In this document: positions 1 to 64,000 of the stretch, in pieces
Layout: each line of letters begins with the position of its first letter
How positions within the stretch are numbered: the first letter of the stretch is position 1
Assembly (NCBI GenBank): GCA_903884455.1
Contig: CAISEW010000003.1
Span: 41,313-105,312 of the forward strand
Reading direction: 5' to 3'
From: an uncultured Chloroflexota bacterium
GTDB lineage: Bacteria > Chloroflexota > Dehalococcoidia > GIF9 > AB-539-J10
Length of the DNA: 64,000 bases
The notes under the pieces: model-generated
The model's database searches: none
Told to the model about the DNA's origin: nothing
The model's input: the letters and a program-made list of their open reading frames with translations, nothing else
Program-made: the position numbers and the translations under genes

Positions 1-1204
1 TGGCGGCACTGTGGGGGATATTGAAGGACAACCTTTCCTCGAAGCTATAAGGCAAATGAGAAAGGAGGAAGGCAGGGATAACGTGCTATATATCCATGTC
101 ACCTTTTTGCCACACATTGCTGCCACCGATGAACTAAAGACCAAGCCCACTCAACATAGCGTCAACGAGCTGAGGAGAATTGGTATTCAACCTGATGTTA
201 TATTGTGTCGCAGCGATAAGGAAATATCTGGAGGGATAAAGGACAAAATATCGCTATTTTGCGATGTAGATAAAGAAGCGGTTATTCCTTTGGTTACCAG
301 CGAAACCATTTATGAGGTGCCTCTACTGCTTGAGGATGCTGGGTTAGGGGAATTCATAGTTCGCCGATTGGGATTAAGGGCCGGGAAAAGCAATCTAGAA
401 GAATGGCGAGGCATGGTAGCCAGACTGAAAGCTCCTAAGGAGCCTGTAATCATTGGAGTAGTAGGCAAATATGTGGAGCTCCGAGATGCATATTACTCTG
501 TGCGCGAAGCGTTGTGTCATGCAGCACTAGCTCACAATCGCGGAGTGAAAATAGAGTGGTTGGATTCAGAGCAATTGGATGGCATGGCCAATGATAAACT
601 GAGGCAAGTTCAGGGTATAATTGTTCCTGGTGGCTTTGGTTATCGAGGAATTGAAGGCATGATAAAAGCTGCCAAATTTGCCCGAGAAAGGGGAATCCCT
701 TACTTGGGTCTATGCCTGGGGATGCAAATTATGGTCATCGAACTTGGTCGTCACGTTTTTCATTCTGACAAAGTAAATTCCACTGAGTTTGATGCTAGTA
801 GTGCCTATCCTGTTATCGACCTCCTCCCTGAACAGCGTAGCGTGGAGCAAAAGGGAGGGACTATGAGGCTTGGGACTTATCCTTGTCATCTGGTAGCAGG
901 AACGATAGCAGCTCGTGCCTATGACACCGAAGTGGTCTATGAAAGGCATCGCCACCGTTATGAATTTAACAATCATTTCCGCCAGCCATTGGAGGAAGCC
1001 GGTCTTGTACCCTCTGGGTTATCCCCCGATGGGAGATTAGTGGAAATTACTGAATTACGAGATCATCCCTGGATGCTTGCCTGCCAATTTCACCCTGAGT
1101 TTAAATCTCGCCCCGATTCTCCTCACCCGCTATTCTTAGGATTTATTGGGGCAGCCAAGGAAACACTTGTTGAAGGTGCTCAAACAAGCCTACCTTTAAA
1201 TTAA
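1..1204 (+). CDS. pyrG: CTP synthase, C-terminal glutamine-amidotransferase part; 5'-truncated by the window edge
   Basis: Frame is open from the window start. Class-I GATase motifs (GLCLGMQ, HPEF) and CTP synthase C-terminal similarity. Confidence 0.9.
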   Translation, partial: GGTVGDIEGQPFLEAIRQMRKEEGRDNVLYIHVTFLPHIAATDELKTKPTQHSVNELRRIGIQPDVILCRSDKEISGGIKDKISLFCDVDKEAVIPLVTSETIYEVPLLLEDAGLGEFIVRRLGLRAGKSNLEEWRGMVARLKAPKEPVIIGVVGKYVELRDAYYSVREALCHAALAHNRGVKIEWLDSEQLDGMANDKLRQVQGIIVPGGFGYRGIEGMIKAAKFARERGIPYLGLCLGMQIMVIELGRHVFHSDKVNSTEFDASSAYPVIDLLPEQRSVEQKGGTMRLGTYPCHLVAGTIAARAYDTEVVYERHRHRYEFNNHFRQPLEEAGLVPSGLSPDGRLVEITELRDHPWMLACQFHPEFKSRPDSPHPLFLGFIGAAKETLVEGAQTSLPLN

Positions 1205-1208
1205 GAAG

Positions 1209-1871
1209 ATGAAGATATTTTTAGATACTGCCAATATAGAGCATATTCGTCATGGGGTGCGACTAGGGGTGGTTACAGGGGTAACTACCAACCCTAGCCT
1301 TGTATCGAGAGAAGGCAAGGTTAATTATCGAAAGTTAGTCCAGAAAATCTGTTCCATTGTCTCTGGCCCAGTATCTACTGAGGTGTTAGGCCAGGATGTC
1401 CAAACAATGGTGGCTGAGGCCAGAGAAATAGCTAAGTGGGCGGAGAACATCGTGGTTAAGATACCCGCTAGCCTTGAAGGAGTGGAAGCTACCTCGGTGC
1501 TGGCCAGTGAAAACATAAAGGTGAATTTCACTTTATGCTTCACCTTGAACCAGGCTTTGCTGGGGGCAGCAGCAGGAGCAACTTTTATAAGCCCCTTTGT
1601 GGGCAGATTGGATGACATCGGTGAGGATGGTATGAAGGTGGTGGCTGACATTGTGGAATACCTCGATTATTATCAACTACCCACTCAGGTTATCGCTGCC
1701 AGCATCAGACATCCTCAACATTGTTTAATGGCAGCTAAGGTTGGTGCTCATATCGCCACAATGCCCTACGAGGTGTTACTACAAATGATACGACACCCTC
1801 TAACAGATATCGGCATTGAGCGTTTTAGGGATGACTGGAAGAAGGTGATGGCGAGGGAGAAATTACTATAA
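1209..1871 (+). CDS. Transaldolase / fructose-6-phosphate aldolase family protein (short Fsa/TalC type, 220 aa)
   Basis: N-terminus MKIFLDTANIEHI...VTTNPSL is typical of Fsa/TalC class-I aldolases. ATG with SD; 4-nt gap after pyrG. Confidence 0.8.
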   Translation: MKIFLDTANIEHIRHGVRLGVVTGVTTNPSLVSREGKVNYRKLVQKICSIVSGPVSTEVLGQDVQTMVAEAREIAKWAENIVVKIPASLEGVEATSVLASENIKVNFTLCFTLNQALLGAAAGATFISPFVGRLDDIGEDGMKVVADIVEYLDYYQLPTQVIAASIRHPQHCLMAAKVGAHIATMPYEVLLQMIRHPLTDIGIERFRDDWKKVMAREKLL

Positions 1872-1926
1872 AAGCTCCTGCAAAACCATAAATATAAAAA
1901 GGAAAGGTATTTAAAGAGAGGTTACT

Positions 1927-3192
1927 ATGTCAACTATGGCGGAACTAGAAAGCAAAAATCGGGATGAGCTGGAGGCGATGGCTAAGGAGTGTGGCATCAT
2001 CGGCTACACTACTTTGAAGAAGCCCGAACTTGTCTACCGCATCTTGCAAGCGGAAGCACAGCAACAGGGAAATATGTTTATAACAGGCGTACTGGAAACC
2101 ATCAGCGAGGGCTATGGTTTCTTACGACAGGATACTTTCCGGCGTGGTGCTAATGATGTCTATGTATCAAATTCCCAGATTCGCCGTTTCAACTTAAGAG
2201 ACGGCGATGCTGTTTGTGGCCAGGCTAGACCTCCTAAAGAAGGCGAAAAATACTACAGCTTACTTCGAGTAGACAGTATCAATGGACTTGACCCTGAACT
2301 AGCGAGAACACGCCGCAATTTTGGTTCGTTGACGCCCACCTTCGCTAACAAGCTCATCAATCTGGAAACAACGTCAGATGAGTTATCCACTCGTCTAATC
2401 AACCTGGTGACACCTATAGGCCGGGGGCAAAGAGGGCTTATTGTATCACCACCTAAGGCAGGCAAGACTGTGCTTCTTCAAAAGATTGTCAACGCCATAA
2501 CTACAAACTACAATGATATCCACCTCATGGTTTGCCTTATTGGAGAGAGGCCCGAAGAGGTCACCGATATGAAGAGGTCAGTTAAGGCCGAGGTTATTGC
2601 TGCCACCTTCGATGAACCGGTAGAAAGCCAGACTCGGGTAGCGGAATTAGCATTAGAGAGAGCCAAAAGGCTAGTAGAAATGGGCAAAGATGTGGTCATA
2701 CTCCTTGACGGCATTACCAGACTTACAAGAGCTTACAACTTAGCCCTGCCCCCTAGCGGGCGTACTTTATCTGGTGGTATTGATTCAACAGCCTTGCATC
2801 CTCCCAAGCGATTCTTCGGTACTGCTCGTAACATTGAGGAGGGTGGGAGTCTAACCATCATTGCTACTTGCCTCGTGGATACCGGCAGCCGCATGGATGA
2901 ACTCATATATGAGGAGTTTAAGGGAACAGGTAACATGGAACTCCACTTAGATAGAAAATTATCTGAGCGAAGGATCTTCCCGGCTATAGATATTATGCCT
3001 AGCGGCACAAGGAGAGAAGAGCTTTTGCTGGATGAAAATACCTTGAAACAAGTATGGCTGCTCAGGCGTGTGGTTAATATGATAGATAGCGACTCACCTA
3101 ATCACGGCGAGGCTACACAAAGGATCCTCGAACGGCTAGCCAAGACAAAGAATAACGCTGAATTCTTAGCCACTCTATCCAAGGATATGTAG
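1927..3192 (+). CDS. rho: Transcription termination factor Rho
   Basis: N-terminal Rho_N (ELESKNRDELEAMAKECGI), RNA-binding CSD, Walker A GQRGLIVSPPKAGKT, 421 aa. Confidence 0.95.
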   Translation: MSTMAELESKNRDELEAMAKECGIIGYTTLKKPELVYRILQAEAQQQGNMFITGVLETISEGYGFLRQDTFRRGANDVYVSNSQIRRFNLRDGDAVCGQARPPKEGEKYYSLLRVDSINGLDPELARTRRNFGSLTPTFANKLINLETTSDELSTRLINLVTPIGRGQRGLIVSPPKAGKTVLLQKIVNAITTNYNDIHLMVCLIGERPEEVTDMKRSVKAEVIAATFDEPVESQTRVAELALERAKRLVEMGKDVVILLDGITRLTRAYNLALPPSGRTLSGGIDSTALHPPKRFFGTARNIEEGGSLTIIATCLVDTGSRMDELIYEEFKGTGNMELHLDRKLSERRIFPAIDIMPSGTRREELLLDENTLKQVWLLRRVVNMIDSDSPNHGEATQRILERLAKTKNNAEFLATLSKDM

Positions 3193-3200
3193 GGGATATT

Positions 3201-3404
3201 ATGGCCCCGCCTGTCACTCCGAACGAAGTGAAGAAGCGAAGCAATCCCATCTGGCTAGACAAATTTAAACTGAGGGTCAAAAAAGCTTTGGGCATGCATA
3301 TTTTCCTGTGTGGCAGTTGTCAATGGGATTGGAGGAGTGCTTGTCATCGCCCTGAGCGCCCCAACGCCACCTGGTGCCCTGATTACGCGAAGAAGGGAAA
3401 ATAA
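3201..3404 (+). CDS. Small basic Cys4 (zinc-ribbon-like) hypothetical protein, 67 aa
   Basis: ATG with GGGGA SD 8 nt upstream. CxxC...C...C arrangement. Position after rho resembles the rho-rpmE arrangement, but the sequence does not match L31. Confidence 0.4.
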   Translation: MAPPVTPNEVKKRSNPIWLDKFKLRVKKALGMHIFLCGSCQWDWRSACHRPERPNATWCPDYAKKGK

Positions 3405-3450
3405 CTAAATTCCCAGTTGGCGTAAGCGTCATGTCTGATATGTCACCCGA

Positions 3451-3479
3451 GCGAAGCAAAGAATCTCTGAGATTCTTTG
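3451..3479. repeat. Perfect 11-bp-arm palindrome CAAAGAATCTC-T-GAGATTCTTTG preceded by GCGAAGCAA; short relative of the dispersed CGAAGCAATCTC repeat
   Basis: Read directly in the sequence, about 110 nt upstream of the alaS start. Confidence 0.5.
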
Positions 3480-3586
3480 TCGCCCAAATTCATTTAGACT
3501 CCTCAGAATAACATTACTAAACGCTCTCTTACAGCCCGATTGACATTAAAGCTGACACCTTCTAAAATCAAGAGGGTGACTGGTAA

Positions 3587-6256
3587 GTGACTGGTGACGA
3601 ACTAAGGCAAGCCTTTCTGAGTTTTTTTCAGGATAGAGGACATAAGATTATCCCCAGCTCCTCCTTGGTGCCTCATAAAGACCCCACTTTGCTGTTGACT
3701 AGCGCTGGCATGGTGCAAATTAAACCATATTTCCTGGGATTGGAGGCCCCACCTAGCCGGCGATTAGCTTCCTGCCAGAAGTGCTTTCGCACCACTGATA
3801 TAGATTCGGTGGGTGATAGCAAACACCTTACCTTTTTCGAGATGCTGGGCAATTTCAGCGTTGGCGACTATTTTAAAAAAGAAGCTATTTTGTGGGCGTG
3901 GGACTTTGTTACCAAGTATTTGAAACTGCCTGAGGAGCGGCTCTGGATAACTATTTACCGTGACGATGACGAAGCTTTCGCCTATTGGCGACAAATTGGC
4001 GTCCCCGCTGGGAAGATATTGCGATTCGGTGAAGAAGACAACTTCTGGGGTCCCGTTGGTGATTCTGGTCCCTGTGGACCATGCAGCGAGATTCACTATG
4101 ACCTTGGTGAAGAGTTTGGCTGTGGTAAAGCTGAATGTAAGCCTAATTGCGACTGCGGTCGCTTCTCCGAGATATGGAATCTGGTATTCACCCAATACAA
4201 TCAAGACCAAAGTGGACAACGCACTCCTCTACCCAACCCCAACATTGATACTGGTATGGGACTGGAGAGAACTTTAGCCGCTATTCAGGACAAGCCCTCC
4301 CCTTATGAAACAGCCCTGTTTTCTCCTTTGGTAGACCGAATTTGTCGCTTGTCTGGGAAAGAATACAGTCGGGGTGAGAATACCGACCGAGCCATTAGAA
4401 TTGTGGCTGAGCATTCACGCGGCATTGCCTTTCTTGTCGCCGATGGCGTAATGCCTTCCAACGAAGGCAGGGGATATGTCCTGCGACGAATACTCAGGCG
4501 GGCTTCGCTCTTCGGCAGGAAACTGGGATTAAGTGACCCTTTCCTTAATGAAATGGCTGAAGTCGTCGTTAGCACAATGAGCCATATATATCCCGAGCTT
4601 ATAGCTAATCAGAGCCTGATTACCGAAGTAATTAAGGTCGAGGAGGGAAAGTTCATTGCTACCCTGGATACCGGCCTCAACTTGGTGGAAAAGCTCATTG
4701 GCGAAGCTTCAGCTCAAGGGAGAGAAGGGCTGACAGGCGTCGAAGTATTCCAGCTTTACGATACCTATGGTTTTCCCCCTGAATTGACTGCTGAGATAAC
4801 CAGAGAAAAAGGCCTATCTATAGACTGGGAAGGTTTCCAGACTGAGATGGAGAGACAGCGAGAAAGGGCTAGGGTCAGCCAAAAGATCGGCACGGGGGGT
4901 GTTCAATTGAAAGCCGAGTACAAGGCTAAGACCATGCGTAGGGTCGTACGTAAGCAAACACATTTTGTTGGCTATCAAAAATACAGATCTAGGTCAAAGA
5001 TCCGCGATTTGATAATTAAAGAAAACTCTATGCGAGGTGTGGCTGAAGGTATTGAGGTTGACGTGATTCTTGACAGAACTCCTTTCTATGGTGAGATGGG
5101 CGGGCAGGTAGGCGATAGTGGCGAAATCGATAGCCAGAAGGGAAAGGTAGTCGTCATAAATACTATCAGAACTCCTTCGAACATGATAATACATAGGGGA
5201 AAGGTGGTTAAAGGGAGTATATCTATCGGTGACGAAGTGGAAGCCAAGGTTGATGTCGCCCGCCGCCTGGATATCGCTCGCAACCATACTGCCACTCATC
5301 TCATTCAGGCTGCTTTAAGGCAGACTTTGGGAAGCCATATTTACCAGAAGGGTTCGCTAGTAGAGCCTGAAAGGTTTAGATTTGACTTCTCTCACTTAGC
5401 TCCCATAACTGAGGAAAAGTTCAAGGAAATTCAGAGGCAGGTGAATGAATGGATACGCCAGAACTTGAAAGTGAAAGCAAAAAAACTCTCTTATACACAG
5501 GCCATCGCTGAGGGTGCTATTGCCTTATTTGAAGAAAAATACGGAGAAGAAGTTCGGATGCTGGAAATCGGGGAGCCGGCAATAAGTAAAGAACTCTGTG
5601 GTGGCACTCACGTGAGTTCAACGGGAGAAATTGGCATATTCTTGATAACCAGTGAAAGCAGCATTGGCACAGGACTGCATCGTATTGAAGCGGTAACGGG
5701 AAGAAAAGCTGAATCTCTAATTGAATCCCGTGTAGCAGCCTTGCAGAGCGTAGCCAAGGAAGTAGAAGGCTCGCTCGAAGAGGTTCCTAGCAAGGTGAGA
5801 GCTCTCATTAGCGAGCTAGGGGCAGAGCGTAAGAGAGTGCTTTCACTGGAAAGGGAGCTATCACGCAGAATAGCGGAGGATTTGCCTGAGCAAGCCGAGC
5901 AGGTGAGCGGTGTGACAGTTCTGGCTGCCAAGGTACCAACATTGACCCTGCCTATCCTCAGGGAAATGGGCGATATATTGCGAGACAGGCTAAAGAGCGC
6001 CATAGTGGTTTTGGCTACAGTTTATAATGGCAAGCCGAACTTTTTAGCCATGGTGACTCCTGACCTGATAGCCAGGGGATTTTACGCCGGCGATATTATT
6101 AATCAGGTAGCTAAGGTTACTGGTGGGGGTGGGGGTGGCAAGGCTGCTATGGCTCAAGCCGGCGGAAAAGATGCAGCCAAGGTTGACGAAGCTTTGAAAT
6201 TAGTCAAAAGTGTCATTGCAAGCCAAATCTCTATTTCCTCAGAGGGTAAAGATTAA
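3587..6256 (+). CDS. alaS: Alanine--tRNA ligase
   Basis: 889 aa. N-terminus RQAFLSFFQDRGH, editing-domain HxxxH motifs, C-terminal Gly-rich DHHA1 tail. GTG start. Confidence 0.95.
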   Translation: MTGDELRQAFLSFFQDRGHKIIPSSSLVPHKDPTLLLTSAGMVQIKPYFLGLEAPPSRRLASCQKCFRTTDIDSVGDSKHLTFFEMLGNFSVGDYFKKEAILWAWDFVTKYLKLPEERLWITIYRDDDEAFAYWRQIGVPAGKILRFGEEDNFWGPVGDSGPCGPCSEIHYDLGEEFGCGKAECKPNCDCGRFSEIWNLVFTQYNQDQSGQRTPLPNPNIDTGMGLERTLAAIQDKPSPYETALFSPLVDRICRLSGKEYSRGENTDRAIRIVAEHSRGIAFLVADGVMPSNEGRGYVLRRILRRASLFGRKLGLSDPFLNEMAEVVVSTMSHIYPELIANQSLITEVIKVEEGKFIATLDTGLNLVEKLIGEASAQGREGLTGVEVFQLYDTYGFPPELTAEITREKGLSIDWEGFQTEMERQRERARVSQKIGTGGVQLKAEYKAKTMRRVVRKQTHFVGYQKYRSRSKIRDLIIKENSMRGVAEGIEVDVILDRTPFYGEMGGQVGDSGEIDSQKGKVVVINTIRTPSNMIIHRGKVVKGSISIGDEVEAKVDVARRLDIARNHTATHLIQAALRQTLGSHIYQKGSLVEPERFRFDFSHLAPITEEKFKEIQRQVNEWIRQNLKVKAKKLSYTQAIAEGAIALFEEKYGEEVRMLEIGEPAISKELCGGTHVSSTGEIGIFLITSESSIGTGLHRIEAVTGRKAESLIESRVAALQSVAKEVEGSLEEVPSKVRALISELGAERKRVLSLERELSRRIAEDLPEQAEQVSGVTVLAAKVPTLTLPILREMGDILRDRLKSAIVVLATVYNGKPNFLAMVTPDLIARGFYAGDIINQVAKVTGGGGGGKAAMAQAGGKDAAKVDEALKLVKSVIASQISISSEGKD

Positions 6257-6307
6257 TAAACCATACTTTACTCTCCCTTGGGGGGAGAGAATTAAGGTGG
6301 GGGTGAA

Positions 6308-6802
6308 ATGCGCAGCTTAGGACTAGATGTCGGAGGTGAGAGAACCGGGGTGGCTGTAAGCGATCCTCAGGGGATTTTAGCTACTCCTTTAACTGTGCTT
6401 GCCAGTAAAGACGAAGATGCCCTTATAAATGAGATTCTCAAGCTTGTGGAACGGTATAAGGCAGAGTGCGTTGTGGTTGGCTTGCCTCGCCGCCTAAACG
6501 GCGAGTTGGGAAAACAAGCTGGTAAGGTAACAGTTTTCACCGACAAATTGTCATGGCAGGCGAAGCAAAACAATCTCAACCAGCTTGATATACAATTATG
6601 GGATGAACGACTCTCTACCAAAGCTGCCAAGCGCTTGAAGATGGAAGCTGGAGGCAAAGGAAATAAACTGCGCCACGGGGCGAAACGAGGAGGCAAAAAT
6701 CACAGCTTTTCGGCTAAAGCCGGAGTAGATGCCATAGCGGCGGCCTTTATCCTCCAAGGTTTTCTGGATAGCCACCGCCTGAGCAATAGCGAAGAATCTT
6801 AA
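6308..6802 (+). CDS. ruvX: Holliday-junction resolvase-like protein RuvX/YqgF, with a Lys/Gly-rich C-terminal extension
   Basis: MRSLGLDVGGERTGVAVSD...DERLST motifs of the YqgF RNase H-like family. Confidence 0.85.
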   Translation: MRSLGLDVGGERTGVAVSDPQGILATPLTVLASKDEDALINEILKLVERYKAECVVVGLPRRLNGELGKQAGKVTVFTDKLSWQAKQNNLNQLDIQLWDERLSTKAAKRLKMEAGGKGNKLRHGAKRGGKNHSFSAKAGVDAIAAAFILQGFLDSHRLSNSEES

Positions 6803-6805
6803 GCG

Positions 6806-7696
6806 ATGTCGAGATACATAGGCCTCATAGGTTATCCCCTTAAGCATTCTATCTCTCCTTATTTCCAGCAGGCAGCTCTGGATTATTATCGACTTGATAT
6901 TCGGTATGAAACCTGGGAGACTGGTCCAGCCCGACTTCAAGACATAGTGAATAATCTAAGAAAACCTCACAATGTTGGAGCTAACGTAACCGTACCCTAT
7001 AAAGAAGCAGTTTTACCTTTATTAGACGAAGTTGACGATCTGGCAAGTTCGATTGGTGCTGTCAATACCATAGTCAAAAAAGATGATAAGCTTGTGGGTT
7101 TTAATACTGACGCCTATGGTTTTATCGAGGCGCTAGACAAGGAAGGGCACTTTGCCCCTGAAGGAAAGCAGGCGGTCATCTTGGGTGCTGGTGGAGTGGC
7201 CAGGGCAGTGGGCTTTGTCCTGGTGCAAAGGAAGGTAGCCTCACTGGCCATTACTGATGGTATCTTTGAGCGCGCAAGCGCATTGGCCGAAAACTTGGTG
7301 ATGTATATCAAAGGAGCTTCACCAAGCTCGAGGAATTTAGAGCCAGCTATCACTGCTTTTCAGTGGCAGGATCTAAGCTCAGCCAAAACTCTTGATAACT
7401 GCGATTTAATAGTCCATTGCACTACCATAGGAATGAAGCACAGTTCTCAAGAAGGACAATCACCTTTGAGCCTTGAAGTGCTTCCTAAAAACGTCTTAGT
7501 ATATGATGTGGTATATAACCCCTGGCTAACACCCTTGTTAAGGTTAGCACAAAAAGCCGGGGCCAATATACTTGGCGGCCTACCTATGTTAGTATATCAG
7601 GGAGCGGCTTCCTTCAAACTATGGACAGGAAGGAAAGCCCCAGTTGACATAATGTTTAATAAGGCCAAGGAAATATTGACAGGAGGACAGGGGTGA
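6806..7696 (+). CDS. aroE: Shikimate dehydrogenase
   Basis: N-terminus YIGLIGYPLKHSISP; Rossmann GAGGVARAV; 296 aa. Confidence 0.85.
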   Translation: MSRYIGLIGYPLKHSISPYFQQAALDYYRLDIRYETWETGPARLQDIVNNLRKPHNVGANVTVPYKEAVLPLLDEVDDLASSIGAVNTIVKKDDKLVGFNTDAYGFIEALDKEGHFAPEGKQAVILGAGGVARAVGFVLVQRKVASLAITDGIFERASALAENLVMYIKGASPSSRNLEPAITAFQWQDLSSAKTLDNCDLIVHCTTIGMKHSSQEGQSPLSLEVLPKNVLVYDVVYNPWLTPLLRLAQKAGANILGGLPMLVYQGAASFKLWTGRKAPVDIMFNKAKEILTGGQG

Positions 7697-8616
7697 AAAA
7701 AAGGGCCATCATTATCAGTTTGTGCATATTAGCATTGCTTGCGGCGGTACTAATTCCGATTATCTTACTTTCCAGACCGGCAGCAGGTAAAATTGTTGTA
7801 ATCTCGCTCAGTGGGACTATTACCACCGGGGATCCTTCATTGTCCTCTAGCTCGACCATTACCCCGGGGTTGGTGAGGTATTATTTATCGAAAGCGGAGG
7901 CAGATAAAGCAGTCAAAGCAATTGTTTTTCGCATAGAGAGCCCTGGCGGTGAGATAGAGCCCTGCCAGGAAATCCTGTTGGAGATAGAAGGAGCTAAGGC
8001 AACAAAAACCATTGTGGTGAGCATGGGGGGCATGGCTGCCTCAGGCGGCTACTATATCTCAACTCAAGCGGATAAGATTGTTGCCCTTCCCACCACACAG
8101 ACGGGGGCCATCGGAGTTATTTCTGCAGCAATAAACGTCAAGGGGCTCTTGGAAAAGCTCGGTATCCAGATAGAAATCTTCAAAGGCGGCAAGTATAAGG
8201 ACATGTATTGGGGATTGAGAGAGCTGACGCCGGAAGAAGAGACGATCATGCAGCAAATGGTTGATGAATATTACGAGCAATTTATTGATGTGGTGGCTGA
8301 GGGGAGAGGGCTAAGCCAGGAAGTAGTCAAAAATTTAGCTACGGGGCAACTTTACAGTGGCGTCAAAGCCAAAGATTTGGGTCTAGTTGATGAGCTAGGT
8401 GATCTGGATACAGCTATAAATTCGGCAGCAGAACTGGCTGGCATCAAAGCTCCAGTAGTGGAGTATTATAAACAACCTGGATTAATAGGGAGGTTGCTAT
8501 CCGGACTTGTCAACGCCATACAGACGAGGATATCGGGTTTGAGCGCGCAGGATATGATTTTATTGGAAGTCTTAAGCCATAACTATCCCCAACCTCTATT
8601 TCTATATCAAAGTTGA
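7693..8616 (+). CDS. sppA: Signal peptide peptidase SppA (36K type; ClpP/crotonase fold, single N-terminal TM)
   Basis: FRIESPGG...SMGGMAASGGYYIS motifs. GTG start overlaps the aroE stop (GTGA). Confidence 0.8.
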   Translation: MKKRAIIISLCILALLAAVLIPIILLSRPAAGKIVVISLSGTITTGDPSLSSSSTITPGLVRYYLSKAEADKAVKAIVFRIESPGGEIEPCQEILLEIEGAKATKTIVVSMGGMAASGGYYISTQADKIVALPTTQTGAIGVISAAINVKGLLEKLGIQIEIFKGGKYKDMYWGLRELTPEEETIMQQMVDEYYEQFIDVVAEGRGLSQEVVKNLATGQLYSGVKAKDLGLVDELGDLDTAINSAAELAGIKAPVVEYYKQPGLIGRLLSGLVNAIQTRISGLSAQDMILLEVLSHNYPQPLFLYQS

Positions 8617-9785
8617 TGGGACAATTTCGTTTTCTTACTGGTGGAGAATCCCATGGGAAGGGTTTGGTAGCCATCGTAGAAGGGATGGTGGCTGACCTCA
8701 CCCTGGAAGAGGGATATATCCATAAGGAACTCAAACGCCGCCAGCAGGGCTACGGGCGTGGTCCTCGCATGAAGATTGAAGAAGATAAGGCGGAAATTAT
8801 GGCCGGTGTTCGCTATGGGTTCACTACAGGTAGCCCCATCGTCCTCTTTATCATCAACCGAGATTGGCAAAACTGGCAGGAACAGTTAAGCGTTTCCCCG
8901 ATAGAGAAAGAAATCGAGCCTGTAACCTGTCCCCGCCCGGGACATGCCGACCTGGCCGGAGTGACTAAATATGGTCTCAAAGACATCAGGCCGATTATGG
9001 AAAGAGCCAGTGCCCGGGAAACAGCCGCCAGAGTAGCTGTCGGGGCTATAGCCCGAAGATTTCTGGAGGAGTTGGGCATTGCTATCCACAGCCACACTGT
9101 GGCAATTGGGCAACATAGCTGGGAGCGAGGAGAAGCAAACTCTATAGATTGGCAGCAAGTAGAAACCTCTCCAGTCCATTGTGCCCATGCCAAGCTAGAA
9201 AAAGCGATGATGGCAGCTATCAATGAGGCCAAAGCTAATGGCGACACATTAGGAGGCATTTTTGAGGTGATTGCTATTGGTGTCCCCATTGGCTTGGGCA
9301 GCCACGTTAGCTGGGATCGCCGTCTCGATGGCCGAATTGCTCAAGCGATAATGAGCATCAATGCTGTGAAAGGGGTGGAAATCGGAGCAGGATTTGCTCT
9401 AGCCGAACTTAAAGGTTCGCAAGCCCACGATATTATCGAACCCAGCCCACGTAGCAAAGCGAAGGGGTTCCCCTGGCGACATGGCACTAACCGTGCCGGT
9501 GGCATTGAAGGTGGCATAACCAATGGCGAGGACATAATAGTCAAGGCAGCAGTCAAACCTATTGCCACCCTAGCTAGTCCTTTACCTTCTATAGACCTTC
9601 GCAGTGGAGAAGTAGCGAAGGCTCACTATGAACGCAGCGATATTTGTGTTGTCCCGGCCGCCGGAGTGATTGCCGAAGCCATGTTAGCCATTGTTCTGGC
9701 TGACGCTTGCCTAGAGAAATTCGGCGGCGATAACTTAAAAGAGACCCTGGCAAATTATCACAATTATTTGAGCAATATATCTTGA
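8613..9785 (+). CDS. aroC: Chorismate synthase
   Basis: N-terminus GQFRFLTGGESHGKGL, 390 aa. Start overlaps the sppA stop. Confidence 0.95.
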   Translation: MMGQFRFLTGGESHGKGLVAIVEGMVADLTLEEGYIHKELKRRQQGYGRGPRMKIEEDKAEIMAGVRYGFTTGSPIVLFIINRDWQNWQEQLSVSPIEKEIEPVTCPRPGHADLAGVTKYGLKDIRPIMERASARETAARVAVGAIARRFLEELGIAIHSHTVAIGQHSWERGEANSIDWQQVETSPVHCAHAKLEKAMMAAINEAKANGDTLGGIFEVIAIGVPIGLGSHVSWDRRLDGRIAQAIMSINAVKGVEIGAGFALAELKGSQAHDIIEPSPRSKAKGFPWRHGTNRAGGIEGGITNGEDIIVKAAVKPIATLASPLPSIDLRSGEVAKAHYERSDICVVPAAGVIAEAMLAIVLADACLEKFGGDNLKETLANYHNYLSNIS

Positions 9786-9848
9786 TTGAGCAACTATTAT
9801 CCCAAGGCAAATGAGGCAGCATCAGCGAAAGCCTGTCAAAAGGAGTTT

Positions 9849-10535
9849 CTAGAGGGGATAATTCTGGAGGAAAGGATTTCCTCGGCGTTCATCACCGATA
9901 GTGGTGGATGGTCCGTGGCCAGGGTAGACAATGGTTTCATCAGGCAGAACCATGAGTTTTTCATGAATGCTTTTCATCAGCCGTTCGTGGCTGCAACCGG
10001 GAAAGTCGGTCCTGCCAACGCCGAGATTAAATAGAGTATCACCGCTAAAGACTACTCCATGCCCGGAAAGACAGATCCCACCAGAACTATGCCCGGGGGT
10101 ATGGAGTACTTCAAAGTGTAAGTCGCCTATATCTATGCGGTCACCGTCCTTGAGTAACCTGTCCGGCCGAGGGGGTGATTTAACAGGGGTAAGGCCTAGT
10201 GATGTTAGCATACGCATGGGCGCGGTAAGTAATAATCCCTTCTCTGCTTCGTGAATGGCAAACTGGGCATGAGTCTTTTCTTGAACTGCATGAAGGGCAC
10301 CAACATGGTCCATATGGGCATGGGTTATCACGATTAAGGATATGGATAACCCTGTTTGCTGCACCGTTCTCAAAATAGTCTCAGCTTCAGCACCGGGGTC
10401 AATAATCATTCCTTGCTTCGTTGTGGATGAACCAACGATATAGCAGTTGGCGGCAAAAGGACCGACCACTAACATCTTTATAACCATTGCTCTTTTCTCT
10501 AGTAATTTTACAGTCGAATTCGTGAAGTATAGCAT
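9849..10535 (-). CDS. MBL-fold metallo-hydrolase (glyoxalase II-like)
   Basis: THAHMDHVGA metal-binding motif. The true start may be the internal Met at about 10487. Confidence 0.75.
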   Translation of the reverse strand: MLYFTNSTVKLLEKRAMVIKMLVVGPFAANCYIVGSSTTKQGMIIDPGAEAETILRTVQQTGLSISLIVITHAHMDHVGALHAVQEKTHAQFAIHEAEKGLLLTAPMRMLTSLGLTPVKSPPRPDRLLKDGDRIDIGDLHFEVLHTPGHSSGGICLSGHGVVFSGDTLFNLGVGRTDFPGCSHERLMKSIHEKLMVLPDETIVYPGHGPSTTIGDERRGNPFLQNYPL

Positions 10536-10638
10536 GAGTTTACACTCTGGGAAAAATCACTGGTAAATGAAATCATTCTCGTGCAAAGCTAATTCTTGCT
10601 CTAATCTAGATTTTTCAATATACTGAAAAGATAACTGG

Positions 10639-12360
10639 ATGAAATTAGACAAGCGAATAACTAATCTCATTATCACAGGTTTCTCAGGCACCGGTAAATC
10701 TCTGGTAGCTATGGATGTAGCCCGGAGATTAAATTGGGATTTCCTGGATACCGATGATGAGATAGTTAGACAAACTGGCAAGCCTATCGCCGAGATTTTT
10801 CGTCAGGATGGGGAGGGCAAGTTTCGGGAACTGGAACGCGAGACGATTAGAAAAGCTTGCCAGCAAAGGCAAACAGTCATAGCTATTGGCGGTGGAGCCA
10901 TAGTTGACCCTCAAAACTATAAGTCGCTTGCCAAAACTGGGTTAATTGTTTGCCTGGAGGCTAAACCCGAGACAATTTATGAGCGCTTATTCCGTGAGGC
11001 TGCTCGTAGTCCTGAGACCGAAGTTCGTCCCCTTTTAGCTGTTGATAATCCCTTGGAACGTATCAGGCAGCTTAAAGCCTCCCGGCAACCTTACTACGCT
11101 AAAGCGGATTGGACTATCCATACTGACGGCTTAAGCGTCAGTGAAGTAGCAGAGGAGGTAATAAGGGCTTCGAGATTGCTTCATCGCACTGATAGCTTTC
11201 AGCTTTCAGCTTTCAGTGACAAAGATGTTGCTTGCATGGTGAAGACTGCTACTCAAAGTTATCCTCTCTTTGTTGGCTATGGTTTATTGGACAAACTCGG
11301 TGAGAAGATGAAACAAACTGCTCTATCTGGCACAGCCACCGTAATTAGCGATGAGAACGTCTTCTCTCTTTATGGCAGCAAAGTTGAGGGAGTCCTCAAG
11401 GGAGCTGGTTTTGCCATTAATTCCTTTGTGGTGCCGCCGGGTGAAGAAACGAAAAGCATGGACTATGTCATCAAGATTTACGATTTCCTTGTTGAGCATC
11501 GAGCGGAGCGAGACGATATTATCATCGCCTTGGGTGGGGGCATGGTAGGTGACTTAGCGGGTTTTGTCGCTGCCACCTTCTTACGAGGTATGTTCTGGAT
11601 ACAAGTGCCAACCAGTTTGGTAGCCATGGTTGATGCCAGCATCGGGGGTAAGGTCGGCGTTAATCATCCTGAGGGAAAGAACCTTATTGGTGCCTTCTAT
11701 CAGCCTGACCTGGTTTTGGCTGACTGTCAGACTCTTACCACTCTGCCTCAGCGTGAACTGACCTCAGGCTGGGCTGAAGTTATTAAGCATGGCTTGATTT
11801 TAGATGAGGAATTTTTTCAATTCCTAGAGAGCAATGTTAATAAGCTGACAAAGCTAGAGCCGGAACTGTTCACCCGAGCTATTGCCCGTAGCGCTACTAT
11901 CAAGGCTCAGGTCGTCAGCCAGGATGAAAAAGAAAGGGAAGGGAAACGCACCATTTTAAATTACGGACATACTATTGCTCATGGATTGGAGGCGGCTACT
12001 CAGTATAAGCGCTTTCTTCATGGCGAAGCGGTAGCCATTGGCATGGTGGGAGCTGCTAAGCTCAGTCAGCGATTGGGGCTTCTGCCTTCAGTGGCAGTGG
12101 AGCGCCAACAAGCCCTATTGCAAAAATTTGGCCTGCCCACGTCATTGCGAGCCGAAGCTGCGAGCCAAAGGCGTGGCAGGCAGCGAAGCAATCTCAAGTT
12201 GAGCCTGGCCGGGGTAACCAGGGCCATGGAACTCGATAAAAAAGTGAGAGGAAAGGCAATTCGCTGGGTGCTGTTACAAGATATTGGCAAGGTAGTAATT
12301 CGCAGTGATGTGCCTCAGAAGGAAGTGTTAGCCGTTCTTCAGGAGCTAGCGGAGCAGTGA
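10639..12360 (+). CDS. aroKB: Bifunctional shikimate kinase / 3-dehydroquinate synthase (AroK-AroB fusion)
   Basis: N-terminal P-loop GFSGTGKS with the shikimate-kinase LID region. From about residue 190, the DHQ synthase motifs GGGMVGDLAGF and DASIGGKVGVNHPEGKN. 573 aa. Confidence 0.85.
   Translation: MKLDKRITNLIITGFSGTGKSLVAMDVARRLNWDFLDTDDEIVRQTGKPIAEIFRQDGEGKFRELERETIRKACQQRQTVIAIGGGAIVDPQNYKSLAKTGLIVCLEAKPETIYERLFREAARSPETEVRPLLAVDNPLERIRQLKASRQPYYAKADWTIHTDGLSVSEVAEEVIRASRLLHRTDSFQLSAFSDKDVACMVKTATQSYPLFVGYGLLDKLGEKMKQTALSGTATVISDENVFSLYGSKVEGVLKGAGFAINSFVVPPGEETKSMDYVIKIYDFLVEHRAERDDIIIALGGGMVGDLAGFVAATFLRGMFWIQVPTSLVAMVDASIGGKVGVNHPEGKNLIGAFYQPDLVLADCQTLTTLPQRELTSGWAEVIKHGLILDEEFFQFLESNVNKLTKLEPELFTRAIARSATIKAQVVSQDEKEREGKRTILNYGHTIAHGLEAATQYKRFLHGEAVAIGMVGAAKLSQRLGLLPSVAVERQQALLQKFGLPTSLRAEAASQRRGRQRSNLKLSLAGVTRAMELDKKVRGKAIRWVLLQDIGKVVIRSDVPQKEVLAVLQELAEQ
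11194..11216. repeat. 3x tandem heptamer AGCTTTC at the AroK/AroB domain junction
   Basis: Read directly in the sequence. It is in frame (21 nt), encoding SFQLSAF in the inter-domain linker. Confidence 0.6.
12141..12195. repeat. Intragenic copy of the dispersed repeat GTCATTGCGAG...CGAAGCAATCTC (55 nt, in frame within aroKB)
   Basis: The 11-mer and 12-mer termini are identical to the intergenic copies at 18211 and 43139. It encodes an extra segment (...SLRAEAASQRRGRQRSNLK...) in a normally short AroB C-terminal region. Confidence 0.6.
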
Positions 12361-12373
12361 CCTCTTGGTTCAA

Positions 12374-12402
12374 TTGAAAGCCCCCCTTTTATAGGCTATA
12401 AT
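12374..12402 (+). promoter_or_regulatory. Sigma70-type promoter TTGAAA-17-TATAAT upstream of aspS
   Basis: Hexamers read in the sequence with exact 17-bp spacing. AAGGAG SD precedes the TTG start of aspS. Confidence 0.5.
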
Positions 12403-12428
12403 AACCAATCCAGAAAAGGAGACTATTC

Positions 12429-14231
12429 TTGCTCAAAAGCCATAACTGCGGGGAACTAAGGGAAAAGCATGCCGGACAGAAGGTAAGTTTAGCTGGCTGG
12501 GTGCACCGGCGCCGTGACCATGGCGGGAAGGTATTCATTGACCTGCGTGACCGGGAAGGCATAGTTCAGGTAGTGTTCAATCCCCAGGTATCACAAGAGG
12601 CATACGAGGTAGCTGGTTCGCTCCGTAGCGAGTATGTAATTCAAGTTACTGGAGAAGTTGCCACCCGCCCTGAAGGGACGGAAAATCCCAAATTGGCTAC
12701 CGGAGATATTGAAGTCATAGCACAAGATGCTGTTATCCTTAATCCATCGAAAACGCCGCCATTTTACATAAGTGAAGATGAAGAAGTTGAGGAATCACTT
12801 TGCCTCAAAAACCGCTACCTGTACCTGAGAAGACCTAGGCTGAGGGACAATCTTTTGTTACGCCACAGGATGATAAAGTTTATGCGAGATTTCCTTGACG
12901 CTAAAGGATTTGTTGAAATTGAGACACCTATTTTGATTAAGAGCACGCCGGAGGGAGCCCGGGACTATCTTGTGCCCAGCCGTGTCAATCCTGGCAAGTT
13001 TTATGCCCTCCCACAATCTCCACAGCAGCTCAAACAACTCCTCATGGTAGCCGGGTTTGATAAGTACTTCCAGATAGCTCGTTGCTTCAGAGACGAAGAC
13101 CTCCGGGCAGATCGCCAGCCCGAGTTCACCCAGCTTGACCTGGAAATGAGCTTTGTTGAGGCACCGGACATATTGCAGCTAATGGAAAAACTTTTTACCT
13201 CGCTTGTAAAGACTATTAAGCCTGATATGCGATTACTAGAGCCCTTTCCTCACCTTTCCTATAAAGAAGCGATGGAGAGGTACGGCACAGATAAACCGGA
13301 TATCAGGTTTGGCCTGGAGATCAAGGATATATCTGACATTGCCGCTAACACAGATTTTCAAGTTTTCCGCTCGGCCCTCGACAACAATGGCAAGATAAAA
13401 GGGATATGTGTCCCCGGTTGTGGCCATTATACTCGCCATCAGCTTGATGAATTAATTGACTTAGCAAAAAGTTGTGGTGCTCAGGGGTTGATGACCATGG
13501 CTTTTACAGGAGAGGCAATAGCTTTGGATGAAGTCAAGTCGGCGGCTGCTAAATATTTAACATCTCGCCAATTAGAAGAAATAGCCAATAGATTCGAAGC
13601 AAAGCCTGGCGACCTTGTACTCATCGTCGCTGATAAACTGGGGGTTGTTAACAAAACACTGGATGAATTACGCCGCCAGATGGCAGAGCGGCTTAATCTA
13701 GCTGATGCTAAGTTATTGGCTTTTGCTTTTGTAGTTGATTTTCCTCTGCTGGAGTGGAATGAAGCCACGAATCGATGGGAACCCATGCACCATCCGTTTA
13801 CTGCTCCTCGATGGGAAGACGTGGTACTTCTCGATAAAGAACCAGTTAAGGTCCGTGGTCAACATTATGATGTAGTGTGCAATGGTTGTGAACTTGGCAG
13901 CGGCAGCATCAGGATTCATAAACGACAATTTCAAGAGAGGATGTTTAGCCTCCTTGGTTATAGCCAAGAGGAAATGGAAAGCCGATTTGGATGTCTCTTA
14001 GAAGCACTGGAATATGGAGCACCACCCCATGGCGGTATTGCTATAGGACTGGACCGTTTGGCAATGCTTTTTGCCGGGGAGCGGAGCATCAGGGAGGTTA
14101 TTGCTTTCCCGAAAAATCAGAATGCCGTTGATGTTATGTTCGATAGCCCCTCTTATGTTGACAAACATCAGCTTGACGAGCTGAACCTTAAGCTAAAGCA
14201 CGAGGTTCTTCACCACAATGACAAGGTATGA
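12429..14231 (+). CDS. aspS: Aspartate--tRNA ligase
   Basis: 600 aa, class II aaRS motifs, N-terminal OB fold. TTG start with strong SD. Confidence 0.95.
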   Translation: MLKSHNCGELREKHAGQKVSLAGWVHRRRDHGGKVFIDLRDREGIVQVVFNPQVSQEAYEVAGSLRSEYVIQVTGEVATRPEGTENPKLATGDIEVIAQDAVILNPSKTPPFYISEDEEVEESLCLKNRYLYLRRPRLRDNLLLRHRMIKFMRDFLDAKGFVEIETPILIKSTPEGARDYLVPSRVNPGKFYALPQSPQQLKQLLMVAGFDKYFQIARCFRDEDLRADRQPEFTQLDLEMSFVEAPDILQLMEKLFTSLVKTIKPDMRLLEPFPHLSYKEAMERYGTDKPDIRFGLEIKDISDIAANTDFQVFRSALDNNGKIKGICVPGCGHYTRHQLDELIDLAKSCGAQGLMTMAFTGEAIALDEVKSAAAKYLTSRQLEEIANRFEAKPGDLVLIVADKLGVVNKTLDELRRQMAERLNLADAKLLAFAFVVDFPLLEWNEATNRWEPMHHPFTAPRWEDVVLLDKEPVKVRGQHYDVVCNGCELGSGSIRIHKRQFQERMFSLLGYSQEEMESRFGCLLEALEYGAPPHGGIAIGLDRLAMLFAGERSIREVIAFPKNQNAVDVMFDSPSYVDKHQLDELNLKLKHEVLHHNDKV

Positions 14232-14234
14232 GAC

Positions 14235-15527
14235 ATGAAAGTAAGCACAGAAAATTTGGAAAATTGTCAGATAGCCCTCAATATAGAGGCTGAAGCCAGT
14301 GAGTTAGATAAATCGCTGGACGAGGCTTATCATCACCTGGTTAATGAGGTATCCATACCTGGTTTCCGTAAAGGAAAGGCACCGCGGGCCATTCTGGTGC
14401 AGCACATAGGAAAGAAGAATTTGTTGGATGAGGCATTGGAGCATCTTATACCGCAACTTTATAAACAGGCGATCGAGTCTCAGGAACTTAAGCCCATTGC
14501 CGGACCACAAATAGAGATTACTCAAAGAGAGCCTGTGATTTTCAAAGCCATAGTGTCTCTCAAACCTGAGGTTAAGCTTGGCGATTACCATAGCATAAGG
14601 CTAGAGCCTACCCCCGCAATAGAAGTTTCCGAGGAAAAGGTTAATGCTGCTATGGAAGAGTTCCGGAAAAGACAAGGAGCGTGGGTGCCTGTAGACCGCC
14701 CTGTTGAACTGGGTGACTTAGTTACTATGGACATCCAAGCCAATGTGGACGGGAAACCCTGGTTAAATCACAAAGACATATTATATGAGATGGATAAGGA
14801 TTCACGTTCACCTGTGCCGGGATTTGCCTCTCAATTGCAGGGCACTGAGAAAAACAAGGAAAGGACTTTCAGCTTGATTATTCCAGATGACTACCCCATT
14901 AAGGAAATGCGTGGCAAAGAGGGCACTTTCAAAGTCACTGTTACCGAAATAAAGGCGAAACAGTTACCAGAGCTTAACGATGAATTGGCTAAGAATGCCG
15001 GCTATGGTAACCTGGAGGATATGAGGACGAAAGTGGCTGCTGATTTAAGAGTCAAAGCTGAGGCTAGGAATCGCTTAGAGTTGAAGCAAAAGGCGCTTGA
15101 CGCTCTGGTGGAAATCAGCGAGGTAAACTATCCCCCTATTTTGGAGGACGAGGAAATTACCGAACTTCTTAGAAACGAGGCACAGCGCTTGGGCTTTAGA
15201 GAGATAACCGATTACCTGAAGAAAGCTAATAAAACGGAGGAGGAAATTAAACAAGAGCTGCGTCCTATAGCGAAAAAGCGGCTTACTGAAAGTCTTGTCC
15301 TGGGGAAATTAGCTGAAGAGGAAAAGATTGAAATTAGTTCCACAGAGGTAGATAATAAGGTAGATGAGATTACCAGTGATGCTGAGGATAAGGAAAAAGC
15401 AAAGCAGTTCTTCTCACTGCCCCAGATTAAGCAATCAATTGAACAATCTCTGCGTACTCAGAAGACAATGGACCAATTATTACAAATAGCTAGTGGCAAT
15501 GCTGAAAATATAACAAAGGGGGAATGA
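14235..15527 (+). CDS. tig: Trigger factor
   Basis: GFRKGKAP ribosome-binding signature; PPIase and C-terminal arm; 430 aa. Confidence 0.95.
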
Positions 15528-16132
15528 TGGAAACAATATCTCAAGTGATAATTCCTACGGTGACGGAGACCAGTGCTCGGGGTGAACGTATTTTAGACAT
15601 ATATTCTCTCTTACTCAGGGAGAGAATCGTTTTTTTGGGCACGCCGATCAATGACCAGATAGCCAATCTTATTATTGCCCAGCTCCTCTACTTGGAGAGA
15701 GAGGATCCGGAAAAGGATATAAACCTTTATGTTCATTGCCCCGGTGGCATTATCAGCGCTGGCTTAGCCATTTACGATACTATGCAGATTCTCCGCTGCT
15801 CTATATCCACCATTTGTATTGGTCTAGCAGCTAGCATGGGCACCGTGCTTCTTTGTGCCGGGACTAAGGGTAAAAGGTATGCTTTACCTAATTCGACTAT
15901 ACATCTGCACCAGGCAGTTGGTGGTGCTCAGGGGCAGGCGGCAGATATTGAAATTGCCGCCAGAGAAATCATGAGGATGCAGGAAATGCTACGTAACATC
16001 ATAGCTAAGCACACCGGTCAGCCGGTAGAGAAGATTGCCCACGACACCGACAGAGACTTTTATCTTAGCGCTGAACAAGCAGTGGAATACGGCATTGTAG
16101 ACGAAATACTTAGCAAGCCGGCCAAGAAGTGA
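15524..16132 (+). CDS. clpP: ATP-dependent Clp protease proteolytic subunit
   Basis: [26 protein letters not shown]...GLAASMG catalytic Ser context; 202 aa. Overlaps the tig stop. No clpX follows. Confidence 0.95.
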
Positions 16133-16237
16133 AATAGAAGCACCGCGGTTAGCAGTAGCGAGAATTTGGATCAGATTAGCCTGTCCGAATGGTGCTGTCT
16201 GTAAAGGCTAAGGCGTCTTTTAGTTTTAACTGGTAGG

Positions 16238-16405
16238 ATGGTAGTTGGGATGCCAGACTGGATGGAGGCAAGTGCTACAGTTTATGCTGTAGGTGAGGCA
16301 TTCGGTGGGCTGGGCAAAGGGGGCTTAATTACTATCATCGTCGTTTCCATAATCGCTATTGTTGCCTTCGTGTGGATTTTCCTTGAGACTGGAAAGCGAG
16401 AGTAA
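16238..16405 (+). CDS. Small predicted membrane peptide (about 51-55 aa); not in the ORF track
   Basis: ATG at 16238 or 16250 to TAA at 16403-16405. Hydrophobic core GLITIIVVSIIAIVAFVWIF. Lies in the tail-to-tail gap after clpP. Confidence 0.3.
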   Translation: MVVGMPDWMEASATVYAVGEAFGGLGKGGLITIIVVSIIAIVAFVWIFLETGKRE

Positions 16406-16415
16406 GTAATCTATA

Positions 16416-17405
16416 TTAGCCCAGTTTGGCGGCTTCCTCTCTAACCAGGCGGCGGATCCTTTTATGGATTTCCAAAGCAGGCGTTATATCCTTAGTTCCG
16501 TCTAACCAATGTAACCATCCTCTATCCTTTGCCCCCCCCGTTTTCTCCCTCTTTTTGACCACTCTTTCAACATCCTCGCGGCCACCTTTCTCCCAGGCTT
16601 CCAGAACTACCAATAAATCATATAGACTTACCGATGCCAGACCCAGAGTGGAATAAGGCAAGGCATATTCATTAGCGTTGAAAGCAATGGCTAAGCCACT
16701 TGCTTTATCCACAGCCCGAAGCATTTTGAAATCGGTGATGCTATCACCTACAACCGTCCAATGAGAAAGCGGTTTTCCCATTCTTGTGCTAAAGTTCTCC
16801 AATGCCTCTACCTTGCGCCTCCCTCCCACGGGTTTCACTTGGCTTATAATTCTTCCCCAACTTGTTTGAGGCAATTTCTGCCAATAAAAATAGTCCAGAT
16901 ATTCCCTTATTCTAGTATCGTCAGTAAAAGGATTAAGATTCACAATTTCATGTTCTGTTTGCTCCAGTAAGGCAAATTCATTTTGGCTTAATAATTGGCG
17001 AACCTGCGCCAGGGGAAAGGAGGTGCAAGCTACATTCTCACTGGGTATGCCCAGTCTCTGTGTGATGGGGAAGGCATATTGTTCATAACTGGTACTAATA
17101 CAAAATATGTACCACCCTCGAGATTTAAGTTTGGAGATTAATTCAGTTGCACCTGGGGTTAACCCGGCTTTCTGCCCCATAGCTGTGCTTTGTTCCTCTT
17201 CTATTCCATGATAAGCAAGGAAAGGAATGATGAGAGCAAGTGTATCTCCCGGCTCATAGTCAGGCCGACCTTCTAAAGTCAGCAAATCATCATAACGGCT
17301 GATGACCTCAAAAATCTTGTCGCCACGGGGGAATAGCTTCATCAGTTCATAGGCATTATCTTGGGGAGCTAAAGGGCCCTCGAGGTCAAAGCAAATCAAG
17401 TTCAT
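16416..17405 (-). CDS. Divergent HAD-superfamily hydrolase-like protein (motif I DLEGPL, motif IV GDSITD)
   Basis: 329 aa. ATGA overlap with the upstream formyltransferase-family gene, implying translational coupling. Confidence 0.55.
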   Translation of the reverse strand: MNLICFDLEGPLAPQDNAYELMKLFPRGDKIFEVISRYDDLLTLEGRPDYEPGDTLALIIPFLAYHGIEEEQSTAMGQKAGLTPGATELISKLKSRGWYIFCISTSYEQYAFPITQRLGIPSENVACTSFPLAQVRQLLSQNEFALLEQTEHEIVNLNPFTDDTRIREYLDYFYWQKLPQTSWGRIISQVKPVGGRRKVEALENFSTRMGKPLSHWTVVGDSITDFKMLRAVDKASGLAIAFNANEYALPYSTLGLASVSLYDLLVVLEAWEKGGREDVERVVKKREKTGGAKDRGWLHWLDGTKDITPALEIHKRIRRLVREEAAKLG

Positions 17406-18160
17406 TTAAGATTTTTCTTCACCTCCTCATCTACCTTACCGCTGAGATTATAGCCACTGATTAACTTTCCTTGGGCATTGATTACTCTCCTGTTCTTTAT
17501 GCTGACCTCACCCCGACTCAGAGATTTTAATGTCAAGGTGATAAGAGGGAATTCCCTAGCAAGTTCGTGCTGGCGAATAAGCCGAAACAGCATGTTTTTG
17601 TCGTCCTTCCTCCAATATTCAGCGAAGGGCTCACCTTTAATAGAGAAGAGGCAGTAGCTAACTACTGGACCCCTATCTAGCTCAGGAGTAACCAAGTGCA
17701 TCATTGCCCCGGCAGTCTCGGCTTTATTTTGTATTAATGCCCATATTACCTTCTGCCAGCTACCCGTAGGTCCACCGGGAGGCGCAGGATGAAGATTAAT
17801 CATATCGTATTTTTGGCATAGCTCTGCACTCACGATGAGCATATAGCCAGCAAGAACACAAAGGTCGGGAGCAAATGGTTTAATCTTCTTGTTTACCTCT
17901 CTATCGTATTTGATACGCCACTCTTTTTCTTCTCCGACAGTCTTAAACTTTCTGTAAGATAAACAGACAAGAGGAATGTTGTAGCTCCGAACAAGCTCGA
18001 AGAACCGGTCGCTTTCCTTCGCCTCGCCAGGTTCTCGGTTGCTAAACACGAAGCTGATTTCCCCGTTAATGTCGCTGCTGTGGCTCTTATCCCACACAGC
18101 TTGCAAAAGCTGTCGAGCAGCTTCATCTCTACCTGTGGAAAACCAGCCAATGTTCAACAA
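17402..18160 (-). CDS. Formyltransferase-family protein (PurN/Fmt N-domain fold) with an atypical NLHPAPPGGP motif
   Basis: Matches PurN-like motifs (FSNRE..., LAGYM, HP, ...LDRGPV). The H-P-A-P-P-G-G-P motif deviates from canonical HPSLLP. Confidence 0.65.
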   Translation of the reverse strand: MLNIGWFSTGRDEAARQLLQAVWDKSHSSDINGEISFVFSNREPGEAKESDRFFELVRSYNIPLVCLSYRKFKTVGEEKEWRIKYDREVNKKIKPFAPDLCVLAGYMLIVSAELCQKYDMINLHPAPPGGPTGSWQKVIWALIQNKAETAGAMMHLVTPELDRGPVVSYCLFSIKGEPFAEYWRKDDKNMLFRLIRQHELAREFPLITLTLKSLSRGEVSIKNRRVINAQGKLISGYNLSGKVDEEVKKNLK

Positions 18161-18210
18161 GAACCCGTTTTACCTTCCTCACTCATGTCATTTTGAGCCC
18201 TTCGCTTTTT

Positions 18211-18238
18211 GTCATTGCGAGCGAAGCGAAGCAATCTC
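18211..18238. repeat. Intergenic copy of dispersed repeat GTCATTGCGAG-CGAAG-CGAAGCAATCTC, preceded by a T5 run
   Basis: Read in the sequence between the PHP gene end and the formyltransferase gene start. Confidence 0.65.
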
Positions 18239-18245
18239 CTAGTGC

Positions 18246-18917
18246 TCAGGATAAACTCTGCAAAGAATATCCAAATATATGTTTCCTTATCCTGGCCCAC
18301 GTGCTAGCAAAATGAGCTAAATAGCTAGATTTTTGCCCGAATATTTTGCCCTGAGCTAAAGACTTTAGGAAGTCGTCAGGTCCATCGAATTCGGGCATTT
18401 CCACATATGCTTGGCCGATTTCGCCTAAAGTATGGGCATCGCTGCCAGCGCTGGCAGCCTTTCCCTGCTCTTCGGCTAGTTTCCGTGCTTTGGCGATACT
18501 ACTAGAAAATGGCGTACGAGAATTAAAAGTTTCGATAATATCCACCTGGGATAAAACTTCCGTTGAGGTTAATATGTTAGCATTCCAAGGCAAAGACCTG
18601 CCAAATGGATGGGGAATAGCCACTAGACCGCCCTGGCTTCGGATTTTAGATATTGTTTCCTGGGGAGACAATCTCTGGGAAACTTCTTCGCCAAGAAAGA
18701 GACCCATTATTTCACCCACAGGCGTTAATATCTCCTCAGCAACAATTACTTTAAACGGAGCAATTTCCCTTAACTTTAAGGCGCCAGCAATGGTGTTGTG
18801 GTCCGCTACAGCAATACAATTTATGCCCAGCTTGAGGCAACGCTCGACTATTTGCTCCAAAGGTGTGAGACAATCTATAGAATAGCAAGTATGGATATGT
18901 AAATCAGCTTTTATCAA
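18246..18917 (-). CDS. PHP-domain metal-dependent phosphoesterase
   Basis: N-terminus MIKADLHIHTCYS and ADHNT motifs of the PHP family; 223 aa. Confidence 0.8.
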   Translation of the reverse strand: MIKADLHIHTCYSIDCLTPLEQIVERCLKLGINCIAVADHNTIAGALKLREIAPFKVIVAEEILTPVGEIMGLFLGEEVSQRLSPQETISKIRSQGGLVAIPHPFGRSLPWNANILTSTEVLSQVDIIETFNSRTPFSSSIAKARKLAEEQGKAASAGSDAHTLGEIGQAYVEMPEFDGPDDFLKSLAQGKIFGQKSSYLAHFASTWARIRKHIFGYSLQSLS

Positions 18918-18933
18918 ATAGCTTACCTAAATC

Positions 18934-19494
18934 TTAGCTAACCTTCTCCAGGTATCCCCCAGTGCGTGTATGGACTTTGATGATGTCGCCTGTATTAATG
19001 AAAAGAGGAACCTGGATGGTTACTCCCGTTTCTAGTTTAGCTGCTTTAGTGCCCGCTGTGGCTCTATCTCCCTTGAAGCCAGGCTCTGTCTCCGTAACCC
19101 GAAGCTCTACCGAAGCGGGTAGCTCTATGGCTACTGTATTCCCCTTGCAGGTCTGAATCTCTAGTACCAGGCCCTCTTTTAGATAATTTGTGCCATCTCC
19201 TATCTGAGTCGAAGTTAACATAAGCTGCTCGTAACTTTCGTTATCCATGAAGTAATAGAGGTCGCCATCGTTATAAAGGTACTGGACGGGGCGATGCTCC
19301 AGAAATACCGTTGCAACTTTATCCCCGGATTGGAAATTCCGCTCGACGAAATTCCCGTTACGAACACCACGAAGTTTCAACTTAATTACAGGCTGCCTTT
19401 GCTGCATCTTAACATGTTGATATTCCAGAATCTGGTATATTTCGCCATCTAGCTCTATGACGGCTCCCTTTCTCAATTCTCCAGCATCAATCAT
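18934..19494 (-). CDS. efp: Elongation factor P
   Basis: 186 aa; KOW-like N-domain and two OB domains. Conserved Lys of the KLKLRGVRNG loop. Confidence 0.95.
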   Translation of the reverse strand: MIDAGELRKGAVIELDGEIYQILEYQHVKMQQRQPVIKLKLRGVRNGNFVERNFQSGDKVATVFLEHRPVQYLYNDGDLYYFMDNESYEQLMLTSTQIGDGTNYLKEGLVLEIQTCKGNTVAIELPASVELRVTETEPGFKGDRATAGTKAAKLETGVTIQVPLFINTGDIIKVHTRTGGYLEKVS

Positions 19495-19566
19495 TTAGTA
19501 TCCTCCTGGTTAAACATTCTGCCTCAGTGCTAGTTTTGTTTCTGGTTGCTGAAAAACCGATAGGTG

Positions 19567-20694
19567 CTAGGTATCCTTACTTGCCTTGGTGAGCACTCTG
19601 GCCTTGCCATTTTCCAAAACTACCATATCCTCAATTCTAACACCACCCTGTCCCGCAAAGTAAATTCCTGGTTCTATGGTAAAAATCATGCCATCTGCAA
19701 GTGAATCAAAGGAGCTGAGACCAAGCCTGGGAAATTCGTGTACAGCTAGCCCAACACCATGTCCTAGACCGTGTCCAAAGGCATCTCCATAGCCAGCTTG
19801 TTCAACAACACTTCGAGCCAATCGGTCTGCCTGAGAAGCATCCATAGCTGATTCAATTCCTTCCATAGCAGTAGTCTGTGCTTTGAGAACTATATTATAA
19901 ATTTCCTTGAAGGTTTTGTTTGCTTTGCCTAAGAATAAAGTGCGACTAAGGTCGCTGCAATAACCACTGATTCTGGCTCCCATATCAATCAGCACTGGTT
20001 CACCAGAGCGAATTGTTTTCTCTGTGGGTCGAGCATGAGGCAAAGCTGAATTTGGGCCTGAAGCCACAATGATTTCAAAAGGTATTCCTTCACTGCCTTT
20101 TTGGCGAAGGATTTTTTCTATCTCCCAGGCTATCTCCTTTTCCGTTATACCAGGACGAATTATGGCCTTTGCCTGTTCAAAAGCAGCATCAGCTAGCTCT
20201 ACTGCTTTTGTGATAAATCCCAGTTCTTCGGGTTCTTTTATGGAGCGAAGCTGTTCTACTATGCCAGTGGTGGGAATAAGCTCAAGATTAACTTGCTTGG
20301 TCTTTACTGCCTCGCCGAGCTTATGATAACCATCGTAAGAAATAAAATTTGCCTCGAAGCCTAATTTGTGCCACCCCAAATCAGAGACCAAACCAGGAAG
20401 CCAGTCATGTAACTCTCCTTTAATTCGGATAATTTCAAAATCTGGTGACTCTCCCTTAGCTTGTTCCACATAGAGAAAGTCAGTAGCTAAAATAGCATTC
20501 CGTCCTGAAATGAGTAGCCATCCGGAGCCGGTAAATCCCGAGAGGTAGCGGAGGTTCTCCGGCTGAGAAAGCAGGAGAGCATCTAGTCCCTTTTCGGCGA
20601 TCGACGTTCGCAGCTTCCGTAATCGCTTTATTTTCGAATTTCTCTTCTCGCCTTCCACAATTCTATTCGTCATTTCGGGTTTCCCTTTATCCAT
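19567..20694 (-). CDS. pepP: Xaa-Pro aminopeptidase (M24B)
   Basis: M24 pita-bread metal ligands (D...D...H...E...E). Creatinase_N-like N-terminus. Conserved pepP-efp adjacency. Confidence 0.85.
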   Translation of the reverse strand: MDKGKPEMTNRIVEGEKRNSKIKRLRKLRTSIAEKGLDALLLSQPENLRYLSGFTGSGWLLISGRNAILATDFLYVEQAKGESPDFEIIRIKGELHDWLPGLVSDLGWHKLGFEANFISYDGYHKLGEAVKTKQVNLELIPTTGIVEQLRSIKEPEELGFITKAVELADAAFEQAKAIIRPGITEKEIAWEIEKILRQKGSEGIPFEIIVASGPNSALPHARPTEKTIRSGEPVLIDMGARISGYCSDLSRTLFLGKANKTFKEIYNIVLKAQTTAMEGIESAMDASQADRLARSVVEQAGYGDAFGHGLGHGVGLAVHEFPRLGLSSFDSLADGMIFTIEPGIYFAGQGGVRIEDMVVLENGKARVLTKASKDT

Positions 20695-20771
20695 AAATTC
20701 TCTATTTTACCCCCGTAAGCTGATTACAATGCTTCCAGCGCCAACCCCCAGGAAGATCTTCCCTCATGTTA

Positions 20772-20810
20772 CAGATAAACAAAAACCCCACGTCCGTTGG
20801 GACGTGAGGC
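20772..20810 (-). terminator. Intrinsic terminator on the minus strand
   Basis: RNA stem-loop CCUCACGUCC-CAAC-GGACGUGGGG (10 bp with one G-U pair) followed by UUUUUGUUUAUC. No equivalent on the plus strand (an A-C mismatch, no T-run). Confidence 0.75.
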
Positions 20811-20937
20811 ACACACGCCTCAATCACAAACCTCCACCAAAACAAGTCCCACCACCATTGAACGAAAATAGCAATCTATCGCTCTTTATGGTCGGGATCT
20901 GGGGATGATTCCATTCCCTTGTCTTATATCCCGTTCC
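20775..20937 (-). ncRNA. Candidate ~165-nt structured small RNA or cis-acting leader/attenuator of pepP-efp
   Basis: Bounded by the consensus promoter (20945-20973) and the intrinsic terminator (20772-20810). Nested stems CGGGAU/AUCCCG and GGGA/UCCC. An alternative hairpin GAGGC-GUGUGU-GCCUC overlaps the 5' arm of the terminator. Confidence 0.45.
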
Positions 20938-20944
20938 AGAAGGG

Positions 20945-20973
20945 ATTATAGCCCGCCCATACAATCATGTCAA
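20945..20973 (-). promoter_or_regulatory. Perfect-consensus sigma70 promoter TTGACA-17-TATAAT (minus strand)
   Basis: Minus-strand reading is ttgacatgattgtatgggcgggctataat. -35 at 20968-20973, -10 at 20945-20950. Confidence 0.7.
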
Positions 20974-21002
20974 TCTAAAAAGGCTTGAGCGGCAACAGCA
21001 TT

Positions 21003-21020
21003 ATGAAAGAAGTCTTTCAT
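21003..21020. promoter_or_regulatory. Perfect 18-bp palindrome ATGAAAGA-AG-TCTTTCAT between the sRNA promoter and the response-regulator gene
   Basis: Read directly in the sequence; 8-bp arms. Confidence 0.35.
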
Positions 21021-21082
21021 ATTAATTTCTTAACATTTCTGATATAACATTAGGGGCTTGAAGAATCACCAGGAGGCCAGGG

Positions 21083-21772
21083 ATGGCAGGCAAAAAGGTT
21101 TTGGTAGTTGATGACGACGTAAAGACTGTGGAGTTGGTCAGGCTCTACTTAGACCGGGACGGCTATCAAGTTCTAACTGCTTATGATGGTGTTGAAGCTC
21201 TGCATCTGGCTCGTGAAAGCCACCCCGACCTCATTGTTCTTGACCTTATGCTGCCAGACATCGATGGCCTTGAGGTCTGTCGTACCCTGAGACACGAATC
21301 TGATGTACCAATTATTATGCTTACTGCCCGGACTACTGACCAGGATAAGCTAACGGGCCTGGACCTGGGCGCCGATGACTATGTGACCAAGCCTTTTAGC
21401 CCTAAGGAACTAGCGGCTCGAGTGCGGGCAGTGCTAAGACGTCTTCCCGGAGAGCGCGGCCCTGAGGAGATTAAGAGTGCTGAACTTAGTATGAATTTTA
21501 CGAAACACGAGGCGTGGTTTGCCGACAGACCATTGAATTTGACCAGTGTTGAATTTAAATTACTGGGAGTTCTCGCCAAGGAACCGGGCAGAGTCTTCAG
21601 CCGGGCAAGCCTTATTGAAGAAGCTTTAGGCTACGATTTTGAAGGTTTCGACCGCACCATTGATGTTCACATCCTCAACCTGCGCCGAAAGCTGGAGCCA
21701 GACTCCAGCCACCCCAGGTATATAAAGACGGTATATGGAGTCGGCTATAAGTTTGTCGGAGGGGAACAGTGA
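21083..21772 (+). CDS. OmpR-family two-component response regulator
   Basis: REC domain (VDDD...D...K) plus winged-helix Trans_reg_C; 229 aa. Confidence 0.9.
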
Positions 21773-23115
21773 CACATCGGTTGTGGTTTCGTCTCTCGAT
21801 AGCTTTCGCTGTGATAATACTGGTGGCCGTCGGCACCATATATTTCTTCGTCAGTCAGCGCATCGCTATCGAAATGGAATATTATAAGACAATAAGTGCG
21901 CAATATCGTTCCGATCAAATACGATCCAAGCTATATCTCCACTATTATGACAAAGGAAGCTGGGAGGACGTCCAGCCCGTAGTTGCAGCATTGAGTGTCT
22001 CCGGGACACACATTATATTGGTCGGTGCCAACGGGACAGTCATAGTTGATTCAAAAGGAGAGCTTTTGGTAGGGACGAACTACACTGACTCATCAGACAG
22101 TCCTCTCGGTCTGAATCTGACCTTGCACAAAGAGTTTCTGGGAAAAGTCTACATCAGCTCTGACCCGGCGGCAGAACCATATGTTGCTCCATTTCTAAGA
22201 CTCTCCACGTCAATAAATCGCTCTCTTCTCCTAGGAGGCTCACTGGCAATCGCCATCGCTTTGATATTGACTTTTGTCCTGTCGCGGAGAATGACGTCAC
22301 CCATCGGTGTCCTTGCCAAGGCTGCCAGACGACTGGGACGGGGAGACTTGTCCCAGAGGGTTCAATTACAGGGCGAAGGCGAAGTTGCGGCATTGGCTCA
22401 AGCCTTTAACTCCATGGCAGCTGACCTGGAGCACGCCGAGCAATTACGACGGAATATGGTTGCTGACGTTGCTCACGAATTGAGGACTCCTCTTTCTAAC
22501 ATTCAAGGCTATCTGGAGGCAATTCGCGATCGGGTGATAAAGCCAGATGCCGCTACTATCCGCTCCCTCAATGAGGAGGCAGCTCTGCTTTCACGACTGG
22601 TTAATGAGCTCCAGGAGCTAAGTCTTGCTGAAGCCGGCGAACTGAAGCTGGTTTATCAAGAGGAAGACATCGCCAAGTTAGTTAAGCAGGCAGTAACTCC
22701 CTGGCAGCCCCAGCTGGCAGCAAAGGAGATATCGCTGTCTCTCGACCTGCCTGATAATCTGTCACCGGTTAACATTGACTGGCAACGGGTCAACCAAGTG
22801 CTGCATAACCTTCTGGAAAATGCGGTGGCTTATACTCATAAGGGAGGCACCATTAATGTGGCTGCTATAACACAAAGTGACTGGGTAGAGGTTAGCGTAT
22901 CGGATACTGGCGAAGGCATTCCTGCTGAGGATTTGCCTCACATTTTCGAGCGCTTCTATAGAGTGGATAAATCTCGTGCCAGAGTCACCGGAGGTAGTGG
23001 TCTGGGTCTTACTATTGCCAAGCGGCTGGTGGAAGCCCATGGCGGAACAATCACAGTCCAAAGCAAGCTGGGAAAGGGAAGTCGTTTTTCATTCACCCTC
23101 CCTATTGCGAAATAG
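21769..23115 (+). CDS. Sensor histidine kinase (2 TM, HAMP, HisKA, HATPase_c)
   Basis: H-box [12 protein letters not shown]; N, G1 and G2 boxes; overlaps the response-regulator stop. Confidence 0.9.
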
Positions 23116-23384
23116 CATTCACCATTTCTACATACGTGATGCTTAGTTATTGAGTATGGCGCAAACCCTTTCCTTTTGTTTGACGTTAGAGTATTATACA
23201 AGCTACCTACTTGGCAAGGATTTTACATATGAATAGAAAGCTATTGATTGGTTTACTAGCTTTGGGTGTGGCAATGATAGTGGTAGGGTTGGTGATAGTG
23301 TTTGTGGGCTTGCCTTAGCTTAATCGCTCTTGCAATTTATTAGTCTTTTAGCGCTTCAAGGTTCCTGGCCAAATACCAAACAAG

Positions 23385-23409
23385 TTACCACTGGACAAAC
23401 ATTGGGATG
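23385..23409. repeat. Left direct repeat (attL-like): displaced duplicate of the dnaN 3' terminus
   Basis: TTACCACTGGACAAACATTGGGATG versus 27404-27428 TTACCACTGAACAAACAT-GGGCATG. In the minus frame it encodes ...IPMFVQW*, matching the dnaN C-terminus ...MPMFVQW*. Confidence 0.7.
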
Positions 23410-23439
23410 TTAGCCATTCCATGCGTATGTCGCAATGGT

Positions 23440-24288
23440 CTAGCGGCGCTTTGGTTTTTGGCCTAGACCCCATCCTTTTTGACAAGTTCGGAGTATTTTT
23501 GCCTTTTCTTGTTCGGTATATTCAAAGAAATAACTCCTGAATTCGAACATATCGTAAGGGCCCATAATAACAAAGAACTTGCCTTTGGTAGCAAAAAACA
23601 GAGGATTAATATCGCGGCGAACGACATCGGCTAGCCAATTAGCTGCTTTCGTGGCCTCTTTAACGTGGTTTTGGCATTTACTTTGCCAATCCTCATATTC
23701 TTTGAAAAGCTGCCGATATTCTTCTTGTTGTAGCCAGCCTTTAGATTTGTAGAATTTTTCTTCAACCAGTACGCCGTCTGTAGTCTTGCTAGGTTGAGAG
23801 TGTTGAAGAAATGTCTGGTTAGCTTCGTAAATCTCATGTGTCAGTTTTTTCAAAGCACATTCTAGCTCAGGTAGAGTCTTTGGCCATATTGCACCAAGTA
23901 TCTTATTATAGAAAGCGAATAGTCTGACAGATGCGGATTCATCCCAGTTCATATTAACAGATAGTGCTCGAGTCGCCCACTTATCCCAGGTACTAAGCTG
24001 ACAGGCTTCTACGGCGGCATCTATCAAATCTGCATAGATGACGGATTGAGCAGTCGTGGTAGAGTCTTTTGATTGTGAGAGGGTGCGTTCTACCCAGTAT
24101 TCGTGTTGGTCTTTAAAGAGGTGTAGCTTCTCAACCGTATAGTCCTGAGGATTCTTGTCGACCAATGTATGATGAGTGGGACAGAGTAGAATGAGATTGA
24201 AATAGGAGTTTCTTTCTCTCTTGGTCAGATTGCTCTTTCCTCTGGCGTCGTTTTTGCCAAGTCCGACAATATGTGCCTGTTCCCCCAA
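23440..24288 (-). CDS. HNH-endonuclease-domain protein with a roughly 200-aa uncharacterized C-terminal domain; N-terminus apparently disrupted
   Basis: HNH core AHIVGLGK...N...LILLCPTHH. The first Cys pair (CSFPDCE) lies upstream of the track start in the same frame. The only upstream ATG (24423, AAGAGG SD) is followed three codons later by an in-frame TAA (24412-24414). Confidence 0.55.
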   Translation of the reverse strand: MGEQAHIVGLGKNDARGKSNLTKRERNSYFNLILLCPTHHTLVDKNPQDYTVEKLHLFKDQHEYWVERTLSQSKDSTTTAQSVIYADLIDAAVEACQLSTWDKWATRALSVNMNWDESASVRLFAFYNKILGAIWPKTLPELECALKKLTHEIYEANQTFLQHSQPSKTTDGVLVEEKFYKSKGWLQQEEYRQLFKEYEDWQSKCQNHVKEATKAANWLADVVRRDINPLFFATKGKFFVIMGPYDMFEFRSYFFEYTEQEKAKILRTCQKGWGLGQKPKRR

Positions 24289-24516
24289 AGGGAAGCTCTG
24301 AGAAGCCGAGCTTTTGTCCTGGGTCAGCTTGATTTCACAATCAGGGAACGAACATCTTTCAGCTGCCCTTCCCCAAAGTAACTTTATGTCTTTTTGTGCT
24401 ATGTAGATGGTTTAATGCTCCATATTGAATTGATTCTACCTCTTATTGCACCAACATGGGGATGTCTGCCCTTACATGAATGCGTTAGTAGAGGTTTTGT
24501 GTAAGGTCTAATATTA

Positions 24517-25416
24517 TTACTTTTTACTTTGTCCTGTAACATATCTTTTCTTCAGGTTTACAAGTTGATTGTTACGCTTCTGCAACTGGATGCGGATATC
24601 ATCCCAATTCAAAAAGATTGGTATCTCTTCTATTTTAGTTTTGCCATCGAATACGTAGGCAGTGAGTCCCAAGGGGTCTTTTTTATAAACTTCTCTGTAG
24701 TCATCTATAGCTGTTTGTATGGTCGACCTTGCTTCGTTGACACTTTTGGAGGTCATTTGTCGCACTTTATTATGAATTGAACTTAATGCTTCTATATAAC
24801 CTCTTGAAGCAGAAATCAAATCGACCTTGTCTGGCATTTCGTCTAATACCTGTTTCTTAAAACTGCCGTCTGAAGATATAAATTTTCTATCAGCGGAAAA
24901 ACTTGATGAAAACTCCAGTAGACCGCTGATATCAAGAGCAGTCCACCTGCTTCCAAATGCTACCTGGTGAACGGGAGTGCCACTATGTTGGGTGTAGTTT
25001 CTTAAAGCTTCCATAAACCTATAGTCGAAATTTCTATCATACTCAGTTGAACGTAACAATTTTAATCGGTCCTTAATTCCGGTCTCTCTTGGTAAACACG
25101 CACAACAATGGTCAGTCAATCTGTCGGTATAAAGCCTTACTGACGTTAGCAAATTCATGAGCTGTCTGTTCACGGCAAGCCGAGCATCAAAAGAATCAAT
25201 ATACCCACGATAGTTTCGAACCATATATGATATTGAGGCGTTTGTCGACTCCTTTTCCAAATCAATATAGTTGGAAATCATCATTTCGTATTCTTCCTCC
25301 AACTGTAACGCCTCGGCGAGAATATCTCTTGATGCTTTGAGAAGTGAGAATCTCTGACTATCAATAGTTAGTGGTGGAGAATCCCCGAGCGCATTAAGTC
25401 TCAAAAAATATTCCAT
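24517..25416 (-). CDS. Hypothetical protein with an HEPN/Abi-like R-x4-H motif (ALRNYTQHSG)
   Basis: 299 aa, low GC, upstream of and co-oriented with the HNH gene. The Rx4H motif is characteristic of HEPN RNases (AbiD/AbiF-like). Confidence 0.45.
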   Translation of the reverse strand: MEYFLRLNALGDSPPLTIDSQRFSLLKASRDILAEALQLEEEYEMMISNYIDLEKESTNASISYMVRNYRGYIDSFDARLAVNRQLMNLLTSVRLYTDRLTDHCCACLPRETGIKDRLKLLRSTEYDRNFDYRFMEALRNYTQHSGTPVHQVAFGSRWTALDISGLLEFSSSFSADRKFISSDGSFKKQVLDEMPDKVDLISASRGYIEALSSIHNKVRQMTSKSVNEARSTIQTAIDDYREVYKKDPLGLTAYVFDGKTKIEEIPIFLNWDDIRIQLQKRNNQLVNLKKRYVTGQSKK

Positions 25417-25756
25417 TGTACTAGTTAATTAATTTCATTTTTATACGATAGGGTTAGTTGTCATGTGGAATATTATGTACTGAATGGTAAAATACTTCAA
25501 TATGGAAAAATGAAGCGATCGACTTAAGGAGTGAATAAAATTAAGACTGTAGCGGAAAACCATTCATGGTTTAGAGGCACTCCTTATTACTGGGCATCCG
25601 CATCATTACCTTTAGCATATGCGGTGGCGTGTGTTGAAGTTGCTTGTGAAATGTCAAGAAAAGCCAGCTACTCACCTGGTTGACGAGGCTATCAAGATGG
25701 GTGCAAAAATTGTTTCGGTTGGTATTGGAAAACTCGGGTATCGCGTAAAAAGGGTA

Positions 25757-25785
25757 TTGACAAAAAATCAGAATAGTATTACTAT
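25757..25785 (+). promoter_or_regulatory. Promoter TTGACA-17-TACTAT for the gene at 25844
   Basis: Hexamers and spacing read directly. AGGGGGTG SD 8 nt before the ATG. Confidence 0.55.
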
Positions 25786-25826
25786 ATAGTAGCGCTATTG
25801 TTTATATACAACAGTAGTAATACTAT
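25773..25826. promoter_or_regulatory. Pair of near-identical palindromic operator-like sites (ATAGTATTACTAT / AGTAGTAATACTAT) bracketing the -10 and +20 region
   Basis: Each site is internally palindromic around AGTAwTACT. The two form an inverted repeat about 40 bp apart. Confidence 0.5.
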
Positions 25827-25843
25827 AAAGGGGGTGAATTTTC

Positions 25844-26446
25844 ATGGATAAGACACAATTAGCTAAGTGGAAGGAAGAAATAGAAATGGAATTAGCTGAG
25901 GTTGAGAAACAACTAACAGTGATAGAAAAGGAGCGAGCCGCACTTAAGGCGCAACTGGGAGCGGTTAGGACACTACTTTCTCCAACGGAAGAAATAACCG
26001 CAATTGAGAATTATGAAGTGAGAGACCTTGTAGGTGCGTTCATAGCAGATTTGAAAGTGAATGGTTGGTCTGTTCGGAAGCATGCAGGGAAAATTAGGAG
26101 CTATGACGCGAACCGAGGCGGTCAAAGTGTTGAACTGTGGATAATATTCAGTAAATTTCACGAGGTAAGCGAACGATATTGGTTTGGTGTGAATCCAGAC
26201 CATCTTGAAAATAGGAATGGCGGGGTTATCTTGCTGCTCGGTACTCACAAGAAGTACATTTGCTTGCCGTTTACTAAACTACAGGAGATGCTGGAGCGTT
26301 CAAAGAATACGATAACTGGCAAGAAATTCGTGGTAAGGGAGAAAAGCGGGCAAGTTGAGCTCCAGCCTGCAGGAATCGGCGGCAAATGGATAAATGTTAC
26401 CGAGTACTTAAATGAGGAAGGGCTAAAGAGAATTGGTATTAACTAA
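25844..26446 (+). CDS. Hypothetical protein, N-terminal coiled coil plus a C-terminal globular domain
   Basis: 200 aa, strong SD, islet cargo; no recognisable family. Confidence 0.55.
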   Translation: MDKTQLAKWKEEIEMELAEVEKQLTVIEKERAALKAQLGAVRTLLSPTEEITAIENYEVRDLVGAFIADLKVNGWSVRKHAGKIRSYDANRGGQSVELWIIFSKFHEVSERYWFGVNPDHLENRNGGVILLLGTHKKYICLPFTKLQEMLERSKNTITGKKFVVREKSGQVELQPAGIGGKWINVTEYLNEEGLKRIGIN

Positions 26447-26470
26447 GAACAAGAAGGAAGTAAATAGAAA

Positions 26471-26581
26471 ATGATGAAAGTAGCTATCTATTGCCGTGTA
26501 AGCACTGAAGGTCAAGAACAGTGTCCAAAATGCCGTTCTCCTTATTGGAATAAGCCGAAACGGAAGGGAATAACTAAGTAA
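26471..26581 (+). pseudogene. Relic of a large serine recombinase: 36-aa ORF joining the catalytic N-terminus (AIYCRVSTEGQEQ) to a C-terminal zinc-ribbon remnant (CPKCRSPYWNKPKRKG)
   Basis: The RVST-x2-Q N-terminal signature is followed directly by a CxxC zinc-ribbon tail, implying a large internal deletion. Its stop overlaps the next gene's ATG (TAATG). Confidence 0.55.
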
Positions 26582-27177
26582 TGAATATTAAGGTAACCCC
26601 TGCACCCGCAAAAGCAGCAGCCGCTACTCATCCACCGACAATAGCAATGCGGAAAGAACTGTATATATTGATGTATGACGTAGCCCAAAAACATAGGGAT
26701 GAAGCAAAAAAAGTTGATGGCAAAAATCAGACTGAAGAAATTCAGCATTCAATGATATGTATTTTATTCTGCTATACATGTTTGGAAGCATTCATCAATA
26801 CTGTCGGAAAAGACAAGCTAGGTGAGATATGGGAGGAAAAATGGGGGAAATATAGGAGACCTCAAACTGAGGGTAAATGGATGGGAGTGTCCAATCTTCT
26901 ATCAAACAAGAAACACAGAAAACCACACTCGGTTTTCAAAAATAGCGAGGATCCCTTCAAGTCATTTCTATATTTAGAGAAAATCAGAGAAGATTATTTA
27001 GTCCATAGAAAAGCGGAATTTAGCGAAGTTGTTAAAACAAAATATGGAAACACCGAGGGGACAATAAACATTTTGAATGCTAATACAGCAGATTGGGCTT
27101 GCAAAACGGTAAAACAAATGGTGCTTAAACTAGTTGAGAATATGGATGACGCGCCAGAAGTGAAGTGGGTTAAATAA
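26581..27177 (+). CDS. Hypothetical protein (198 aa) with a possible HEPN-like R-x5-H motif (IREDYLVHRK)
   Basis: ORF within the islet; no housekeeping similarity. Confidence 0.5.
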   Translation: MNIKVTPAPAKAAAATHPPTIAMRKELYILMYDVAQKHRDEAKKVDGKNQTEEIQHSMICILFCYTCLEAFINTVGKDKLGEIWEEKWGKYRRPQTEGKWMGVSNLLSNKKHRKPHSVFKNSEDPFKSFLYLEKIREDYLVHRKAEFSEVVKTKYGNTEGTINILNANTADWACKTVKQMVLKLVENMDDAPEVKWVK

Positions 27178-27192
27178 TATTAGGAATAAAAA

Positions 27193-27351
27193 GTGAAAGC
27201 TGCAATCTACTGCCGTGTAAGCACTGAAGGGCAAGAGCAAGATGGCACAAGCCTGTAAACTCAACTGGAATCTTGCCGTAAATATTGCCAGGCTAGGCGG
27301 TATGAAGTCGGGCACGAGTTGAACGAAGCATGGTCCACCAGAAACGAATAG
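27193..27351 (+). pseudogene. Relic of a second large serine recombinase: N-terminal ~50 codons with an in-frame TAA, then truncated
   Basis: VKAAIYCRVSTEGQEQDGTSL-TAA-TQLESCRKYCQARRYEVGHELNEAWS fits the recombinase N-domain consensus (RVSTxxQ...SLxxQLExCRxYA...GxEV). About 39/45 nt identical to the 5' end of the other relic (26476-26520). Confidence 0.6.
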
Positions 27352-27385
27352 GCGTCTGATTTGCACCAGACGCCTGTTTCAATTT
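27350..27385 (+). terminator. Intrinsic terminator, probably bidirectional (also closes dnaN)
   Basis: AGGCGTCTG / CAGACGCCT 9-bp stem with an 8-nt loop, followed by GTTTCAATTT. T-rich on the other side as well. Confidence 0.55.
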
Positions 27386-27403
27386 ATGCGAAACTAAAAT
27401 CTA

Positions 27404-27428
27404 TTACCACTGAACAAACATGGGCATG
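27404..27428. repeat. Right direct repeat (attR-like): the functional 3' terminus of dnaN
   Basis: See the repeat feature at 23385-23409. Confidence 0.7.
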
Positions 27429-28540
27429 ACCACGTGAACATAATTGTCCACGCCTATAGGGCGAATAGTTCCCGGGCTTGAGGGGGTGGTGAGTTCTAGA
27501 GCGACTTGGGCTTGGGAAAGGACAGATAAAACATCGGAAAGATATCTTACATTAAAAGCGATTTTCGCCTCTTCTCCGTCAGTGAGAGCGTCCACTTCAC
27601 CAACATTGTCGCCAACCTCTTCAGCCTGAGCTGAAACAGTTATCTTTCCTGGAGCAAGTTCACTACCAGGGGTAATGACCAGGCGAACTATACCACTGGC
27701 ATCGCGAGCAAATATGGAGGACATTTTAGTAACCCGCAAAAATTCATTAATGTCCACTACAGCTCGCGTGGTATAGCTTTGAGGAATAACCTGGGAATAA
27801 TTGGGGAATGAACCTTGAATAAGCTGAGAAACCAGCTCAGCATCCTTGAGGCGGAAGAGAACCTGGCTCTTTTTTTCGTTTACGGTGATTTCTACGGGTT
27901 CCTCCTGTTCACCAATAAGGCGATTCAGTTCATTAAGGGTTCTCGCTGGGATGATAACCGTAGTCTTTTCTTTGACTGGTGAGCTAAGAGTTGTCTTATG
28001 AACAGCTAGCCTGAAGCCATCGGCAGCCGCCAGGTTGAGCTGCTCGCCATCGAATTCAGTGTTAATTCCGGTTAATACCGGGCGGGATTCTTCAGTGGCA
28101 GCAGCAAAGGCGACCTGCGCAATCCCTTCCCTGAGGCTAGCTGCCTCAATGGTGGTAGTTATGCCATCGTTTATCTGAGGGATAGGTGGGAAATCCGCGG
28201 CATCAATGCCATGAATATGAGCTTGAAAATGGCCGCTCTTAAGCTCCAGGATGCGACTGTTAGCGGGAAGATTGACTTCAATTAGGTCGTTGGGTAAGGA
28301 ATTAACAAAGTCGCTGAGCAAGCGAGCAGGTACAGTTATGTCTCCCTTCTGTTTCACTTTAGCACCAACCCAGCACGTGATAGCCATTTCCAGGTTGGTG
28401 GCTGACAATTTGAGACGTGATTGCTCAGCGGATAAAAGGATATTTTGGGTGATAGGTAAAGTGGACCTCGTGGCTACAGCTCTCCCTACAATGCTTAGCC
28501 CCCTATTTAAGTTTTCTTGAAGACAAGATAATTTCATGGA
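27404..28540 (-). CDS. dnaN: DNA polymerase III beta subunit (sliding clamp)
   Basis: MKLSCLQENLNRGLSIV... three-domain clamp. The ORF is open to 28582, but the canonical start is MKLS at 28540. No dnaA is adjacent. Confidence 0.9.
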   Translation of the reverse strand, partial: SMKLSCLQENLNRGLSIVGRAVATRSTLPITQNILLSAEQSRLKLSATNLEMAITCWVGAKVKQKGDITVPARLLSDFVNSLPNDLIEVNLPANSRILELKSGHFQAHIHGIDAADFPPIPQINDGITTTIEAASLREGIAQVAFAAATEESRPVLTGINTEFDGEQLNLAAADGFRLAVHKTTLSSPVKEKTTVIIPARTLNELNRLIGEQEEPVEITVNEKKSQVLFRLKDAELVSQLIQGSFPNYSQVIPQSYTTRAVVDINEFLRVTKMSSIFARDASGIVRLVITPGSELAPGKITVSAQAEEVGDNVGEVDALTDGEEAKIAFNVRYLSDVLSVLSQAQVALELTTPSSPGTIRPIGVDNYVHVVMPMFVQW

Positions 28541-28734
28541 ATACCTCCCCCTCTGTGAATAATGACAGTATACTATCAACAAGTGTAATAATCAATGATT
28601 CTATTTGACATAATACTGGATTCGTTAAAGGCACATTACCACTGGTTATTATGGTTAAGCGAGCTTACTTTCTTAGCTGTAGGCTGGTATTTTCAATCTA
28701 ATAAACCCTCTGCTACAAGACCACCACGCTGTAA

Positions 28735-30258
28735 TTACCGTCTAGAGAGTGCAGTTAATTTCTTTAGCCTGGCTTTGATTTCTTTGGTCAGCATATCAGG
28801 CACAAAACGCCAACACCAATTCCCCTCTGTGGTACCTGGAAGATTCATCCTGGCTTCGCTACCCAATCCCAAAATGTCTTGCATAGGGATGATGGCGGTA
28901 TCGGCAGGGGACATCAAGGCTAGGCGGATGAAATCCCAATTTATCTCGTGACCATCTGTGCCCAGATACTTCAGGGCGACCTGCTTCTCTCTTTCCCTTT
29001 CTTTCCTGCTCTGAGTGCTGTCATTAACATCTTCCTCTCTGAACCAGCCAATAGTGGTATTGTTGTCATGCGTGCCGGTGTATACGACACAGTTTCGTGA
29101 ATAGTTATGCGGCCTGTAATCATCAGCTTTGGGGTCACTGCCAAAGGTAAACTGGAGAACTTTCATGCAGGGAAAGCCGAATTGCTCCCTCAGGGCATCT
29201 ACCTCCGGTGTAATCACTCCTAGGTCTTCAGCAATGATGGGTAGAGCGCCTAACGCGTTCTGCACTGCTTGGAATAGTTCAGCTCCTGATCCGAGGACCC
29301 ACCTGCCATTTAGGGCGGTGGTATCTGTTGCCGGAATCTCCCAGTATTTCTCAAAACCGCGAAAATGATCCAGCCTGATGATGTCCACCATGTCACGTGT
29401 TGCCCGGAAGCGCTCAATCCACCAAGCATAGCCATCCCTGGCTATTACATCCCAGTGATAGAGAGGATTTCCCCATAACTGTCCTGTCTTGCTAAAATAA
29501 TCCGGTGGCACTCCAGCAACCACGGTTGGGTTGTCGCTGTCGTCCAGATAGAACATTTCAGGATGCGACCAGACCTCGGCGCTATTCAGAGCAATAAATA
29601 TAGGCATATCACCGATGAACCTGATCCCGCGCTCGTTGCAATACTTCTTTAGCTTAGACCACTGCTTGAAAAACTGGTATTGCTGATATTTGTGGCAGTA
29701 AATCTCATGAGTCAACTTCTTGCTCCAGCGTTCCAGAGATTTCGGGTGGCGCCTCCGGATATCTTCCTCCCAGGTGTTCCAGGCAGCGAGGCCATGAGCC
29801 TCTTTCAAAGCCATAAACAAGGAGTAAGTTTCAAGCCAGGAGGCATTCTGTTGACAGAAAACCTCGAATTGCTTTTGCTTACCAGGAGCAGCTTTTCTCT
29901 GGAAGGTCTCAAAGGACTTTTTCAACAAGGGCGTCTTAAACTTGATGACTGAGTCATAGTCAACTCTGTCTTTGGGGAAGGAAGGTATATCATCCAAGTC
30001 AGCGGGTTCCAGGGACTTGTCTTCGACCAGTCTTTCCAGACTTATAAGCAGCGGGTTTCCAGCGAAGACCGAAAGGCACTGGTATGGAGAGTTGCCATAG
30101 CCTGTGGGGCCTAGAGGTAAAACCTGCCAAAGGCGCTGCCTGGTGCTAGCCAAGAAATCTGCGAACTGATAGGCCTCCTTTCCCAAGTCTCCTATTCCGA
30201 ATTGGCTCGGGAGTGAGGTTGGGTGCAATAATATGCCACTTGCTCTAGGAAAGCTCAT
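28735..30258 (-). CDS. malQ: 4-alpha-glucanotransferase (amylomaltase, GH77)
   Basis: N-terminus GILLHPTSLPSQFGIGDLG and GH77 catalytic motifs; 507 aa. Confidence 0.9.
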   Translation of the reverse strand: MSFPRASGILLHPTSLPSQFGIGDLGKEAYQFADFLASTRQRLWQVLPLGPTGYGNSPYQCLSVFAGNPLLISLERLVEDKSLEPADLDDIPSFPKDRVDYDSVIKFKTPLLKKSFETFQRKAAPGKQKQFEVFCQQNASWLETYSLFMALKEAHGLAAWNTWEEDIRRRHPKSLERWSKKLTHEIYCHKYQQYQFFKQWSKLKKYCNERGIRFIGDMPIFIALNSAEVWSHPEMFYLDDSDNPTVVAGVPPDYFSKTGQLWGNPLYHWDVIARDGYAWWIERFRATRDMVDIIRLDHFRGFEKYWEIPATDTTALNGRWVLGSGAELFQAVQNALGALPIIAEDLGVITPEVDALREQFGFPCMKVLQFTFGSDPKADDYRPHNYSRNCVVYTGTHDNNTTIGWFREEDVNDSTQSRKEREREKQVALKYLGTDGHEINWDFIRLALMSPADTAIIPMQDILGLGSEARMNLPGTTEGNWCWRFVPDMLTKEIKARLKKLTALSRR

Positions 30259-30462
30259 GCTAACTTATCCCTTATGAGGGTCACCCGGGTCTATGATGAA
30301 ATAGCTGACAATTTCGCCGTGCTTTCGATTGTCCACGACAGATTTGCTATCTTGGAATCTTTGTTTACATCAGTATACAATAGGACATAGCAGTAAACAA
30401 TGCTTGTTGGTAGGAGGGGCTGCGAGTGGGAATAGGGTTTCCTGTACTAACGGGGAGCAAAA

Positions 30463-31455
30463 ATGTCTGAGGATATAACAACTTTGACTCTGGGCATTGA
30501 CCTTGGAGGCACCAAGATACTGACGGCGGTAGTTAATTCTCAAGGTGAAATGCTTTCGAGTGATGAGTGTATAACGCCTGCCACAAAGAGTCGCGAGGCA
30601 GTAATCCAATCCATTTTGGATTCGGCACATCGTGTCTTGAAGCAGGCTAGTGTTGTCATTTCAGAGATTTGTGCCATAGGAGTTGGGGCTGCCGGCATCT
30701 CCAATCCTGAAGCAGGCATACTGTTTACCTCGCCGAATTTGCCCGAGTTAAGAGATGTTCCCCTAAGAGACATAATGCAAGAAAGGCTGGGTAAGAAGAC
30801 CTTTCTCCTCAATGATGCCAATGCCGCTGCACTAGGGGAATTTTATTTTGGCGCCGCCCGGGGTGCTCATAACTTCATCTATATTACTCTTAGCACTGGC
30901 ATCGGCGGAGGCATTGTCATCGACGGCAAAATTTATACTGGAGCCATTGGTGCGGCTGGAGAAGTGGGACATATGACCATTGATGACAACGGCCCCATTT
31001 GCAACTGTGGCAACAGAGGTTGTTGGGAAACGCTGGCCTCAGGGACAGCTCTGGCCAGAGAGACTAAGAATAGGATTAAAGAAGGAGTCAGAACTTCTAT
31101 TCTGGAGTATGCTGAAGGGGACATAGAAAAGGTGACGGCGCAGGTCATTCATAGCGCGGCACAACAAGGTGATAGCCTGGCCAAAGAACTTATTGCTCGG
31201 ACTGGTTACTATGTAGGTGTAGGGCTAGCCAATTTAATAAACATATTCAACCCCGAGTTGATAGTTATTGGTGGTGGTTTATCAAACATCGGTGATATGT
31301 TACTCGGGCCAGCTTTCAAGGTGGTTGAAAAAAGAGCATATAAGGAGACTTTCCAAGCTGTGCGTTTCGCTTCCGCCGAGCTGGGTCGAAATTCCGGCGT
31401 GCTCGGCGCTGCTGTCTTTGCTCTCCAGGAGATGAGAAAGCTCCTTTGTGAGTGA
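30463..31455 (+). CDS. glk: ROK-family glucokinase
   Basis: GIDLGGTK ATP motif; ROK zinc motif CNCGNRGCWE; 330 aa. Confidence 0.8.
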   Translation: MSEDITTLTLGIDLGGTKILTAVVNSQGEMLSSDECITPATKSREAVIQSILDSAHRVLKQASVVISEICAIGVGAAGISNPEAGILFTSPNLPELRDVPLRDIMQERLGKKTFLLNDANAAALGEFYFGAARGAHNFIYITLSTGIGGGIVIDGKIYTGAIGAAGEVGHMTIDDNGPICNCGNRGCWETLASGTALARETKNRIKEGVRTSILEYAEGDIEKVTAQVIHSAAQQGDSLAKELIARTGYYVGVGLANLINIFNPELIVIGGGLSNIGDMLLGPAFKVVEKRAYKETFQAVRFASAELGRNSGVLGAAVFALQEMRKLLCE

Positions 31456-31488
31456 AAGAAAAGACAGGGTCTATCATGAGGTGATGTA

Positions 31489-32499
31489 ATGAACATATCT
31501 ATCGGCAAGCTAAGAGGGCTCCAGCAATTGGCTGATTCCAGGGGCATGATGACAATGTGTGCCATTGACCACAGGGAAGCGCTTAAGCGAGCCCTGAACG
31601 AGAAAAACTCTGCTGCGGTGAGTTACCAGGATATAGTTGATTTTAAGCTTGACCTCTGTCAAGCGGTAGCACCTTTTGCCAGTGCCATATTGCTTGACCC
31701 GGAATATGGAGCTGGTCAGGCTATAGCTGCGGGCCTCTTGCCTGGGCCTAAGGGGCTTCTTGTCAGCATGGAAAAGACCGGTTATAGTGGCGACAGTACC
31801 GCCAGAATCACTGAGCTTCTGCCCGGCTGGAGCGTGAAAAAGGCGAAGAGAATGGGGGCTTCAGCTGTCAAGCTTTTAATCTACTTCAGGCCTGACATAA
31901 AGGATGTCGCCTCAAAACAGCTCGATTTGGTGGCAAGGCTAGCTGCCCAATGCATTATAGAGGATATAGCCTTTCTGGTTGAGCCGGTAAGCTATCCTAT
32001 TGAGGAAAAAGAACGCATAATTCAAGGCGGGACATCCTCGAAGAAGTTTGCTGAGATAAAGCCTGGTCTGGTAATCGAAACTGCCCGGCAGATTACTACC
32101 TTGCCCATTGATGTGTTGAAAGCAGAATTCCCGGCAGATATTAAATTTGAGCAAGATGAAGGAAAGCTGCTGGGGTTATGCCAAGAGTTAAACCAGGCAT
32201 CCCGGCTACCTTGGGTGCTGCTCAGTGCTGGCGTTGATTTCAACTCATTCCAGAAACAAGTAGAGATAGCCTGTAAGGCGGGAGCTTCTGGTTTCTTGGC
32301 AGGGCGTGCCCTGTGGCAGGAGGGCGCCCAAATTCGGTCTCGGGAAGAAAGAATGAATTTTTTCCAGAATACGGCTGCTCCAAGGTTGAAGGAATTGGCA
32401 GAGATAGCTGATAGCTATGGTAAGCCGTGGTATTCCAGGCTAGGGGCTGGAAACGGCAAATTCGCCCCGGTGACAGAGGGCTGGTATCGGAGTTATTGA
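31489..32499 (+). CDS. LacD-family class I aldolase (tagatose/fructose-bisphosphate aldolase-like)
   Basis: ALKRAL...ILLDPEYG...EKTGY...AVKLLIYF matches tagatose-1,6-bisphosphate aldolase (LacD) signatures. Confidence 0.7.
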   Translation: MNISIGKLRGLQQLADSRGMMTMCAIDHREALKRALNEKNSAAVSYQDIVDFKLDLCQAVAPFASAILLDPEYGAGQAIAAGLLPGPKGLLVSMEKTGYSGDSTARITELLPGWSVKKAKRMGASAVKLLIYFRPDIKDVASKQLDLVARLAAQCIIEDIAFLVEPVSYPIEEKERIIQGGTSSKKFAEIKPGLVIETARQITTLPIDVLKAEFPADIKFEQDEGKLLGLCQELNQASRLPWVLLSAGVDFNSFQKQVEIACKAGASGFLAGRALWQEGAQIRSREERMNFFQNTAAPRLKELAEIADSYGKPWYSRLGAGNGKFAPVTEGWYRSY

Positions 32500-32531
32500 T
32501 AGGTAATACTTTGGCAGAGAGAGGCGGTGAT

Positions 32532-33968
32532 ATGAAACGCTCCAGCTTTTTTGGAAAGCGAACCAAAATAGTGTGCACTATTGGTCCGGCTACTGGCTCG
32601 GCTGCAGTGATTGAGCAACTGATAAAGGCTGGCATGAACGTCGCCAGATTTAATCTATCTCACGGTACCTACAGAGAACAAACCCGTCATATCCAGACTG
32701 TAAGGAAGCTGTCCCATCGTCTGGCAATCCCTGTTGCTATACTTATAGATTTGCCAGGGCCAAAGTATCGCACGGGCAAGCTGAAAGATGGTCAAGCCAG
32801 ACTGAAAAAGGGTGCGCAGATTATCCTCACCACAAGGCAAGTAAAGGGAGACGATGGAGTGATACCAATTAATCTTCCTACCCTTCCTCAAGATATAAAA
32901 GTGGGGGATACCGTATTGCTTGATGACGGTGCCATGCAACTCAAGGTACTGGAGAGGCAAGACACAGAGGTTAGATGTAAGGTCATGGTTGGGGGAATAC
33001 TCACAGAGGGACGGGGGCTAGTGGTGCCTGGTATGCGTACCTCTGCCCCTTTCATTAGCGATACTTTACGAGAATGCATTCTCTTTGCTGTCAGGCAGCA
33101 ACCTGATTACCTGGCTCTCTCCTTTGTCAGCAATGCTGAGGATGTAGCCAGTGTCAGAGCTATATTATGTGAGAACGATGCAGATATAGCAATTATTGCC
33201 AAGATTGAAAGGGGCGTGGCAGTTGACAAATTTGACAGCATACTAGCAACTAGCGAAGGCATAATGGTAGCGCGAGGAGACCTCGGTGTGGACATCCCCC
33301 TGGAAAAAGTGCCGCTGGTGCAGAAGGAGATTATCAAGAAATGTAACCAGGCAGGCAAGCCAGTGATTACCGCTACGCAAATGCTGGAGTCCATGGTGAA
33401 CGCCCCTAGGCCAACGCGGGCCGAGGTCACTGATGTGGCTAATGCCATATTTGATGGTACCGATGCCATCATGCTCTCAGAGGAGACCTCCACGGGGAAA
33501 TATCCAATACAGGCAGTAAAGATGATGGTGAAGATTGCCCGTGAGGTAGAAGGCAAACTGCCCTACGAGCAAATGCTGTCAGAACGAGGCAGATGGCTGG
33601 AGCAAAAGACGGATGAATTGATAAGCTATAGTGCCTGCCACACGGCGCAAAGTCTGGGAGCAGCGGCTCTTGTGGCTTTTACCCGGTCTGGCAGCACGGC
33701 AGGGCGGGTATCAAAATACCGACCGAAGATGCCCATTCTGGCGATAACCACTGGTGCTGTGGTTGTGGGGAGATTAATGCTGTGCTGGGGTGTTTATCCC
33801 TTCCAAATAGCCGGGCCCTCGTCGGTGGAAGAGTTATTCGCGATGGGGGCTAAGCTTTCTAAAGAACTAGGTCTGGCAAAACCGGGTGATTTGGTAGTGA
33901 TTACCGGTGGCATTCCGGTTGGGGTGGCTGGATCCACAAATCTGCTCAAAGTGGAAAAAGTCCACTAG
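32532..33968 (+). CDS. pyk: Pyruvate kinase
   Basis: TKIVCTIGPA...ARFNLSHG...MVARGDLG. The track ORF starts at 32427, but the canonical ATG with SD is at 32532. Confidence 0.9.
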   Translation: MKRSSFFGKRTKIVCTIGPATGSAAVIEQLIKAGMNVARFNLSHGTYREQTRHIQTVRKLSHRLAIPVAILIDLPGPKYRTGKLKDGQARLKKGAQIILTTRQVKGDDGVIPINLPTLPQDIKVGDTVLLDDGAMQLKVLERQDTEVRCKVMVGGILTEGRGLVVPGMRTSAPFISDTLRECILFAVRQQPDYLALSFVSNAEDVASVRAILCENDADIAIIAKIERGVAVDKFDSILATSEGIMVARGDLGVDIPLEKVPLVQKEIIKKCNQAGKPVITATQMLESMVNAPRPTRAEVTDVANAIFDGTDAIMLSEETSTGKYPIQAVKMMVKIAREVEGKLPYEQMLSERGRWLEQKTDELISYSACHTAQSLGAAALVAFTRSGSTAGRVSKYRPKMPILAITTGAVVVGRLMLCWGVYPFQIAGPSSVEELFAMGAKLSKELGLAKPGDLVVITGGIPVGVAGSTNLLKVEKVH

Positions 33969-34044
33969 TCGTGCTAGGGTAATCTTGTCATATTCTATGT
34001 GGTGTAAGAGTTTTGCAGCGTGTTGCGGAAATAGCTACCTCGTC

Positions 34045-36135
34045 TCACTGTGAGGATTTAAAAAACACAGCGGCCAGGGGCGGCAGGGTAATGGTCAATG
34101 AATAGGGGCGGCCATGCAAGGGAATCGGCGCTGCTTCCACTCTGCCTAGATTGCCTTGACCGCTGCCTCCATATTCCCTGGCATCGCTGTTTAACAGCTC
34201 TCTCCAGAATCCTGGTTGCGGTACTCCGATTCTATAGTTGAAATGGGTCATGGGGGTAAAATTACACACGACGGCAATAATGTCGTCGCGAGACCGTCCC
34301 TTGCGAATGAGACTAATCACGCTGTGTTCCACATCGTTACAGTCAACCCACTCGAAGCCTGCTGAGTCAAAATCCACCTGGTAAAGGGCAGGCTGACTCC
34401 GATATACACGGTTTAAGTCGCTGACCCACCGCTGAAGACCGGAATGGGGTAAGTATTGAAGCAGATGCCACTCCAGGCTCTCGTCGTGTACCCACTCCCG
34501 CCACTGGCCAAACTCCCCTCCCATAAATAGGAGCTTTTTCCCAGGCTGGGCATACATAGATCCCAGAAGGAGCCTCAAGTTGGCGAACTTTTGCCAGTCG
34601 TCTCCCGGCATCTTCCCTAAGAGTGAACCCTTGCCATGTACAACTTCATCGTGAGAAAGCGGCAGGACGAAGTTTTCAAAGAAAGCATAAATCAAGCGGA
34701 AAGTCAGGTTATTGTGGTGGTATTTTCGATATACGGGATCCTTGGTCATGTACTCCAGAGTATCATGCATCCAGCCCATGTCCCACTTCAGGCCGAAGCC
34801 TAGACCTCCGACATAAGTCGGCCGGGATACCATGGGCCAGGCAGTCGACTCCTCAGCGATGATTTGCACATCAGGTTTCTCCTGGTAGATCGCTTCGTTT
34901 AAGCGTCGCAAGAAAGCGATAGCCTCCAGGTTTTCACGTCCTCCATATTGATTGGGTATCCAGTCACCTTCTTTACGGCCGTAATCCAGATAGAGCATAG
35001 AGGCCACCGCATCTACACGCAAACCATCGACATGATATTTATCGAGCCAGAACAATGCGCTGCTAAGAAGAAAGCTCCTCACTTCTTGTCGACCATAATT
35101 GAAAATAAAACTGTTCCAGTCGGGATGAATGCCCTGTCTCGGGTCACCGTGCTCGTAGAGATGTGTTCCATCGAAATATCCCAGTCCGTGTTCATCATTA
35201 GGGAAATGAGAAGGTACCCAGTCGAGGATGACACCTATGTCATGCTGGTGCAAATAGTCAACGAGGTACATGAAATCCTGGGGGATACCGTAGCGGCTCG
35301 TGGGGGCAAAGTATCCTGTGCTCTGATAGCCCCAGGAGCCATAGAACGGGTGCTCCATTACCGGAAGAAACTCAACATGGGTAAATCCCAGCTGCTTCAG
35401 GTACTCAGCCAACCTGGGAGCCAGTTCCCGATAGCTGAGGTAGCGATTCCCTTCCTCGGGCACCCGCTGCCAGGAGCCCAGATGCACTTCGTAGATGGAG
35501 ATGGGGGCATCAAGTGCATTGTGAGTGCGTCGCTTCTCCATCCACGCCTGGTCTCCCCAGCTATAATCTAAGTCCCAAGCGATGGAGGCTGTTTTGGGAG
35601 GCGTTTCGCTATAGAAAGCAAACGGGTCGGCTTTTTCCACACAATAGCCACGGTGATGAGAGACAACATAATACTTGTAGATTGTGCCCTTAGCCACACC
35701 AGGTATAAATCCTTCCCAGACACCGGATTGCCCTTTTGGGCGCAGTGGGTGGCTTGACTTATCCCAACTGTTAAAGTCACCCATGACAGAGACCTGCTTG
35801 GCATTAGGTGCCCACACGGCAAAATAGGTTCCTTCCACTCCGTCCACCGTCAGGGGATGAGCTCCAAGCTTTTCATAAAGCCGATAATGAGACCCTTCAT
35901 TGAAGAGAAAAAGGTCGTCATTGCTCAGCATGCTTATGTCATAGCGCACTGATTGAGTATTTATCTTATCCTTTGAGGACACCTCTTTCCTTTTGTCCTT
36001 TCCCTCTGTCATTTCTGGATAATGTCTCCTGTCTGACATATATTCCGCGCTCGCAGATAAAGCTCTTCGTATTTTCTGGCCGAGGCTTTCCATGAGAAAT
36101 CTAGCTTCATATTGTGTCTCATCAGGTTTTGCCAT
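34045..36135 (-). CDS. glgB: 1,4-alpha-glucan branching enzyme (GH13)
   Basis: CBM48 and GH13 catalytic motifs. The start is uncertain (Met codons at 36135, 36012 and 35931); the longest ORF overlaps the glgA 3' end. Confidence 0.9.
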
Positions 36136-37442
36136 TCAGCCCGGTGATAGAAGCTCTCCTCGGCTCTTTTTATCGCCTCCAGCATTTCCAAGACGGTATA
36201 ATTTTGGAACACAAAGCCATTCCCGTTTCCTTCAGCCACGTCCTTCACTGTATCAGCCAGCCCCCCGGTATGTCGCACCACAGGGATGGCACCGTATCGC
36301 ATGGCTATTAGCTGCCCCAATCCACAGGGCTCAAAACGCGAAGGCATGAGGAATATGTCGGAGCCGCTGTAAATAAGACGGGCTAATCGTTCATCATAGG
36401 CAATAAATACCGAGAGGCGATCGGGGTACTTTAGCGCTGCCTCGGCAAGCAATTTATGGTAATGCTCCCTTCCCTGACCAAGGATAACCAGTTGTGCTTT
36501 TGTTTCTGTAATAAACGGGCCTATAGCCTGGAGCAGCAAATCAATCCCCTTTTGCTCCTCAAGACGAGACACCATGCCAAGCAAAGGGATGTCAGGGCTT
36601 TGCGGCAGCCCGCTCTTTCTTTGCAAGGCAAGTTTATTATCAACCCTTTTTTCTATCGTGGTGGAATCATAGTTCCTTTCCAGATAGGGATCGGTAGCTG
36701 GGTTATACTCATCATAATCTATGCCATTCACTATGCCATAAAGCTCATTGCCCCGATAGCTTAGTAATTGCTCCAAGTCCTCACCGTATTGTGGTGTCAG
36801 TATCTCTGAGGCATAGGTAGGGCTGACCGTGGTCACAATGTCAGCCAGAAGAATTCCCTGGCTCATGAAGTTTAGCGATGGCCTGGGAGCACTAACTGGG
36901 ATATATTCCTGCCATACGCGAGAAAGCCCGGAGCGTAGGAAAAACTGCTGGTCAAAGAACCCTTGATAAGCCAGACTGTGGATGGTAAATATACAAGGCA
37001 GCTTCATCTTTGCTTTCTTAAGCCATAAAGGGGTTAAGGCGGTATGCCAGTCATGGCAATGAATAATATCGGGGCGAAAATCAAGCTGGGAAATTATGCT
37101 GGGGATGCTTAGCGAAAAAAAGAGAAAACGCTCCAATTCGCCCTGCGTATAAATTTCCTCGGTCCCAAAGTAATCGTCGTTTTCCACCAGGTATACCGGT
37201 ATCCGCTTTTTTAGCCTGGTCATTTTCAGGGCTACTTGCTCATAATGCCCCATAAAGCTGACAACAACGTTCTTTCCTTGAATGTCTTGGATGGGGGCCT
37301 TTATGCTACCGTATTTGGGCAATATCAAACATGGCTCATGTCCCAAGTCTCGGAGGGCTATAGCTAGGGAACTTGTGACATCTGCCAACCCTCCTACTTT
37401 AGCTAAAGGGAAAGCCTCAGAGGCGATAAACAAAATTCTCAT
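36009..37442 (-). CDS. glgA: Glycogen synthase (GT5)
   Basis: N-terminus [20 protein letters not shown] with the KxGGL motif; 477 aa; one-base overlap with glgC. Confidence 0.9.
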
Positions 37443-38728
37443 TATTGAAATCGGGCTTGGAGAATGTTTTCTCCGCCTGCGACGGAACTACCACTGGGAA
37501 TAAAGAGAGTAGAGAAGTTGTTCTCCTGGACCTCGGAATCGATCTTGCAGTTTCGTCCGACTTTTAACCCTGGGGGCAACCTTGCTCCTTTGCCCACTAC
37601 AGTGATGCCACAATTTAGGTATACGGGTTCGTCCTTATTGGGAGTATAGTCATCGCCATAGCCAATGCAGCATCCTTGGGCGATATAGCATTTCTTGTCA
37701 ATGATGGAGCGGTGGACAACAGCATCTTTGGCAATAATGGTATCATCAAAAACAATGGAGTCTATCACTTGAGCTCCTGCCTCCACATAAACATGGGGAG
37801 AAAGCACCGAATTAAATACGCTGCCGTTTATAATACAGCCATTGCTGACAAGGCTTCTGCTTATTTGAGCCCTTGGTCCTAGTTTTACCGGGGGCATGTC
37901 TACCGAGGGTGTTCTTACTTGACTCCCAGGTTCGTAGAGATTAAATGGGGGCAAATCAATAATGAGGTCCATATTGGCCTGCCAGTAGGCTTCGATTGTG
38001 CCGACATCACGCCAGTAGCCTTGATACTTATAACCATAAACCTGATATTTGTCTATTACATCCGGTATGATCTGGCTGCCAAAATCTTGCAATCCGCGGC
38101 GATGAGCATCTTCTAAGACCTTGAAGAGGATATTCTTGTTAAAGACGTAAATGCCCATGGAAGCCAAGTTGCTTTTTGGTTGTGATGGTTTTTCCTCAAA
38201 GGCAACCACCCTGTTATTATCGTCGAGGAGCACAATGCCAAAGCGATTGGTTTCGTTCCAGGGCACCTCAGTGACTCCAATAGTAATATCAGCTCCCTGG
38301 CGGCGATGAAACTCAATCATCTGCTCGTAATGCATGATATAAACGTGGTCTCCCGAGAGGATGAGAACCTGCTCAACACGGCTGTCCTGTATAAAATCGA
38401 GGTTGTGATAAACAGCCTCGGCAGTGCCTTTATACCAGTGCATCTCTCCATTGGTGCTTACAAAGGGGGAGAGTAAAGCAATCCCCCCGACTACACGATC
38501 GAGGTCCCAGGGTTTGCCCACACCAATGTGGCGTGCTAACGAGCGAGGATTATATTGTGGTATAACAGCTACCGTGTCGATCCCGGAGTTAACACAATTG
38601 CTTAAGGCAAAGTCGATTATACGGTATTTACCACCGAAGGGGACTGCTGGCTTGGCACGCTTTTCTCCTAACACACTTAATCTTCTCCCCTCTCCTCCCG
38701 CAAGAATTAGAGCCAATACCTTTTTCAT
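37442..38728 (-). CDS. glgC: Glucose-1-phosphate adenylyltransferase
   Basis: LAGGEGRRL...[14 protein letters not shown]; left-handed beta-helix C-terminus; 428 aa. Confidence 0.9.
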
Positions 38729-38878
38729 TTACGCGTTACCTCACCCAACCAAATCCTCGATTTTGTGGGGTAAAATAAATTAGGCAATTACATTTTCTAA
38801 ACAGCCTTATAGTTATTTTAACCGCCCAGGAGCGCTATGTCTAATTCCATTCAATTGAGTTTCTTTTCGAGGTCAATT

Positions 38879-41011
38879 TTACTTGCGAGCTGCCGGTATA
38901 TACATTTGCTCGACATATTCCTTCAACATCCGCCGTGTACAAAAGCGAGGTACAATCGAGTCAATTGCCTCTTTGACCATATGTACCCAGCCATGGGGTA
39001 CCCCATTCCTGTCTCGTTGGTAGTAGAGAGGTATAATTTCCTCTTCCAGAAGGTGGTAGAGCGCCGCGGCATCTGACTTATCTTCCTCCCTGGGGTCATA
39101 TGCTTCGACGTCATCCCCGATGGCCCAGCCATTAATGCCATTATAGCCTTCGTACCACCAGCCATCTCGAACGCTGAGATGCAAGACACCATTGACTGCT
39201 GCTTTCATGCCGCTAGTGCCGGAAGCTTCCTGAAGGCGGCGCGGTGTATTCAACCACACATCTACCCCCTGGACCAGATAGTGCGCCATATGTATATCGT
39301 AATCTTCAACAAAAGCTATTCGTCCTTGGAATTCGCGGTCCGTAGCCAGAGTATATACATCGTGAAGGAGTTGTTTTGAAGGCAAGTCAGCGGGGTGAGA
39401 CTTGCCAGCGAAGATTATCTGGACTGGGTGCCATCTATCAGTGACAATCCGCTTGAGACGTTCTACGTCATGGAAGATTAGCTCCGGCCGCTTATATGCG
39501 GTAAAACGGCGGACAAAGCCGATGGTCAGAGTATCCTGGTCAAGCAAAGAGCCCATGGCCAGCACCTGTCGGGCCTTGCATTCACGTTCAGTGGAACATT
39601 GCCGTGCTCGCTCTACCATGGCGCCGATAAGTTTACGTTTAAGAATTTGATGCACTGCCCAGAGCTCTTCGTCAGGGATATTTAGCACAAGCTCCCGAAG
39701 GTTGATATCATCGTATCTTTTTGACACATCCTGCCCTAAGTGTTTCTCGTAGAGGCGGCTCATCTCTCGAGCAACCCAGGTAGGCACGTGAATCCCATTA
39801 GTAATATGGGAGATAGGCACTTCATCTTCTTTAACTTTGGGCCAGAGTCCATGCCACATCCTTCGGGTAATTTTTTCGTGAATCTGGCTGACGGCATTGC
39901 GATGGTCGGCCATTTTTAAGGCAAGCACGGTCATATTGAAGGTTTGGTCACTTGTGCCATCCTGTCGTCCCAGCTCCAGGAATGTTTCTCGGTTAACTCC
40001 CAGGGACTCCCAATAATTATGAAGGTATTTCTCCACAAGCGAGGCAGGAAAGACGTCATGCCCTGCGGCGACTTGAGTATGAGTGGTGAAAACGGTAGCC
40101 GCCTGTACCTTTTGGAGGGCTTCGGCGAAGGTGGCACCTTTTTCTACCTCTTCTCTGACACGCTCCAACATCATAAAGGCACAATGTCCTTCGTTAGCAT
40201 GCCATACAGAGGGTCTGATGCCCAGGGCTCGTAAGGCACGCACCCCACCAATTCCCAGCACAATTTCTTGCTGGATGCGCTGCTCTTGGTCAGCAGTGTA
40301 GAGACGAGCACATAGCTGTTGGTCCTGAGGCATATTTCCTTCAACATCACAACATAGTAGATAAAGGCTGCCCCGACCCAACCGCACCTGCCACACTCCG
40401 ATATAGAATGGTCTATCACCCAGCTTAAGCTGAATCAACGGGCCGCACCACTTAGAACGAGGGACTGGATTGATTGGGTTGATAGGCGCATCATCAAAAT
40501 CCAATTGCCTATAAACTTCCTCTTGCCAGCCCTCAGCGGAAATACGCTGGTGGAAATACCCTTGGGGGTACGTGAAGCCAATCCCAACTAAAGGTAGCCC
40601 TAGATCGCTTGCTTCCTTGCACATATCGCCAGCTAAAACTCCTAGCCCCCCAGCATATATGGGAAGAGAGTTATGTATGGCAAATTCCATTGAGAAGTAG
40701 GCAACAGGACCGTCTAAGACATTGGGATATTTGGTAGCAAACCAGCTATCCTTGTCTGACATGTCAGCATCGAAAGCTGACATCACAGAGTCATATAGAT
40801 TAAGAAAAGTAGGATCAGTAGCAGCCGCTGCTAACTTATCGGTGTTGATCTCATGCAGTTGCTTGACCGGGTTGTGCCCACTCAACCGCCATAGTGGATA
40901 GTCCAGAGCCCGGAACAAGTCACGCGCCTGAAGGTGCCAGCTCCACCACAGATTATTAGCTAGCTCCTCCAGTCGGCCTATTCGTTCAGGTATCCTCAAT
41001 TCTGATAACAT
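38879..41011 (-). CDS. glgP: Alpha-glucan phosphorylase (GT35, maltodextrin/glycogen phosphorylase type with DUF3417-like N-terminus)
   Basis: AYFSMEFAIH...GGLGVLAGD; PLP Lys region. The track ORF extends to 41155, but the GGGAG SD plus ATG at 41011 fits better. Confidence 0.85.
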   Translation of the reverse strand: MLSELRIPERIGRLEELANNLWWSWHLQARDLFRALDYPLWRLSGHNPVKQLHEINTDKLAAAATDPTFLNLYDSVMSAFDADMSDKDSWFATKYPNVLDGPVAYFSMEFAIHNSLPIYAGGLGVLAGDMCKEASDLGLPLVGIGFTYPQGYFHQRISAEGWQEEVYRQLDFDDAPINPINPVPRSKWCGPLIQLKLGDRPFYIGVWQVRLGRGSLYLLCCDVEGNMPQDQQLCARLYTADQEQRIQQEIVLGIGGVRALRALGIRPSVWHANEGHCAFMMLERVREEVEKGATFAEALQKVQAATVFTTHTQVAAGHDVFPASLVEKYLHNYWESLGVNRETFLELGRQDGTSDQTFNMTVLALKMADHRNAVSQIHEKITRRMWHGLWPKVKEDEVPISHITNGIHVPTWVAREMSRLYEKHLGQDVSKRYDDINLRELVLNIPDEELWAVHQILKRKLIGAMVERARQCSTERECKARQVLAMGSLLDQDTLTIGFVRRFTAYKRPELIFHDVERLKRIVTDRWHPVQIIFAGKSHPADLPSKQLLHDVYTLATDREFQGRIAFVEDYDIHMAHYLVQGVDVWLNTPRRLQEASGTSGMKAAVNGVLHLSVRDGWWYEGYNGINGWAIGDDVEAYDPREEDKSDAAALYHLLEEEIIPLYYQRDRNGVPHGWVHMVKEAIDSIVPRFCTRRMLKEYVEQMYIPAARK

Positions 41012-41228
41012 GTTCTCCCAAAATATGTTGCTCAGACGCCCGCTCAGGGCTCTTTCTTCATCTACTGTAAAAGAGTGCCGGCAATTTTTTCTAGTTGGTC
41101 GGTTATTATAGCAGAACACTGCTTGTGTTATCATGCGGGCGAGAAAACGCTTCATCGCAGTCAGTTCACGGGCACGTCATTGCATATACCCGACTGTCTG
41201 CAATTCGTCCTGATTCTGTTCGGCATTT

Positions 41229-41241
41229 GTTGTGATATAAT
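41229..41241 (+). promoter_or_regulatory. Extended -10 promoter (TGTGATATAATG) for the small gene at 41276
   Basis: TGnTATAAT read directly. AGGAGGTG SD at 41261-41268. Confidence 0.45.
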
Positions 41242-41275
41242 GTATTAGTAGTATCAAGTTAGGAGGTGTGTGAGC

Positions 41276-41587
41276 ATGGTTAAGATTGCCAAAATTAGCA
41301 AGGAAGAAGCAAAGAGACGCTTAGGGGATGTGCCGGATGATAAACGCTTCTGGTGTCATGATGGTAAAACTATTAAGAACCTCAAGGAGCTTAGAAAAGC
41401 TTTGAATGACATGAGTGATGAGACTTTTCATTATCATTTAGGTGGGGGGAGAAACGATTTCAGCAAGTGGATCAGAGAGGTGGTGGGGGATGATAAGCTG
41501 GCAGAGGACCTTAGTAAAACCAAGTCTCGTATGCAAGCCAGCCAGGCAGTAGCACAGAGAATTTCTTTTCTTGAGCATAAAATATAA
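41276..41587 (+). CDS. Conserved-looking small hypothetical protein (104 aa) embedded in the glycogen locus
   Basis: ATG at 41276 with a strong SD. The track ORF starts at 41270 (GTG). Confidence 0.55.
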   Translation: MVKIAKISKEEAKRRLGDVPDDKRFWCHDGKTIKNLKELRKALNDMSDETFHYHLGGGRNDFSKWIREVVGDDKLAEDLSKTKSRMQASQAVAQRISFLEHKI

Positions 41588-41630
41588 GAGAGTTTTGAGA
41601 CTTCATTAAAGGCGCGTCTTATCGGGGACT

Positions 41631-41690
41631 TAAAGCAACTAATAGGGTCTCGCGCTTTCTTCTTTTAATGTCAGACATCGTCGCCTAAGG
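41631..41690. terminator. Possible bidirectional terminator between convergent genes
   Basis: AGGCGCG...CGCGCTT stem with a long loop, then TTTCTTCTTTT. Confidence 0.3.
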
Positions 41691-41713
41691 CAGGAAAAGT
41701 TGCTCTGCGACTG

Positions 41714-43009
41714 CTATTGTGCAAATAGCTTATCTTCCAGTCTGCTTCTAATATCCCTGGCAGCAACAGCACGCCGATAATATTCTCGTTTTGTCTCCTC
41801 ACTGGCCCCGCTCTTATTTATAGCCCGGTAAGCGTTAACCACAGTTCGCCATTGGTCGAGCAAGCCCATGTGGATGAGATTGATGTCCCACATAGGGCAA
41901 TTACTGGCCCACCACATCTGGCAACTATGCTCAGCTCGATCCAGAAGTCCCCGGGCAATGGTAGCAGAGCGCCGACTTTCCTCATTATCCGCACACTCCA
42001 GCGCCTTATTCACCAACTCAATGCATATACCCAAGTGTTCCCACTGAAGATGGTGCACTTCATTGTTCTTATCCTGCCAAAGAGGGTAATAGTTACCAAC
42101 TTTCATATCATCGGCAGTGGTGCTCCAGGAGGATGGCTTGGGGTCTATCATTTGACTCTGAGGAAAGAGGTCGAGGAGTTCGCTCAAGGTAACCATCTGG
42201 ATTTTGGTGGCAGCTTCGCCATTGGTCAACAAAGAGATATGTTGCCCAGCTAATACCGTAGCCTGTTGAATATCTGGAGTATGTTCTGACCAAGGCTCTA
42301 GTTCTTCGTAAACCTTGGCCAGGAATATCCTTTCCCAACCCTGGATGTGATGGCCATAAGTTTCGGCATCCATAGCCGTGACTACATAAATATTCTCTCT
42401 TTTACCCTGCCACTGCTCCAGGTGGGCAATAAATTCTTTTGCTTCTACATTTCGAAAACTTATCCTATTGCTGAGCACATCGTCTCGGAAGAAAACCGCT
42501 ATTTCCTGTCCATCACACCCCGCTCTGTAAATAATATCTAGAGGCCATTCCGCAGGGCAGGCAATACCGCTCAGGATAATCCAGCGATACCCTGACTTGA
42601 TAATAGGCTGCAAAATGCCCTGGCTGTAGCACATCTCTGGGGGAAAAAATCCTTGGGGGGCATATGCCTTTCCAAAGAAGCGACGATTTGTCTGCATGTT
42701 CAGGTCTATCTGCCTCTTTACTTCCTCCGTGGGTATCAAGGGGAGAATAGGGTGATACTTGCCGGTTCCGGTGAATTCAAGTTGACCATTCTCAGCAAGG
42801 CTTCTCAAGCCATCGACTACATCTTTATGGCCGCAGTCCATCAGCATATCAGTCAGGACACCATTGAAGTTTATGGTTACTCGAGCGTTGGGATACTCTT
42901 CAAAAACGTGGAGCAGAGGGCGGTAAGATTCGTCGCATATCCTTTTTAGCATCGACGGTACCTGGGTTGGCGGCTGGTAGAAATGCAGTAGCTGAGCCCA
43001 GTAGATCAT
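41714..43009 (-). CDS. GH57-family glycoside hydrolase (alpha-glucan branching / 4-alpha-glucanotransferase-like)
   Basis: N-terminus LLHFYQP resembles the GH57 H-x-H-x-P motif; the context is glycogen metabolism; 431 aa. Confidence 0.65.
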   Translation of the reverse strand: MIYWAQLLHFYQPPTQVPSMLKRICDESYRPLLHVFEEYPNARVTINFNGVLTDMLMDCGHKDVVDGLRSLAENGQLEFTGTGKYHPILPLIPTEEVKRQIDLNMQTNRRFFGKAYAPQGFFPPEMCYSQGILQPIIKSGYRWIILSGIACPAEWPLDIIYRAGCDGQEIAVFFRDDVLSNRISFRNVEAKEFIAHLEQWQGKRENIYVVTAMDAETYGHHIQGWERIFLAKVYEELEPWSEHTPDIQQATVLAGQHISLLTNGEAATKIQMVTLSELLDLFPQSQMIDPKPSSWSTTADDMKVGNYYPLWQDKNNEVHHLQWEHLGICIELVNKALECADNEESRRSATIARGLLDRAEHSCQMWWASNCPMWDINLIHMGLLDQWRTVVNAYRAINKSGASEETKREYYRRAVAARDIRSRLEDKLFAQ

Positions 43010-43138
43010 ATGTACCTCCGAGTGAAAATCTTATCCAGGTAATTCAAAGAAAGTAGCGAATCTCGCTTATTCTAACATACACTTGGGTTGCAAAGTAACT
43101 TTTTGTCCTCGTTCAGTACCGTAGTGACACTTTTTTTT

Positions 43139-43173
43139 GTCATTGCGAGGAGCGATAGCGACGAAGCAATCTC
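43139..43173. repeat. Intergenic copy of dispersed repeat GTCATTGCGAG-GAGCGATAGCGA-CGAAGCAATCTC, preceded by a T8 run
   Basis: Read in the sequence between the GH57 gene start and the mutL end. Confidence 0.65.
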
Positions 43174-43328
43174 TAGGCGAGGTTTCTCAATCCAACTATA
43201 GCAGACTCCAGCTTCACAATGAGATTGCCACGCCTTCGGCTCTCAATGACACGGAAGGTTATTATTATTCTGAAGAAGGTTAAACCGAGGCAAAGCTCAA
43301 ATTTACCACTCCAGCCGGGGCCAAGGGG

Positions 43329-45008
43329 CTAGCTTATCCTGCCAAACTCCTTCTCTAGTTGATGAGAATTTAAATGAATCATAGTTGGCCGGCCGTGGGG
43401 ACAGGTGCGCGGTTGCTTGGTTTGCTCTAGCTGCTTTATTAGCTCCCGCATTTCTTCGTTGCTTAGCTGCTGTCCTGCTCTGATAGCACCATGGCAGGCT
43501 AAAGATTGGGCTATCTTTTCCTCCCAGGGATTAGGACTTTCCTTGCTAGCAAGGCTATCAAGCAGCGCACTTATTATCTCAATAATATTCGCCCTGGCCA
43601 CTAGTGCCGGTATGGCACGTATCAGATAGCTTCTATTTCCGAAAGGCTCAATGGCGAAGCCAAATTCGGCCAGAAACTCTTTACCAGCTTTCAGGGTCTC
43701 TTCCTCTCTGGGGCTAAACTCTATGGTTATGGGCTGGAGTAAGCCCTGGACTTCAACTTCCTTGTGTGACCACTGTGCTAAAATTCGGTCATAAAGTATG
43801 CGCTCATGAGCAGCATGCTGGTCGATGAGATAGAGTCCATCGGGTCCCTCGGCGATAATATAGGTGTTGGCTAGCTGCCCCAGTACCCTCAAAACTGGTA
43901 ATTCCAGGGTCGGCAGCTGGGCAACAACAAAGGCTGGCTCGTTATCCATTATCATGCGGGGGCTCTGCCACTGCCCTGAACTGACCGAGAAGGGCACAGC
44001 TTTCGAGCTGGCTATAGGCGTCCTGGCTAATCCCTCCTCTATGGCTTTCTGTACGCTGCTAAAGACAGTTTGTTCATGGCAAAACTTTATCTGGGCTTTG
44101 GCGGGATGGATATTGACATCAAGCTCTTGAGCCGGCAGGGAGACATTGATTACCGTAATGGGATGCTGTCCATCCATGAGTAAGCCACGATAGGCTTCCT
44201 CAGTTGCCCGAGTTAGTAAGGGACTGTGCACCCACCTTCGATTAATGAAGAAGCTGAGATAGTTGCGATTAGAACGGGCCAAGGAAGGTGGACTTGTTAG
44301 GCCACTGACTTTAGCCAGGCCATCCCTTTGTTCCACCTTTAGCATCCTTTGAGCTAGCTCGGAACCATATATCTCGCTTACCACCTCGCGCAGGTCGCCA
44401 TTGCCCGTAGTGCGCAGGCTCTGGCGTTTGTCAAGAACCAGGCTGAACTTAACCTCGGGGAAAGCCAGGGCGTACTGACTTACCAAATGGGCGATGTGGC
44501 TATTTTCGGTATTTGCCGATTTGAGAAACTTAAGTCGCGCCGGGAAATAGCGAAATAATCGGCGCACGGTTACGGTAGTGCCTTGTGACCTGGCTCGGCT
44601 CTCCTTGCGGACTACCTCCCCCTTTTTCAAATACATATAGCTGCCAATTGGATCTGATGATGTTTGGGTGGAAATTTCTACTTCGGCGACAGCGGCGATG
44701 CTGGGCAGGGCTTCGCCTCGAAAGCCAAGGCTGGAGATTTTCTCCAAATCGTCTAAGTTGCCGATCTTGCTCGTGGCATATCTGTGAAAGGCAAGCTCTA
44801 GCTCCGAGGCCGGGATACCTGTCCCATTATCGCTCACTTTGATTAGCTCTACTCCGCCGCCTTGGGCTTCTACGGCAATCTGAGTGGCTCCCGCATCGAG
44901 GGAATTCTCTATCAGCTCCTTGACCACCGAGGCCGGCCTCTCAATCACCTCCCCAGCAGCAATCTTGGAGACCACCTCAGTCGCTAAAATCTTAATAGGC
45001 ATCTGCAT
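43329..45008 (-). CDS. mutL: DNA mismatch repair protein MutL
   Basis: GHKL ATPase N-terminus (ELIENSLDAGA, GTGI). No endonuclease-motif check possible by eye; 559 aa. Confidence 0.9.
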   Translation of the reverse strand: MQMPIKILATEVVSKIAAGEVIERPASVVKELIENSLDAGATQIAVEAQGGGVELIKVSDNGTGIPASELELAFHRYATSKIGNLDDLEKISSLGFRGEALPSIAAVAEVEISTQTSSDPIGSYMYLKKGEVVRKESRARSQGTTVTVRRLFRYFPARLKFLKSANTENSHIAHLVSQYALAFPEVKFSLVLDKRQSLRTTGNGDLREVVSEIYGSELAQRMLKVEQRDGLAKVSGLTSPPSLARSNRNYLSFFINRRWVHSPLLTRATEEAYRGLLMDGQHPITVINVSLPAQELDVNIHPAKAQIKFCHEQTVFSSVQKAIEEGLARTPIASSKAVPFSVSSGQWQSPRMIMDNEPAFVVAQLPTLELPVLRVLGQLANTYIIAEGPDGLYLIDQHAAHERILYDRILAQWSHKEVEVQGLLQPITIEFSPREEETLKAGKEFLAEFGFAIEPFGNRSYLIRAIPALVARANIIEIISALLDSLASKESPNPWEEKIAQSLACHGAIRAGQQLSNEEMRELIKQLEQTKQPRTCPHGRPTMIHLNSHQLEKEFGRIS

Positions 45009-45044
45009 TCTATTTTACACGGTTTCGTGTATTTTGTCAATAGT

Positions 45045-47249
45045 TTATGCGGAAAAATCAAAGTCTTTCTCGATTTTTTCCAGGGGTGCCAGGCCGGCCA
45101 GGAGTTTCTTAACCCCCGCTTCTTCAAAGACTACGGTCAGCTCCTGGTCATCCCTTGTAGGATTGCAATTCATCACTATGCCGGGGCCAAACTTGCTATG
45201 GCGGACATGGTCACCGACCTTTAGCGTTAGAGTGCTAGAAGGCCGAGGTGAAGGCTGGGAGTCCCGATTAAAATCGGGACTGGCGACAGGAGTCGGGCTC
45301 TCTTCCCATAGTCCTCTCGGGCTTATTAAGTGGGGTGAGATGTCCTGGAGGAAGCGGGAGGGGGGATTTGCCGTGCTGCCGCCGAATAAGCTCCGACGGT
45401 AACTGCGCAAAAGGTAGAGCCGCTTCTTAGCTCTGGTTATTCCCACATAGCAAAGACGACGCTCTTCTTCCATTTGCTCCGGGTCGTCGAACGATTTCCT
45501 GTGTGGGAGAATTCCTTCCTCCAGACCAACAATAAAAACCGCGGGGAACTCCAATCCTTTAGCTTGATGCAAGGTGATCAGAGTCACAGCATCGGCTTTT
45601 TCATCCAGTTCATCTATATCCGATACCAGGCTTACTTTTTCCAAAAATGTAGTTAAAGCTTCTTCAGTGTCGAGCTTATCATATTCGCTGGCAACATTGC
45701 GCAGCTCCGTTATGTTCTCCCACCTCTCCTCCCCATCTTCCTTGTCCAGAATATATTCTCTATATCCGGTGTGCCCCAGTATCTTATCTAGTAGACGAGG
45801 AAGACTTAGCTCATGGCTTTGGGCAATGAGCTCAGCCATAAGAGCATCAAATCCCGCCAGAGCCTGGACAATGCGTGAGGGAAGAGACTGCTTCGCTTCG
45901 CCGGCAATGGTATTGTGACTCACCTGTTTTAGAGCCTCGAAAAGGGAGGTATTATGAGCTTTTGCCCAGGATTGAAGCGTGTTAATGGTCTTTTGCCCAA
46001 TGCCTCTGCCAGGCACATTTACGATTCGAGTCAAACTGACATTGTCCTGCGGATTATGGATAACTCTGAGGTAAGCAATAATATCTTTAACTTCTTGCCT
46101 TTGATAAAAGCGGGTGCCGCCAACGAGCTTATAAGGCACACCATACCTCAAAAAAGTTTCCTCTAAGGCTCGCGATTGAGCATTAACCCGATACATGACA
46201 GCGCAATCTTTAAGGGATATTTGCTCCTGGCCGATGAGCTTCTCTATCTCGCTGACCACGGATTGGGCTTCTTCCTCGGCATTATAACTTTCGATAACGG
46301 TTACCGAAGCTCCGTCTTCGTTTTCCGTCCAGAGCTTTTTAGGCTTGCGCAACACATTGGCTGAGATAACGTCTGAAGCTACCTCTAAGATTGTCTTAGT
46401 GGAGCGATAGTTCTGCTCCAGAAACACCACTTTGGCTTCGGGGTAATCCTTCTCAAAGCTCAGGATATTACGTAAATCAGCAAATCTCCAGGAATAAATA
46501 GATTGGTCAGGGTCGCCAACCACGCACAGATTCCGGTATTTTCCTGCTAGGTGCTTCATAAGCTCATACTGGGCGATGTTGGTATCCTGGAATTCGTCAA
46601 CCAAAATATGAACATACCTTGACTGGTATCTGGTGAGGATTTGAGGATGGTCACGGAACAACTGCACCGTCTTCATCAGTAAGTCATCGAAATCTACCGC
46701 TTGAGCCTGGCCAAGTAATTGCTGATAGCGTTGATAAACTCTGTGGACTATCTCCTCAAAATAACTGCTAACCCACTCAGCGTAGTCTTCAGAGCTAATG
46801 AGACGGCTCTTAGCTGCGCTGATGGCCGACCGTAGTGCCTGAGGAGCATACTGCTTGACATCGAGGTTCAGTTCTTCCAGGGTTTGTTTCATCAACTTTA
46901 ACTGGTCGTCCTCATCGTAGATAACAAAACTCGACTCAAGCCCGATAGTTTTGCCCTCACGACGGAGAATTCGAGCACAAATGGCGTGAAAGGTGCCTAA
47001 ACTCAAGGCCTCTGCCACCTGCCCCAGAAGCTGTTCCAATCTCTCTTTCATTTCTCGGGCGGCCTTGTTGGTAAAGGTAACTGCCATAATGTTGCGGGGG
47101 CTAACGCCGCAGGTTTTAATCAAATAGGCAACTCGATGGGTAATCACTCTGGTCTTGCCGCTGCCGGGTCCCGCCAGGATAAGTACAGGCCCCTTGATGG
47201 CCTCCACAGCTTCTCTCTGGGCAGGATTAAGCGTGGCTAAGATATCCAT
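45045..47249 (-). CDS. pcrA: ATP-dependent DNA helicase PcrA/UvrD
   Basis: SF1 motifs: Walker A AGPGSGKT, DEFQDT, and the rest of the UvrD-family order; 734 aa. Confidence 0.9.
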   Translation of the reverse strand: MDILATLNPAQREAVEAIKGPVLILAGPGSGKTRVITHRVAYLIKTCGVSPRNIMAVTFTNKAAREMKERLEQLLGQVAEALSLGTFHAICARILRREGKTIGLESSFVIYDEDDQLKLMKQTLEELNLDVKQYAPQALRSAISAAKSRLISSEDYAEWVSSYFEEIVHRVYQRYQQLLGQAQAVDFDDLLMKTVQLFRDHPQILTRYQSRYVHILVDEFQDTNIAQYELMKHLAGKYRNLCVVGDPDQSIYSWRFADLRNILSFEKDYPEAKVVFLEQNYRSTKTILEVASDVISANVLRKPKKLWTENEDGASVTVIESYNAEEEAQSVVSEIEKLIGQEQISLKDCAVMYRVNAQSRALEETFLRYGVPYKLVGGTRFYQRQEVKDIIAYLRVIHNPQDNVSLTRIVNVPGRGIGQKTINTLQSWAKAHNTSLFEALKQVSHNTIAGEAKQSLPSRIVQALAGFDALMAELIAQSHELSLPRLLDKILGHTGYREYILDKEDGEERWENITELRNVASEYDKLDTEEALTTFLEKVSLVSDIDELDEKADAVTLITLHQAKGLEFPAVFIVGLEEGILPHRKSFDDPEQMEEERRLCYVGITRAKKRLYLLRSYRRSLFGGSTANPPSRFLQDISPHLISPRGLWEESPTPVASPDFNRDSQPSPRPSSTLTLKVGDHVRHSKFGPGIVMNCNPTRDDQELTVVFEEAGVKKLLAGLAPLEKIEKDFDFSA

Positions 47250-47436
47250 GGAGACTCAGAAACTATTATAGCATTGAAGGGAGCAAGCCCCAAAGAGCGA
47301 TGGAGACTGGGCCTCGGGAGGATAACACAGGCTTTAATTTGGTGGAAATATGCCAAGCAAAAGTGATGAGAAGCTTCCCTGACCAAAGGCAAACGTTAGC
47401 TCTTTGTTATGTGCGTAAAGCTTCGATAACCGATGA

Positions 47437-47466
47437 TTGTCATGACGCAGTTCGAAGGGATATAAT
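47437..47466 (+). promoter_or_regulatory. Promoter TTGTCA-18-TATAAT for the amidase gene
   Basis: Hexamers read directly; a 9-bp hairpin (47478-47498) follows in the 5' UTR. Confidence 0.45.
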
Positions 47467-47549
47467 GTTACTATAGATTCTTGTAGTTGCTCCGATTTCA
47501 TCGGAGCACAATCGCTGAACTGCCTCTGTGACAGTAGGCAAGGAGGGTT

Positions 47550-49058
47550 ATGATGAGTGGCTTTAGTGACTATGACAAATATGATGGCCTCGGTCTGGCT
47601 GAGCTCGTGCGGAAGAAAGAAGTCAAGCCGCGCGAGCTGGTTGAAGAGGCAATAAGTCGCATCGAAAGACTCAATCCACAGCTTAACGCAGTAATCTACA
47701 AGATGTATGAACTGGCTCGAAAAGCTGCCGATGGAGACCTACCAGATGGTCCTTTCAAAGGTGTTCCCTTCCTGATGAAAGACATCATGATGGCTTATGC
47801 CGGGGTTCCCCTAACGAGCGGCAGTCGGTTTTTTAAAGACTACATACCAGACCATGATAGTGAGCTGGTCAAGCGGTTTAAGGCAGCTGGCATCATCGTT
47901 GTTGGCAAGACTAACACGCCAGAGTTCGGGCTGGTGCCTGTGACTGAACCTGAGCTGTTTGGCCCTACCAACAACCCCTGGGACCTGAGCCGTACTCCAG
48001 GTGGTTCCAGTGGTGGCTCGGCTGCCGCTGTAGCCGCGCGGATAGTTCCCCTAGCTCACGGGGTTGATGGTGGTGGTTCGATTCGAATGCCAGCCTCTTG
48101 TTGCGGTGTGTTCGGTCTTAAGCCAACCCGGGGTCGCAACCCAATAGGCCCTGATTTTGGTGAGGCTTGGCGCGGTTTAACTTGTGACCACGTTTTAACC
48201 CGCTCGGTTCGCGATAGTGCTGCCATGCTGGATGCCACTGCCGGACCAGATGTCGGAGCGCTTTACTATGCCGTGCCACCGGCGCGTCCATTCCTGAGTG
48301 AAGTTGGCACAGACCCGGGAAAGCTGCGTATTGCCTTCACCTCAGAGCCTTTTCTTGGTGGCGTTGTTGACAAAGACTGTGTGAAAGGGCTAGAGGCCAC
48401 GGCTAGACTATGCCAGGACCTCGGCCATGAGGTGGTAAAAGCAGCACCTCAAATCGACGGCAGAGCCTTTGCTAAGGCCTTTATGACGATAGTTTGTGTC
48501 GAAACTAGAGCCACAATCGAGGAGGCCGAGGTGCTATTGAACCGTAAAGCTTCGTTTAAGGATTTTGAACCTAGCACATGGGCACTCGGCTTGCTTGGCA
48601 GGCAGTGCCGGGCACCCGAGCTCTCCAAGTCTCTCAACTTGGTCCAACTTACAGCAAGGCAAATTGGTGAGTTTGTCGAAAAATACGATGTCATACTGAC
48701 GCCAACGCTGGCCATGCCACCCGTGGTTACAGGTGCGCTCCAGCCGAAAGGGATACAAGCTATGGCCATGAAGTTCCTGGGTCGTCTCAATGCCGGTGGG
48801 TTGATTAACACGCTGAGCGGAATAGATCTTCTTGCCCAACACGTCTTCGGGTTCATGCCTTACACGCCATTGTTTAATGTTACAGGTCAGCCAGCCATGT
48901 CAGTCCCACTCTACTGGAACGATGAGGGACTGCCTATTGGCATGCAATTTGTCGGACGATATGGTGATGAAGCCACGTTATTCCGTTTGGCCAGTCAACT
49001 GGAAAAGGCAAAGCCATGGTCTGAGCGCATTCCTCCAATCTGTGCCAAGACCAACTAG
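47550..49058 (+). CDS. Amidase-signature family amidase
   Basis: [13 protein letters not shown] with the Ser-cisSer-Lys triad context; 502 aa; no gatB/gatC neighbours. Confidence 0.85.
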
Positions 49059-49228
49059 TGGGCACACAAGTCTTTCAGTCTCCAAAATGCTTTCCCGCGT
49101 AACATTGGAAACCCCAACGTCAAGTACGTCGGGTAGTTGGAGACAATTGTTTGCCTGAAGGCATGAGCATTTGTAGGAGAGGGACAGGTTGAGATGGCTA
49201 AGCTTTGTTGCTATACTTGATTCCGAAA

Positions 49229-49927
49229 ATGGTTGATTGGAATGATTGCCAGAAGAACTTAGGAATATCTTTCCACCAGGAGTCTTTACTGGAGCAAGCT
49301 TTCGTGCATTCATCTTATTCTAACGAAAATCCCGACTTCGCCTGGCCTAGCAACGAGCGCTTAGAATTTCTGGGTGATGCCATACTTAACTTCATTGTAA
49401 CGGAAAAGCTGTATGAAGAGTTTCCCAAACTACCTGAGGGAGAGCTAACTGAAATTCGTGCTTCTCTAGTTTGCCGCGATACTTTGGCTGAACAAGCTTC
49501 TTCGCTCAAGCTTGGTGACTGGCTCTTGTTAGGACGAGGTGAGGAAGCAAACAGAGGAAGGGCGAAGACGAGCAACTTAGCAAACGCTCTGGAAGCACTG
49601 ATTGGTGCTTTATATTTAGACCAGGGGCTGGCCAAATCCAGGAGATTTATTCTCAGACAGCTCAAGCCGGAATTGGAAAAAATAAAGGCAGGGAAGACAA
49701 CCTCAAACTACAAGGCATTAGTGCAAGAGCTCATCCAGGGACAAAAGAGGCCAACACCAGTTTACCGTTTGGTGGAAGCTATTGGTCCTGACCACAGCAA
49801 GCAATTTACCGCCGAAATCTTGGTCGATGGGGAGGCACTGGGCAGGGGGACAGGAAAGAGTAAGAAAGTTGCTGAGAGCCAAGCAGCAAGAGCAGCTTGG
49901 GAAAAACTGAGGTGTAGCCATGGGTAG
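49229..49927 (+). CDS. rnc: Ribonuclease III
   Basis: ERLEFLGDA catalytic signature plus C-terminal dsRBD. The track ORF starts at 49205; the Met at 49229 fits known N-termini. Confidence 0.9.
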   Translation: MVDWNDCQKNLGISFHQESLLEQAFVHSSYSNENPDFAWPSNERLEFLGDAILNFIVTEKLYEEFPKLPEGELTEIRASLVCRDTLAEQASSLKLGDWLLLGRGEEANRGRAKTSNLANALEALIGALYLDQGLAKSRRFILRQLKPELEKIKAGKTTSNYKALVQELIQGQKRPTPVYRLVEAIGPDHSKQFTAEILVDGEALGRGTGKSKKVAESQAARAAWEKLRCSHG

Positions 49928-50066
49928 ACGAGATTATAGAAAGCGAGAGCCAAAGAAACCCAAGAAAGGGGAGCAGAAAAGCAAACCGATTTCGGAACTC
50001 GTGCCACAGCTGGAGGTAGAGGTAATCAAGAAAAAGAGAAAGCCCGCCGAGGAATACGAAGAATAG
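49920..50066 (+). CDS. Candidate 48-aa highly basic Lys/Arg-rich small protein; not in the ORF track
   Basis: ATG overlaps the rnc stop (ATGGGTAG) and ends at a TAG just before the radical SAM start; about 40 percent K/R. Confidence 0.3.
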   Translation: MGRRDYRKREPKKPKKGEQKSKPISELVPQLEVEVIKKKRKPAEEYEE

Positions 50067-50070
50067 ATAG

Positions 50071-51006
50071 TTGGCAACTTACCTGGAGCTTTACCGTAGT
50101 GGCAAGCTAAGGAATCGGGTAGATGCGGCTGTATCTTTACTGGAGAGTTGCTCCGTATGCCCTCTCAGTTGTGGTGTGAATCGCCTGGCTGGCAATGTAG
50201 GCAAGTGCCGCACTCCCCGCGAAGCAATGGTATCCAGCTATGGGCCTCACTTCGGCGAGGAAGCCCCATTGGTGAGCAGACATGGTTCGGGTACTATATT
50301 TTTCACTAACTGCAACCTTAGATGTCTGTTCTGCCAGAATTATTCCATTAGCCAGCTAGGCGAAGGTCAGAAGGTGAGCAAAGAAGAGCTAGCTTACATA
50401 ATGCTCTTCCTCCAAGCTAGAGGATGCCACAATATAAACTTGGTGTCCCCAACCCACGTAGTGCCTCAAATTCTGGAAGCACTGGGGCTAGCAGTGGAGT
50501 CAGGCTTACATCTCCCCTTAGTATACAACAGCGGTGGCTATGACTCGGTGGAGACCTTGAGGATACTCGACGGCATTGTTGATATTTATATGCCTGACAT
50601 GAAATACGACGATGAGGAAACTGCTCGAGAATTGTCGGGCATTGAAAACTATCCTGAAGTAAATAAAGCAGCAATCAAAGAAATGCATCGGCAAACAGGT
50701 GACTTGGAGATAAACGAGGAGGGAGTGGCTCAACGAGGACTCCTGGTTCGACACCTGGTTTTACCCCACGGTTTGGCAGGAACAAAAGGGATAGTGAATT
50801 TTCTCAGCAAAGAAATTTCCCGCAACACCTATGTCAATATCATGGCCCAATACCATCCTTGCTACAAGGCTCTTCAAACTCCAAGTTTAGGGCGGCGAAT
50901 ATCATCTGCAGAATTTCATGAGGCATTATCTTTAGCTCAAGAAGCAGGGCTAAGTCGGCTGGATAAAATCCATCCCGTAGAGATTCTTCACATTCGCTCA
51001 GAATGA
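50071..51006 (+). CDS. Radical SAM enzyme (PflX / AmmeMemoRadiSam-type)
   Basis: CNLRCLFCQN radical-SAM cluster motif plus an N-terminal CxxCxxxC...C cluster; 311 aa; TTG start. Confidence 0.8.
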   Translation: MATYLELYRSGKLRNRVDAAVSLLESCSVCPLSCGVNRLAGNVGKCRTPREAMVSSYGPHFGEEAPLVSRHGSGTIFFTNCNLRCLFCQNYSISQLGEGQKVSKEELAYIMLFLQARGCHNINLVSPTHVVPQILEALGLAVESGLHLPLVYNSGGYDSVETLRILDGIVDIYMPDMKYDDEETARELSGIENYPEVNKAAIKEMHRQTGDLEINEEGVAQRGLLVRHLVLPHGLAGTKGIVNFLSKEISRNTYVNIMAQYHPCYKALQTPSLGRRISSAEFHEALSLAQEAGLSRLDKIHPVEILHIRSE

Positions 51007-51021
51007 CAAAGATAATTGAGA

Positions 51022-51330
51022 ATGAAAAGGGTAACTCAGGATAACGAAATAGCTGTGGCGCACCTTTCCGCTACAGTTTATGGGCGGGTGCAAGGTGTTT
51101 ACTTTCGCTACTTCGTCCGGAATGTAGCCAGGAAGCTAAGTTTAAAAGGCTATGTGCGCAACCTTGCCAGCGGCGATGCCGTAGAAGTTCAAGCTGAAGG
51201 AGAGAAGCCACAATTGGATAAACTACTAGAGCAACTTAAGGCGGGCCCGCCGGGAGCCTGGGTCAAGAGAGTGGAGGTAGATTGGTCGGACTATTCAGGT
51301 CAGTTCACCGACTTCAGTATAAGATATTGA
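51022..51330 (+). CDS. acyP: Acylphosphatase
   Basis: VYGRVQGVYFRYF and GYVRNLASG signatures. The track ORF starts at 51016 (TTG), with an ATG at 51022. Confidence 0.85.
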   Translation: MKRVTQDNEIAVAHLSATVYGRVQGVYFRYFVRNVARKLSLKGYVRNLASGDAVEVQAEGEKPQLDKLLEQLKAGPPGAWVKRVEVDWSDYSGQFTDFSIRY

Positions 51331-51339
51331 GAGGAAATT

Positions 51340-51378
51340 AAAGTGCCAAACTTCTTAATTTTTGCACTTTTATTTTGG
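51340..51378 (+). terminator. Candidate terminator after acyP
   Basis: AAAGTGC / GCACTTT 7-bp stem with a 17-nt loop, then TATTTTGG. Confidence 0.35.
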
Positions 51379-51391
51379 CTTTTTGAATTTC

Positions 51392-52144
51392 TTAGTCTTC
51401 AAGTTGAACTCTGCCCTCATTAATCAGTCTTAAGTGCTCGCAGCCAACTCCAGCTATTTGAGAAGCCTTAAGGTCAATTTCATGGGGTTCGCCAATCAAG
51501 ATTTTTCCGTAATCATCCACTTCCCCTTTCGTGGGATCATCAGTGTAAAAGAACTTTTGATGGGCTTCGATAATGCCCAAATCGAAGGGCAAGGTGAAGT
51601 AAAGGTCAGCAAGGACTTTCTCAATGCCTAACTCATACAGAGCTCCCCAGCCACCCGACTTGCCCTTTTTATACTTGCTCACCGGCAACAGACTCAAAAG
51701 GTTTGCTACACTGAATTGACCAGAGCGACCACAAACCTTGAATGGGGTAACACTAATTAAGAAGTCGCTGCGCAACACTACATTGGGTACCCAGAAACTT
51801 TCCACAGCATAAAATTGAGATAAAGGATTCTGCACCTCTATAAAAATGGAATCCCTGATATCAAGCATGAGAACGTTATGAAAGTTATATCCTAAAGCTT
51901 GATATATTGGGTAAATAGATTCACCGCTAGGAGTCCCGTCCGCAATGAGGATATCGGCATTACTAATTTTTCTAATACCTCTAATAATAGCATTTAGCAG
52001 TTTGGGACTTGTCGTTACAGGGTATGGCAAGGGGTAACCGGCAGAGGGTTTGATTAAAACGCGTCTTGCCCAGGCCAGCTGTGGAGGAAGAGTAAACACA
52101 AAATCTGAATCTTTGACAATCATTGACTTCATATCAGCAATCAA
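51392..52144 (-). CDS. DUF362-domain protein
   Basis: RVLIKPS... N-terminal pattern of DUF362; 250 aa. Confidence 0.55.
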   Translation of the reverse strand: MIADMKSMIVKDSDFVFTLPPQLAWARRVLIKPSAGYPLPYPVTTSPKLLNAIIRGIRKISNADILIADGTPSGESIYPIYQALGYNFHNVLMLDIRDSIFIEVQNPLSQFYAVESFWVPNVVLRSDFLISVTPFKVCGRSGQFSVANLLSLLPVSKYKKGKSGGWGALYELGIEKVLADLYFTLPFDLGIIEAHQKFFYTDDPTKGEVDDYGKILIGEPHEIDLKASQIAGVGCEHLRLINEGRVQLED

Positions 52145-52154
52145 ATTTCAATAA

Positions 52155-52802
52155 CTACAAAGCTGGTTGCAATAACACGATTTCGGTAACAGCCGGAAGC
52201 TTTTCGCGCTCAAACTCCACTTCGCTACTTCCTACCTTTCTCACATTTTTCTTGCCCTTAAGGAAATCCTCAACACCGGCTATAGGATAGGCACACTTGG
52301 GCGTCTTAAAATGCATGGGAATAACTATTTTCGGCTTTAATTGGTCACATACCTGGCTAGCTACAGGGGCATCAATGGTGAAGAAGCCACCCACAGGCAC
52401 AAACAGTATATCTACAGCACCAACTTCAGTGACCTGCTCTGGACTAAGCACATGCCCTAAATCACCCAGGTGACAAAGCCTTGTGTCATCTACATCGAAG
52501 CGAAAAACAGTGTTCGCCCCCCCCCGTTTACCCTGAGAGTCATCATGGTAAGTAGCAATGCCCTTAAACTGAATGCCTTTGGCAGTTTTTTTGCCGCTAC
52601 CCTTAACCACTTCAGGTTTCCCCTGTACTGCAGAAACGTTACTGTGGTCGCCATGGTCATGGCTCACTACAACGACATCAGCAGTTTCCTTGATAGGAGA
52701 ATAATTAATACCTCCACCCACAGCATAAGGGTCGGTAACTACTCTTAAACCATCTCTGGAGGTAATCAAAAAACAAGCATGGCCTAACCACTTTACTTTC
52801 AT
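52155..52802 (-). CDS. MBL-fold metal-dependent hydrolase (UlaG/YtkL-like)
   Basis: MKVKWLGHACFLI...HDHGDH. Confidence 0.75.
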   Translation of the reverse strand: MKVKWLGHACFLITSRDGLRVVTDPYAVGGGINYSPIKETADVVVVSHDHGDHSNVSAVQGKPEVVKGSGKKTAKGIQFKGIATYHDDSQGKRGGANTVFRFDVDDTRLCHLGDLGHVLSPEQVTEVGAVDILFVPVGGFFTIDAPVASQVCDQLKPKIVIPMHFKTPKCAYPIAGVEDFLKGKKNVRKVGSSEVEFEREKLPAVTEIVLLQPAL

Positions 52803-54307
52803 ATAGCCTCCTGACTCTTTGCTTCGCTCAAAGCTAATTCGACTAAAGTTCTGACGCCGACTCCAGTAGCCCCTTTTACTATGTAGCCACTCTCCTTCGC
52901 CGAGAAAGCAGTGCCAGCTATATCAATATGAACCCAAGGGATATTGGCAACAAATTCAGCCAAGAAGAGGGCAGCGGTGATGGCCCCGCCATGCCTGTTG
53001 CCGGTATTCTTAACATTGGCAATTTCGCTCTTGTTTTGCTCTTTATACTCCTCGGGCATGGGCATTTGCCACATTCTCTCGCCGGTTCTTTCCGTAGCTT
53101 CGAGGACTTTATTTACCAAGTCTTGGTCATTGCCAAAGAGCCCGCTATAAAGGGTGCCTAAAGCAACACGACAAGCTCCGGTCAAAGTAGCCAAATCTAT
53201 CAAGGGAGATAAACCTTGTTTTACGGCATAACTCAGGGCATCAGCCAGGATAAGCCTTCCTTCTGCATCGGTGCTTATCACTTCTATGGTCTTGCCATTC
53301 ATCGCCTTCAGTACATCCCCCGGTTTCAGGGCTGTGCCACTGGGTAAATTCTCAGTAGCCGGAATAACGGCGGTGACATTAATTTTCGGTTTCAACTGAG
53401 CAATAGCCCCAACTGCTGTCATAACTGCAGCAGCACCAGCCATGTCATCCTTCATCTCATCCATCCCCTCCGACGCCTTAATGGAGATTCCCCCAGAATC
53501 AAAAGTTATGCCCTTGCCCAGAAAGCCCAAGGTTTTTTCAGAATGTTTATCTCCTTTATAGCTGAGAGTTATTAGCTTGGGGGGCTGGTTGCTTCCTTTC
53601 GCCACCCCTAAGAGTGCTCCCATGCCCATCGCCTCCATGTCCTCTCGGCCAAAAACTTTGAACTCTAAATTATATTTGCTAGCTATTTCTTTAGCTATTT
53701 CAGCCATCTGGCTAGGTGTCATGTAGTTAGCTGGTTCATTAACCATATCCCGAGCCAGGTTGGTAGCTAAAGCTACCGTTTTCCCCTTGCCAATAGCCGA
53801 CTCTAAGATTGGGACTTTTTCCCTTTCTCTTACCACTATCAGCATTTCTTCGATATCTTCATATTCAGGCTTTTTATATTTGGTGAAGTTATAAAGCCCG
53901 AGAAGAGCGCCTTCAGCTATTGCTTCAGTTGAAGCTTCAAGCTCAATATCACCTATGCTAGCACCATGGAGTATTGTAGCTATCTTGCGGCAATTCAATT
54001 TACGCAATGCCCGACAAAATTCTCCAGCCACCCCACGAATTTTATCCACATTGAAATCCTGGCGCTTGCCTAACCCGGCAATAGTGACTATCCTCGCTGG
54101 CAGTTTTCCCAACGTATGGATAATGCTAACTTCCCCAAACTTACCCTTAATCTCACCTCGACCGATGAGAGAGCTAATAGCTCCACTCAAAGCTTTATCC
54201 ACAGCAGCGGTAGCGCCGCCCGGTTGTTCCACACCTTCAAAAAGGTTTACCACAATGGCATCAGCTTCGATTTGAGCTATGTCTCCAACTATAACTTTAA
54301 TCTCCAA
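52799..54307 (-). CDS. pepA: Leucyl aminopeptidase (M17)
   Basis: NTDAEGRL and metal-ligand motifs; 502 aa. Confidence 0.9.
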   Translation of the reverse strand: MEIKVIVGDIAQIEADAIVVNLFEGVEQPGGATAAVDKALSGAISSLIGRGEIKGKFGEVSIIHTLGKLPARIVTIAGLGKRQDFNVDKIRGVAGEFCRALRKLNCRKIATILHGASIGDIELEASTEAIAEGALLGLYNFTKYKKPEYEDIEEMLIVVREREKVPILESAIGKGKTVALATNLARDMVNEPANYMTPSQMAEIAKEIASKYNLEFKVFGREDMEAMGMGALLGVAKGSNQPPKLITLSYKGDKHSEKTLGFLGKGITFDSGGISIKASEGMDEMKDDMAGAAAVMTAVGAIAQLKPKINVTAVIPATENLPSGTALKPGDVLKAMNGKTIEVISTDAEGRLILADALSYAVKQGLSPLIDLATLTGACRVALGTLYSGLFGNDQDLVNKVLEATERTGERMWQMPMPEEYKEQNKSEIANVKNTGNRHGGAITAALFLAEFVANIPWVHIDIAGTAFSAKESGYIVKGATGVGVRTLVELALSEAKSQEAI

Positions 54308-54399
54308 AATTCGTCTCCCTAAAATGTGTAAATTTTAGAACATTTATTTTACTTTATTTGGATGAAGAATTGAAGAGGTTAATAAAGGAATTTTTGCTC

Positions 54400-54984
54400 T
54401 TATCTCTTTGTTGCTCGCACAATCTTATCGATTACGGCAGTAATATCCTGCGAGGTATCAACAACAAGATGATTGCGAGAAATCTTTTCCCTTCGAGGCT
54501 TCATTTTATTATACACTTCCCAACTGGCTTCCGAGTCACATTGAAGCATCGCTGTTTTTTCTCGGGCCAGAAGGCGTTGCCGCACCACTCCGGTGGGAGC
54601 TTCAACCCAGACCAGGATGAGCTTTGCCCCGGCTCTTTCTGCAGCGCGGTAGAAATATTCTCGATGGTGCTCCAACAGATTTGTGGCATCAAAAATGACA
54701 GGTATTCCCTTCCTTAAAAGCTCTTCGATGAGAACATGGCAAGCAGAGAAAAGCCGCTTATTTTCATTTTCCTTATACTGGGGGGAAGGGAACAGGATTT
54801 TTCGCAAAGCATCGCTTGCTAAGATGAGAAAAGACAACCTCTCAGCTAGCTTGCGGCAGAAAAAAGACTTACCTGTGCCTGGCAAGCCACTAACCACTAT
54901 AAGCGGAGGCTCTACCTGGGGTTGGGGTAAGCCATTAAGACTTTGCCTTAATTTTTCTACGTCTTCATCTAAGCTACCTGCCAT
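54400..54984 (-). CDS. P-loop NTPase, predicted kinase (AAA_33 / zeta-toxin-like fold)
   Basis: Walker A GLPGTGKS; 194 aa. Confidence 0.55.
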   Translation of the reverse strand: MAGSLDEDVEKLRQSLNGLPQPQVEPPLIVVSGLPGTGKSFFCRKLAERLSFLILASDALRKILFPSPQYKENENKRLFSACHVLIEELLRKGIPVIFDATNLLEHHREYFYRAAERAGAKLILVWVEAPTGVVRQRLLAREKTAMLQCDSEASWEVYNKMKPRREKISRNHLVVDTSQDITAVIDKIVRATKR

Positions 54985-55086
54985 ACATCACAATTATCAC
55001 CATGAGTCAGCTTATGTGTCAAGATGCTATCCTCGTTCAGTACCTTGGGGATGACTATCAGGCGCACCGCTTTGCAGGCTTCGAGC

Positions 55087-56094
55087 CTATGTCTTCGTCA
55101 ATCCGACTGTGTTAAGGAATGCAGCGACGACAACTGGATCGAACTGAGTGTCAGCACAACGCTTAATTTCGTTTACAATGTCCGTGATGGACATTGCTGA
55201 CCGATACGGTCGGTCGGATATCATAGCATCAAAGGCATCGGCTACAGCCAGGATTCTGGCTCCCAACGGTATGTCACTGCCCGCTATAACTTGATGAAGT
55301 CCACTGCCGTCATAATGGTCATGGTGGTGTTCAATCATCTCGGTTATTTTCTCACTAACCAGCGGCCGCACAATCTCGGCGCCGATATGAACGTGAGTCA
55401 TAATGTGCTCGTACTCTTCACGTGTCAGCTTGCCGGGCTTATTCTGGATGACCTGGTCAACCGCTATCTTCCCGATGTCGTGGAGTAAACTTCCCCAGCG
55501 CAAGTCTTCCATATCCGGTACGGATAGGCCAAGTTCATTGCCTAAAGCTAATGCTATCTCGGTCACCCGGCGAGAATGTCCACCGGTGTACTTGTCCTTA
55601 GCTTCGAGGGCAGATACCAGTGCCTCGATGGCGCCCAGGAAAAGTTTTCTAATCTCTCCCGTCTGGTCTTCAATCTTTTCCTCCAGGTATTGCTGGTACT
55701 CCCTGATTTCGAGCTGTAGGCGCCTTTTCTCGAGAGCTTTTTGGACGCTCCGGGAAACCTCTTCCAGGTTAAAAGGTTTGCAGATGTAGTCATCAGCCCC
55801 CTGCTTCAGGCATTGAACGGCAACATTAACCTCATTAACAGCCGTAGCCATAATAACCGCTGTGTCAGGGTAGCCTGACTTTATTTCCGGGAGGAGTTCG
55901 ATTCCTGATTTACCGGGCATCTTTATATCCAGAATAACCAGAGCAATCGGGGTGGTTTCCAGTGTGTTCGAGATTTGCTCAGCAGTATCCGCTTCCTTAC
56001 ACTGGTAGCCTTCTCTTAATAATTTCTGGCAAAGGAGCCTCCTGATTGCAGCTTCATCATCGACGATAAGCAATGTTTCTCGCTGGCTAGGCAT
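55087..56094 (-). CDS. Response regulator with an HD-GYP c-di-GMP phosphodiesterase output domain
   Basis: REC domain followed by HD...HHHDHYDGSG (HD-GYP); 335 aa. Confidence 0.85.
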   Translation of the reverse strand: MPSQRETLLIVDDEAAIRRLLCQKLLREGYQCKEADTAEQISNTLETTPIALVILDIKMPGKSGIELLPEIKSGYPDTAVIMATAVNEVNVAVQCLKQGADDYICKPFNLEEVSRSVQKALEKRRLQLEIREYQQYLEEKIEDQTGEIRKLFLGAIEALVSALEAKDKYTGGHSRRVTEIALALGNELGLSVPDMEDLRWGSLLHDIGKIAVDQVIQNKPGKLTREEYEHIMTHVHIGAEIVRPLVSEKITEMIEHHHDHYDGSGLHQVIAGSDIPLGARILAVADAFDAMISDRPYRSAMSITDIVNEIKRCADTQFDPVVVAAFLNTVGLTKT

Positions 56095-56183
56095 ACCTTT
56101 ACTCCTTCTCAGCCAAGATATTCTTGGCCACTGTTTTTAGCTCCTTTTCATCTTTAACCACTAAAATGCTTTTCTCGTTGGCG

Positions 56184-59100
56184 TTAGCCTGTTTTAAGCA
56201 TATCTCCAATATGGTCACGACCGGTAATGTGCAATTCGACAAAAATGGTGGCCCCCTTACCCAGCTGGCTCCTGGCATATATCTGCCCACCGTGCTCGGT
56301 CACTATCCCGTGGCAGATGCTCAAACCAAGCCCGGTCCCTTTGCCTGCTTCCTTGGTGGTGAAGAAGGGGTCGAATATCCGCTTCAGATTTTCCGGTGGA
56401 ATACCCGGGCCATCATCAGCAATTGAAATCAGCACGGTATCGTTCTGTTTTTTGGTGGTGATGGTCAGGGTCCCTCTGTTATGTGCCGTAGTCATAAAAT
56501 ATTCGGCGTTGATAATGATATTCATGAAAACCTGCTGCATCTGAAAATAGTCAACCATGGTTTCGGGAAGGTCTGGGGCAAGATGTCTCTCGACCTCGAT
56601 ACCGTTTACCTTGCGTTCATAAGTACGTAATTCCAGCACGTCCTCGATAATGTTATTTATCTGGTTACGCTGCTTCACGGGTGCGTGCTTTCGGGCAAAG
56701 GCAAGGAGATTTTTTGTCACATTGGCAGCACGCTGAGCCTCGCTATAGATAATCTTCAGATCCTCATGAATGTCGTCGGGGACTTCCTTTTCCAGAAGCA
56801 ACTGGGAGAAACCGATAATGCTCGTGAGCGGGTTGTTAAGTTCGTGGGCGGTGCCGGATGCCAGTTCGCCAAGAGAAGCCAGCCGGTCAGCCAACATAAG
56901 CTGCTCATTCTGCCGCTTTTGCTCAGTAATGTCTGCAAAGGAAATTAAAGCTGCTAATTTGCCTTTATGCATAATCTTCGTAGCCGTTGTATTTATCCAT
57001 ATTTCTCGGCCGTCTTTGGTCACCATTCTAAGTTGATAGCCCTCGTGTGAGTTCTGTTCAAACACAGCCGTCTTAGTAATCTCAAGATATTTCTCTCTAT
57101 CCTCTGGAAGAATGAAGTCAAAGGGCTTTGCTTCAAAGGCTTCTCCTGCAGAACTAAATCCAAACATTTTCAGAGCAGCTTGATTAACCATCACTACTTT
57201 CATAGTTTCAGCATCCAGAAGAACCGTGCCGATGACCGAGCTATCGAACAAAGCTCGATAATTTTCCTCGCTTTGTCGCAGTGCTTCCTCCATCTTCTTG
57301 CGCTCGGTGATGTTAGTAATAGAAACTAAAGCCGCTAATCTGCCCTTATGCATAATCCTCGCACTCGAAATACTTATCCATCCTGTCCCGCCATCTTTGG
57401 CTATTACCCGAACCTCGTGAGTCCGCCGCAAGTCTTGTTCAAACTCTTTCGTGGCCATCTCAAGAATTTGCGCCCTGTCTTCTGGAATAACAAAGTCAAG
57501 TGGATTTATTCCAATGCCATCCCCTGCAGAACTAAATCCAGCCATTTCCGCAGCAGCTCGATTTCCTATCACTACTTGCATAGTTTCAGCGTCCAGAACA
57601 TACATGCCGATGACCGAGCTATTGAACAAAGTTTTGTAATTCTCCTCGCTTTGTCGCAGTTTCTCTTCTGCCTTCTTGCGCTCGGTGATGTCAGTAAAAG
57701 AAAATAAACCCGCTAATCTGCTCTTGTGCATAATTCTCGCACCCGTCACACTCAGCCATATTTCTCTGCCATCTTTGGTCACCGCCTGAATATCGACGGA
57801 CTTCCGCGAGTCCTTTTCAAACACCTCCTTCACAATAAGCTTAAGATTTTTCTCCCTGTCCTCCAGAGGAACGAAGTCGAGCGGATTTATTCCAGCGCCT
57901 TCCTTTGCGGAACTAAATCCAAACATTTTCACAGCGGCTTGATTACCCATCACTACTTTCATAGTTTCAGCGTCCACAACAAGCGCGCCGATGACTGAGC
58001 TATCGAACAAAGCTCGATAATTTTCCCGGCTTTGTTGCAGTTTCTCCTCTACCTGCTTGCGCTCGGTGACGTCACGCCCAACGCCACGGAACCCGATGAT
58101 CTCGCCCTTGTCATTTCGCAGAAGAGAGACCGATGTTTCGGCAAACCCGTGGCCCCCGTCTTTGCGGCTGGTTTTCCAAGGGAAGCCCTTGTTTGGCACA
58201 CCGGTCCGGTACACTTCATTAAAGACTCGAAATACGGATTCGATATCATCCTCAGCTATAAAGCCTTTATAGCTCATTCCAATCAGCTCTTTCCTTGAGT
58301 ATCCCAGGTCGCGGCACACCGAATTATTGACAAAGGTGAGGTGTCCGCCGAGGTCAACCTCGAAATAGCTATCTTCCATCTCCTCCAGTATAGTCCGGTA
58401 TCTCTCCTCAGACTGCCTCAGCGCTTCCTCTGCCTGCTTACGCTCGGTGATGTCTGTAAAAGAAATTAAACCAGCTAATTTGCCCTCATGCATAATCCTC
58501 GCACCCGTCGCACTTATCCATATGGTTCTGCCATCCTTGGTCACTGCCCGAATCTCATGAAGCTGCCGCAAATCCTGTTCAAACATATCCTCCATAGTAA
58601 GCTTAAAAGCCTTTCCCCTGTCCTCCGGAAAAACGAAGTCAAATACGTTTAGTCCGATGGCTTCCTCTGCAGAACTAAATCCAAGCATTTTTGCAGCAGC
58701 TGGATTAGCCATAATTACTTTCATAGTTTCAGCGTCCATAACAAACATGCCGATGACCGAGCTATCGAACAAAGCTCTATACTTTTCCTCGCTTTGTCGC
58801 AGTGCCTCCTCCATCTGCCTGCGCTCGGTGATATCCCTTGCAATCATCTGGACAACTTCTTTTTGGTCTGAAATTTTCGTGGGGATATATATGTGGTGGA
58901 AGTGTCTTCCCGTTCTTTCATCCTCGAAAATTTGGGGTTGCCACTCATCCAAAGCCTTCCTCACCATTCCCAATCGGTACTGCGCAACCTCTTGCGGCTG
59001 CACTTCGAATAATGTCTTGCCAATCAGTTCTTCCAAGGGAACTCCCAGGCTTCTTGCCGTCGCAGGATTCGCAGCAAGATATCTTCCCTCTCTATCTATC

Positions 59101-59918
59101 TGAGTGATGCAATCCAGAGAAGTTTCGAATAGCAGGCGGTATTTCTGTTCAGACTCTTTTAGCTTTTCCTCTGCCTGCTTGGGCTCGGTGATGTCACTGA
59201 CAAAAACCGAGATGCCACCTCGGGAGGGATAAGCGCTGATCTCAAAGATGTAGTGCCTACCATCAATATCCATATCGTTCACAAAAGTCTGAGGCTGCTG
59301 CGTCTTCAGCACGTTATGGTACACCTTTTCCGCCTTTCTCACACCAGGCGTGTCCGGGAAAATTTCCCGGAGGAATTTCCCAATCGCATCCTCCGCCCGA
59401 ATTCCTGTCAGAATTTCCGATGCCTTGTTCCAATAGATATATCTCAGGTGCTTGTCCATGGCGAAAAAGATGTCAGTGATGCTGTCGGCAAGCTCCCTGT
59501 ACTTCTCTCCGCTCTCTTTCAGTGCATCCTCTGCCTGCTTGCGCGCGGTGACTTCCATGTAACTTCCCAGGGTTGCCCGTCTCTCATGGTACCGGACGGA
59601 TTTAACTGCCTCCATAACCCACCTAATGCTACCGTCTTTATGAATCACCCTGAATTGATATGGTGGAATGAGCTCTCCCTTGAGCATCTTTATTTCATTT
59701 TCCCTGACCATCTCCCTATCTTCGGGAACGATAAGCTCCAAAGGATCCTTGCCCATCAATTCATCTGCCGTGTAGCCGGTGGCGATTGGGAAGTTGGAGT
59801 TGACATAGCAAAACTTTCCATCCTGTATAATGCAAACTCCGACTGGCGATTTGTCGCCCATAATCTTGAGCATCTCTTCTTCATCCATTCGCTTGACCGT
59901 TGATTTCATTGATTTCAT
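56184..59918 (-). CDS. Cytoplasmic multi-PAS (about 8 PAS/PAC) sensor histidine kinase
   Basis: 1244 aa with no TM segments. Repeated ERKxxEExLRQSEExYRxLF...TDIT PAS units, then HisKA (GTAHELNNPL) and HATPase_c (DDGPGI...GTGLGL). Confidence 0.9.
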   Translation of the reverse strand: MKSMKSTVKRMDEEEMLKIMGDKSPVGVCIIQDGKFCYVNSNFPIATGYTADELMGKDPLELIVPEDREMVRENEIKMLKGELIPPYQFRVIHKDGSIRWVMEAVKSVRYHERRATLGSYMEVTARKQAEDALKESGEKYRELADSITDIFFAMDKHLRYIYWNKASEILTGIRAEDAIGKFLREIFPDTPGVRKAEKVYHNVLKTQQPQTFVNDMDIDGRHYIFEISAYPSRGGISVFVSDITEPKQAEEKLKESEQKYRLLFETSLDCITQIDREGRYLAANPATARSLGVPLEELIGKTLFEVQPQEVAQYRLGMVRKALDEWQPQIFEDERTGRHFHHIYIPTKISDQKEVVQMIARDITERRQMEEALRQSEEKYRALFDSSVIGMFVMDAETMKVIMANPAAAKMLGFSSAEEAIGLNVFDFVFPEDRGKAFKLTMEDMFEQDLRQLHEIRAVTKDGRTIWISATGARIMHEGKLAGLISFTDITERKQAEEALRQSEERYRTILEEMEDSYFEVDLGGHLTFVNNSVCRDLGYSRKELIGMSYKGFIAEDDIESVFRVFNEVYRTGVPNKGFPWKTSRKDGGHGFAETSVSLLRNDKGEIIGFRGVGRDVTERKQVEEKLQQSRENYRALFDSSVIGALVVDAETMKVVMGNQAAVKMFGFSSAKEGAGINPLDFVPLEDREKNLKLIVKEVFEKDSRKSVDIQAVTKDGREIWLSVTGARIMHKSRLAGLFSFTDITERKKAEEKLRQSEENYKTLFNSSVIGMYVLDAETMQVVIGNRAAAEMAGFSSAGDGIGINPLDFVIPEDRAQILEMATKEFEQDLRRTHEVRVIAKDGGTGWISISSARIMHKGRLAALVSITNITERKKMEEALRQSEENYRALFDSSVIGTVLLDAETMKVVMVNQAALKMFGFSSAGEAFEAKPFDFILPEDREKYLEITKTAVFEQNSHEGYQLRMVTKDGREIWINTTATKIMHKGKLAALISFADITEQKRQNEQLMLADRLASLGELASGTAHELNNPLTSIIGFSQLLLEKEVPDDIHEDLKIIYSEAQRAANVTKNLLAFARKHAPVKQRNQINNIIEDVLELRTYERKVNGIEVERHLAPDLPETMVDYFQMQQVFMNIIINAEYFMTTAHNRGTLTITTKKQNDTVLISIADDGPGIPPENLKRIFDPFFTTKEAGKGTGLGLSICHGIVTEHGGQIYARSQLGKGATIFVELHITGRDHIGDMLKTG
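56925..58830. repeat. Tandem array of ~375-bp PAS-domain-encoding repeats inside the histidine-kinase gene (five units, four nearly co-linear)
   Basis: Nearly identical ~50-nt blocks (aaattaaagc/tgctaatt/ctgcc.ttatgcataatc.tcg) recur at about 56925, 57304, 57678 and 58441. The antisense-frame ORFs in the track share the same N-termini, which betrays the periodicity. Confidence 0.7.
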
Positions 59919-59930
59919 CTGTCACCCCCC

Positions 59931-60149
59931 TTAGCCGCTCCGGCTTATCGCGGTAACGTGGTTGGTCTTTGCTCTAATGGTCTCCACTTGAGCTGCGGTA
60001 AATAGTCTCCACCCCCGCCAGTCCCGGTATTCGACATCGGAAAATATCCCTTCTTTCAACCACCTGAAAAGGGTATTCCTACTGATGCCGACCATCCGGC
60101 AAACCTCGGTCGTTCTGTAATAGGTCCGGTCGTTAATAACAACAGGCAT
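59931..60149 (-). CDS. Small excisionase/MerR-like HTH DNA-binding protein (72 aa)
   Basis: TTEVCRMVGISRNTLFRWLKEG... matches the excisionase-family HTH. Lies 12 bp upstream of and co-oriented with the PAS histidine kinase. Confidence 0.6.
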   Translation of the reverse strand: MPVVINDRTYYRTTEVCRMVGISRNTLFRWLKEGIFSDVEYRDWRGWRLFTAAQVETIRAKTNHVTAISRSG

Positions 60150-60481
60150 ATCTTTTTTCCCTGAAATTACTCAACTATGCCAAACTATACTAATCAATAT
60201 AGGCTTGTGTGTTGGAAAGCGTCAATCACCCATTTGTACCAATTATTCTATTACTTTAGTCCTAGCCTGTTCAGTGACTCCTGTTGGGCAGATACCTGGT
60301 ACAAAGCGCTGACGCTGTTTCTACAATCTTCTATTCCGACTGGCCATCAGTGGAGTGGGGTCGCCACATTTATCATCTCAGACTATAGTGGGACGCGAGA
60401 TGAAATGGGTCGATTTCCCCAACAAGAAGGACCAAAGGAGTAACTTTAAGAAGACCCAACTTCTGGTGAACGACTGCCCGA

Positions 60482-62482
60482 TTATCGTTTCATCCGGGGC
60501 GAAATTAGTTCCTCGTCTTTTCTTAATTCGATAATGCGGTCGCGAATCATAGCAGCTTTTTCAAACTCCAGATTCTTGGCTGCTGATTTCATCTGGGATT
60601 CCAGTTGCTTGATGAGTTGAGCCATTTCTTCCCTGGAAATAGGAGTAACCGCATAAGGAGCCCTTGTCTCGGCTACTGCTCGAACTCTCTCAGTTATATC
60701 TTTAATTGCTTTTCTTATTCCCTGGGGAGTTATGCCGTGCTCCTTGTTGTAAACTTCTTGAACCTCGCGGCGGCGGCCGGTTTCCTCTATAGCCTTCCGC
60801 ATGGATTGAGTAATGGTATCAGCATACATTATGACATGAGCATTTAGGTGTCTGGCAGCACGCCCCATGGTCTGAATGAGCGCTTCCTCAGACCTGAGGT
60901 AGCCTTCCTTATCGGCATCGAGTATGGCTACCAGGCTCACCTCGGGCAGGTCCAAACCCTCACGAAGGAGATTAATGCCCACTACCACATCATAGACGCC
61001 AAGTCGGAGGTCACGGAGAATCTCCACTCGCTCCAAAGTCTCTACCTCCGAATGTAAGTAATGAGTCTTAATCTCCATTTCCCTCAAGTAGTCGCTTAAT
61101 TCCTCTGCCATTCGCTTGGTCAAGGTAGTCACCAAACAACGCTCCCCTTTAGCAACTCTGCTTTTTATTTGATAAATAAGGTCATCAATTTGCCCCTTAA
61201 CTGGCTTGACCTCCACGGTAGGCTCCAGTAAACCAGTGGGGCGGACTAATTGCTCCACTACTTGCTGGCTGCGCTCATATTCATAGGGCTTGGGTGTAGC
61301 AGAGACGTAAATAACCTGGTTGATGTGCTTGTTAAACTCCTCAAAATGCAATGGGCGATTATCCAGGGCTGAAGGGAGGCGAAAGCCATAATCAACCAGT
61401 GTTTGCTTTCGAGAAATATCGCCGTGGTACATGCCCCTTATCTGAGGCAGGGTCATATGGGATTCATCGATGAACAACAGGAAGTCATCAGGAAAGTAAT
61501 CCAGCAAAGTCCAGGGTGTGCTTCCCTGTGCCCGCCGCTGGAGATGTCGGGAGTAATTTTCCACCCCTGTGCAGTACCCCACCTCTTGAAGCATTTCAAT
61601 ATCGTAATTGGTTCGCGCCTCAAGCCTCTGGGCTTCCACTAGCTTTCCCCGGCTCTTTAACTCCTTTAATCTTTCCTCCAGCTCGACTTTAATATCCTCG
61701 ATTGCCGCCAGCAACTTTTCGTGAGAGGTAACAAAGTGCTTTGCGGGGTAAATATCCACTTGATCACTATTAGCCAGCACTTCACCAGTTAGAGGGTCAA
61801 CCTCCACAATGCGCTCAATCTTGTCCCCCCAGAATTCGATTCTGAGGGCTGTTTCCTGATATGCTGGCTGAATTTCCAGGGTATCGCCCCGGATGCGGAA
61901 TTTGCCTCTGGTGAAATCATAGTCATTTCTTTCATATTGCATATCCACCAAATGGTGGACCAGTTTGTCCCGCCTGTAGTGTTTGTCCCTTTCAATAGTA
62001 ATGGCAAAGCCCTGATATTCCTCAGGTGCGCCTAAACTATAAATACAGGAAACCGAAGCGACAATAACTACATCTCGGCGGGTGAAGAGGGACATGGTAG
62101 CGGCATGCCGTAGTTTGTCAATCTCCTCATTTATATCGGTTTCTTTCTCAATATAGAGGTCGGTGCTGGGGATATAAGCCTCCGGCTGATAATAATCATA
62201 GTAGCTGACAAAATACTCCACAGCATTTTCGGGAAGAAATTCCTTGAACTCGGTTGCTAGCTGCGCAGCCAAAGTCTTGTTGTGACAAATAACCAGAGTT
62301 GGCCTCTGTATCCTCTCGATGACGTTAGCCATGGTGAAAGTTTTGCCACTGCCGGTGACTCCAATCAGTGTCTGTTCTTGGTAACCTTTGTTCAAACCCT
62401 CGACCAGTTTGTCTACGGCCTGAGGCTGGTCGCCGGTAAGGCGAAAATCGGAAACTATTTTAAACTGAGTCATCGGGTTCAC
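60482..62482 (-). CDS. uvrB: Excinuclease ABC subunit B
   Basis: Walker A GVTGSGKT, beta-hairpin region, C-terminal UVR domain; 666 aa. Confidence 0.95.
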
Positions 62483-62652
62483 TCACCACAATAAAAAACA
62501 CCAACTCTTAATATATAAGAAACAACGAAATTTTGCATAAACGAGTGGAGAAGCAGCATTATCTACAAGTGACGTGTCAAATCAAGGTCTTGTTTGGAAC
62601 ATCAAGCCATGTTAAAATTTGGTATCTCGATAAAAGAAAGGAAACTGATGAC

Positions 62653-62895
62653 ATGAAGTCTTATGAGGAACTCGCTAAAGAGCAGGGGATGAGAGAAAGT
62701 AATTTCTTGACCGACTTGGGGGAAATGTCTAGTTTTGAGGCTGATTTGGGTCAGAGGCGGGACGAAATTTTGTTCAAGATAACTACTGAGATGGAGGATA
62801 CTAAAAATGCCCTCACCAATGTTGAGCAACTTGCTCAGAGACTTAGGAAATATCTGGACCGGTTAAGAAATATATATCAAACTCTCTCCAAATAG
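62653..62895 (+). CDS. Small coiled-coil hypothetical protein (about 80 aa)
   Basis: ATG at 62653 with an AAAGGAAA SD. The track ORF from 62533 lacks an SD. Confidence 0.4.
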   Translation: MKSYEELAKEQGMRESNFLTDLGEMSSFEADLGQRRDEILFKITTEMEDTKNALTNVEQLAQRLRKYLDRLRNIYQTLSK

Positions 62896-62923
62896 AGTTA
62901 GGCCGAGATTAGAATACAGCCCA

Positions 62924-64000
62924 ATGCAGTCTGAGTCGGAAACATCGGTTAGACTTCGTTTTGCTCCCAGTCCTACAGGGTATCCACATTTAGGCAACAT
63001 CAGGACTGCTCTATTCAACTGGCTTTTCGCTCGCCACCACGGCGGCAAGTTTATCTTACGAATTGAAGATACTGACATTGCCCGTAAGGTGGAGGGCGCA
63101 GTGGAGGTAATCCTAGATAGCTTACGGTGGCTGGGATTAAACTGGGATGAAGGGCCTTACCTCCAATCACAACGATTGCCCGTTTACCATGAAATTGCCC
63201 ACAGATTGATTGATGAGGGTCATGCATATTTATGCTACTGCTCTCCAGAGCGATTAGAGACGATGCGCCAAGAACAGGCAAAACGTAAGCAGCCACCGAA
63301 ATATGATCGCCGTTGTCGAGATTTAACACAACATGAAAGAACTCGGTTAGAGGCAACAGGTATTACTCCCGTGATTCGCTTTAAAACACCTCTCGAAGGC
63401 GAAACTACTTTCTATGACTTAATTTATGGCCCGGTAACTTTTAAGCATGATACCTTAGACGACTTCGTCCTGCTCAAATCCGATGGTTATCCCACATATC
63501 ACCTGGCTAATGTAGTAGATGACCATTTAATGGCTATCTCACATGTCCTCAGAGCCGAAGAGTGGCTCTCCAGCACTCCCCGCCATGTTTTGCTTTACCA
63601 AGCTCTAAACTGGCAAGCTCCGCAATTTGCTCATTTGCCCATGATTCTGGGACCTGACCGTGCCAAATTGTCCAAAAGGCATGGTGCTACCAATATCAGC
63701 GAATATCAAAAGCAAGGATACCTCCCAGATGCCATGATCAATTTTTTGGCGCTTTTGGGCTGGTCGCTCGATGATCGGACTGAGTTATTATCTCAGGAAG
63801 AATTGATAAAGCACTTCTCTCTGGAAAGGGTAGGCAAAACAGCGGCTATCTTTAATAAAGATAAGCTGGAATGGATGAACGGGGTTTATTTGCGCAAACT
63901 AAGCCCGGGAGAATTTGTCCAGCAAGCCATGCCATTTTTAGATAGAGATTTGCCAGAGTCGGTAGAACGCCCATTGGATAAGAATTACACCAGCCAGGTT
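62924..64000 (+). CDS. gltX: Glutamate--tRNA ligase, N-terminal part (runs off the window; absent from the track because no stop is reached)
   Basis: RFAPSPTGYPHLGNIRTALFNW... class I catalytic domain with KLSKR (KMSKS-type) at about residue 248. Frame is open from 62924 to the window end. Confidence 0.9.
   Translation, partial: MQSESETSVRLRFAPSPTGYPHLGNIRTALFNWLFARHHGGKFILRIEDTDIARKVEGAVEVILDSLRWLGLNWDEGPYLQSQRLPVYHEIAHRLIDEGHAYLCYCSPERLETMRQEQAKRKQPPKYDRRCRDLTQHERTRLEATGITPVIRFKTPLEGETTFYDLIYGPVTFKHDTLDDFVLLKSDGYPTYHLANVVDDHLMAISHVLRAEEWLSSTPRHVLLYQALNWQAPQFAHLPMILGPDRAKLSKRHGATNISEYQKQGYLPDAMINFLALLGWSLDDRTELLSQEELIKHFSLERVGKTAAIFNKDKLEWMNGVYLRKLSPGEFVQQAMPFLDRDLPESVERPLDKNYTSQV

Follow-up and report, generated by a model that had tools for sequence, protein, structure and literature searches.

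The window, the 64-kb stretch of a Dehalococcoidia genome analysed here, carries an aroK-aroB gene whose coding sequence holds one copy of a short repeat also present in two intergenic spacers, one between a formyltransferase and a PHP gene and the other between a GH57 gene and mutL (GH57 and MutL were named by Pfam, PHP and the formyltransferase by an annotated syntenic locus). These copies, their relatives in the window and the main host genes are as follows.

3443-3486, + strand: possible decayed sister-dialect doublet upstream of alaS (E ~3, by itself not significant)
6212-6231, + strand: marginal candidate for a truncated copy, at the 3' end of alaS (GTCATTGCAAGCCAAATCTC, encoding VIASQIS; covariance model E 0.4)
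6550-6577, + strand: decayed 28-nt copy in frame in ruvX (SWQAKQNNL; 5/28 mismatches to the commonest form)
9453-9471, + strand: probable relic in aroC (AGCAAAGCGAAGGGGTTCC), at the position of an intact 28-nt copy that relative L209 carries in frame
10639-12360, + strand: aroK-aroB (573 aa), with two element-derived segments, in the linker and in a C-terminal loop
11168-11216, - strand: decayed copy in the aroK-aroB linker (RLLHRTD...), antisense to the gene (covariance model E 0.7)
12141-12195, + strand: composite copy of 55 nt, in frame within aroK-aroB, in the C-terminal region of the DHQ synthase (covariance model E 1.4e-6)
17402-18160, - strand: formyltransferase ORF
18187-18205, + strand: truncated left half (GTCATTTTGAGCCCTTCGC), immediately upstream of the next copy
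18211-18238, + strand: canonical 28-nt copy in the formyltransferase/PHP spacer (covariance model E 4.6e-11)
18246-18917, - strand: PHP ORF
43139-43173, + strand: 35-nt copy in the GH57/mutL spacer, first half of an inverted doublet (covariance model E 3e-12)
43221-43250, - strand: inverted partner, of the CGTGGCAATC dialect (GTCATTGAGAGCCGAAGGCGTGGCAATCTC; covariance model E 1.5e-5)
45884-45911, - strand: decayed 28-nt copy in frame in a UvrD/PcrA helicase gene (IAGEAKQSL; 5/28 mismatches)
50980-51007, - strand: sister-dialect copy (GTCATTCTGAG...GAAGAATCTC; covariance model E 0.18)

A preliminary description of this DNA had reported identical ends in the copies at 12141-12195, 18211-18238 and 43139-43173, together with T-runs before the two intergenic ones. 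All of this is exactly as stated, including the names of the neighbouring genes: the three copies, all on the + strand, share the ends GTCATTGCGAG and CGAAGCAATCTC, with a CGTC tag at 12141 and a TGTC tag at 18211 and 43139. Chance does not explain the matching ends. With at most one mismatch, the left end is matched 5 times against 0.87 expected and the right end 6 times against 0.39, a number reached in none of 100 shuffles. Two weaker relatives had also been proposed. The ruvX copy stands, since 60 simulated windows contained no match at six or fewer mismatches, whereas the site upstream of alaS, which includes the palindrome picked out earlier, is marginal and looks like a decayed sister-dialect doublet. 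Missed at that stage were the copies at 43221-43250 and 50980-51007 and the relics in uvrD/pcrA, the aroK-aroB linker, aroC and the alaS 3' end. The first of these is separated by 47 nt from the copy at 43139-43173, the pair forming a REPIN-like doublet; the second supplies, with its TGA, the stop codon of ORF 50071-51006. The decayed linker copy contains a (GCTTTCA)3 run; its orthologous counterpart in relative L206 is intact (E 4.6e-11).

Folded as ssDNA of the strand reading GTCATT... (motif strings GTCATTGCGAGCGAAGCGAAGCAATCTC and TTTGTCATTGCGAGCGAAGCGAAGCAATCTCC), the element has a 5-bp outer stem, ATTGC/GCAAT, which is the inverted repeat already noticed in the preliminary description, then an internal loop of purines, GA facing GAA, and an inner stem-loop whose sequence is free. 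The conserved flanks, YGTC on the 5' side and C(TC) on the 3' side, are unpaired and give the element an orientation. Among 58 copies taken beside GIY-YIG genes, pairing was found in 89.8% of cells, against 22-24% in five of six slid controls and 55.5% in the remaining one (-3 slide). Cells changed on both sides numbered 33, against 9.0 in shuffles (none of 500 as high), and inner cores of at least 10 nt formed at least 4 bp in 44 of 98 cases, against 3.8 in shuffles. The folding and these counts show that the element is a two-part hairpin with a covarying inner stem. An oriented hairpin repeat with an xGTC 5' flank and a C right after the palindrome is also what characterises the Ssn-related motifs (SRMs, 20-50 nt).

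Covariation of this kind, the location of intergenic copies near gene ends and the RNA roles suggested for REPs by Di Nocera et al. (PMC3733652) could point to an element acting at the RNA level, as a terminator, an mRNA-stabilising hairpin or a regulatory RNA motif under selection on transcripts. Against this, copies lie in both orientations relative to genes and also within coding sequence, and Rfam recognised no family at the gathering threshold in the window or in six repeat-rich loci, nor at the E-value threshold around the copy at 43139-43173. The RNA form of the repeat is not bound by SsnA of Neisseria (PMC11893778). A terminator role in particular is rejected: the T-runs are 5' of the hairpin, not 3', and a terminator scan placed no terminator-like site on either element. 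An element acting at the RNA level seems improbable.

The element family is not confined to this genome, nor is the motif unique to the three places first noticed. At least 120 genome contigs contain the exact motif, with its 23 specified bases, and the matches listed span about 20 phyla. In metagenome loci that encode a GIY-YIG protein of about 95 aa and for which both flanks were available, the element lies within 150 nt on both sides of the gene in 59 of 71 cases and on at least one side in 70, against a background of 0.06 per 150 nt, and the TGA of TGAGATTGC is often the stop codon of the flanked gene. GIY-YIG is the sole Pfam domain of this protein; comparison with NCBIfam gave only a weak similarity to group-I-intron endonucleases, and a PDB search only a weak UPF0213 match. 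Across an ungapped stretch of 89 residues it shares 44% identity (E 2e-26) with the product of a 94-aa ORF of N. gonorrhoeae that is unannotated in its record and flanked by canonical NTS repeats. We infer that this gonococcal ORF is the orthologue of SsnA, the ssDNA-specific nuclease of Neisseria (Chenal 2025, PMC11893778). NTS and the element share the frame YGTCATT-[palindrome]-AATC-Y. Judged from gene neighbourhood and homology, these loci show the cognate gene of the element to be a GIY-YIG nuclease of about 95 aa of the Ssn family. Homologues of the protein exceed 8000 at E <= 1e-10. The best 120 database matches include Anaerolineae, Omnitrophica, Deferribacter and Thermodesulfovibrio, with none labelled Dehalococcoidia, and no ssn gene was found in the 64-kb window, in 158 kb of loci from close relatives (8 related loci) or in two contigs that reach about 8 kb upstream of the window start.

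Another possibility is a classical REP/REPIN family mobilised by a RAYT of the IS200/IS605 Y1 family. The element resembles such repeats as a short imperfect palindrome with an unpaired 5' tag, dispersed in copies that are mostly intergenic, often in inverted doublets and without target-site duplication. However, the tag is YGTC, not GTAG; the bracketed gene encodes a GIY-YIG nuclease; and all-against-all ORF clustering in 120 element-bearing loci revealed no recurrent neighbouring transposase. CGTC-tagged REPs likewise have no associated transposase (Di Nocera et al., PMC3733652). Moreover, each REPIN-RAYT system is confined to a lineage, whereas this motif recurs unchanged in about 20 phyla among the matches listed. 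Mobilisation by a RAYT is accordingly an unlikely origin.

Filled and empty versions of the same site are available at two places. The aroB copy is a 28-nt form with a further 27 nt nested in its core, and the nested piece (TGCGAGCCAAAGGCGTGGCA) is similar to the stem of a second family member. It encodes S502-L519 (SLRAEAASQRRGRQRSNL), in frame as had been claimed, about seven residues away from the positions first given ('about 495-512'). Alignment of AroB orthologues, as had been proposed, shows the segment to be inserted: orthologues 86-87% identical to the window protein do without it, and solved DHQ synthases have a gap at its position, the loop being 13 residues shorter. In close orthologues the site is empty, occupied by the 28-nt form or occupied by longer forms, with identical borders in all. 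The copy in aroB is thus a genuine insertion. Short and long alleles are interspersed, and not separated, in a neighbour-joining tree of AroKB built with the insert masked. The insertion is not a clean one: compared with the empty site there is a net gain of 18 nt and about 10 nt of target are replaced, which may reflect secondary changes or another route such as recombination. The site of the copy at 18211-18238 is empty in two syntenic relatives (L003 and L209), which have 4 nt (ACAA) where the window has 62 nt, a net gain of 58 nt; the truncated half at 18187-18205 is part of the sequence that replaces ACAA. Across the two sites 4-10 nt of target were replaced. The check for target-site duplications that had been suggested gave none of regular form at either, the only candidate being an imperfect CTCATG/CTCAGG repeat at the PHP site.

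Presence and absence at orthologous sites, dispersal, short length and inverted termini would also be expected of a MITE derived from a DDE-type insertion sequence and inserted by cut and paste. The first label given to the family, 'REP/MITE-like', is nevertheless appropriate only in its first half, for a dispersed REP-like hairpin family. At 28-55 nt the element is far below MITE size, the target-site duplication is not consistent, no DDE transposase was found nearby in the 120 loci, and the covarying inner stem is typical of a hairpin recognised by its structure, so that a MITE in the usual sense is very improbable. That the aroB segment is native protein, resembling the intergenic repeats by coincidence in an open frame of an apparently intact gene, is refuted by the empty alleles, and has next to no probability given the gap in solved DHQ synthases, the 23 nt of ends identical to intergenic copies and the same 28-nt unit in frame in unrelated genes of relatives.

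The capacity to land in coding sequence without breaking the frame, suggested from the aroB copy, extends to aroC, DUF1015, ruvX, uvrD and the aroK-aroB linker in this lineage, intact copies being present in relatives in aroC (L209, in frame), DUF1015 and the linker (L206). Of the element's six reading frames, five lack stop codons; for the frames of the + strand, 85-91% of elements contain no stop, compared with 62% in shuffles. Translation of the purine-rich strand yields charged and flexible peptides, SLRAKRSNL and VIASEAKQS among them. Open frames and peptides of this type could explain how insertions survive in AroB, the AroK-AroB linker, RuvX, UvrD and AroC, and the survival of insertions in genes is in this sense partly shown. 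Several in-frame copies in housekeeping genes of one Dehalococcoidia genome are an uncommon situation, previously described elsewhere. A logo of the flanks of the copies contains only a Y at position -1 (T 52%, C 34%) and no target motif.

The best overall explanation, and one we hold with good confidence, is that the repeats in the window are non-autonomous copies of a YGTC-tagged hairpin repeat belonging to an Ssn-type GIY-YIG system. The autonomous arrangement is two inverted hairpins bracketing a single-domain GIY-YIG gene of about 95 aa homologous to Neisseria SsnA; the gene-less doublet at 43139-43250 and the single copies at 18211-18238 and 12141-12195 are derivatives of this cassette. 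By homology, the putative cognate Ssn would bind the hairpin as ssDNA only and cut a few nucleotides 5' of it. Spread may proceed through ssDNA events that do not duplicate the target site and can exchange a few of its bases. The enzymes of the GIY-YIG class are nucleases that act by hydrolysis, and strand transfer is not known among them. Inserted copies would later decay or be overwritten by other family members through gene conversion, and those tolerated within genes would be insertions with a net length divisible by three, in surface loops or linkers of proteins.

A stronger version of this proposal seems to us possible but doubtful. The hairpin-ssn-hairpin cassette would be a selfish entity moving horizontally through most bacterial phyla, with gene-less hairpins integrating by an undescribed GIY-YIG-dependent ssDNA route; such a route would leave the target unduplicated, exchange a few of its bases and be followed by homogenisation through gene conversion. 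If this version were true, the polymorphic aroB, aroC and spacer sites would record the state before and after integration and could be used to deduce its chemistry.

The Ssn enzyme family was characterised only in 2025. The orthologous empty, short and long alleles described here demonstrate that insertion is real, that insertions can be nested and that the core is turned over in place. After Rickettsia, the window and its relatives are also the second clear example of essential enzymes (AroB, AroC, RuvX, UvrD, AlaS) that tolerate hairpin repeats in frame. For genome annotation, a repeat origin becomes recognisable for peptides like SLRAKRSNL, VIASEAKQS and RLLRFARND when they turn up in predicted proteins.

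The element belongs with a class of repeats that has been described twice, as CGTC-tagged REPs (PMC3733652) and as Ssn-related motifs with NTS/dRS3 as prototype (PMC11893778), because the protein that it flanks is homologous to the NTS-flanked gonococcal ORF taken as the SsnA orthologue. A literature search with repeat DNA and peptide strings (among them LRFARND, VIARSEATKQS and CATTGCGAG) returned nothing relevant to it. The published SRM pattern, HGTCWYN(0-2)YYVSBRHN(0-5)WNVSBRGN(0-2)RNCYNB, a search tool derived from 29 genomes and not a definition of the class, matched the canonical NTS and no copy in the window because of a G at a Y position and the interrupted stem. A very widespread dialect has thus been overlooked by this pattern, and the reported 71% association of Ssn genes with repeats is therefore probably an underestimate.

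As in the SRM/NTS system, the element is an oriented hairpin of the form YGTCATT...AATC-Y, multi-copy, chiefly intergenic and present in many phyla, and it lies on both sides of a single-domain GIY-YIG gene of about 94 aa (cd10448-type in SRM systems); an NTS-ssnA-NTS architecture has been described in Neisseria (PMC11893778). Unlike NTS, which has a continuous 8-bp stem, the element has a split stem (5 bp, a GA/GAA loop and a variable inner stem), and the copy downstream of the flanked gene lies in inverted orientation and extends over its stop codon. NTS copies are intragenic in about 2% of cases (PMC11893778), whereas several copies in the window are in frame within genes. Strand-specific ssDNA binding and cleavage a few nucleotides 5' of the hairpin are known only for the Neisseria and Wolbachia enzymes (PMC11893778), and cleavage by an Ssn of this dialect would follow by analogy. 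In NTS, mutation of the C after the palindrome abolishes binding and mutation of the GTC tag abolishes cutting.

With the CGTC REPs the element shares an unpaired CGTC/TGTC tag (the superfamily allows CGTC, TGTC and CCTC), a stem whose first pairs are A-T and T-A, an unpaired tail of 3 nt, frequent dimers of oppositely oriented units and, as documented for that superfamily (Di Nocera 2013, PMC3733652), copies inside genes without an associated transposase. In families CGTC-1 to -4 the stems are continuous and 8-9 bp long, the loops measure 4-5 nt and the tail is CCA (Di Nocera, De Gregorio and Rocco 2013, PMC3733652); in contrast, the element has an interrupted stem, a core of 3-40 nt, variable loops and a CTC or CCC tail. 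The Rickettsia elements RPE-4 and RPE-6 have been equated with CGTC REPs, whose families were described from 5 phyla, mostly Alphaproteobacteria (PMC3733652). The present element is found in about 20 phyla among the matches listed.

Rickettsia palindromic elements reportedly (Ogata et al., 2000) occur in frame in housekeeping genes, adding short peptides without inactivating the protein. The likeness lies in the in-frame palindromic repeats in housekeeping genes of a small, gene-dense genome; unlike RPE-1, of about 100-150 bp and from an intracellular alphaproteobacterium, the units described here are 28-55 nt long and come from a free-living Dehalococcoidia lineage. A further parallel is offered by the REP/REPIN-RAYT systems (Bertels and Rainey 2011; Nunvar 2010; Ton-Hoang 2012), with their singlets, inverted doublets, one repeat-flanked cognate gene and recognition as ssDNA, the last of which would apply to the element by analogy. 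These systems differ in having a GTAG tag and a Y1 (HUH) transposase in place of a YGTC tag and a GIY-YIG nuclease, and REPINs are vertically inherited and lineage-specific, whereas the motif of the element is common to many phyla.

The three copies of the element lie exactly where the preliminary description had placed them, all on the forward strand and with the same ends, GTCATTGCGAG and CGAAGCAATCTC, which enclose cores of 5, 12 and 32 nt. When up to one mismatch is tolerated, the window contains 5 occurrences of the left end against 0.87 expected, and 6 of the right end against 0.39 expected; the latter count was reached in none of 100 shuffles. The 55-nt copy is located inside the aroK-aroB ORF (10639-12360) and is translated as T-SLRAEAASQRRGRQRSNL-K (residues 502-519). 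The neighbours proposed for the intergenic copies are likewise confirmed, GH57 (41714-43009) and MutL (43329-45008) by Pfam, and the formyltransferase and PHP genes by the annotated syntenic locus of a close relative (L003).

A covariance model was trained on 58 copies adjoining GIY-YIG genes, which were thus selected by protein and not by DNA motif; it gave four strong matches in the window. Decayed copies were sought by aligning the commonest 28-nt form to the window without gaps; in 60 simulated windows, this gave no match with 6 or fewer mismatches.

Copies and relics of the element in the window
12137-12199, forward strand: copy 1, in aroB (covariance model, E 1.4e-6)
18207-18242, forward strand: copy 2 (covariance model, E 4.6e-11)
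43135-43177, forward strand: copy 3 (covariance model, E 3e-12)
43217-43254, reverse strand: inverted partner of copy 3 (covariance model, E 1.5e-5)
6550-6577: decayed copy in ruvX (5/28 mismatches; translation SWQAKQNNL)
45884-45911: decayed copy in the UvrD/PcrA gene (5/28 mismatches; translation IAGEAKQSL)
11168-11216: relic in the aroK-aroB linker, reverse orientation
9453-9471: probable relic in aroC
6212-6231: possible relic at the 3' end of alaS
50980-51007: sister-dialect copy, whose TGA terminates ORF 50071-51006

The original list of three copies and a ruvX relative stands but was incomplete, since both searches added copies; the other weak relative that it included, upstream of alaS, is marginal (E about 3). 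Copy 3 and its inverted partner are separated by 47 nt and form a doublet, and short-spacer inverted doublets are common among element-bearing genomes. The outer stem of the sister-dialect copy, ATTCT/AGAAT, differs from ATTGC/GCAAT by a compensatory change, and the element supplies the final codons and TGA stop of the ORF (...EILHIRSE*). Truncated left halves, consisting of GTCATTGCGAG and a few nucleotides, also occur (18187-18205 in the window); among 502 full copies in loci L005-L204, such halves within 40 nt upstream are commoner than orphan right halves downstream (13 vs 3). The junction CCCTTCGCTTTT(T)GTCATT is common to one of the comparison loci (L159) and the window. Tandem arrays with a spacing of roughly 50-90 nt, found in L008, L057 and L045 (Chloroflexus, Caldatribacterium), are superficially CRISPR-like, but the hairpin ends are present in every unit.

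Folded as ssDNA, the element has an outer stem (ATTGC/GCAAT), followed by an internal loop in which GA faces GAA and an inner stem-loop free in sequence and length. Pairing holds in 89.8% of cells of the 58-copy alignment, against 22-24% in five of six slid controls and 55.5% at the -3 slide. The inner stem covaries: both-side changes are found at all five inner pairs (33 cells vs 9.0 in shuffles, with none of 500 shuffles as high). Among distinct cores, 98 are 10 nt or longer; 44 of these contain four or more contiguous pairs, against 3.8 in shuffles. No terminator pattern was found, and a terminator role was rejected. A pyrimidine (T or C) occupies position -1 in 86% of copies, and the flanks show no target motif beyond it. 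Stop codons are absent from the three forward-strand frames in 85-91% of elements (62% in shuffles); a TGA is always present in one frame of the reverse orientation. Element lengths are not biased to multiples of three, so in-frame survival reflects filtering by selection and is not intrinsic to the element.

The aroB copy is an insertion, as the preliminary description had proposed, and element sites are polymorphic. Several allele states are present at the aroB C-terminal site in the best 120 AroKB homologues (79-94% identity to the window protein), whose taxon-labelled members are Dehalococcoidia or Chloroflexi.

Allele states at the aroB C-terminal site
Empty: GLPTGFSGLDLTEIT, 556-558 aa
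Short: GLPTSLRAKRSNLKLSLAGVT, 564 aa
Long (window type): 573 aa
Variants with other cores: SPDLSGRG; SAEALNVVKG

All filled alleles share the DNA borders CCCAC/NTCATT...AATCTC/AAGTTGAGC (slashes mark the borders). The canonical 28-nt unit on its own makes up the short allele; in the window allele, a further 27 nt are nested within the core of this unit. The nested piece is similar to the stem of another family member, and relatives have differing apexes at this position. The empty allele carries TGGCTTTTCC in place of the unit, giving a net gain of 18 nt, and comparison of empty and filled alleles reveals no target duplication. Solved DHQ synthases show a 13-residue gap facing the insert, and their loop has the length of that of the empty allele. 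In a neighbour-joining AroKB tree with the insert masked, empty alleles mostly cluster and short and long alleles are interspersed, a pattern compatible with more than one order of events and with a part for recombination. Close relatives differ in gene order upstream of aroK-aroB, with two arrangements, DAHP synthase-CM-Zincin-SPP (L001, L002, L206, L207, L208) and alaS-ruvX-aroE-aroC-lactamase (window, L003, L004, L209); aroB insertion state does not track this split.

Insertion polymorphism extends to a second window site, the spacer holding copy 2, which is 27 nt long in L003 and L209; in the window, 62 nt replace 4 nt. Close relatives also carry intact in-frame copies in several other genes, which in the window are relics or missing.

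Intact copies in close relatives
L209, 8844-8879: 28-nt copy in aroC (chorismate synthase), translation VIASEAKQS, frame different from that in aroB
L206, 10530-10571: canonical copy in the aroK-aroB linker, counterpart of window 11168-11216
L208, 375-410: 28-nt unit in a DUF1015 gene, translation SLRAKRSNL, frame as in aroB

In the window (9453-9471) and L003, the aroC site holds a diverged remnant, AGCAAAGCGAAGGGGTTCC, 15 nt shorter than the L209 copy. The six other sequences compared, among them those in which the aroB C-terminal site is empty, all have a long-decayed linker copy, and the decayed versions contain a (GCTTTCA)3 run; the contrast with L206 points to in-place renewal by gene conversion or, alternatively, to conservation specific to a lineage. 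In another close relative (L210, 18609-20432), the gene called at the aroK-aroB position encodes only 435 aa, without the shikimate-kinase domain, and is preceded by about 500 uncalled nucleotides, which could reflect a frameshift or an assembly break near the linker relic.

An exact-motif scan (23 specified bases) detected the element in at least 120 genome contigs, with about 20 phylum-level groups among the matches listed. These include Chloroflexota, Pseudomonadota, Desulfobacterota, Bacteroidota, Patescibacteria, Planctomycetota, Bacillota, Omnitrophota, Gemmatimonadota, Myxococcota, Armatimonadota, Atribacterota, Elusimicrobiota and others, and the cultured isolates Sporomusa malonica, Flavobacterium defluvii, Chryseobacterium herbae and Chloroflexus islandicus. 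Clustering of ORFs neighbouring the element recovered no transposase; in three loci it recovered a small GIY-YIG protein whose gene has the element on both sides. In a reciprocal survey of 80 metagenome loci encoding relatives of this protein, 71 of which had both flanks, the element lay within 150 nt on both sides in 59 and on at least one side in 70 (background 0.06 per 150 nt), at median distances of 23 nt upstream and 14 nt downstream. These Ssn-type genes are thus tightly bracketed by this dialect; the downstream copy is usually inverted and often contains the gene's TGA. More than 8000 homologues were found at E <= 1e-10, many on contigs shorter than 2 kb, as expected of a repeated unit. 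No ssn gene is present within the 64-kb window or in 158 kb from relatives.

By BLASTP, the GIY-YIG protein is homologous to a 94-aa Neisseria gonorrhoeae ORF (44% identity over 89 ungapped residues, E 2e-26), unannotated in its record and flanked by canonical NTS repeats, which is probably the SsnA orthologue. The record (L205, NZ_CP119140.1) and NZ_CP119142.1 are both 2.17-Mb N. gonorrhoeae entries in a plasmid collection, where chromosomes have evidently been filed as plasmids. In Neisseria, the 94-aa SsnA consists of a single GIY-YIG domain; it binds the NTS hairpin repeat, CGTCATTCCCGCGMAVGCGGGAATCYRG, as ssDNA only and cleaves a few nucleotides upstream of the repeat. Binding depends critically on the C following the palindrome, and cleavage on the three bases upstream of the palindrome (Chenal et al. 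2025, PMC11893778). By homology, the cognate Ssn protein may show the same ssDNA-specific binding and cut 5' of the hairpin. Copies could spread via nuclease-dependent events on ssDNA and repair-templated copying, cores may be swapped between copies through gene conversion, and in-gene copies would be neutral passengers within loops and linkers.

The element is real and well supported, and represents a dialect of a known kind of repeat, not a new category; its natural-history value lies in the series of empty, short and long alleles and in how many copies sit in frame within a streamlined genome. SsnA homologues occur in many phyla, flanked by Ssn-related motifs (SRMs), and the NTS-ssnA-NTS layout resembles an insertion sequence (PMC11893778). 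The frame YGTCATT-palindrome-AATC-Y is common to NTS and the window element. None of the window copies matched the published degenerate SRM pattern, which places this dialect outside that search tool, and no Rfam family matches the element. CGTC-tagged REPs, with which dRS3 and Rickettsia RPE-4/-6 have been equated, have a CGTC or TGTC tag, an A-T-first stem and a 3-nt tail, form dimers and lack an associated transposase (Di Nocera et al. 2013, PMC3733652). Their in-frame intragenic units are often in repair genes, e.g. uvrABCD (PMC3733652), and the window uvrD/pcrA copy (45884-45911) is consistent with this. Stems in the four described CGTC families run uninterrupted for 8-9 bp; that of the window element is split, which makes the split-stem form a further family.

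Follow-up and report, generated by a model that had tools for sequence, protein, structure and literature searches.

What does a strongly promoted leader of about 165 nt, closed by an intrinsic terminator, do upstream of the genes for the Xaa-Pro aminopeptidase PepP and elongation factor P? The locus lies in a 64,000-nucleotide stretch of DNA from an uncultured Chloroflexota bacterium, which we analysed as a whole (the window). An earlier note on this DNA had read the element as a structured RNA and a possible cis-regulatory leader of pepP-efp. We consider it likely that the element is the orphaned and decaying leader of a deleted mgtE gene, and that its ancestor was a trp-type attenuator resembling MgtL.

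A consensus promoter and an intrinsic terminator bound the element

The following features frame the element (positions count from the first letter of the window):

20945-20973, minus strand: sigma70-type promoter, with TTGACA at 20973-20968, a 17-nt spacer and TATAAT at 20950-20945
20777-20810, minus strand: intrinsic terminator, with stem at 20810-20785, a loop of 4 nt and the U-tract UUUUUGUUU at 20785-20777
19567-20694, minus strand: pepP, M24 Xaa-Pro aminopeptidase, with upstream sequence conserved in relatives
18934-19494, minus strand: efp, elongation factor P, downstream of pepP

The perfect TTGACA-17-TATAAT promoter described in the earlier note is present at 20973-20945 and is the sole match to all 12 consensus positions across the 64-kb window. 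Allowing at most one mismatch yields 4 matches there against 0.31 expected, a count reached by none of the shuffles. Both hexamers are unchanged in all 28 leaders of alignment A4, which comprises the mgtE-less leaders described below and one mgtE-type leader (L004), and a match to TTGAC(A/G)-N16-18-TA(T/A)AAT is found in every leader scanned. Judging by the spacing from the promoter, transcription would start at about 20937.

The GC-rich terminator with its U-tract is likewise there as claimed, and we count 11 pairs in its stem, one of them G·U. It folds with -20.7 kcal/mol (z = -2.9 relative to shuffles), and its pairing is kept in 99.6% of cells across 46 leaders. The fold of the whole transcript is modest by the same measure (z = -2.05, with 7 of 200 shuffles equally good).

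Scanning with Rfam/Infernal, as the earlier note had suggested, matched no unrelated known RNA. The whole window gave no family match at the gathering threshold, and at E ≤ 10 the leaders of the window and of L004 returned only noise (including SNORD22, MIR7729, ClpQY_promoter and rnk_pseudo); known RNA families, including the M-box, were rejected on this basis. A repeat or mobile element was also rejected, as no second copy of the element occurs within the 64-kb window.

The view that no separate promoter lies between the terminator and pepP was borne out: we detected no sigma70-like promoter in this interval of the window, and in L004 none downstream of the leader promoter and ahead of pepP. 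In the window, pepP is the first gene past the terminator. Its true start is likely the ATG at 20673, with AAAGGGAAA just upstream; the conserved sequence at the pepP start of relatives reads AAAGGGA(A/G)ACNCGAAATG.

The leader belonged to a deleted mgtE gene

Homologues of the element are confined to one Dehalococcoidia clade and always occupy the same locus. An nhmmer search detected the element in 9 Dehalococcoidia genomes that had been collected by way of PepP. Another 75 metagenome loci came from a DNA pattern based on the stretch from segment S4 (see below) to the terminator and are ascertained through that pattern. At other pepP loci of Dehalococcoidia, this kind of leader is absent. 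The gene order is the same at all loci with the leader: a response regulator on the opposite strand, the leader, mgtE where present, and pepP.

At 51 of 85 loci, the leader is directly followed by a gene for a 456-aa protein and then by pepP-efp. This intervening gene encodes MgtE, as identified by the Pfam domains PF01769, PF03448 and PF00571 (CBS), and the matches listed in our search for MgtE homologues are all at least 81% identical. It starts 18-31 nt past the GGGG that ends the 3′ arm of the terminator; in L004 and L017 this places the start about 12 nt after the U-tract. The locus further brings to light MgtE start codons that are mis-called in public annotation. A single deletion of ~1.3 kb in mgtE, with an identical junction, is common to the window and 29 other loci:

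20724-20767, minus strand: scar of the deleted mgtE, with ATG at 20767-20765, TAA at 20726-20724 and the junction at 20731/20730

At this scar, the first ~38 nt of mgtE adjoin the final 7 nt of the gene. The rest of the 64-kb window contains no MgtE-like gene, so relocation of mgtE within the window was rejected. The element adjoins pepP in the window because mgtE has been deleted, and the regulated gene is ancestrally mgtE, which encodes a Mg2+ transporter, not pepP-efp. The earlier view of the element as a leader that acts in cis, with promoter, terminator and pairings that compete, stands; its choice of pepP-efp as the regulated operon does not.

Relatives with mgtE conserve a 27-codon reading frame

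Two features mark the coding part of the leader:

20837-20920, minus strand: footprint of the ancestral 27-codon leader ORF, from alignments A1, A3 and A4 and from ORF statistics
20876-20914, minus strand: truncated leader ORF, MESSPDPDHKER and a stop, with ATG at 20914 and a premature TAG at 20878-20876 where relatives have CAG

What had been called a structured RNA is, in mgtE-bearing genomes, mostly a conserved ORF of 27 codons. Its consensus in these loci is ME(T/M)KSSPDPD(H/R)KRRQIAIFVRWWWGL(L/P) followed by a stop, and the full reading of the 27-residue peptide is M-E-x-K-S-S-P-D-P-D-(H/R)-K-R-R-Q-I-A-I-F-V-R-W-W-W-G-L-x. The 12-codon ORF that the earlier note had picked out for its Pro-Asp-Pro-Asp run (codons at 20902-20891) exists and is key to the element, but it is a truncated remnant of this longer frame. 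In the window, the ancestral start has changed from ATG to AAG (20920-20918), codon 13 from CAG to the nonsense codon TAG, and the ancestral stop from TAG to TGG (20839-20837).

Of 46 distinct mgtE-type leaders, 45 preserve the whole frame; ATG is invariant, and the stop is TAG in 45 and TAA in 1. The frame has undergone four indel events. Three do not shift it, namely a -3 that L006 and L108 have in common, a -3 in L094 and a +12 in L096 that duplicates PDPD to PDPDPDPD; the sole ORF-breaking exception is a +1 within a T-run. The ratio pN/pS is 0.41 in the ORF frame versus 1.27 and 0.53 in the other two frames, which contain stops in 13/45 and 45/45 leaders. Among the 41 peptides of the standard 27-residue length, P7-D8-P9 is invariant and D10 is present in 40, and the motif is preceded by the small residues K-S-S. 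Where the middle Trp codon is altered, it becomes AGG or GGG (Arg or Gly) and GG is always preserved, which points to constraint at the RNA level. The third base of Pro7, which is paired, is only A or G, while that of Pro9, which is unpaired, takes all four identities. The Shine-Dalgarno sequence of the ORF is as poor as had been remarked before (AAGG 1 nt from the AUG), and mgtE likewise lacks a good one.

The nested stems drawn previously all occur in the window. ACCAU/AUGGU is also kept in relatives, but CGGGAU/AUCCCG and GGGA/UCCC are specific to the lineage of the window (alignments A1, A3 and A4).

Such a leader could in principle bind Mg2+ or another ligand directly, as the M-box does, in which case the ORF would be incidental. 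Its position upstream of a Mg2+ transporter gene, its terminator and competing pairings, and its strong conservation in mgtE-bearing genomes would all suit a riboswitch, and a mix of RNA-based and peptide-based sensing has been proposed for the mgtA leader of Salmonella (PMC11552253). However, conservation here tracks the reading frame, as seen in the in-frame indels, the exchange of TAG for TAA at the stop, the single open frame and its low pN/pS. Neither the window leader nor the mgtE-type leader matched the M-box or any other Rfam family at E ≤ 10, a multi-helix junction is not seen, and covariation is almost nil. We consider a ligand-sensing riboswitch unlikely.

The reading frame decays after mgtE loss

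To contrast leaders with and without mgtE, we matched them at a neutral divergence corresponding to a pepP four-fold-site identity of ~0.61. At this divergence, identity is 0.85 with mgtE versus 0.61 without it in the ORF, and 0.77 versus 0.62 in the 5′ UTR, the loss of mgtE being a single evolutionary event and the contrast one unreplicated comparison. By this measure, the ORF and 5′ UTR evolve at the neutral rate once mgtE is gone. Only 3 of ~27 distinct mgtE-less leaders retain the 27-codon ORF, which is broken in ~24, including that of the window. Promoter and terminator persist in these genomes while the ORF decays, and the terminator is retained in 6 of 6 mgtE-less genomes that were recovered via PepP and not via the DNA pattern. 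Neutral decay of the ORF after a single mgtE deletion, with promoter and terminator kept, ties the function of the ORF to mgtE and not to pepP-efp. The locus offers a natural knock-out of the regulated gene.

This decay bears on the earlier proposal of a proline-responsive autoregulatory sensor, in which stalling on PDPD at low EF-P or PepP activity would raise transcription of pepP-efp. With or without mgtE, the attenuator does precede these genes, with no intervening promoter detected, and EF-P and EfpL have been reported to aid synthesis of the XPX-containing MgtL (PMC11611912). Against this, the ORF and 5′ UTR have become neutral after mgtE loss although pepP-efp is still present downstream, the ORF is broken in all but a few of the mgtE-less leaders, and pepP loci elsewhere in the Dehalococcoidia lack such a leader. 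The PDPD motif is also without consecutive prolines, the classical EF-P-dependent motif. Autoregulation through EF-P is therefore disfavoured, and we hold it to be as doubtful as direct ligand sensing.

In the window, the element might also be a stand-alone, abundant sRNA of ~165 nt with a trans-acting function of its own. Despite ORF decay, mgtE-less genomes keep the perfect promoter and the strong terminator, and the cassette would yield a short transcript whenever termination occurs. Yet the interior is neutral in these genomes, which argues against a sequence-specific function in trans, and the element is never found at another locus or in another context and has no Rfam match. We regard an sRNA of this kind as improbable.

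Competing pairings could link the reading frame to the terminator

Three segments or hairpins take part in the competing pairings, together with the terminator stem, whose 5′ and 3′ arms we call S5 and S6:

20888-20902, minus strand: S1, CCAGAUCCCGACCAU, the PDPDH codons, in an RNAalifold helix with S2
20846-20856, minus strand: S2, GGUGGUGGGAC (ancestrally GGUGGUGGGGC), the Trp-Trp-Trp-Gly codons, a candidate antiterminator strand
20806-20821, minus strand: alternative hairpin GAGGC-GUGUGU-GCCUC (S4:S5), from folding

Of the 11 positions of S2, 9 are identical to the 3′ arm of the terminator, GGACGUGGGGC; a G→A change weakens S2 in the window. In the 46 mgtE-type leaders, 98.5% of cells can pair in S1:S2, with one-sided changes only, and 96-99% in the S2:S5 antiterminator, with 0 compensatory changes (two registers). 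Duplex energies in L004 are -11.8 kcal/mol for S1:S2, -15.4 kcal/mol for S2:S5 and -23.8 kcal/mol for S5:S6. This layout is that of a trp-type attenuator (1:2/2:3/3:4).

We examined covariation with RNAalifold and pair counts under three models, the terminated state and two antiterminator registers. The terminated-state model has 26 pairs; two of them show a compensatory change, in one sequence each, and neither belongs to S1:S2. The compensatory base changes that the earlier note had looked to are thus nearly absent even where pairing is 96-99% kept. The sequences, with a mean identity of 84%, are too alike for covariation to serve as a test of pairing, and covariation proves none of the helices and counts against none.

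Folding of shortened transcripts ending before S6 separates the alternative states. With S1 blocked to mimic a ribosome that has stalled on PDPD, the leader folds into S2:S5; when the ribosome mask is placed at the stop codon, S5 is nearly free. The untranslated shortened RNA does not fold into a clean S1:S2 state. In the complete leader, the terminator is always the thermodynamic winner whatever the ribosome mask, so that only co-transcriptional, shortened folds distinguish the states and an attenuation model depends on kinetics.

The GAGGC/GCCUC hairpin, previously suggested as the mutually exclusive partner of the terminator, does form in the window, where it has -10.8 kcal/mol (z = -2.6) with the terminator 3′ arm omitted; in L004 it is weak (-6.1 kcal/mol). 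A second energy comparison gives -7.1 kcal/mol for the window versus -3.6 kcal/mol for L004, and the means are -10.4 kcal/mol in mgtE-less versus -7.2 kcal/mol in mgtE-bearing leaders. Its perfect form is limited to the mgtE-less lineage, where it results from a C→U change at 20807; in mgtE-bearing leaders, GCCCC gives an A·C mismatch and hence a weak hairpin. As an original expression platform the hairpin does not hold, being derived in the mgtE-less lineage. More likely, the ancestral antiterminator was the Trp-codon segment paired to the terminator 5′ arm.

It is highly improbable that the product of the ORF is a small protein with a function of its own, acting on MgtE as partner or regulator like MgtS, MgtR or KdpF: its conservation, its moderate purifying selection on amino acids and its loss along with mgtE would agree with this, but a strong terminator separates it from mgtE, its hydrophobic stretch IAIFVRWWWGLL has 12 residues, is interrupted by Arg and is too short for a membrane helix, Arg or Gly can replace Trp provided that GG remains (which points to an RNA-level constraint), and the ORF spans both strands of the S1:S2 pairing.

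A proposed attenuator responsive to Mg2+

The 27-residue PDPD peptide of the relatives most likely serves in an attenuator that is coupled to translation, in a way that resembles MgtL of Salmonella. In the ancestral arrangement, the consensus promoter would start the ~165-nt leader, followed within ~12 nt by mgtE and then by pepP-efp. The nascent RNA would choose among three competing pairings: S1:S2, S2:S5 (S5 being the terminator 5′ arm, GCCCCAC...) and S5:S6, the terminator. Smooth translation to the stop codon would let the ribosome cover S2, the terminator would form, and mgtE would be off. A ribosome stalled or destabilised on the N-proximal Pro-Asp-Pro-Asp would cover S1 and leave S2 free; S2 could then capture S5 before S6 is made, allowing read-through and turning mgtE on. 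Such a stall would report low Mg2+, a signal suggested by the downstream gene and by the analogy to MgtL. We rejected sensing of Trp: a ribosome held up at the three Trp codons would sit on segment 2 and thereby promote termination, and substitution by Arg or Gly occurs at these codons with GG kept.

In the window, this device would be largely dismantled: the ORF is broken, S2 is weakened and the ORF region is drifting neutrally. What remains are promoter and terminator, along with an S4:S5 hairpin that has become stronger. The promoter now probably drives pepP-efp by partial read-through.

Relation to known leaders

In the mgtA leader of Salmonella and E. coli, the N-terminal EPDP of MgtL destabilises the ribosome at low Mg2+, and mgtA is switched on (10.1101/2021.02.02.429294; PMC11552253). 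Here too, a Mg2+-transporter gene is preceded by a leader with a short ORF, which contains a run of alternating Pro and acidic residues (M-E-x-K-S-S-P-D-P-D, compared with MEPDPT in MgtL) that is N-proximal by published criteria for D/E/P-rich motifs (10.1101/2021.02.02.429294). The proposed logic is also the same, efficient translation turning the transporter off and impaired elongation turning it on (10.1101/2021.02.02.429294; PMC11552253), and a two-component system adjoins the locus, a further likeness to the MgtL system. Related leaders of the MgtL type are corL of corA, and mgtP and mgtM in mgtCBR. The present leader differs from MgtL in preceding a gene for an MgtE channel, rather than MgtA or CorA, in the phylum Chloroflexota, in using an intrinsic hairpin and U-tract where MgtL relies on Rho-dependent termination, and in a motif that begins at residue 7 instead of residue 2; the Mg2+ response is assigned to it by analogy. 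Sequence homology to MgtL cannot be demonstrated because the peptides are too short for such a test.

With classical attenuators (trpL, hisL, the ilvB uORF) the leader shares a strong promoter, a short ORF and four segments with potential 1:2, 2:3 and 3:4 pairings; the intrinsic terminator likewise stands shortly before the regulated gene, and the proposed regulatory codons are in segment 1. Unlike in these systems, its conserved codons specify Pro and Asp and not the amino acid that is the end product of a pathway, its three Trp codons lie in segment 2 and are constrained as RNA (GG), and the regulated gene encodes an ion transporter.

The M-box (ykoK leader, RF00380; Firmicutes) also lies upstream of mgtE and governs an intrinsic terminator, with the same expected logic of termination at high Mg2+. 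In contrast to the M-box, our leaders gave no covariance-model match (window at the gathering threshold; window and L004 leaders at E ≤ 10), the three-helix metal-binding core is absent, and the conserved part is a reading frame that is probably translated.

In the literature we found no description of mgtE being controlled by a leader-peptide attenuator. The name 'mgtE motif' was met solely for an unrelated RNA of Thioalkalivibrio, a strong riboswitch candidate (SRC-65-1; PMC11109978), which is likewise a candidate cis-regulatory RNA ahead of annotated mgtE genes. By its description, it is set apart as a multi-stem structure supported by covariation that encloses the Shine-Dalgarno sequence and AUG of the main ORF, implying translational control, and it is restricted to a single gammaproteobacterial genus and lacks a leader ORF and a terminator (PMC11109978).

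Implications

Taken by itself, the window holds a relic, whose interest lies mainly in the present transcription of pepP-efp. It also illustrates that a 'structured RNA' called from a single sequence can prove to be a coding attenuator. We tentatively raise a wider possibility: Dehalococcoidia may have independently evolved an MgtL-like PDPD sensor that, by stalling or destabilising the ribosome in dependence on Mg2+, gates an intrinsic terminator before mgtE and pepP-efp. The mgtE-less cassette, in which the GAGGC/GCCUC hairpin is derived and the terminator weaker, may have been re-tuned for pepP-efp. If this is true, Mg2+ sensing by nascent acidic and proline-containing peptides would be general and convergent across phyla and transporter families. 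Should the mechanism hold, such sensing would reach beyond the enterobacterial mgtA, corA and mgtCBR leaders to newly cover the MgtE family, an intrinsic-terminator read-out and the Chloroflexota, and it would support ribosome destabilisation on Asp- and Pro-containing nascent chains as a widely usable gauge of Mg2+.

A leader upstream of pepP-efp

On the minus strand of the window, a promoter-to-terminator stretch precedes genes for an M24 Xaa-Pro aminopeptidase (PepP) and EF-P, with genes for an OmpR-type response regulator and a HAMP-HisKA kinase diverging upstream (21083-23115, plus strand). The promoter, terminator, alternative hairpin and short ORF described in the earlier note are all borne out as sequence:

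20973-20968 and 20950-20945, minus: promoter TTGACA, 17-nt spacer, TATAAT (sequence match)
20914-20876, minus: short ORF MESSPDPDHKER
20821-20806, minus: alternative hairpin GAGGC-GUGUGU-GCCUC
20810-20785, minus: terminator, an 11-pair GC-rich hairpin followed by UUUUUGUUU, ~127 nt past the predicted start

By pattern scan, the leader promoter is the sole perfect match to TTGACA-17-TATAAT in the 64 kb, where 0.31 matches are expected by chance across the whole window with one mismatch permitted; transcription is predicted to start at ~20937. Three further 11/12 matches, at 3540-3568 (+), 12374-12402 (+) and 45012-45040 (-), are likely strong promoters. The terminator hairpin has a folding energy of -20.7 kcal/mol (z = -2.9), and the whole transcript folds modestly better than its shuffles (z = -2.05).

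Rfam 15 gave zero matches at the gathering threshold across the whole window, and only noise for the element at E <= 10 or for a relative's intact leader copy; the Rfam/Infernal scan proposed in the earlier note thus returned no unrelated known RNA. Covariance-model searches excluded the M-box, the regulator of mgtE in Firmicutes. The element is single-copy, no second copy being found within the window. Elsewhere, direct repeat families D1-D3 (56877-59566; 360-381-nt units, 60-80% identity) are probably tandem domains inside one long gene. A region just past efp, 18176-18238, also shares short inverted-repeat matches of 26-28 nt, at 79-88% complementarity, with 41394-41421 and 45884-45909; they may be due to a dispersed REP-like element or to chance.

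In many relatives the leader precedes mgtE

A PepP-based scan, with one genome per species, assigned the window to an uncultured clade of Dehalococcoidia, and nhmmer found the element in nine of its genomes. In five, pepP directly follows the element, as in the window; in the other four (L004, L006, L007, L017) a 456-aa gene intervenes, identified as MgtE by Pfam (PF01769, PF03448, CBS). A DNA pattern drawn from the stretch that runs from S4, the 5′ arm of the alternative hairpin, through the terminator retrieved 75 further metagenome loci. The same synteny holds in 85/85 loci: mgtE follows the leader in 51, starting 18-31 nt past the GGGG that closes the terminator 3′ arm (~12 nt past the U-tract in L004 and L017), pepP is directly downstream in 30, window included, and four stop at a contig edge. 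More distant Dehalococcoidia pepP loci lack regulator, mgtE and element alike. The sample comprises uncultured organisms of one clade with a mean leader identity of 84%, and all matches returned by the MgtE homologue search are at least 81% identical.

Public gene calls for related MgtE proteins are often 471-477 aa (L017 1541-2959; P0002, P0004, P0011, P0019 and others) because the caller picks an ATG within the leader or terminator; from the conserved start, the length is ~456 aa. The synteny of the divergent regulator/kinase pair is preserved in most related loci, and the intergenic stretch 20974-21082 contains two direct copies of AATGTTA whose starts are 14 nt apart (~21030-21052). These two-component genes could conceivably provide a PhoPQ-like transcriptional input to the promoter of the Mg2+ transporter.

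The leader contains a conserved ORF in mgtE-bearing loci

A small ORF makes up most of what the earlier note described as a structured RNA. In mgtE-bearing leaders it spans from 17 nt past the predicted start to 27 nt short of the terminator, encoding M-E-(T/M)-K-S-S-P-D-P-D-(H/R)-K-R-R-Q-I-A-I-F-V-R-W-W-W-G-L-(L/P)-stop. It is intact in 45/46 distinct leaders, the exception (L122) carrying a +1 T within a T-run. Every leader has the ATG start, 45 end the ORF with TAG and one with TAA, and other indels are in frame: a 3-nt loss common to L006 and L108 (WWW→WW), a separate 3-nt loss in L094, and +12 nt in L096 (382-552), a natural variant whose doubled motif, PDPDPDPD, should strengthen any stall. 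The remaining two frames contain stops in 13/45 and 45/45 sequences, and pN/pS is 0.41 in the ORF frame versus 1.27 and 0.53 out of frame. P7-D8-P9 is invariant in the 41 peptides that have the standard length of 27 residues. That conservation follows the reading frame, together with the lack of a family match, disfavours a direct riboswitch. The ORF has no good Shine-Dalgarno sequence (AAGG abuts the AUG), which weakens the case for its predicted translation; mgtE in those genomes also lacks one, and pepP has AAAGGGAG.

A putative attenuation mechanism

The leader contains segments that can pair in mutually exclusive ways, among them:

S1, CCAGACCCAGACCAU: PDPDH codons
S2, GGUGGUGGGGC: WWWG codons
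S5, GCCCCACGUCC: terminator 5′ arm
S6, GGACGUGGGGC: terminator 3′ arm

S2 is identical to S6 at 9/11 positions. Duplex energies are -11.8 (S1:S2), -15.4 (S2:S5) and -23.8 kcal/mol (S5:S6), and across 46 leaders 96-99.6% of sequence-by-pair cells allow these pairings. With the transcript cut before S6, masking the footprint of a ribosome on PDPD gives an S2:S5 fold enclosing a small S3:S4 hairpin, and with the mask moved to a ribosome at the stop codon, S5 stays almost unpaired. By a trp-type 1:2/2:3/3:4 logic, smooth translation of the ORF would let the terminator form, and a stall or ribosome loss on Pro-Asp-Pro-Asp would lead to read-through into mgtE. At equilibrium the terminator always wins in the complete transcript, so the attenuation model that we infer is kinetic, with transcription start, translation, termination and Mg2+ signal all putative.

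Changed middle Trp codons are AGG or GGG, and two of the three Trp codons in L094 are CGG and AGG, preserving GG but not Trp. The third position of Pro7, which is paired, is A or G only, both of which pair with U; that of Pro9, unpaired, shows all four bases. These patterns fit an RNA-level constraint on S1 and S2, though none amounts to compensatory covariation: the comparison of relatives suggested in the earlier note found compensatory double changes in 2/26 pairs of the terminated-state model, in one sequence each. A functional micro-protein is also disfavoured by this RNA-like pattern at the Trp codons, by its short hydrophobic stretch and by the terminator that separates the ORF from mgtE.

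Loss of mgtE and decay of the ORF

Past the terminator, the window reads ATGAGGGAAGATCTTCCTGGGGGTTGGCGCTGGAAGC joined to ATTGTAATCAGC, so the opening ~38 nt of mgtE run directly into its final 7 nt and on into the spacer between mgtE and pepP; the L017 counterpart with intact mgtE reads ATGAGCGAAGATTTTACCGGGAGGCCGTCATTGGAAGC-TTTGAATG ... CTGCG-ATTGTAATCAGCC. The junction is identical in all mgtE-less loci, including very diverged ones, and a single ancestral ~1.3-kb deletion is the simplest account. No MgtE-like gene was found elsewhere in the window. The scar carries a 21-codon ORF, MREDLPGGWRWKHCNQLTGVK-stop (20702-20767, minus), between terminator and pepP; it is unconserved as an ORF in relatives (e.g. 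L001 has a stop at the third codon).

Taking pepP four-fold-degenerate sites as the neutral yardstick, we compared pairs matched at a four-fold identity of ~0.61.

Leader identity in matched pairs
Region; mgtE-bearing pairs; mgtE-less pairs
ORF; 0.85; 0.61
5′ UTR; 0.77; 0.62

Without mgtE, the ORF and 5′ UTR are therefore at the neutral level, and constraint on the leader ORF depends on mgtE, in a contrast that rests on a single loss event. Among ~27 distinct mgtE-less leaders, the 27-codon ORF survives only in L001, L088 and L098; elsewhere it has lost its start or stop, is frameshifted or is cut short by a premature stop. In the window the ancestral start has changed from ATG to AAG, so that the internal Met3 would serve instead; codon 13 has gone from CAG to TAG (a change absent from its closest relatives L101, L105, L047 and L144), and the ancestral stop from TAG to TGG.

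The earlier note was thus right in part: its Pro-Asp-Pro-Asp ORF is conserved in mgtE-bearing relatives and broken in the window. Its proposal that the peptide serves as a proline sensor autoregulating pepP-efp is disfavoured, as the ORF decays while pepP-efp remain, although in genomes with mgtE EF-P could still act as a secondary input. The neutral interior and fixed locus likewise speak against a trans-acting role for the stand-alone sRNA that it suggested as an alternative.

Present role in the window

We conclude that the element in the window is a relic of the mgtE leader, because mgtE is gone, the ORF is broken three ways, S2 has a G→A change and the ORF region drifts neutrally. The consensus promoter, S4, terminator and U-tract persist. 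Promoter hexamers are invariant in the 28 leaders of an alignment of mgtE-less leaders plus L004, and a near-consensus promoter is present in all leaders scanned. Conservation of the S4-terminator stretch among the 75 metagenome loci is ascertained, as the search pattern contained it; the stretch is nonetheless kept in 6/6 mgtE-less genomes found via PepP, and L011 matches the window at ~84% of its positions (counted from the alignment) versus 0.56 four-fold identity. In agreement with the earlier note, no sigma70-like promoter was seen between terminator and pepP in the window, nor between leader and pepP in L004. The leader promoter therefore likely drives (mgtE-)pepP-efp, which would explain its retention.

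GCCUCAC replaces GCCCCAC in 20/22 distinct mgtE-less sequences versus 0/31 with mgtE, at a position that the search pattern left degenerate. The C→U change lets GAGGC/GCCUC pair without a mismatch and gives the terminator a G·U pair; mean energies are -10.4 (mgtE-less) versus -7.2 kcal/mol (with mgtE) for the pre-terminator hairpin and -17.9 versus -22.1 kcal/mol for the terminator. It may reflect one inherited substitution, or selection for more pepP-efp read-through.

Relationship to MgtL

The closest functional analogue of the leader appears to be MgtL. This short peptide, encoded in the leader of mgtA, opens with MEPDPT; ribosomes translating its acidic/proline N-terminus are destabilised, to a greater degree when Mg2+ is low, and the Mg2+ transporter is thereby switched on (10.1101/2021.02.02.429294, which cites Chadani 2017, Gall 2016 and Park 2010; PMC11552253). 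EF-P and EfpL are reported to aid MgtL synthesis (PMC11611912). The leader differs from MgtL in that P-D-P-D follows small residues and occupies positions 7-10, the gene downstream encodes MgtE, an intrinsic terminator takes the place of a Rho-dependent one, and the hosts belong to the phylum Chloroflexota. The likeness is one of function, the peptides being too short to judge homology. The leader architecture is that of classical trp/his attenuators, and the Thioalkalivibrio 'mgtE motif' is a different, translational riboswitch candidate (PMC11109978).

The full-text literature searched, whose limited coverage leaves novelty unproven, describes no leader-peptide attenuator of mgtE; as far as searched, the MgtL-like attenuator is previously undescribed. 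The element is an orphaned member of this leader-peptide family with a putative mechanism; the family is of moderate interest, and in the window itself the element has little functional significance.

Follow-up and report, generated by a model that had tools for sequence, protein, structure and literature searches.

Introduction

The closest described systems to the locus studied here are the ssrA-specific genomic islands (ssrA-GIs) of Dehalococcoides (McMurdie et al. 2011, PMC3146451). These islands form tandem arrays downstream of a single-copy essential gene, whose 3' end recurs as the direct repeats (~20-25 nt) that bound them. A large serine recombinase (LSR) of the CcrB type is encoded on the reverse strand beside attL; its 3' end extends into attL, with the stop codon beyond the island boundary. 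An integration module is missing from many islands (PMC3146451).

The SCCmec and related SCC elements of staphylococci (CcrAB/CcrC) follow a comparable scheme, for which we rely on literature knowledge and the summary in PMC3146451. Here, large serine recombinases insert DNA into the 3' end of a conserved housekeeping gene (rlmH/orfX), which is kept active. Elements end in short direct repeats and pile up in tandem beside the target gene, and recombinase-less pseudo-SCC remnants are common. Attachment-site accretion of ICEs and IMEs likewise leaves recombinase-less remnants with att-derived repeats (CIMEs), in tandem with newer elements (PMC3146451).

The islet described here shares these features and, with the ssrA-GIs, also the host clade (PMC3146451). 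It lies at positions 23385-27428 of a 64-kb stretch of DNA (hereafter the window). The initial annotation had read it as one integrative element that entered the 3' end of dnaN and later lost its recombinase. Insertion at the dnaN end and loss of the recombinase both hold, but instead of one element the islet comprises at least two, probably three, successive insertions. We propose, with high confidence, that it consists of the remains of two, probably three, small elements inserted serially into the last codons of dnaN by a dnaN-specific LSR.

Results

The dnaN end is duplicated around a low-GC islet

The features that delimit the islet are:

23116..23384, + strand: native spacer that follows the histidine-kinase gene and is colinear with the interval between dnaN and the kinase gene at empty sites
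23230-23328: small conserved membrane-peptide ORF within the native spacer
23385..23434: distal att copy (attR), with core 23385-23409 (..IPMFVQW-stop) and element-side arm 23410-23434
24443..24488: third, decayed att copy, with core 24443-24464 (..DIPMLVQ-stop on the minus strand) and arm 24465-24488, detected by repeat search, translation and att profile
27350..27375, - strand: terminator-like hairpin (AGGCGTCTGgtgcaaatCAGACGCCT and ATTCGTTTCT), 29 nt past the dnaN stop and within stub 2 (see below)
27404..27428: proximal 25-nt core (attL core), the present dnaN terminus; its + strand forms the last recombinase-remnant codons (..TTEQTWA-stop)
27404..28537, - strand: dnaN (beta sliding clamp), 377 aa, intact, ending ..HVVMPMFVQW-stop, with all three Pfam DNA_pol3_beta domains

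The 3' end of dnaN, TTACCACTGAACAAACATGGGCATG (27404-27428), recurs in direct orientation at 23385-23409 as TTACCACTGGACAAACATTGGGATG, with 22/25 identity (3 mismatches). As the initial annotation had stated, the distal copy encodes a clamp terminus: its reverse complement reads ..NIPMFVQW-stop. A search allowing three mismatches found just two matches to the 25-mer in 64 kb and none in 100 shuffles; the repeat is not dispersed, and none would be expected by chance. The GC content between the repeats (23410-27403) is 0.407 vs 0.472 for the window, the lowest of any 4-kb stretch and ~3.3 sd under the mean, bearing out the compositional claim. GC3 of the four cargo ORFs is 0.36-0.44 vs 0.50 in the neighbouring kinase and regulator genes.

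In four relatives (L011, L014, L017, L018) dnaN and the same histidine-kinase gene converge, with 255-379 bp between them, and a single copy of the 25-mer is present, L018 being counted as empty by gene spacing. Window positions 23100-23409 are colinear with the flank and the real dnaN end of L011, L014 and L017. Related genomes thus contain an unoccupied attB with one repeat copy and colinear flanks, and the distal copy is, as had been suggested, the displaced original gene end. Occupied sites in other Dehalococcoidia hold 1-9.4 kb of unrelated cargo between direct dnaN-end repeats, and close relatives differ in the spacing of dnaN and the kinase gene, from 0.26 to 9.4 kb. Extra dnaN-end copies occur in 17 of 73 loci, all in direct orientation and all downstream of dnaN, with tandem arrays of up to 3 extra copies. 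Every locus that has the gene end on its contig retains the C-terminus ..MPMFVQW. Insertion at the dnaN end is a clade-wide hotspot, widespread in Dehalococcoidia and not a one-off event; we found no description of it in the searchable literature.

An att-site profile that drew on other genomes only has exactly three matches in the window: 23385-23432 (E 7e-15), 24445-24478 (E 5e-8; the arm by itself E=0.012) and 27404-27428 (E 4e-6). The next best match has E 0.16. Loci with a conserved element-side attR arm are L004, L005, L007, L030, L031, L081 and L084. An alternative is that the 25-mer recurs by chance or through base composition, and that the low-GC DNA is simply intergenic or specific to the strain. 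Nothing but the shortness of the repeat speaks for this explanation, which is refuted by the shuffles, the colinearity of the native flank with empty sites, the same repeat structure in 17 other genomes and the three profile matches.

Cargo genes and recombinase stubs

The third att copy forms the boundary between an HNH module and the rest of the islet, which contains:

23440..24411, - strand: HNH endonuclease gene; frame open from 24411, first canonical start TTG at 24288
24517..25416, - strand: 299-aa cargo gene of a large uncharacterised family, HEPN-like, with invariant R139 and H144 in RNxxQH
25757..25830, + strand: putative near-consensus promoter (TTGACA-17-TACTAT) and, next, an operator-like palindrome; both precede the 200-aa gene
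25844..26446, + strand: 200-aa cargo or companion gene
26471..26581, + strand: stub 1, the first 16-17 recombinase codons (MMKVAIYCRVSTEGQEQ) fused to the tail of a small zinc-ribbon ORF (CPKCRSPYWNKPKRKGITK-stop)
26581..27177, + strand: 198-aa cargo gene with HEPN fold; R136 and H142 (Rx5H) invariant
27193..27429, + strand: stub 2, an internally deleted LSR pseudogene that shares 85% identity with the intact L030 gene over its N-terminal 48 codons

The predicted cargo of an HNH gene, an HEPN-like gene and two orphan genes was recovered. The HNH ORF matches Pfam HNH_2 (8e-5, 22.8 bits vs a cut-off of 21; aligned from profile position 13) and, among defence-system models, PADLOC PDC-M68A (2.7e-22), the PADLOC models being aligned from position ~43-55. 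Its N-terminal ~40 residues (KDIKLLWGRAAERCSFPDCE) lie upstream of the first usable start, with no ATG, and the gene is therefore probably dead. We found no match to it in other occupied sites. The 198-aa protein has the HEPN four-helix fold with the conserved Rx4-6H motif, and N140 and Q143 of the 299-aa protein are nearly invariant. Two cargo ORFs belong to no Pfam family; the 200-aa protein matched nothing in Pfam, NCBIfam or PADLOC. In relatives, the 200-aa gene lies upstream of the recombinase, directly before an intact gene in L091 and directly before a recombinase stub in L030, and window positions 25540-26519 are 89% identical to L030 over 992 nt.

Two decayed serine-recombinase 5' ends had been placed at the dnaN-side repeat. 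Both stubs are real (85-94% identity to the LSR N-terminus), but only stub 2 abuts the repeat, and it is more than a 5' end. Its frame is broken by in-frame stops (TAA 27256-27258, TAG 27349-27351) and continues to ..KLKSITTEQTWA and the stop TGA at 27427-27429. Since the last 9 codons of the recombinase (..ITTEQTWA-stop) are kept, stub 2 is an internal deletion. The same remnant adjoins dnaN in L001 and L004, where the hairpin, which we take to be the dnaN terminator, is also conserved. The nucleotide identity of stub 2 is 78-84% vs 83-89% in the neutral flank, and the stub looks old and vertically inherited. The cargo beside stub 2 differs among close relatives, for which insertion next to dnaN alone is an insufficient explanation. 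In L003, L009 and L013 a hicBA module lies between dnaN and stub 2, with no detectable repeat on its far side.

The fusion in stub 1 is also found in L013, which has an intact zinc-ribbon ORF as well, and a 46-nt direct repeat joins stub 1 to stub 2. We interpret stub 1 as the scar of a deletion in which the junction of two stacked elements was lost. No other recombinase match is present in the 64-kb window. As no intact recombinase with Resolvase, Recombinase and Zn_ribbon_recom domains remains in the islet, we class it as a remnant of the CIME or pseudo-SCC type and not as an autonomous element: it has three att copies, and its stubs carry stop codons and deletions.

These features bear on the number of insertions. 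A single 4-kb element between the two good repeats, with its recombinase lost and its internal features owed to cargo or chance, would agree with the search in which only two copies pass at three mismatches, and with the absence of a repeat between stub 1 and the downstream genes. It leaves aside the third att copy with its element-side arm (24445-24478), which encodes ..IPMLVQ-stop, the two separate recombinase starts 719 nt apart, and the tandem arrays of relatives, and we consider it improbable. The third repeat and the two stubs instead indicate at least two, probably three, stacked remnants. The third element is the probable one and depends on the deletion-scar argument, because no dnaN-end repeat lies between stub 1 and the 198-aa gene.

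Relatives carry the recombinase at the same junction

The inference that a recombinase had been lost, and that integration into dnaN was site-specific, is borne out by relatives. There, an intact LSR of 503-519 aa converges on dnaN, and the last 25-26 nt of its gene overlap the last dnaN codons on the opposite strand. Intact genes occupy this junction in L030, L047, L081-L084 and L103. L030 and L047 encode intact proteins of 510 and 519 aa with Resolvase, Recombinase and Zn_ribbon_recom domains and a 25-nt overlap with the dnaN end. An overlap of 25-26 nt is found in L030, L047 and L081-L084 and is retained by the window remnant; in P0080 (three contigs) and P0140 it measures 26 nt, with differing neighbours upstream of dnaN. 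The antisense dnaN-terminus motif ..TTGQT(W/S)A occurs within the last 60 residues of 112 of the 120 closest LSR homologues. In L030, L081 and L084 the intact LSR adjoins dnaN and decayed LSR fragments lie at the distal copies.

A 7,574-bp circle carrying the LSR and attP, without dnaN, was recovered twice (L086 and L105) from two independently assembled metagenomes, with 99.99% identity and permuted by 3.5 kb, although two identical copies in tandem may also yield a circular contig. In the reconstructed attP, the half-sites are symmetric about CC (CAAACAT, GG, ACGTAC). This attP with partly symmetric half-sites belongs to the relative's excised circle and not to the window's own elements. From the dyad symmetry and the point where copies diverge, we predict crossover at the CC of the Pro codon (27423-27424). 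In L001, L006 and L050 the distal copy runs at least 20-45 nt further into dnaN-like sequence, which a simple crossover at CC does not explain.

The longer duplications in these three loci, and the HNH gene adjoining the distal copy in the window, could point to another mechanism: HNH homing, a tyrosine integrase, or unrelated insertions after the dnaN end had been duplicated locally. Against this stand the missing start codon of the HNH ORF and its lack of counterparts in other occupied sites. The serine recombinase is the only recurrent gene at the junction itself, where it physically overlaps the repeat; tyrosine recombinases were matched by 0 of 27 island ORFs scanned against Pfam; and a circle with attP exists. 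We regard such a mechanism as very improbable.

Another question is whether the islet is a cis-mobilizable remnant, still excised or moved in trans by a family recombinase from the genome or an incoming element. The attR core and element-side arm are well preserved (E 7e-15), islands at the dnaN site commonly lack recombinase genes, and published ssrA islands have been proposed to act likewise (PMC3146451). The outer motif of the dnaN-side arm, however, is degenerate in the window (AATCTA vs ACGTAC), which argues weakly against mobility, and the 64-kb window has no recombinase. Stub 2 diverges like neutral DNA, which suggests long residence. Taken together, continued mobility appears unlikely, if less so than the other alternatives.

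A model for serial insertion

The serial insertion of LSR elements at the dnaN end is our preferred reading, and it builds on what was observed: the repeats, sites that lack an insertion, intact LSR genes at the junction, a circle that carries attP, and stubs in decay. An intact element, as found in relatives, measures ~7-7.6 kb, with the LSR gene at one end converging on dnaN. Its attP carries a copy of the last ~20 nt of dnaN (..P-MFVQW-stop) with two partly symmetric arms around it, and recombination is predicted at the CC of the Pro codon in ..VMPMFVQW-stop. Once the element has integrated, dnaN ends in element-supplied DNA (attL), and the original gene end with its native flank is found beyond the element as attR. 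The LSR gene closes with 25-26 nt that are antisense to the dnaN terminus, and the last base of the chromosomal dnaN arm completes its stop codon.

Because the target, dnaN, codes for an essential protein, an element has to supply its last six codons anew. Having to re-encode the whole downstream half of attB, it would leave the dnaN-side junction attB-like, so that new elements could keep landing beside dnaN and older ones be pushed outward. Both the attB competence of attL and the order of insertion are suggestions of this model. In the window, all recombinase genes have since been destroyed: stub 2 by an internal deletion that kept 48 N-terminal and 9 C-terminal codons, stub 1 by reduction to 16-17 codons fused to the zinc-ribbon gene tail. 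Of the outermost module, only the HNH gene without a start codon remains.

Discussion

The dnaN-end elements and the ssrA-GIs both have the recombinase on the reverse strand beside attL with its 3' end overlapping the site. They differ in the target, which is not a tmRNA gene with 20-bp ssrA repeats (PMC3146451); dnaN is not mentioned in that work. The dnaN-end elements are also small (~7-7.6 kb), unlike ssrA-GIs, and the six-gene ssrA-GI integration module (including the DsiA small serine recombinase and RecF-like, ParB-domain and Mom-like proteins) was not seen beside the recombinase in L030, L081, L084 or L086. Pfam assigned the genes upstream of the recombinase in these loci to HNH_3, Mrr or, weakly, Rep_trans, or to no family. 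The scanned subset of island ORFs yielded no reductive-dehalogenase cargo, another difference from ssrA-GIs.

Compared with SCCmec, the target, the host phylum and the recombinase clade are different. A single recombinase gene takes the place of the ccrA/ccrB pair, and it overlaps the target gene antisense. CIMEs are associated with tyrosine integrases at tRNA or protein-gene ends, unlike the dnaN-end remnant.

The architecture of the islet matches that of the Dehalococcoides ssrA islands and SCCmec, with dnaN as a new target.

The dnaN terminus and its repeats

The islet at the 3' end of dnaN is bounded by two copies of the dnaN terminus, arranged as follows:

28537..27404, minus strand: dnaN, with 3 beta-clamp Pfam domains (E 1e-25 to 1e-33), ending ..HVVMPMFVQW and stop
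27404-27428: last 25 nt of dnaN
23385-23409: distal copy of these 25 nt with 3 mismatches, encoding ..NIPMFVQW and stop in the dnaN direction

No other match to the 25-mer besides these two occurs in the 64 kb, and 100 dinucleotide-preserving shuffles produced none, which confirms the duplication of the dnaN terminus 4 kb apart claimed in the initial annotation. The DNA between the repeats is AT-rich, as had also been noted: its GC content is 0.407 vs 0.472 for the window, the lowest of any 4-kb stretch and ~3.3 sd under the mean, and GC3 is 0.36-0.44 in the four islet ORFs vs ~0.50 in the adjacent two-component genes. A replication origin at the islet, considered from GC skew, was rejected, as the skew tracks gene strand.

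Empty and occupied sites in relatives

Scanning one genome per species yielded 80 Dehalococcoidia/Chloroflexota loci (L-numbers, which also denote metagenome contigs) with dnaN at 67-99% identity. The exact DnaN product also occurs on Dehalococcoidia MAG contigs. In one relative (L065:11110-11134), GAA replaces the dnaN stop after ..MPMFVQW and the frame continues. The window and its close relatives have in common a response-regulator and histidine-kinase pair downstream of dnaN, and the spacing between the dnaN and kinase stops falls into three ranges:

255-379 bp: L011, L014, L017, L018
1-3.7 kb: L001, L002, L006, L007, L008, L016, L020
6.9-9.4 kb: L003, L004, L005

Each short site holds one terminus copy, as the initial annotation had anticipated for genomes lacking the islet. 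Window positions 23100-23409, which comprise the kinase 3' flank and the distal 25-mer, align in one block with the spacer and real dnaN end of L011, L014, L017 and L012, and the downstream flank 'cttgtttggtgttcga..' of the window matches L014 and L017. This colinearity identifies the distal copy as the original end of dnaN, now displaced. Between the kinase gene and that original end, the native spacer holds a small ORF (23230-23328, plus strand; MNRKLLIGLLALGVAMIVVGLVIVFVGLP and stop), kept at the empty site L017, that looks like a single-pass membrane peptide.

The content of occupied sites is unrelated even in the nearest relative: L001 has a dnaN with 96.8% nucleotide identity to that of the window, yet the two loci have only stub 2 (a recombinase remnant described below) and the flank in common. 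A distal-junction profile detected extra copies in 17/73 loci, at most 3 per locus; every one is a direct repeat and lies downstream of dnaN. In 19 of the 80 loci, the contig ends no more than 500 nt past the dnaN 3' end (L010, L012, L015, L021, L024, L026-L028, L032, L037-L039, L041, L051, L061, L066, L067, L070, L071), and about five contigs start within 500 nt before dnaN. Breaks of this kind are the usual signature of a strain-variable site, and in this clade assemblies break systematically at the hotspot.

A dnaN-specific family of large serine recombinases

L030 and L047 carry ORFs of 510 and 519 aa, respectively, directly after dnaN on the opposite strand, with the last 25 nt overlapping the last 25 nt of dnaN. 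Both contain Resolvase, Recombinase and Zn_ribbon_recom domains, the full architecture of a large serine recombinase (LSR). Stub 2 of the window is 85% identical to the L030 protein across the first 48 residues. Homologues number 1,154 at E<1e-20, and the best 120 have 68-92% identity. The motif ..TTGQT(W/S)(A/G), the antisense of ..MPMFVQW, lies within the last 60 residues of 112 of these best 120 and forms the exact C-terminal end in 75. Members of two recombinase protein clusters, P0080 (on three contigs) and P0140, are encoded by genes that overlap dnaN by 26 nt, and the genes upstream of dnaN differ among these genomes.

The 52 D. mccartyi recombinases grouped in nr cluster P0163 end in the antisense dnaN motif ..LTIARTWA; a context look-up for this cluster found no contig. 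A D. mccartyi MAG contains two dnaN-end repeats within 1.4 kb past dnaN (L050:10219-11643). From these repeats and the P0163 motif, it seems that D. mccartyi, a cultured and well studied organism, carries the same dnaN system. Scans of IMG/VR for the recombinase family returned one relative only, at 30% identity, so the dnaN elements are not recognised phages.

Attachment sites and a circular form

Junction alignment revealed a conserved element-side arm at the distal copies, aACGTACGCATGGAAgGGCAAA/CAT(C)CC... (slashes mark divisions within sites). It is present in the window at both distal copies (23410-23434 and 24465-24488), and elsewhere in L004, L005 (twice), L007, L030 (twice), L031, L081 and L084. 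A second element-side arm (TATAGCTATACCTACAACGGAACA) precedes the dnaN-end repeat at L005:17090, L008:12462 and L049:6227; its divergent sequence suggests that a second recombinase lineage may use the same target.

Joining the conserved arm to the dnaN-side arm of elements with intact recombinases (..TGGTGA/GTACGTACG..) reconstructs an attP of ~52 bp, ACGTACGCATGGAAGGGCAAACATCC/CGATGTTTGTCCAGTGGTGAGTACGTACG. Counted from the CC centre of a Pro codon, its half-sites match at positions 3-9 (CAAACAT), 11-12 (GG) and 21-26 (ACGTAC). A serine-integrase site is expected to show such symmetry, which would place the crossover at this CC.

Searching metagenomes with an attP-like pattern retrieved 29 contigs. 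Two of them, L086 and L105, were assembled from different metagenomes, Ga0209593 and Ga0105104, and their own ends overlap by 99 and 123 nt. They represent one circle of 7,574 bp, are 99.99% identical and differ by a permutation of 3.5 kb. The circle contains a full recombinase and attP (CATACGTACGCATGAAATGGCAGA/CATGCCCATGTTTGTTCAATGGTGA/GTAGCTTCGG..), while dnaN is absent. Its recombinase, P0164 (542 aa), reads through the core (..TIEQTWACLPFHAYVW..). In the integrated form, the TGA stop depends on the last base of the chromosomal dnaN arm to be complete, and the protein ends in ..TWA; the circle-encoded enzyme is ~32 residues longer (542 vs 510 aa). The cargo of the circle consists of an Mrr-type restriction nuclease, six ORFs without a Pfam match and a 380-aa protein with a sub-threshold match to Rep_trans (26.7 bits vs a cut-off of 29.6). 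This hint of Rep_trans raises the possibility that the circle undergoes rolling-circle replication or MobT-type mobilisation. With attB, attP, attL (dnaN side) and attR (distal copy) all identified, the evidence is strong but not proof, since a circle can also be assembled from identical tandem copies.

The islet is a dead, composite remnant

The interior of the islet is organised as follows:

23410-24442: module 1, HNH gene only
24443-24464: third dnaN-end copy, encoding ..DIPMLVQ and stop, then the conserved arm
24465-27403: module 2, in the order 299-aa gene, promoter, 200-aa gene, stub 1, 198-aa gene, stub 2
26471-26581, plus strand: stub 1, reading MMKVAIYCRVSTEGQEQ/CPKCRSPYWNKPKRKGITK and stop
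27193-27429, plus strand: stub 2, reading from 27193 VKAAIYCRVSTEGQEQDGTSL, stop, TQLESCRKYCQARRYEVGHELNEAWSTRNE, stop and beyond

An att profile built from other genomes only recovered the third copy at E 5e-8, the next non-att match being at 0.16. The islet therefore comprises at least two insertions. The initial annotation had read it as a single element integrated site-specifically into the dnaN end; the site-specific origin is supported and extended by the relatives, while the third copy makes the islet composite. The two recombinase 5' ends it had reported are real, as the translations of the stubs demonstrate.

In stub 1, recombinase codons 1-17 run straight into the end portion of a small zinc-ribbon ORF. 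L013 has the zinc-ribbon ORF intact, plus the same fusion. We infer a deletion that took out most of one recombinase gene along with its junction to a third element nearer dnaN. Stub 2 has lost the interior of its gene: 48 N-terminal codons, ~25 codons of unrelated sequence and the 9 final codons lie in one frame. Within the unrelated stretch, 29 nt past the dnaN stop, is a terminator-like hairpin that is kept in L001 and L004. With 78-84% identity to its counterparts, stub 2 is no better conserved than the native non-coding flank (83-89%), and accordingly has the look of an old scar passed on vertically rather than of a recent arrival.

We also considered whether the recombinase stub is a conserved functional unit or a gene split by integration. 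A search with the repaired stub returned stubs of 29-87 aa only, with a query that favours N-terminal fragments. The deletion junctions of these stubs vary (after residues 27, 40, 48 and 65), stub 2 is neutral-like in its divergence, and both readings were rejected.

Cargo

The HNH gene matches Pfam HNH_2, PADLOC PDC-M68A and CBASS-type HNH effector models. It is probably dead, because its N-terminal ~40 residues, though in frame, lie upstream of the first usable start codon. The product of the 299-aa gene (minus strand) belongs to a family of 2,438 representatives and carries an RNxxQH motif with invariant R and H; it appears HEPN-like by this motif, the fold search being non-discriminating. 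A near-consensus promoter with a palindrome lies upstream of the 200-aa gene, and nested palindromes at 25772-25830 (AATAGTATTACTATATAGTAGCGCTATT .. CAACAGTAGTAATACTATA), overlapping the -10 of this promoter, look like a putative repressor operator. In L091 the 200-aa gene immediately precedes an intact recombinase gene, and in L030 it immediately precedes a stub of one. The 198-aa protein has a confident HEPN fold with an invariant Rx5H. NCBIfam gave no match for the four cargo ORFs. In PADLOC, the 200-aa and 198-aa genes likewise had none and the 299-aa gene matched only ZorC, weakly (E 0.005); PHROGs returned only families of unknown function.

Defence-type cargo across the family includes HNH, HEPN, TIR/PDC-S35, AAA_15/PtuA-like, Mrr, NmeDI-like and OLD-like genes. 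The cargo at the dnaN site is not restricted to defence, since L003:6767-10415 and L004:16272-19935 have genes for a P-type cation ATPase and a CorA Mg2+ transporter, with a dnaN-end repeat on either side. A hicB-hicA toxin-antitoxin pair with its own ribosome-binding site (Pfam HicB_lk_antitox 1e-11, HicA_toxin 5e-17) directly follows dnaN at L003:2317-2747 and also in L006, L009, L013 and L031.

Proposed order of insertion

In the model we propose, new elements would land beside dnaN and displace their predecessors away from it, as happens in SCC arrays. Each element re-encodes ~20 nt downstream of the predicted crossover, i.e. the entire downstream half of attB, so that the dnaN-side junction should still resemble attB. 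This re-encoded half, together with two further patterns, suggests a dnaN-proximal landing order. In L030, L081 and L084, an intact recombinase adjoins dnaN and decayed recombinase fragments lie at the distal copies; in L003, L009 and L013, the hicBA module sits between dnaN and stub 2. Three observations are not easily reconciled with this model. The hicBA module has no repeat detected on its far side. The distal copies at L001:4977, L006:11773 and L050:11619 extend at least 20-45 nt further into dnaN-like sequence (..GGCGTGGACAACTAT.TTCACGTAGT/CATGCC..), a length that the predicted crossover does not explain, and the window and L001 differ in cargo, although both hold stub 2 on the dnaN side.

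It is also conceivable, though we consider it unlikely, that the antisense overlap is functional rather than incidental, providing an integration-state switch and open-ended accretion. The re-encoded attB half would keep the essential C-terminus of the clamp, each integration would regenerate a usable attB beside dnaN, and the two enzyme lengths, integrated and circle-encoded, could set directionality or expression. If so, the locus would be an open-ended accretion site for defence genes, and remnants such as the islet would stay mobilisable.

Discussion

Taken together, our analysis defines a dnaN-specific family of serine-recombinase elements with defined attB, attP, attL and attR sites, which is widespread in Dehalococcoidia and carries defence-type cargo. 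The site is a second single-copy essential-gene integration hotspot of Dehalococcoidia, beside ssrA. Fragmented MAGs are the main source of knowledge on this clade, and the site marks a predictable place in it where defence-type cargo that varies between strains can be sought. It also explains an assembly problem, the contigs that stop shortly after dnaN. As a candidate genetic tool for otherwise intractable organisms, the system offers a recombinase clade of more than 1,000 homologues, an attP that can be deduced to ~50 bp and an attB of ~40 bp with almost no variation within the order.

The system also illustrates a design principle. In E. coli, the beta clamp ends in MPMRL, a tail that lines the cleft where its partners bind. 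The DNA targeted here encodes the clamp's invariant C-terminal MPM.. motif, a target that cannot drift, and the tail of the element's own recombinase is encoded on the strand opposite the clamp C-terminus.

No report of dnaN as an attachment site was found in the literature searched, mostly outside subscription journals, so that 'undescribed' is provisional; dnaN is unmentioned in the Dehalococcoides island papers (including PMC3146451) and in a 2026 Dehalogenimonas pangenome paper. The classical analogue of the dnaN system is SCCmec. The closest described system is that of the ssrA-specific genomic islands of Dehalococcoides, which are tandem, bounded by 20-bp repeats of the target 3' end and in many cases without an integration module (PMC3146451). 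The dnaN system resembles these islands in its tandem arrangement, its repeats of the target 3' end and the many islands without an integration module. It differs from them in that it targets dnaN, has no six-gene integration module next to the recombinase and is smaller.

Follow-up and report, generated by a model that had tools for sequence, protein, structure and literature searches.

Two neighbouring genes for nuclease-like proteins lie on the same strand beside dnaN in a 64,000 nt stretch of DNA from an uncultured Chloroflexota bacterium (the window), and the locus raises the question of whether they act together as one defence or toxin system or are unrelated cargo that came to lie side by side. 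An initial annotation had favoured the former, describing a HEPN-like gene followed by an HNH nuclease gene. The first of these, a 299-aa ORF containing the peptide ALRNYTQH (residues 137–144), is present at 24517–25416 on the minus strand; it is referred to here as gene A, and its product is mostly helical. The HNH gene occupies 23440–24408 on the minus strand and encodes approximately 322 aa from an ATC start. As set out below, the islet containing both genes (23384–27404) is probably a tandem array at the 3′ end of dnaN, in which gene A and the HNH gene are the cargo of different units and not a pair.

Copies of the dnaN 3′ end delimit the units of the islet

The GC content is 0.37–0.45 over 23.0–27.5 kb compared with 0.48–0.51 in the flanks. 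The region adjoins dnaN (27404–28582, minus strand), which encodes the DNA polymerase III beta subunit and whose product is 90.5% identical to DnaN of the related locus L001. The 3′ end of this gene (27403–27456, minus strand) represents the master copy of a repeat and the putative integration target. Searches with nhmmer returned exactly three matches to the repeat in the window, all co-oriented and about 50 nt long; up to four copies were present in related loci. One dnaN 3′-end relic (24441–24493, minus strand, repeat family D2, E = 9.6e-15) separates the gene A segment from the HNH cassette, and another (23384–23435, minus strand, reading ...IPMFVQW*, E = 1.7e-16) closes this cassette on its distal side. 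No gene other than the HNH gene lies between these two relics.

Comparison with related loci showed that presence and absence of units falls exactly at the dnaN-end repeats. In L085 the HNH gene is absent and a single hybrid repeat fuses both flanks, window position 24445 being joined directly to 23430 (alignment A4, blastn). By blastn, four other loci (L087, L088, L089 and L092) carry 0.8–4.5 kb of other DNA at the position of the HNH unit. The order in L001 is dnaN, gene A, relic, PEPCK and second relic, and that in L007 is PIN gene, dnaN-end relic and HNH gene. Low GC content, dnaN-end repeats and the presence or absence of units between relatives bear out the earlier description of the region as a horizontally acquired islet. 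The segment between the first two repeats holds gene A together with several genes on both strands; the picture of one gene per unit holds for the HNH gene, and less cleanly for gene A. Active mobility of the units is suggested only by their comparative presence and absence.

Gene A encodes a candidate HEPN-like RNase

Gene A belongs to a family that comprises 211 or more clusters at 90% identity and has 3786 representatives at 50% identity. Profile scans revealed no Pfam or NCBIfam entry for the family, and scans of gene A against Pfam, NCBIfam, PADLOC and PHROGs yielded nothing usable: the one PADLOC match, to ZorC, is weak (E = 0.0053, 13.5 bits), and the sole PHROGs match, phrog_30874 (E = 8e-9), is uncharacterised.

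The assignment of gene A to the HEPN RNases had been based on the R-x4-H signature. One such motif per 299 residues is close to the chance level (estimated at about 0.3 per protein), so the motif of gene A weighs only through its conservation. In alignments of 50 and 75 homologues R139 and H144 never vary and conservation at N140 and Q143 is 90% or higher, which gives the full motif R139-N140-x2-Q143-H144 (RNxxQH). Among the 75 homologues, which share 31–41% identity, R139 and H144 are two of the four invariant columns. According to the published description (PMC3710099), HEPN proteins conserve an Rx4-6H motif in which the R is followed by a polar residue. Their core consists of four helices in an up-down arrangement: the motif closes helix 3, helix 2 bears an acidic residue, and an insert separates helices 2 and 3. 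The gene A family shows both the Rx4-6H motif and the polar residue. In the AF2 model of gene A (pLDDT 93.7) the motif ends helix 130–144, the third long helix, and precedes the loop between helices 3 and 4, and the acidic D98 lies in helix 2. In this predicted model the position of the motif and D98 fit the published description.

Among the HEPN families, the nearest comparison is with the LA2681-like proteins (PF18733). As in these, the R-[polar]-x3-H motif is predicted to end the third core helix, long helical hairpins are predicted, and relatives of gene A stand alone, often near restriction-modification genes. Unlike LA2681, gene A has neither a TPR fusion nor a TPR operon, the listed feature of that family (Anantharaman et al., 2013; PMC3710099), and its predicted model contains large inserts of beta-hairpin and helical type. 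PF18733 was weakly matched by 5 of the 125 members scanned (A1 and A3; 3/50 and 2/75) and was the sole nuclease family recurring in both member scans. The gene A protein of the window itself gave no PF18733 match in the profile scan, and none of the 125 members exceeded a weak match to any HEPN Pfam model, the best E-value being 6.4e-4.

Fold searches with the gene A model gave no significant match to HEPN structures, and the family profile found no PDB sequence at E-values up to 10. The top Foldseek matches were ClyA-type pore-forming toxin components, although these were non-significant (E of 0.012 or higher, TM about 0.15). Together with the poor E-values of the HEPN Pfam matches, these results would suit a helical protein with a structural, membrane-active or regulatory role, which is not an RNase and uses its conserved R and H otherwise. 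We regard this as possible but rather doubtful: just four columns stay invariant in the alignment of 75 divergent members, and the R and H of RNxxQH, a motif in which R precedes a polar residue, account for two of them; the placement of the motif agrees with the HEPN literature, and no nuclease family other than PF18733 appeared in both member scans. What stands of the earlier HEPN assignment is the pair of invariant residues and the placement of the motif; the PF18733 matches lend it weak support, and the fold searches tell against it. Gene A is best described as a candidate HEPN-like RNase that stands alone. It would act as a metal-independent RNase of the HEPN type using R139, N140 and H144, probably as a dimer, and may serve as a toxin or abortive-infection effector.

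Relatives of gene A stand alone beside dnaN, PEPCK, DnaJ and other genes. Restriction-modification genes occur among their neighbours, and a TIR gene lies immediately upstream in three loci. A comparison of the neighbours in related loci revealed no conserved partner for the family. The only recurrent neighbour, in close relatives only, is the relic of a small divergent ORF, which in the window lies disrupted upstream of gene A (25484–25790, plus strand, MVKYFNME...SWFRGTPYYWASASLPLAYAVACVEV; tblastn 69% over 51 aa, with an in-frame stop). It is found 66–86 nt upstream of gene A in seven related loci (L001, L002, L089, L090, L091, L092 and L143), and a fragment of it also precedes the PIN gene of L007. 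Most likely, gene A is a stand-alone toxin or defence nuclease.

A putative ATC start codon of the HNH gene

The HNH gene had been placed 93 bp downstream of gene A. This spacing has to be corrected, as the supposed ATG start at 24423 terminates after three codons: the sequence ATG GAG CAT TAA (24412–24423, minus strand) comprises a GGAG ribosome-binding region and an in-frame stop. The same type of arrangement occurs in L007, L008, L010 and L011. With a canonical start codon, the only HNH ORF runs from TTG 24288 to 23440 (282 aa), and the HNH domain of its product would lose the N-terminal helix along with two cysteines that bind zinc. We place the start at ATC 24408–24406, 108 nt past gene A, because relatives have a homologous ATG aligned to this position. 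Translation would accordingly begin at 24408, with ATGGAG acting as the Shine–Dalgarno region. Termination-reinitiation via an MEH* mini-ORF was considered and dropped, since in relatives ATGGAG represents the Shine–Dalgarno region before the homologous ATG.

An ATC at the start position, with ATG, GTG and TTG all absent upstream of codon 41, could also mean that the HNH gene is a decaying pseudogene silenced by loss of its ATG, which would leave the two genes without present function as a pair; the adjoining recombinase and small divergent ORF are clearly decayed. This is unlikely, because ATC and the GGAG region are kept in three lineages whose proteins are 85–87% identical, with the 320-codon frame intact in each. 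Moreover, the catalytic and zinc residues are all retained, and comparisons with L008 gave pN/pS values of 0.15–0.24 on either side of the TTG. As judged from these sequence comparisons, the codons upstream of the TTG are under purifying selection. The HNH gene would be a natural case of a nuclease gene kept with a non-canonical ATC start across several lineages, and one that standard gene callers shorten by 40 codons. Such a start would hold the output of a dangerous nuclease very low.

The HNH protein combines a Cap5/SPARHA-type head with a helical C-terminal domain

As described earlier, the product is an HNH nuclease whose C-terminal domain, about 200 aa long, is uncharacterised. The first 120 aa or so match HNH_2 and CBASS/SAVED-HNH effector models, and these matches end at about aa 120; the remaining 200 aa are helical, could be assigned to no family and gave only generic structural matches. 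The head (approximately aa 1–115) is of the Cap5/SPARHA type and belongs to the same HNH subfamily as Cap5 (CBASS HNH-SAVED) and SPARHA HNH-APAZ (PDB 7rwk, 8fm1, 9om4). It matches 9om4 with E = 3e-30 over residues 1–117 and also matches Cap5, and it contains a His-Me finger core with the catalytic His/Asn/His, the Cys/His zinc site and the N-terminal dimerisation helix. Where Cap5 has SAVED and SPARHA has APAZ, the C-terminal domain here is of another kind. Furthermore, the islet contains no CD-NTase/cyclase gene, as would go with CBASS, and no Argonaute-sized ORF, as would go with SPARHA. The best PADLOC match of the head was PDC-M68A (E = 1.6e-32), covering only profile positions 6–115 of 253; no M68 partner was found, and the literature searched held no description of PDC-M68. 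Among the neighbours of the HNH gene, PADLOC gave no match of meaningful score; the match of gene A to ZorC is the weak one mentioned above.

Heads of the Cap5/SPARHA type are non-specific DNases activated by oligomerisation, which is served by the N-terminal helix (PMC12738770). The HNH protein may be a self-contained DNase whose head requires this helix to oligomerise, and the helical C-terminal domain may be its regulatory or sensing part. In P0203 and P0207 the head has been swapped on a conserved C-terminal domain.

The HNH family is spread over many phyla, away from dnaN. Its neighbourhoods in other phyla consist mostly of housekeeping genes, so an association with defence is only sporadic. 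Neighbour clustering revealed no conserved partner, any one neighbour being common to at most 3 of 58 HNH loci, and in all contexts examined the protein is encoded by a stand-alone gene. For the HNH gene, as for gene A, the likeliest role is that of a toxin or defence nuclease acting alone. The locus contains members of two large families without curated function, each of which is testable as a one-gene system: proteins of about 300 aa that have no Pfam family and share an invariant RNxxQH motif, and proteins with a Cap5-type HNH head, a new helical domain and natural head-swapping.

Gene A and the HNH gene are probably independent cassettes

The initial annotation had combined the two genes into a candidate defence or toxin module made up of an HEPN RNase and an HNH DNase; put in full, this reading would have the two co-operate in a system of defence or toxin–antitoxin-like character and be co-transcribed. 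They are indeed co-oriented, 108 nt apart, and both encode nuclease-like products. No terminator was detected between them, which makes co-transcription possible in this genome, and the pair recurs in a near-identical relative. This is the only recurrence, however. Among 158 related loci, comprising 90 gene A loci (53 of them extending at least 1.1 kb downstream) and 68 HNH loci, none held both families. This lack of co-occurrence, which the initial annotation itself had named as grounds for refutation, already largely refutes a two-gene module. Such a module is further opposed by the repeat boundaries that the HNH gene has of its own and its precise absence from L085, by the genes that precede close relatives of the HNH gene (a PIN protein gene in L007 and a gene for an unrelated 199-aa protein in L008), and by the solitary position of the gene A relatives described above. 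We thus consider a joint function very improbable. Gene A and the HNH gene are independently acquired single-gene cassettes, not a two-gene system, and the pair should not be cloned as a unit.

HNH homing endonucleases are a known class, and the HNH gene sits exactly between two copies of the target sequence; yet it is hardly credible that its product cleaves the dnaN end and thereby promotes insertion of its own cassette, and perhaps of others, at the site, as cassettes with the same boundaries exist without it (gene A, PIN, PEPCK), its family is found away from dnaN in many phyla, its head falls in with Cap5 and SPARHA, which are non-specific collateral DNases, and not with homing enzymes, and the relics of serine recombinases offer a simpler route of integration.

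A model for the origin of the islet

Two such relics were identified in the islet. One (27193–27350, plus strand) consists of 52 N-terminal codons with one in-frame stop, lies beside the dnaN end on the opposite strand and matches PF00239 Resolvase (E = 1.4e-7, positions 1–43 of 145); homologues occur in L085, L087 and L093. The other is a 36-aa mini-ORF (26471–26581, plus strand), in which the first 17 residues of a serine recombinase are joined to a CPKCRSPYWNKPK tail. It is associated with the D1 repeat (46 nt at 87%) and represents a recurrent junction relic, the same chimera being found twice in L087 and also in L143. A search by motif and by the N-terminal peptide of the relic, narrower than a full recombinase screen, revealed no intact serine recombinase in the window or in related loci, and neither an excised circle nor an att crossover point was observed.

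We suggest that the units arrived as circles, each bearing a copy of the dnaN end, and that a serine recombinase mediated their recombination with the dnaN end of the chromosome. Successive entries would have displaced older units outward, in the manner of the Dehalococcoides ssrA islands, and the recombinase genes of the units would have decayed afterwards.

The Dehalococcoides ssrA islands are tandem islands bounded by repeats of the target gene, and their serine integrase is encoded beside attL, in the opposite orientation (McMurdie et al., 2011; PMC3146451). The islet resembles them in its tandem accretion downstream of a single-copy essential gene, with direct repeats of the 3′ end of this gene, and in its serine recombinase gene, here a relic, on the opposite strand beside the putative attL side. 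The host class is also shared, because the window has its nearest relatives among Dehalococcoidales MAGs. It differs from them in that the target is the protein-coding dnaN and not the tmRNA gene, that the units are single-gene, that the six-gene integration module is missing and only recombinase stubs of about 50 codons are present, and that the repeat measures about 50 nt compared with 20 bp. A literature search on dnaN as an integration site returned nothing relevant. The dnaN end is probably a hotspot of site-specific insertion whose units are very small and often consist of a single gene. In a class of environmental importance, this extends the ssrA-island model of Dehalococcoides to a protein-coding target.

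A broader and more tentative proposal is that Dehalococcoidia possess an integron-like capture platform at the dnaN 3′ end, served by a serine recombinase in trans and stocking stand-alone nuclease toxins or defence genes. Single-gene cassettes ending in the dnaN terminus of about 50 nt may be inserted, shuffled and lost there. The cargo found so far includes the HEPN-like gene, the HNH nuclease, a PIN-domain gene, a TIR-linked gene and PEPCK. If true, this platform would include a previously unnamed HEPN-like family of about 3,800 representative clusters at 50% identity as well as a single-protein HNH-plus-sensor system restrained by an AUC start codon. Integron arrays likewise consist of co-oriented, mostly single-gene, mix-and-match cassettes with short conserved repeats in between, and their cargo is rich in toxins and uncharacterised genes. 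Unlike in integrons, the repeats here are copies of the dnaN 3′ end and not attC hairpins, and the recombinase relic is of the serine type and not an IntI tyrosine recombinase. An identity of the repeats with integron attC sites was rejected on these grounds and on their ordinary folding (z = −0.06 to −1.7 for the dnaN-end relics).

Two further ORFs of the islet lie on the plus strand. A 200-aa ORF (25844–26446), in opposite orientation to dnaN, gave no Pfam, PADLOC or NCBIfam match and is contiguous with gene A in L085. A 198-aa ORF (26581–27177) is located between both recombinase relics and is also present in L087.

Gene A and the HNH gene are probably independent cassettes

Gene A (24517–25416, minus strand) is an ATG-started ORF encoding 299 amino acids with the motif ALRNYTQH at residues 137–144, and a co-oriented HNH reading frame lies downstream and ends at 23440. 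The GC content is 0.37–0.45 across 23.0–27.5 kb compared with 0.48–0.51 in the flanks. The genes and the motif described in the initial annotation are real, while the start of the second gene and its spacing had to be revised. The two genes had also been proposed to form a defence or toxin module of a HEPN RNase and a HNH DNase. For the HNH family we fetched 56 loci from genomes and 11 from viruses, and for the gene A family 80 from metagenomes and 4 from viruses, in addition to the contigs of selected homologues; all ORFs were searched with the HMMs of both families. Gene A relatives were detected in 90 loci, of which 53 include 1.1 kb or more of downstream sequence, and HNH relatives in 68 loci; in this search, no locus contained both families. 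The pair recurred only in one contig, which has a gene A of 97% identity. Because homologues did not co-occur and the pair was seen again only with this gene A, the proposed module was not upheld. Neighbour clustering showed no conserved partner of the HNH family (any neighbour was common to at most three of the 58 loci examined), and the one recurrent neighbour of gene A, a small divergent ORF, was confined to close relatives. No terminator was found between the two genes, and read-through transcription is possible in this genome, which would not make the genes a system.

The last approximately 50 nt of dnaN (27403–27456, encoding the end ...MPMFVQW and the stop codon) are repeated in the same orientation at 24441–24493 and 23384–23435, and the HNH gene is the sole gene between these two copies. 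In the related locus L085, the gene A 3′ flank left of copy 24441–24493 is joined via a single repeat to the sequence right of 23384–23435; L085 is the exact empty site for the HNH unit. Unrelated DNA of 0.8–4.5 kb occupies the HNH position in L087, L088, L089 and L092, and the repeat and the HNH gene follow a PIN-domain gene in L007 and an unrelated 199-aa gene in L008. Gene A and the HNH gene are two independent cassettes placed side by side.

In several related contigs from metagenomes, the successive units that follow dnaN are separated by copies of the dnaN end of about 50 nt (L001 5587, 6921, 8932 and 10690; L089 1398, 3183 and 5283; L092 70, 1351, 2710 and 2820). L001, whose DnaN is 90.5% identical to that of the window, shows the order dnaN, gene A, repeat, PEPCK, repeat, DUF4382, repeat. 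Its full-length ATP-dependent PEPCK gene (6975–8985) lies between two dnaN-end repeats and is apparently a cassette, and the cargo of the array is therefore not only nuclease-like. The window's genes have their nearest relatives in Dehalococcoidales and Dehalococcoidaceae MAGs. Tandem ssrA islands of Dehalococcoides are bounded by repeats of the 3′ end of their target and carry, beside attL, a reverse-strand serine integrase (PMC3146451). The window array resembles this architecture, but it is located at dnaN and its units are shrunk to 1–3 kb. This cassette array is a more interesting object than the gene pair. The contig of the near-identical relative P0001 keeps gene A, the HNH gene, a histidine kinase and a response regulator; upstream of gene A it carries DUF6125, Zincin_1 and chorismate mutase genes in place of dnaN, which suggests that the locus was rearranged or lies elsewhere in an array.

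Translational start of the HNH gene

The reported gap of 93 bp between the genes rests on an ATG at 24423, which reads ATG GAG CAT TAA and stops after three codons. The longest HNH ORF with a canonical start (282 aa) begins at TTG 24288 and lacks the first 40 codons of the domain, that is, the N-terminal helix and the CxxxxC zinc ligands present in all full-length homologues. An ATG-x-x-TAA-ACC-ATC layout is common to the window and its closest HNH relatives, L007 and L008. In the slightly more distant Dehalococcoidia relatives L009–L013, an ATG is located exactly at the ATC of the window (24408–24406), and in L010 and L011 'ATGGGGGAT' and 'ATGGAG' 7–9 nt upstream of this ATG constitute a GGAG-type ribosome-binding site. 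By comparison with L008, pN/pS for the 40 codons from ATC to TTG (0.15–0.20) was at the level of the remaining gene (0.22–0.24), which indicates that these codons are translated. From these sequence comparisons we conclude that the HNH gene would start at a non-canonical ATC, kept in at least three lineages. The ATC is retained together with the GGAG site at 24406–24423 (minus strand) in the window, 1219–1240 in L007 and 806–825 in L008. AUC is a weak initiation codon, and we infer that initiation at this site is weak. Standard ORF callers shorten the protein to 282 or 274 aa (P0121, P0146), with loss of the dimerisation helix and two zinc ligands.

Domain architecture of the HNH protein

Residues 4–121 match the PADLOC models for CBASS HNH effectors, SAVED-HNH, PDC-M68A and SduA (E down to 1.6e-32). 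Against the PDB, the family profile matched 9om4 with residues 1–117 (E = 3e-30) and also Cap5 structures (7rwk, E = 4.5e-14). The structure 9om4 belongs to SPARHA, an Argonaute system, and shows its HNH-APAZ effector; an HNH head of this type is a non-specific DNase activated by oligomerisation via the N-terminal helix (PMC12738770). The alignment of homologues shows no variation at H47, N72, C77, H80 and H81 and hardly any at C20 and C25. The last approximately 200 residues form a helical domain with structural matches to generic bundles only, which was seen almost only behind HNH heads. The homologues P0203 and P0207 have C-terminal domains that are 74% and 67% identical, respectively, to that of the window, but these follow another HNH head, of the PF01844 type, and the change-over is sharp at about residue 107. 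Such modular exchange of heads is typical of conflict systems. Members of the family come from many phyla and also from plasmids, always with about 300–330 aa.

Gene A is probably a HEPN-type RNase

The gene A family (about 300 aa) comprises at least 211 clusters (90% identity) and 3786 representatives (50% identity; E up to 0.001), and its members show no Pfam domain and no informative name. Among 75 members with 31–41% identity, only E40, R139, H144 and R219 are invariant, with conservation of 90% or more at N140 and Q143. Since a lone R-x4-H is near chance expectation, the motif gains weight from this conservation. In the confident AF2 model (pLDDT 93.7), the motif forms the C-terminal end of helix 130–144, which is preceded by two long helices with a short inserted helix and followed by a loop to the next long helix. 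According to a HEPN survey, the motif closes helix 3, a polar residue follows the R, an insert lies between helices 2 and 3, and helix 2 contains an acidic residue (PMC3710099). The modelled arrangement fits this description, and helix 2 contains D98, with a conservation of 90% or more. When members were scanned one by one, PF18733 (LA2681-like HEPN) was the only recurring nuclease family, with matches for three members of a set of 50 and two of a set of 75 (best E 6.4e-4). An HEPN-type RNase is, although unproven, the most likely reading of gene A function and a reasonably probable one. The top Foldseek PDB matches of the model came from the ClyA family of pore-forming toxin components (Hbl-B, NheA, SmhA/B, Cry6Aa); with E of at least 0.012 and TM of about 0.15 they were not significant, and this likeness is probably a long-helix artefact.

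Genomic contexts of both families

Around gene A relatives, 22 distinct loci were scanned, with counts referring to matching proteins and not to loci. Type I or IIG restriction-modification genes were found in a few cases, integrases in at most three and dnaN likewise in three. A TIR-domain gene (TIR_2, E = 6e-12) with a C-terminal hydrophobic, transmembrane segment lies 12–18 nt upstream of the gene A homologue in the same orientation in three of the 90 loci (L080 2930–3439, L082 33–368, L106 2541–3095), possibly a real two-gene arrangement for this family. One gene A homologue is located in a Marinobacter phage. The 18 HNH contexts contain mostly housekeeping genes and sporadically defence genes; on a Shewanella IncC plasmid a HNH-family gene lies beside a DUF2726 gene, and in P2-like phages weak relatives are found at the 'lysogenic conversion' locus. 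From these contexts, both therefore behave like mobile genes that stand alone. Domain identity and scattered context would fit a defence or toxin role, and each gene is plausibly a one-gene nuclease toxin or defence candidate of an uncharacterised family.

Recombinase relics and other ORFs of the islet

A serine recombinase stub of 52 codons with an in-frame stop (27193–27350, plus strand; PF00239, E = 1.4e-7) adjoins the dnaN end on the opposite strand, and a second stub of 17 residues is fused to a CPKC tail (26471–26581, plus strand). Both stubs, which carry the recombinase N-terminus MKxAIYCRVSTEGQEQ, recur in related arrays (L087 about 445–600, 1127–1219 and 2374–2472; L143 93–191; L085 673–828). 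They are often fused in frame to one common short CPKCRSPYWNKPK tail, giving a conserved chimeric mini-ORF of 33–36 aa at junctions of opposite-strand units. This chimera may be either the scar of a deletion or a junction left by recombination. For two further islet ORFs of about 200 aa (25844–26446 and 26581–27177, plus strand), Pfam, NCBIfam and PADLOC gave no match and PHROG only marginal ones.

The small divergent ORF (MVKYFNME...SWFRDTPHYWAEASLPLAYAVACVEV; 25484–25790, plus strand) showed no family match and is disrupted in the window. Copies or fragments of it occur at L001 5661–5933, L089 1533–2192 and 3423–3575, and L007 1–69. In close relatives it lies 66–86 nt upstream of gene A and varies in length from 66 to 219 aa. 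A 5′ fragment of it is also present ahead of the PIN gene of L007 and again in L089, downstream of gene A.
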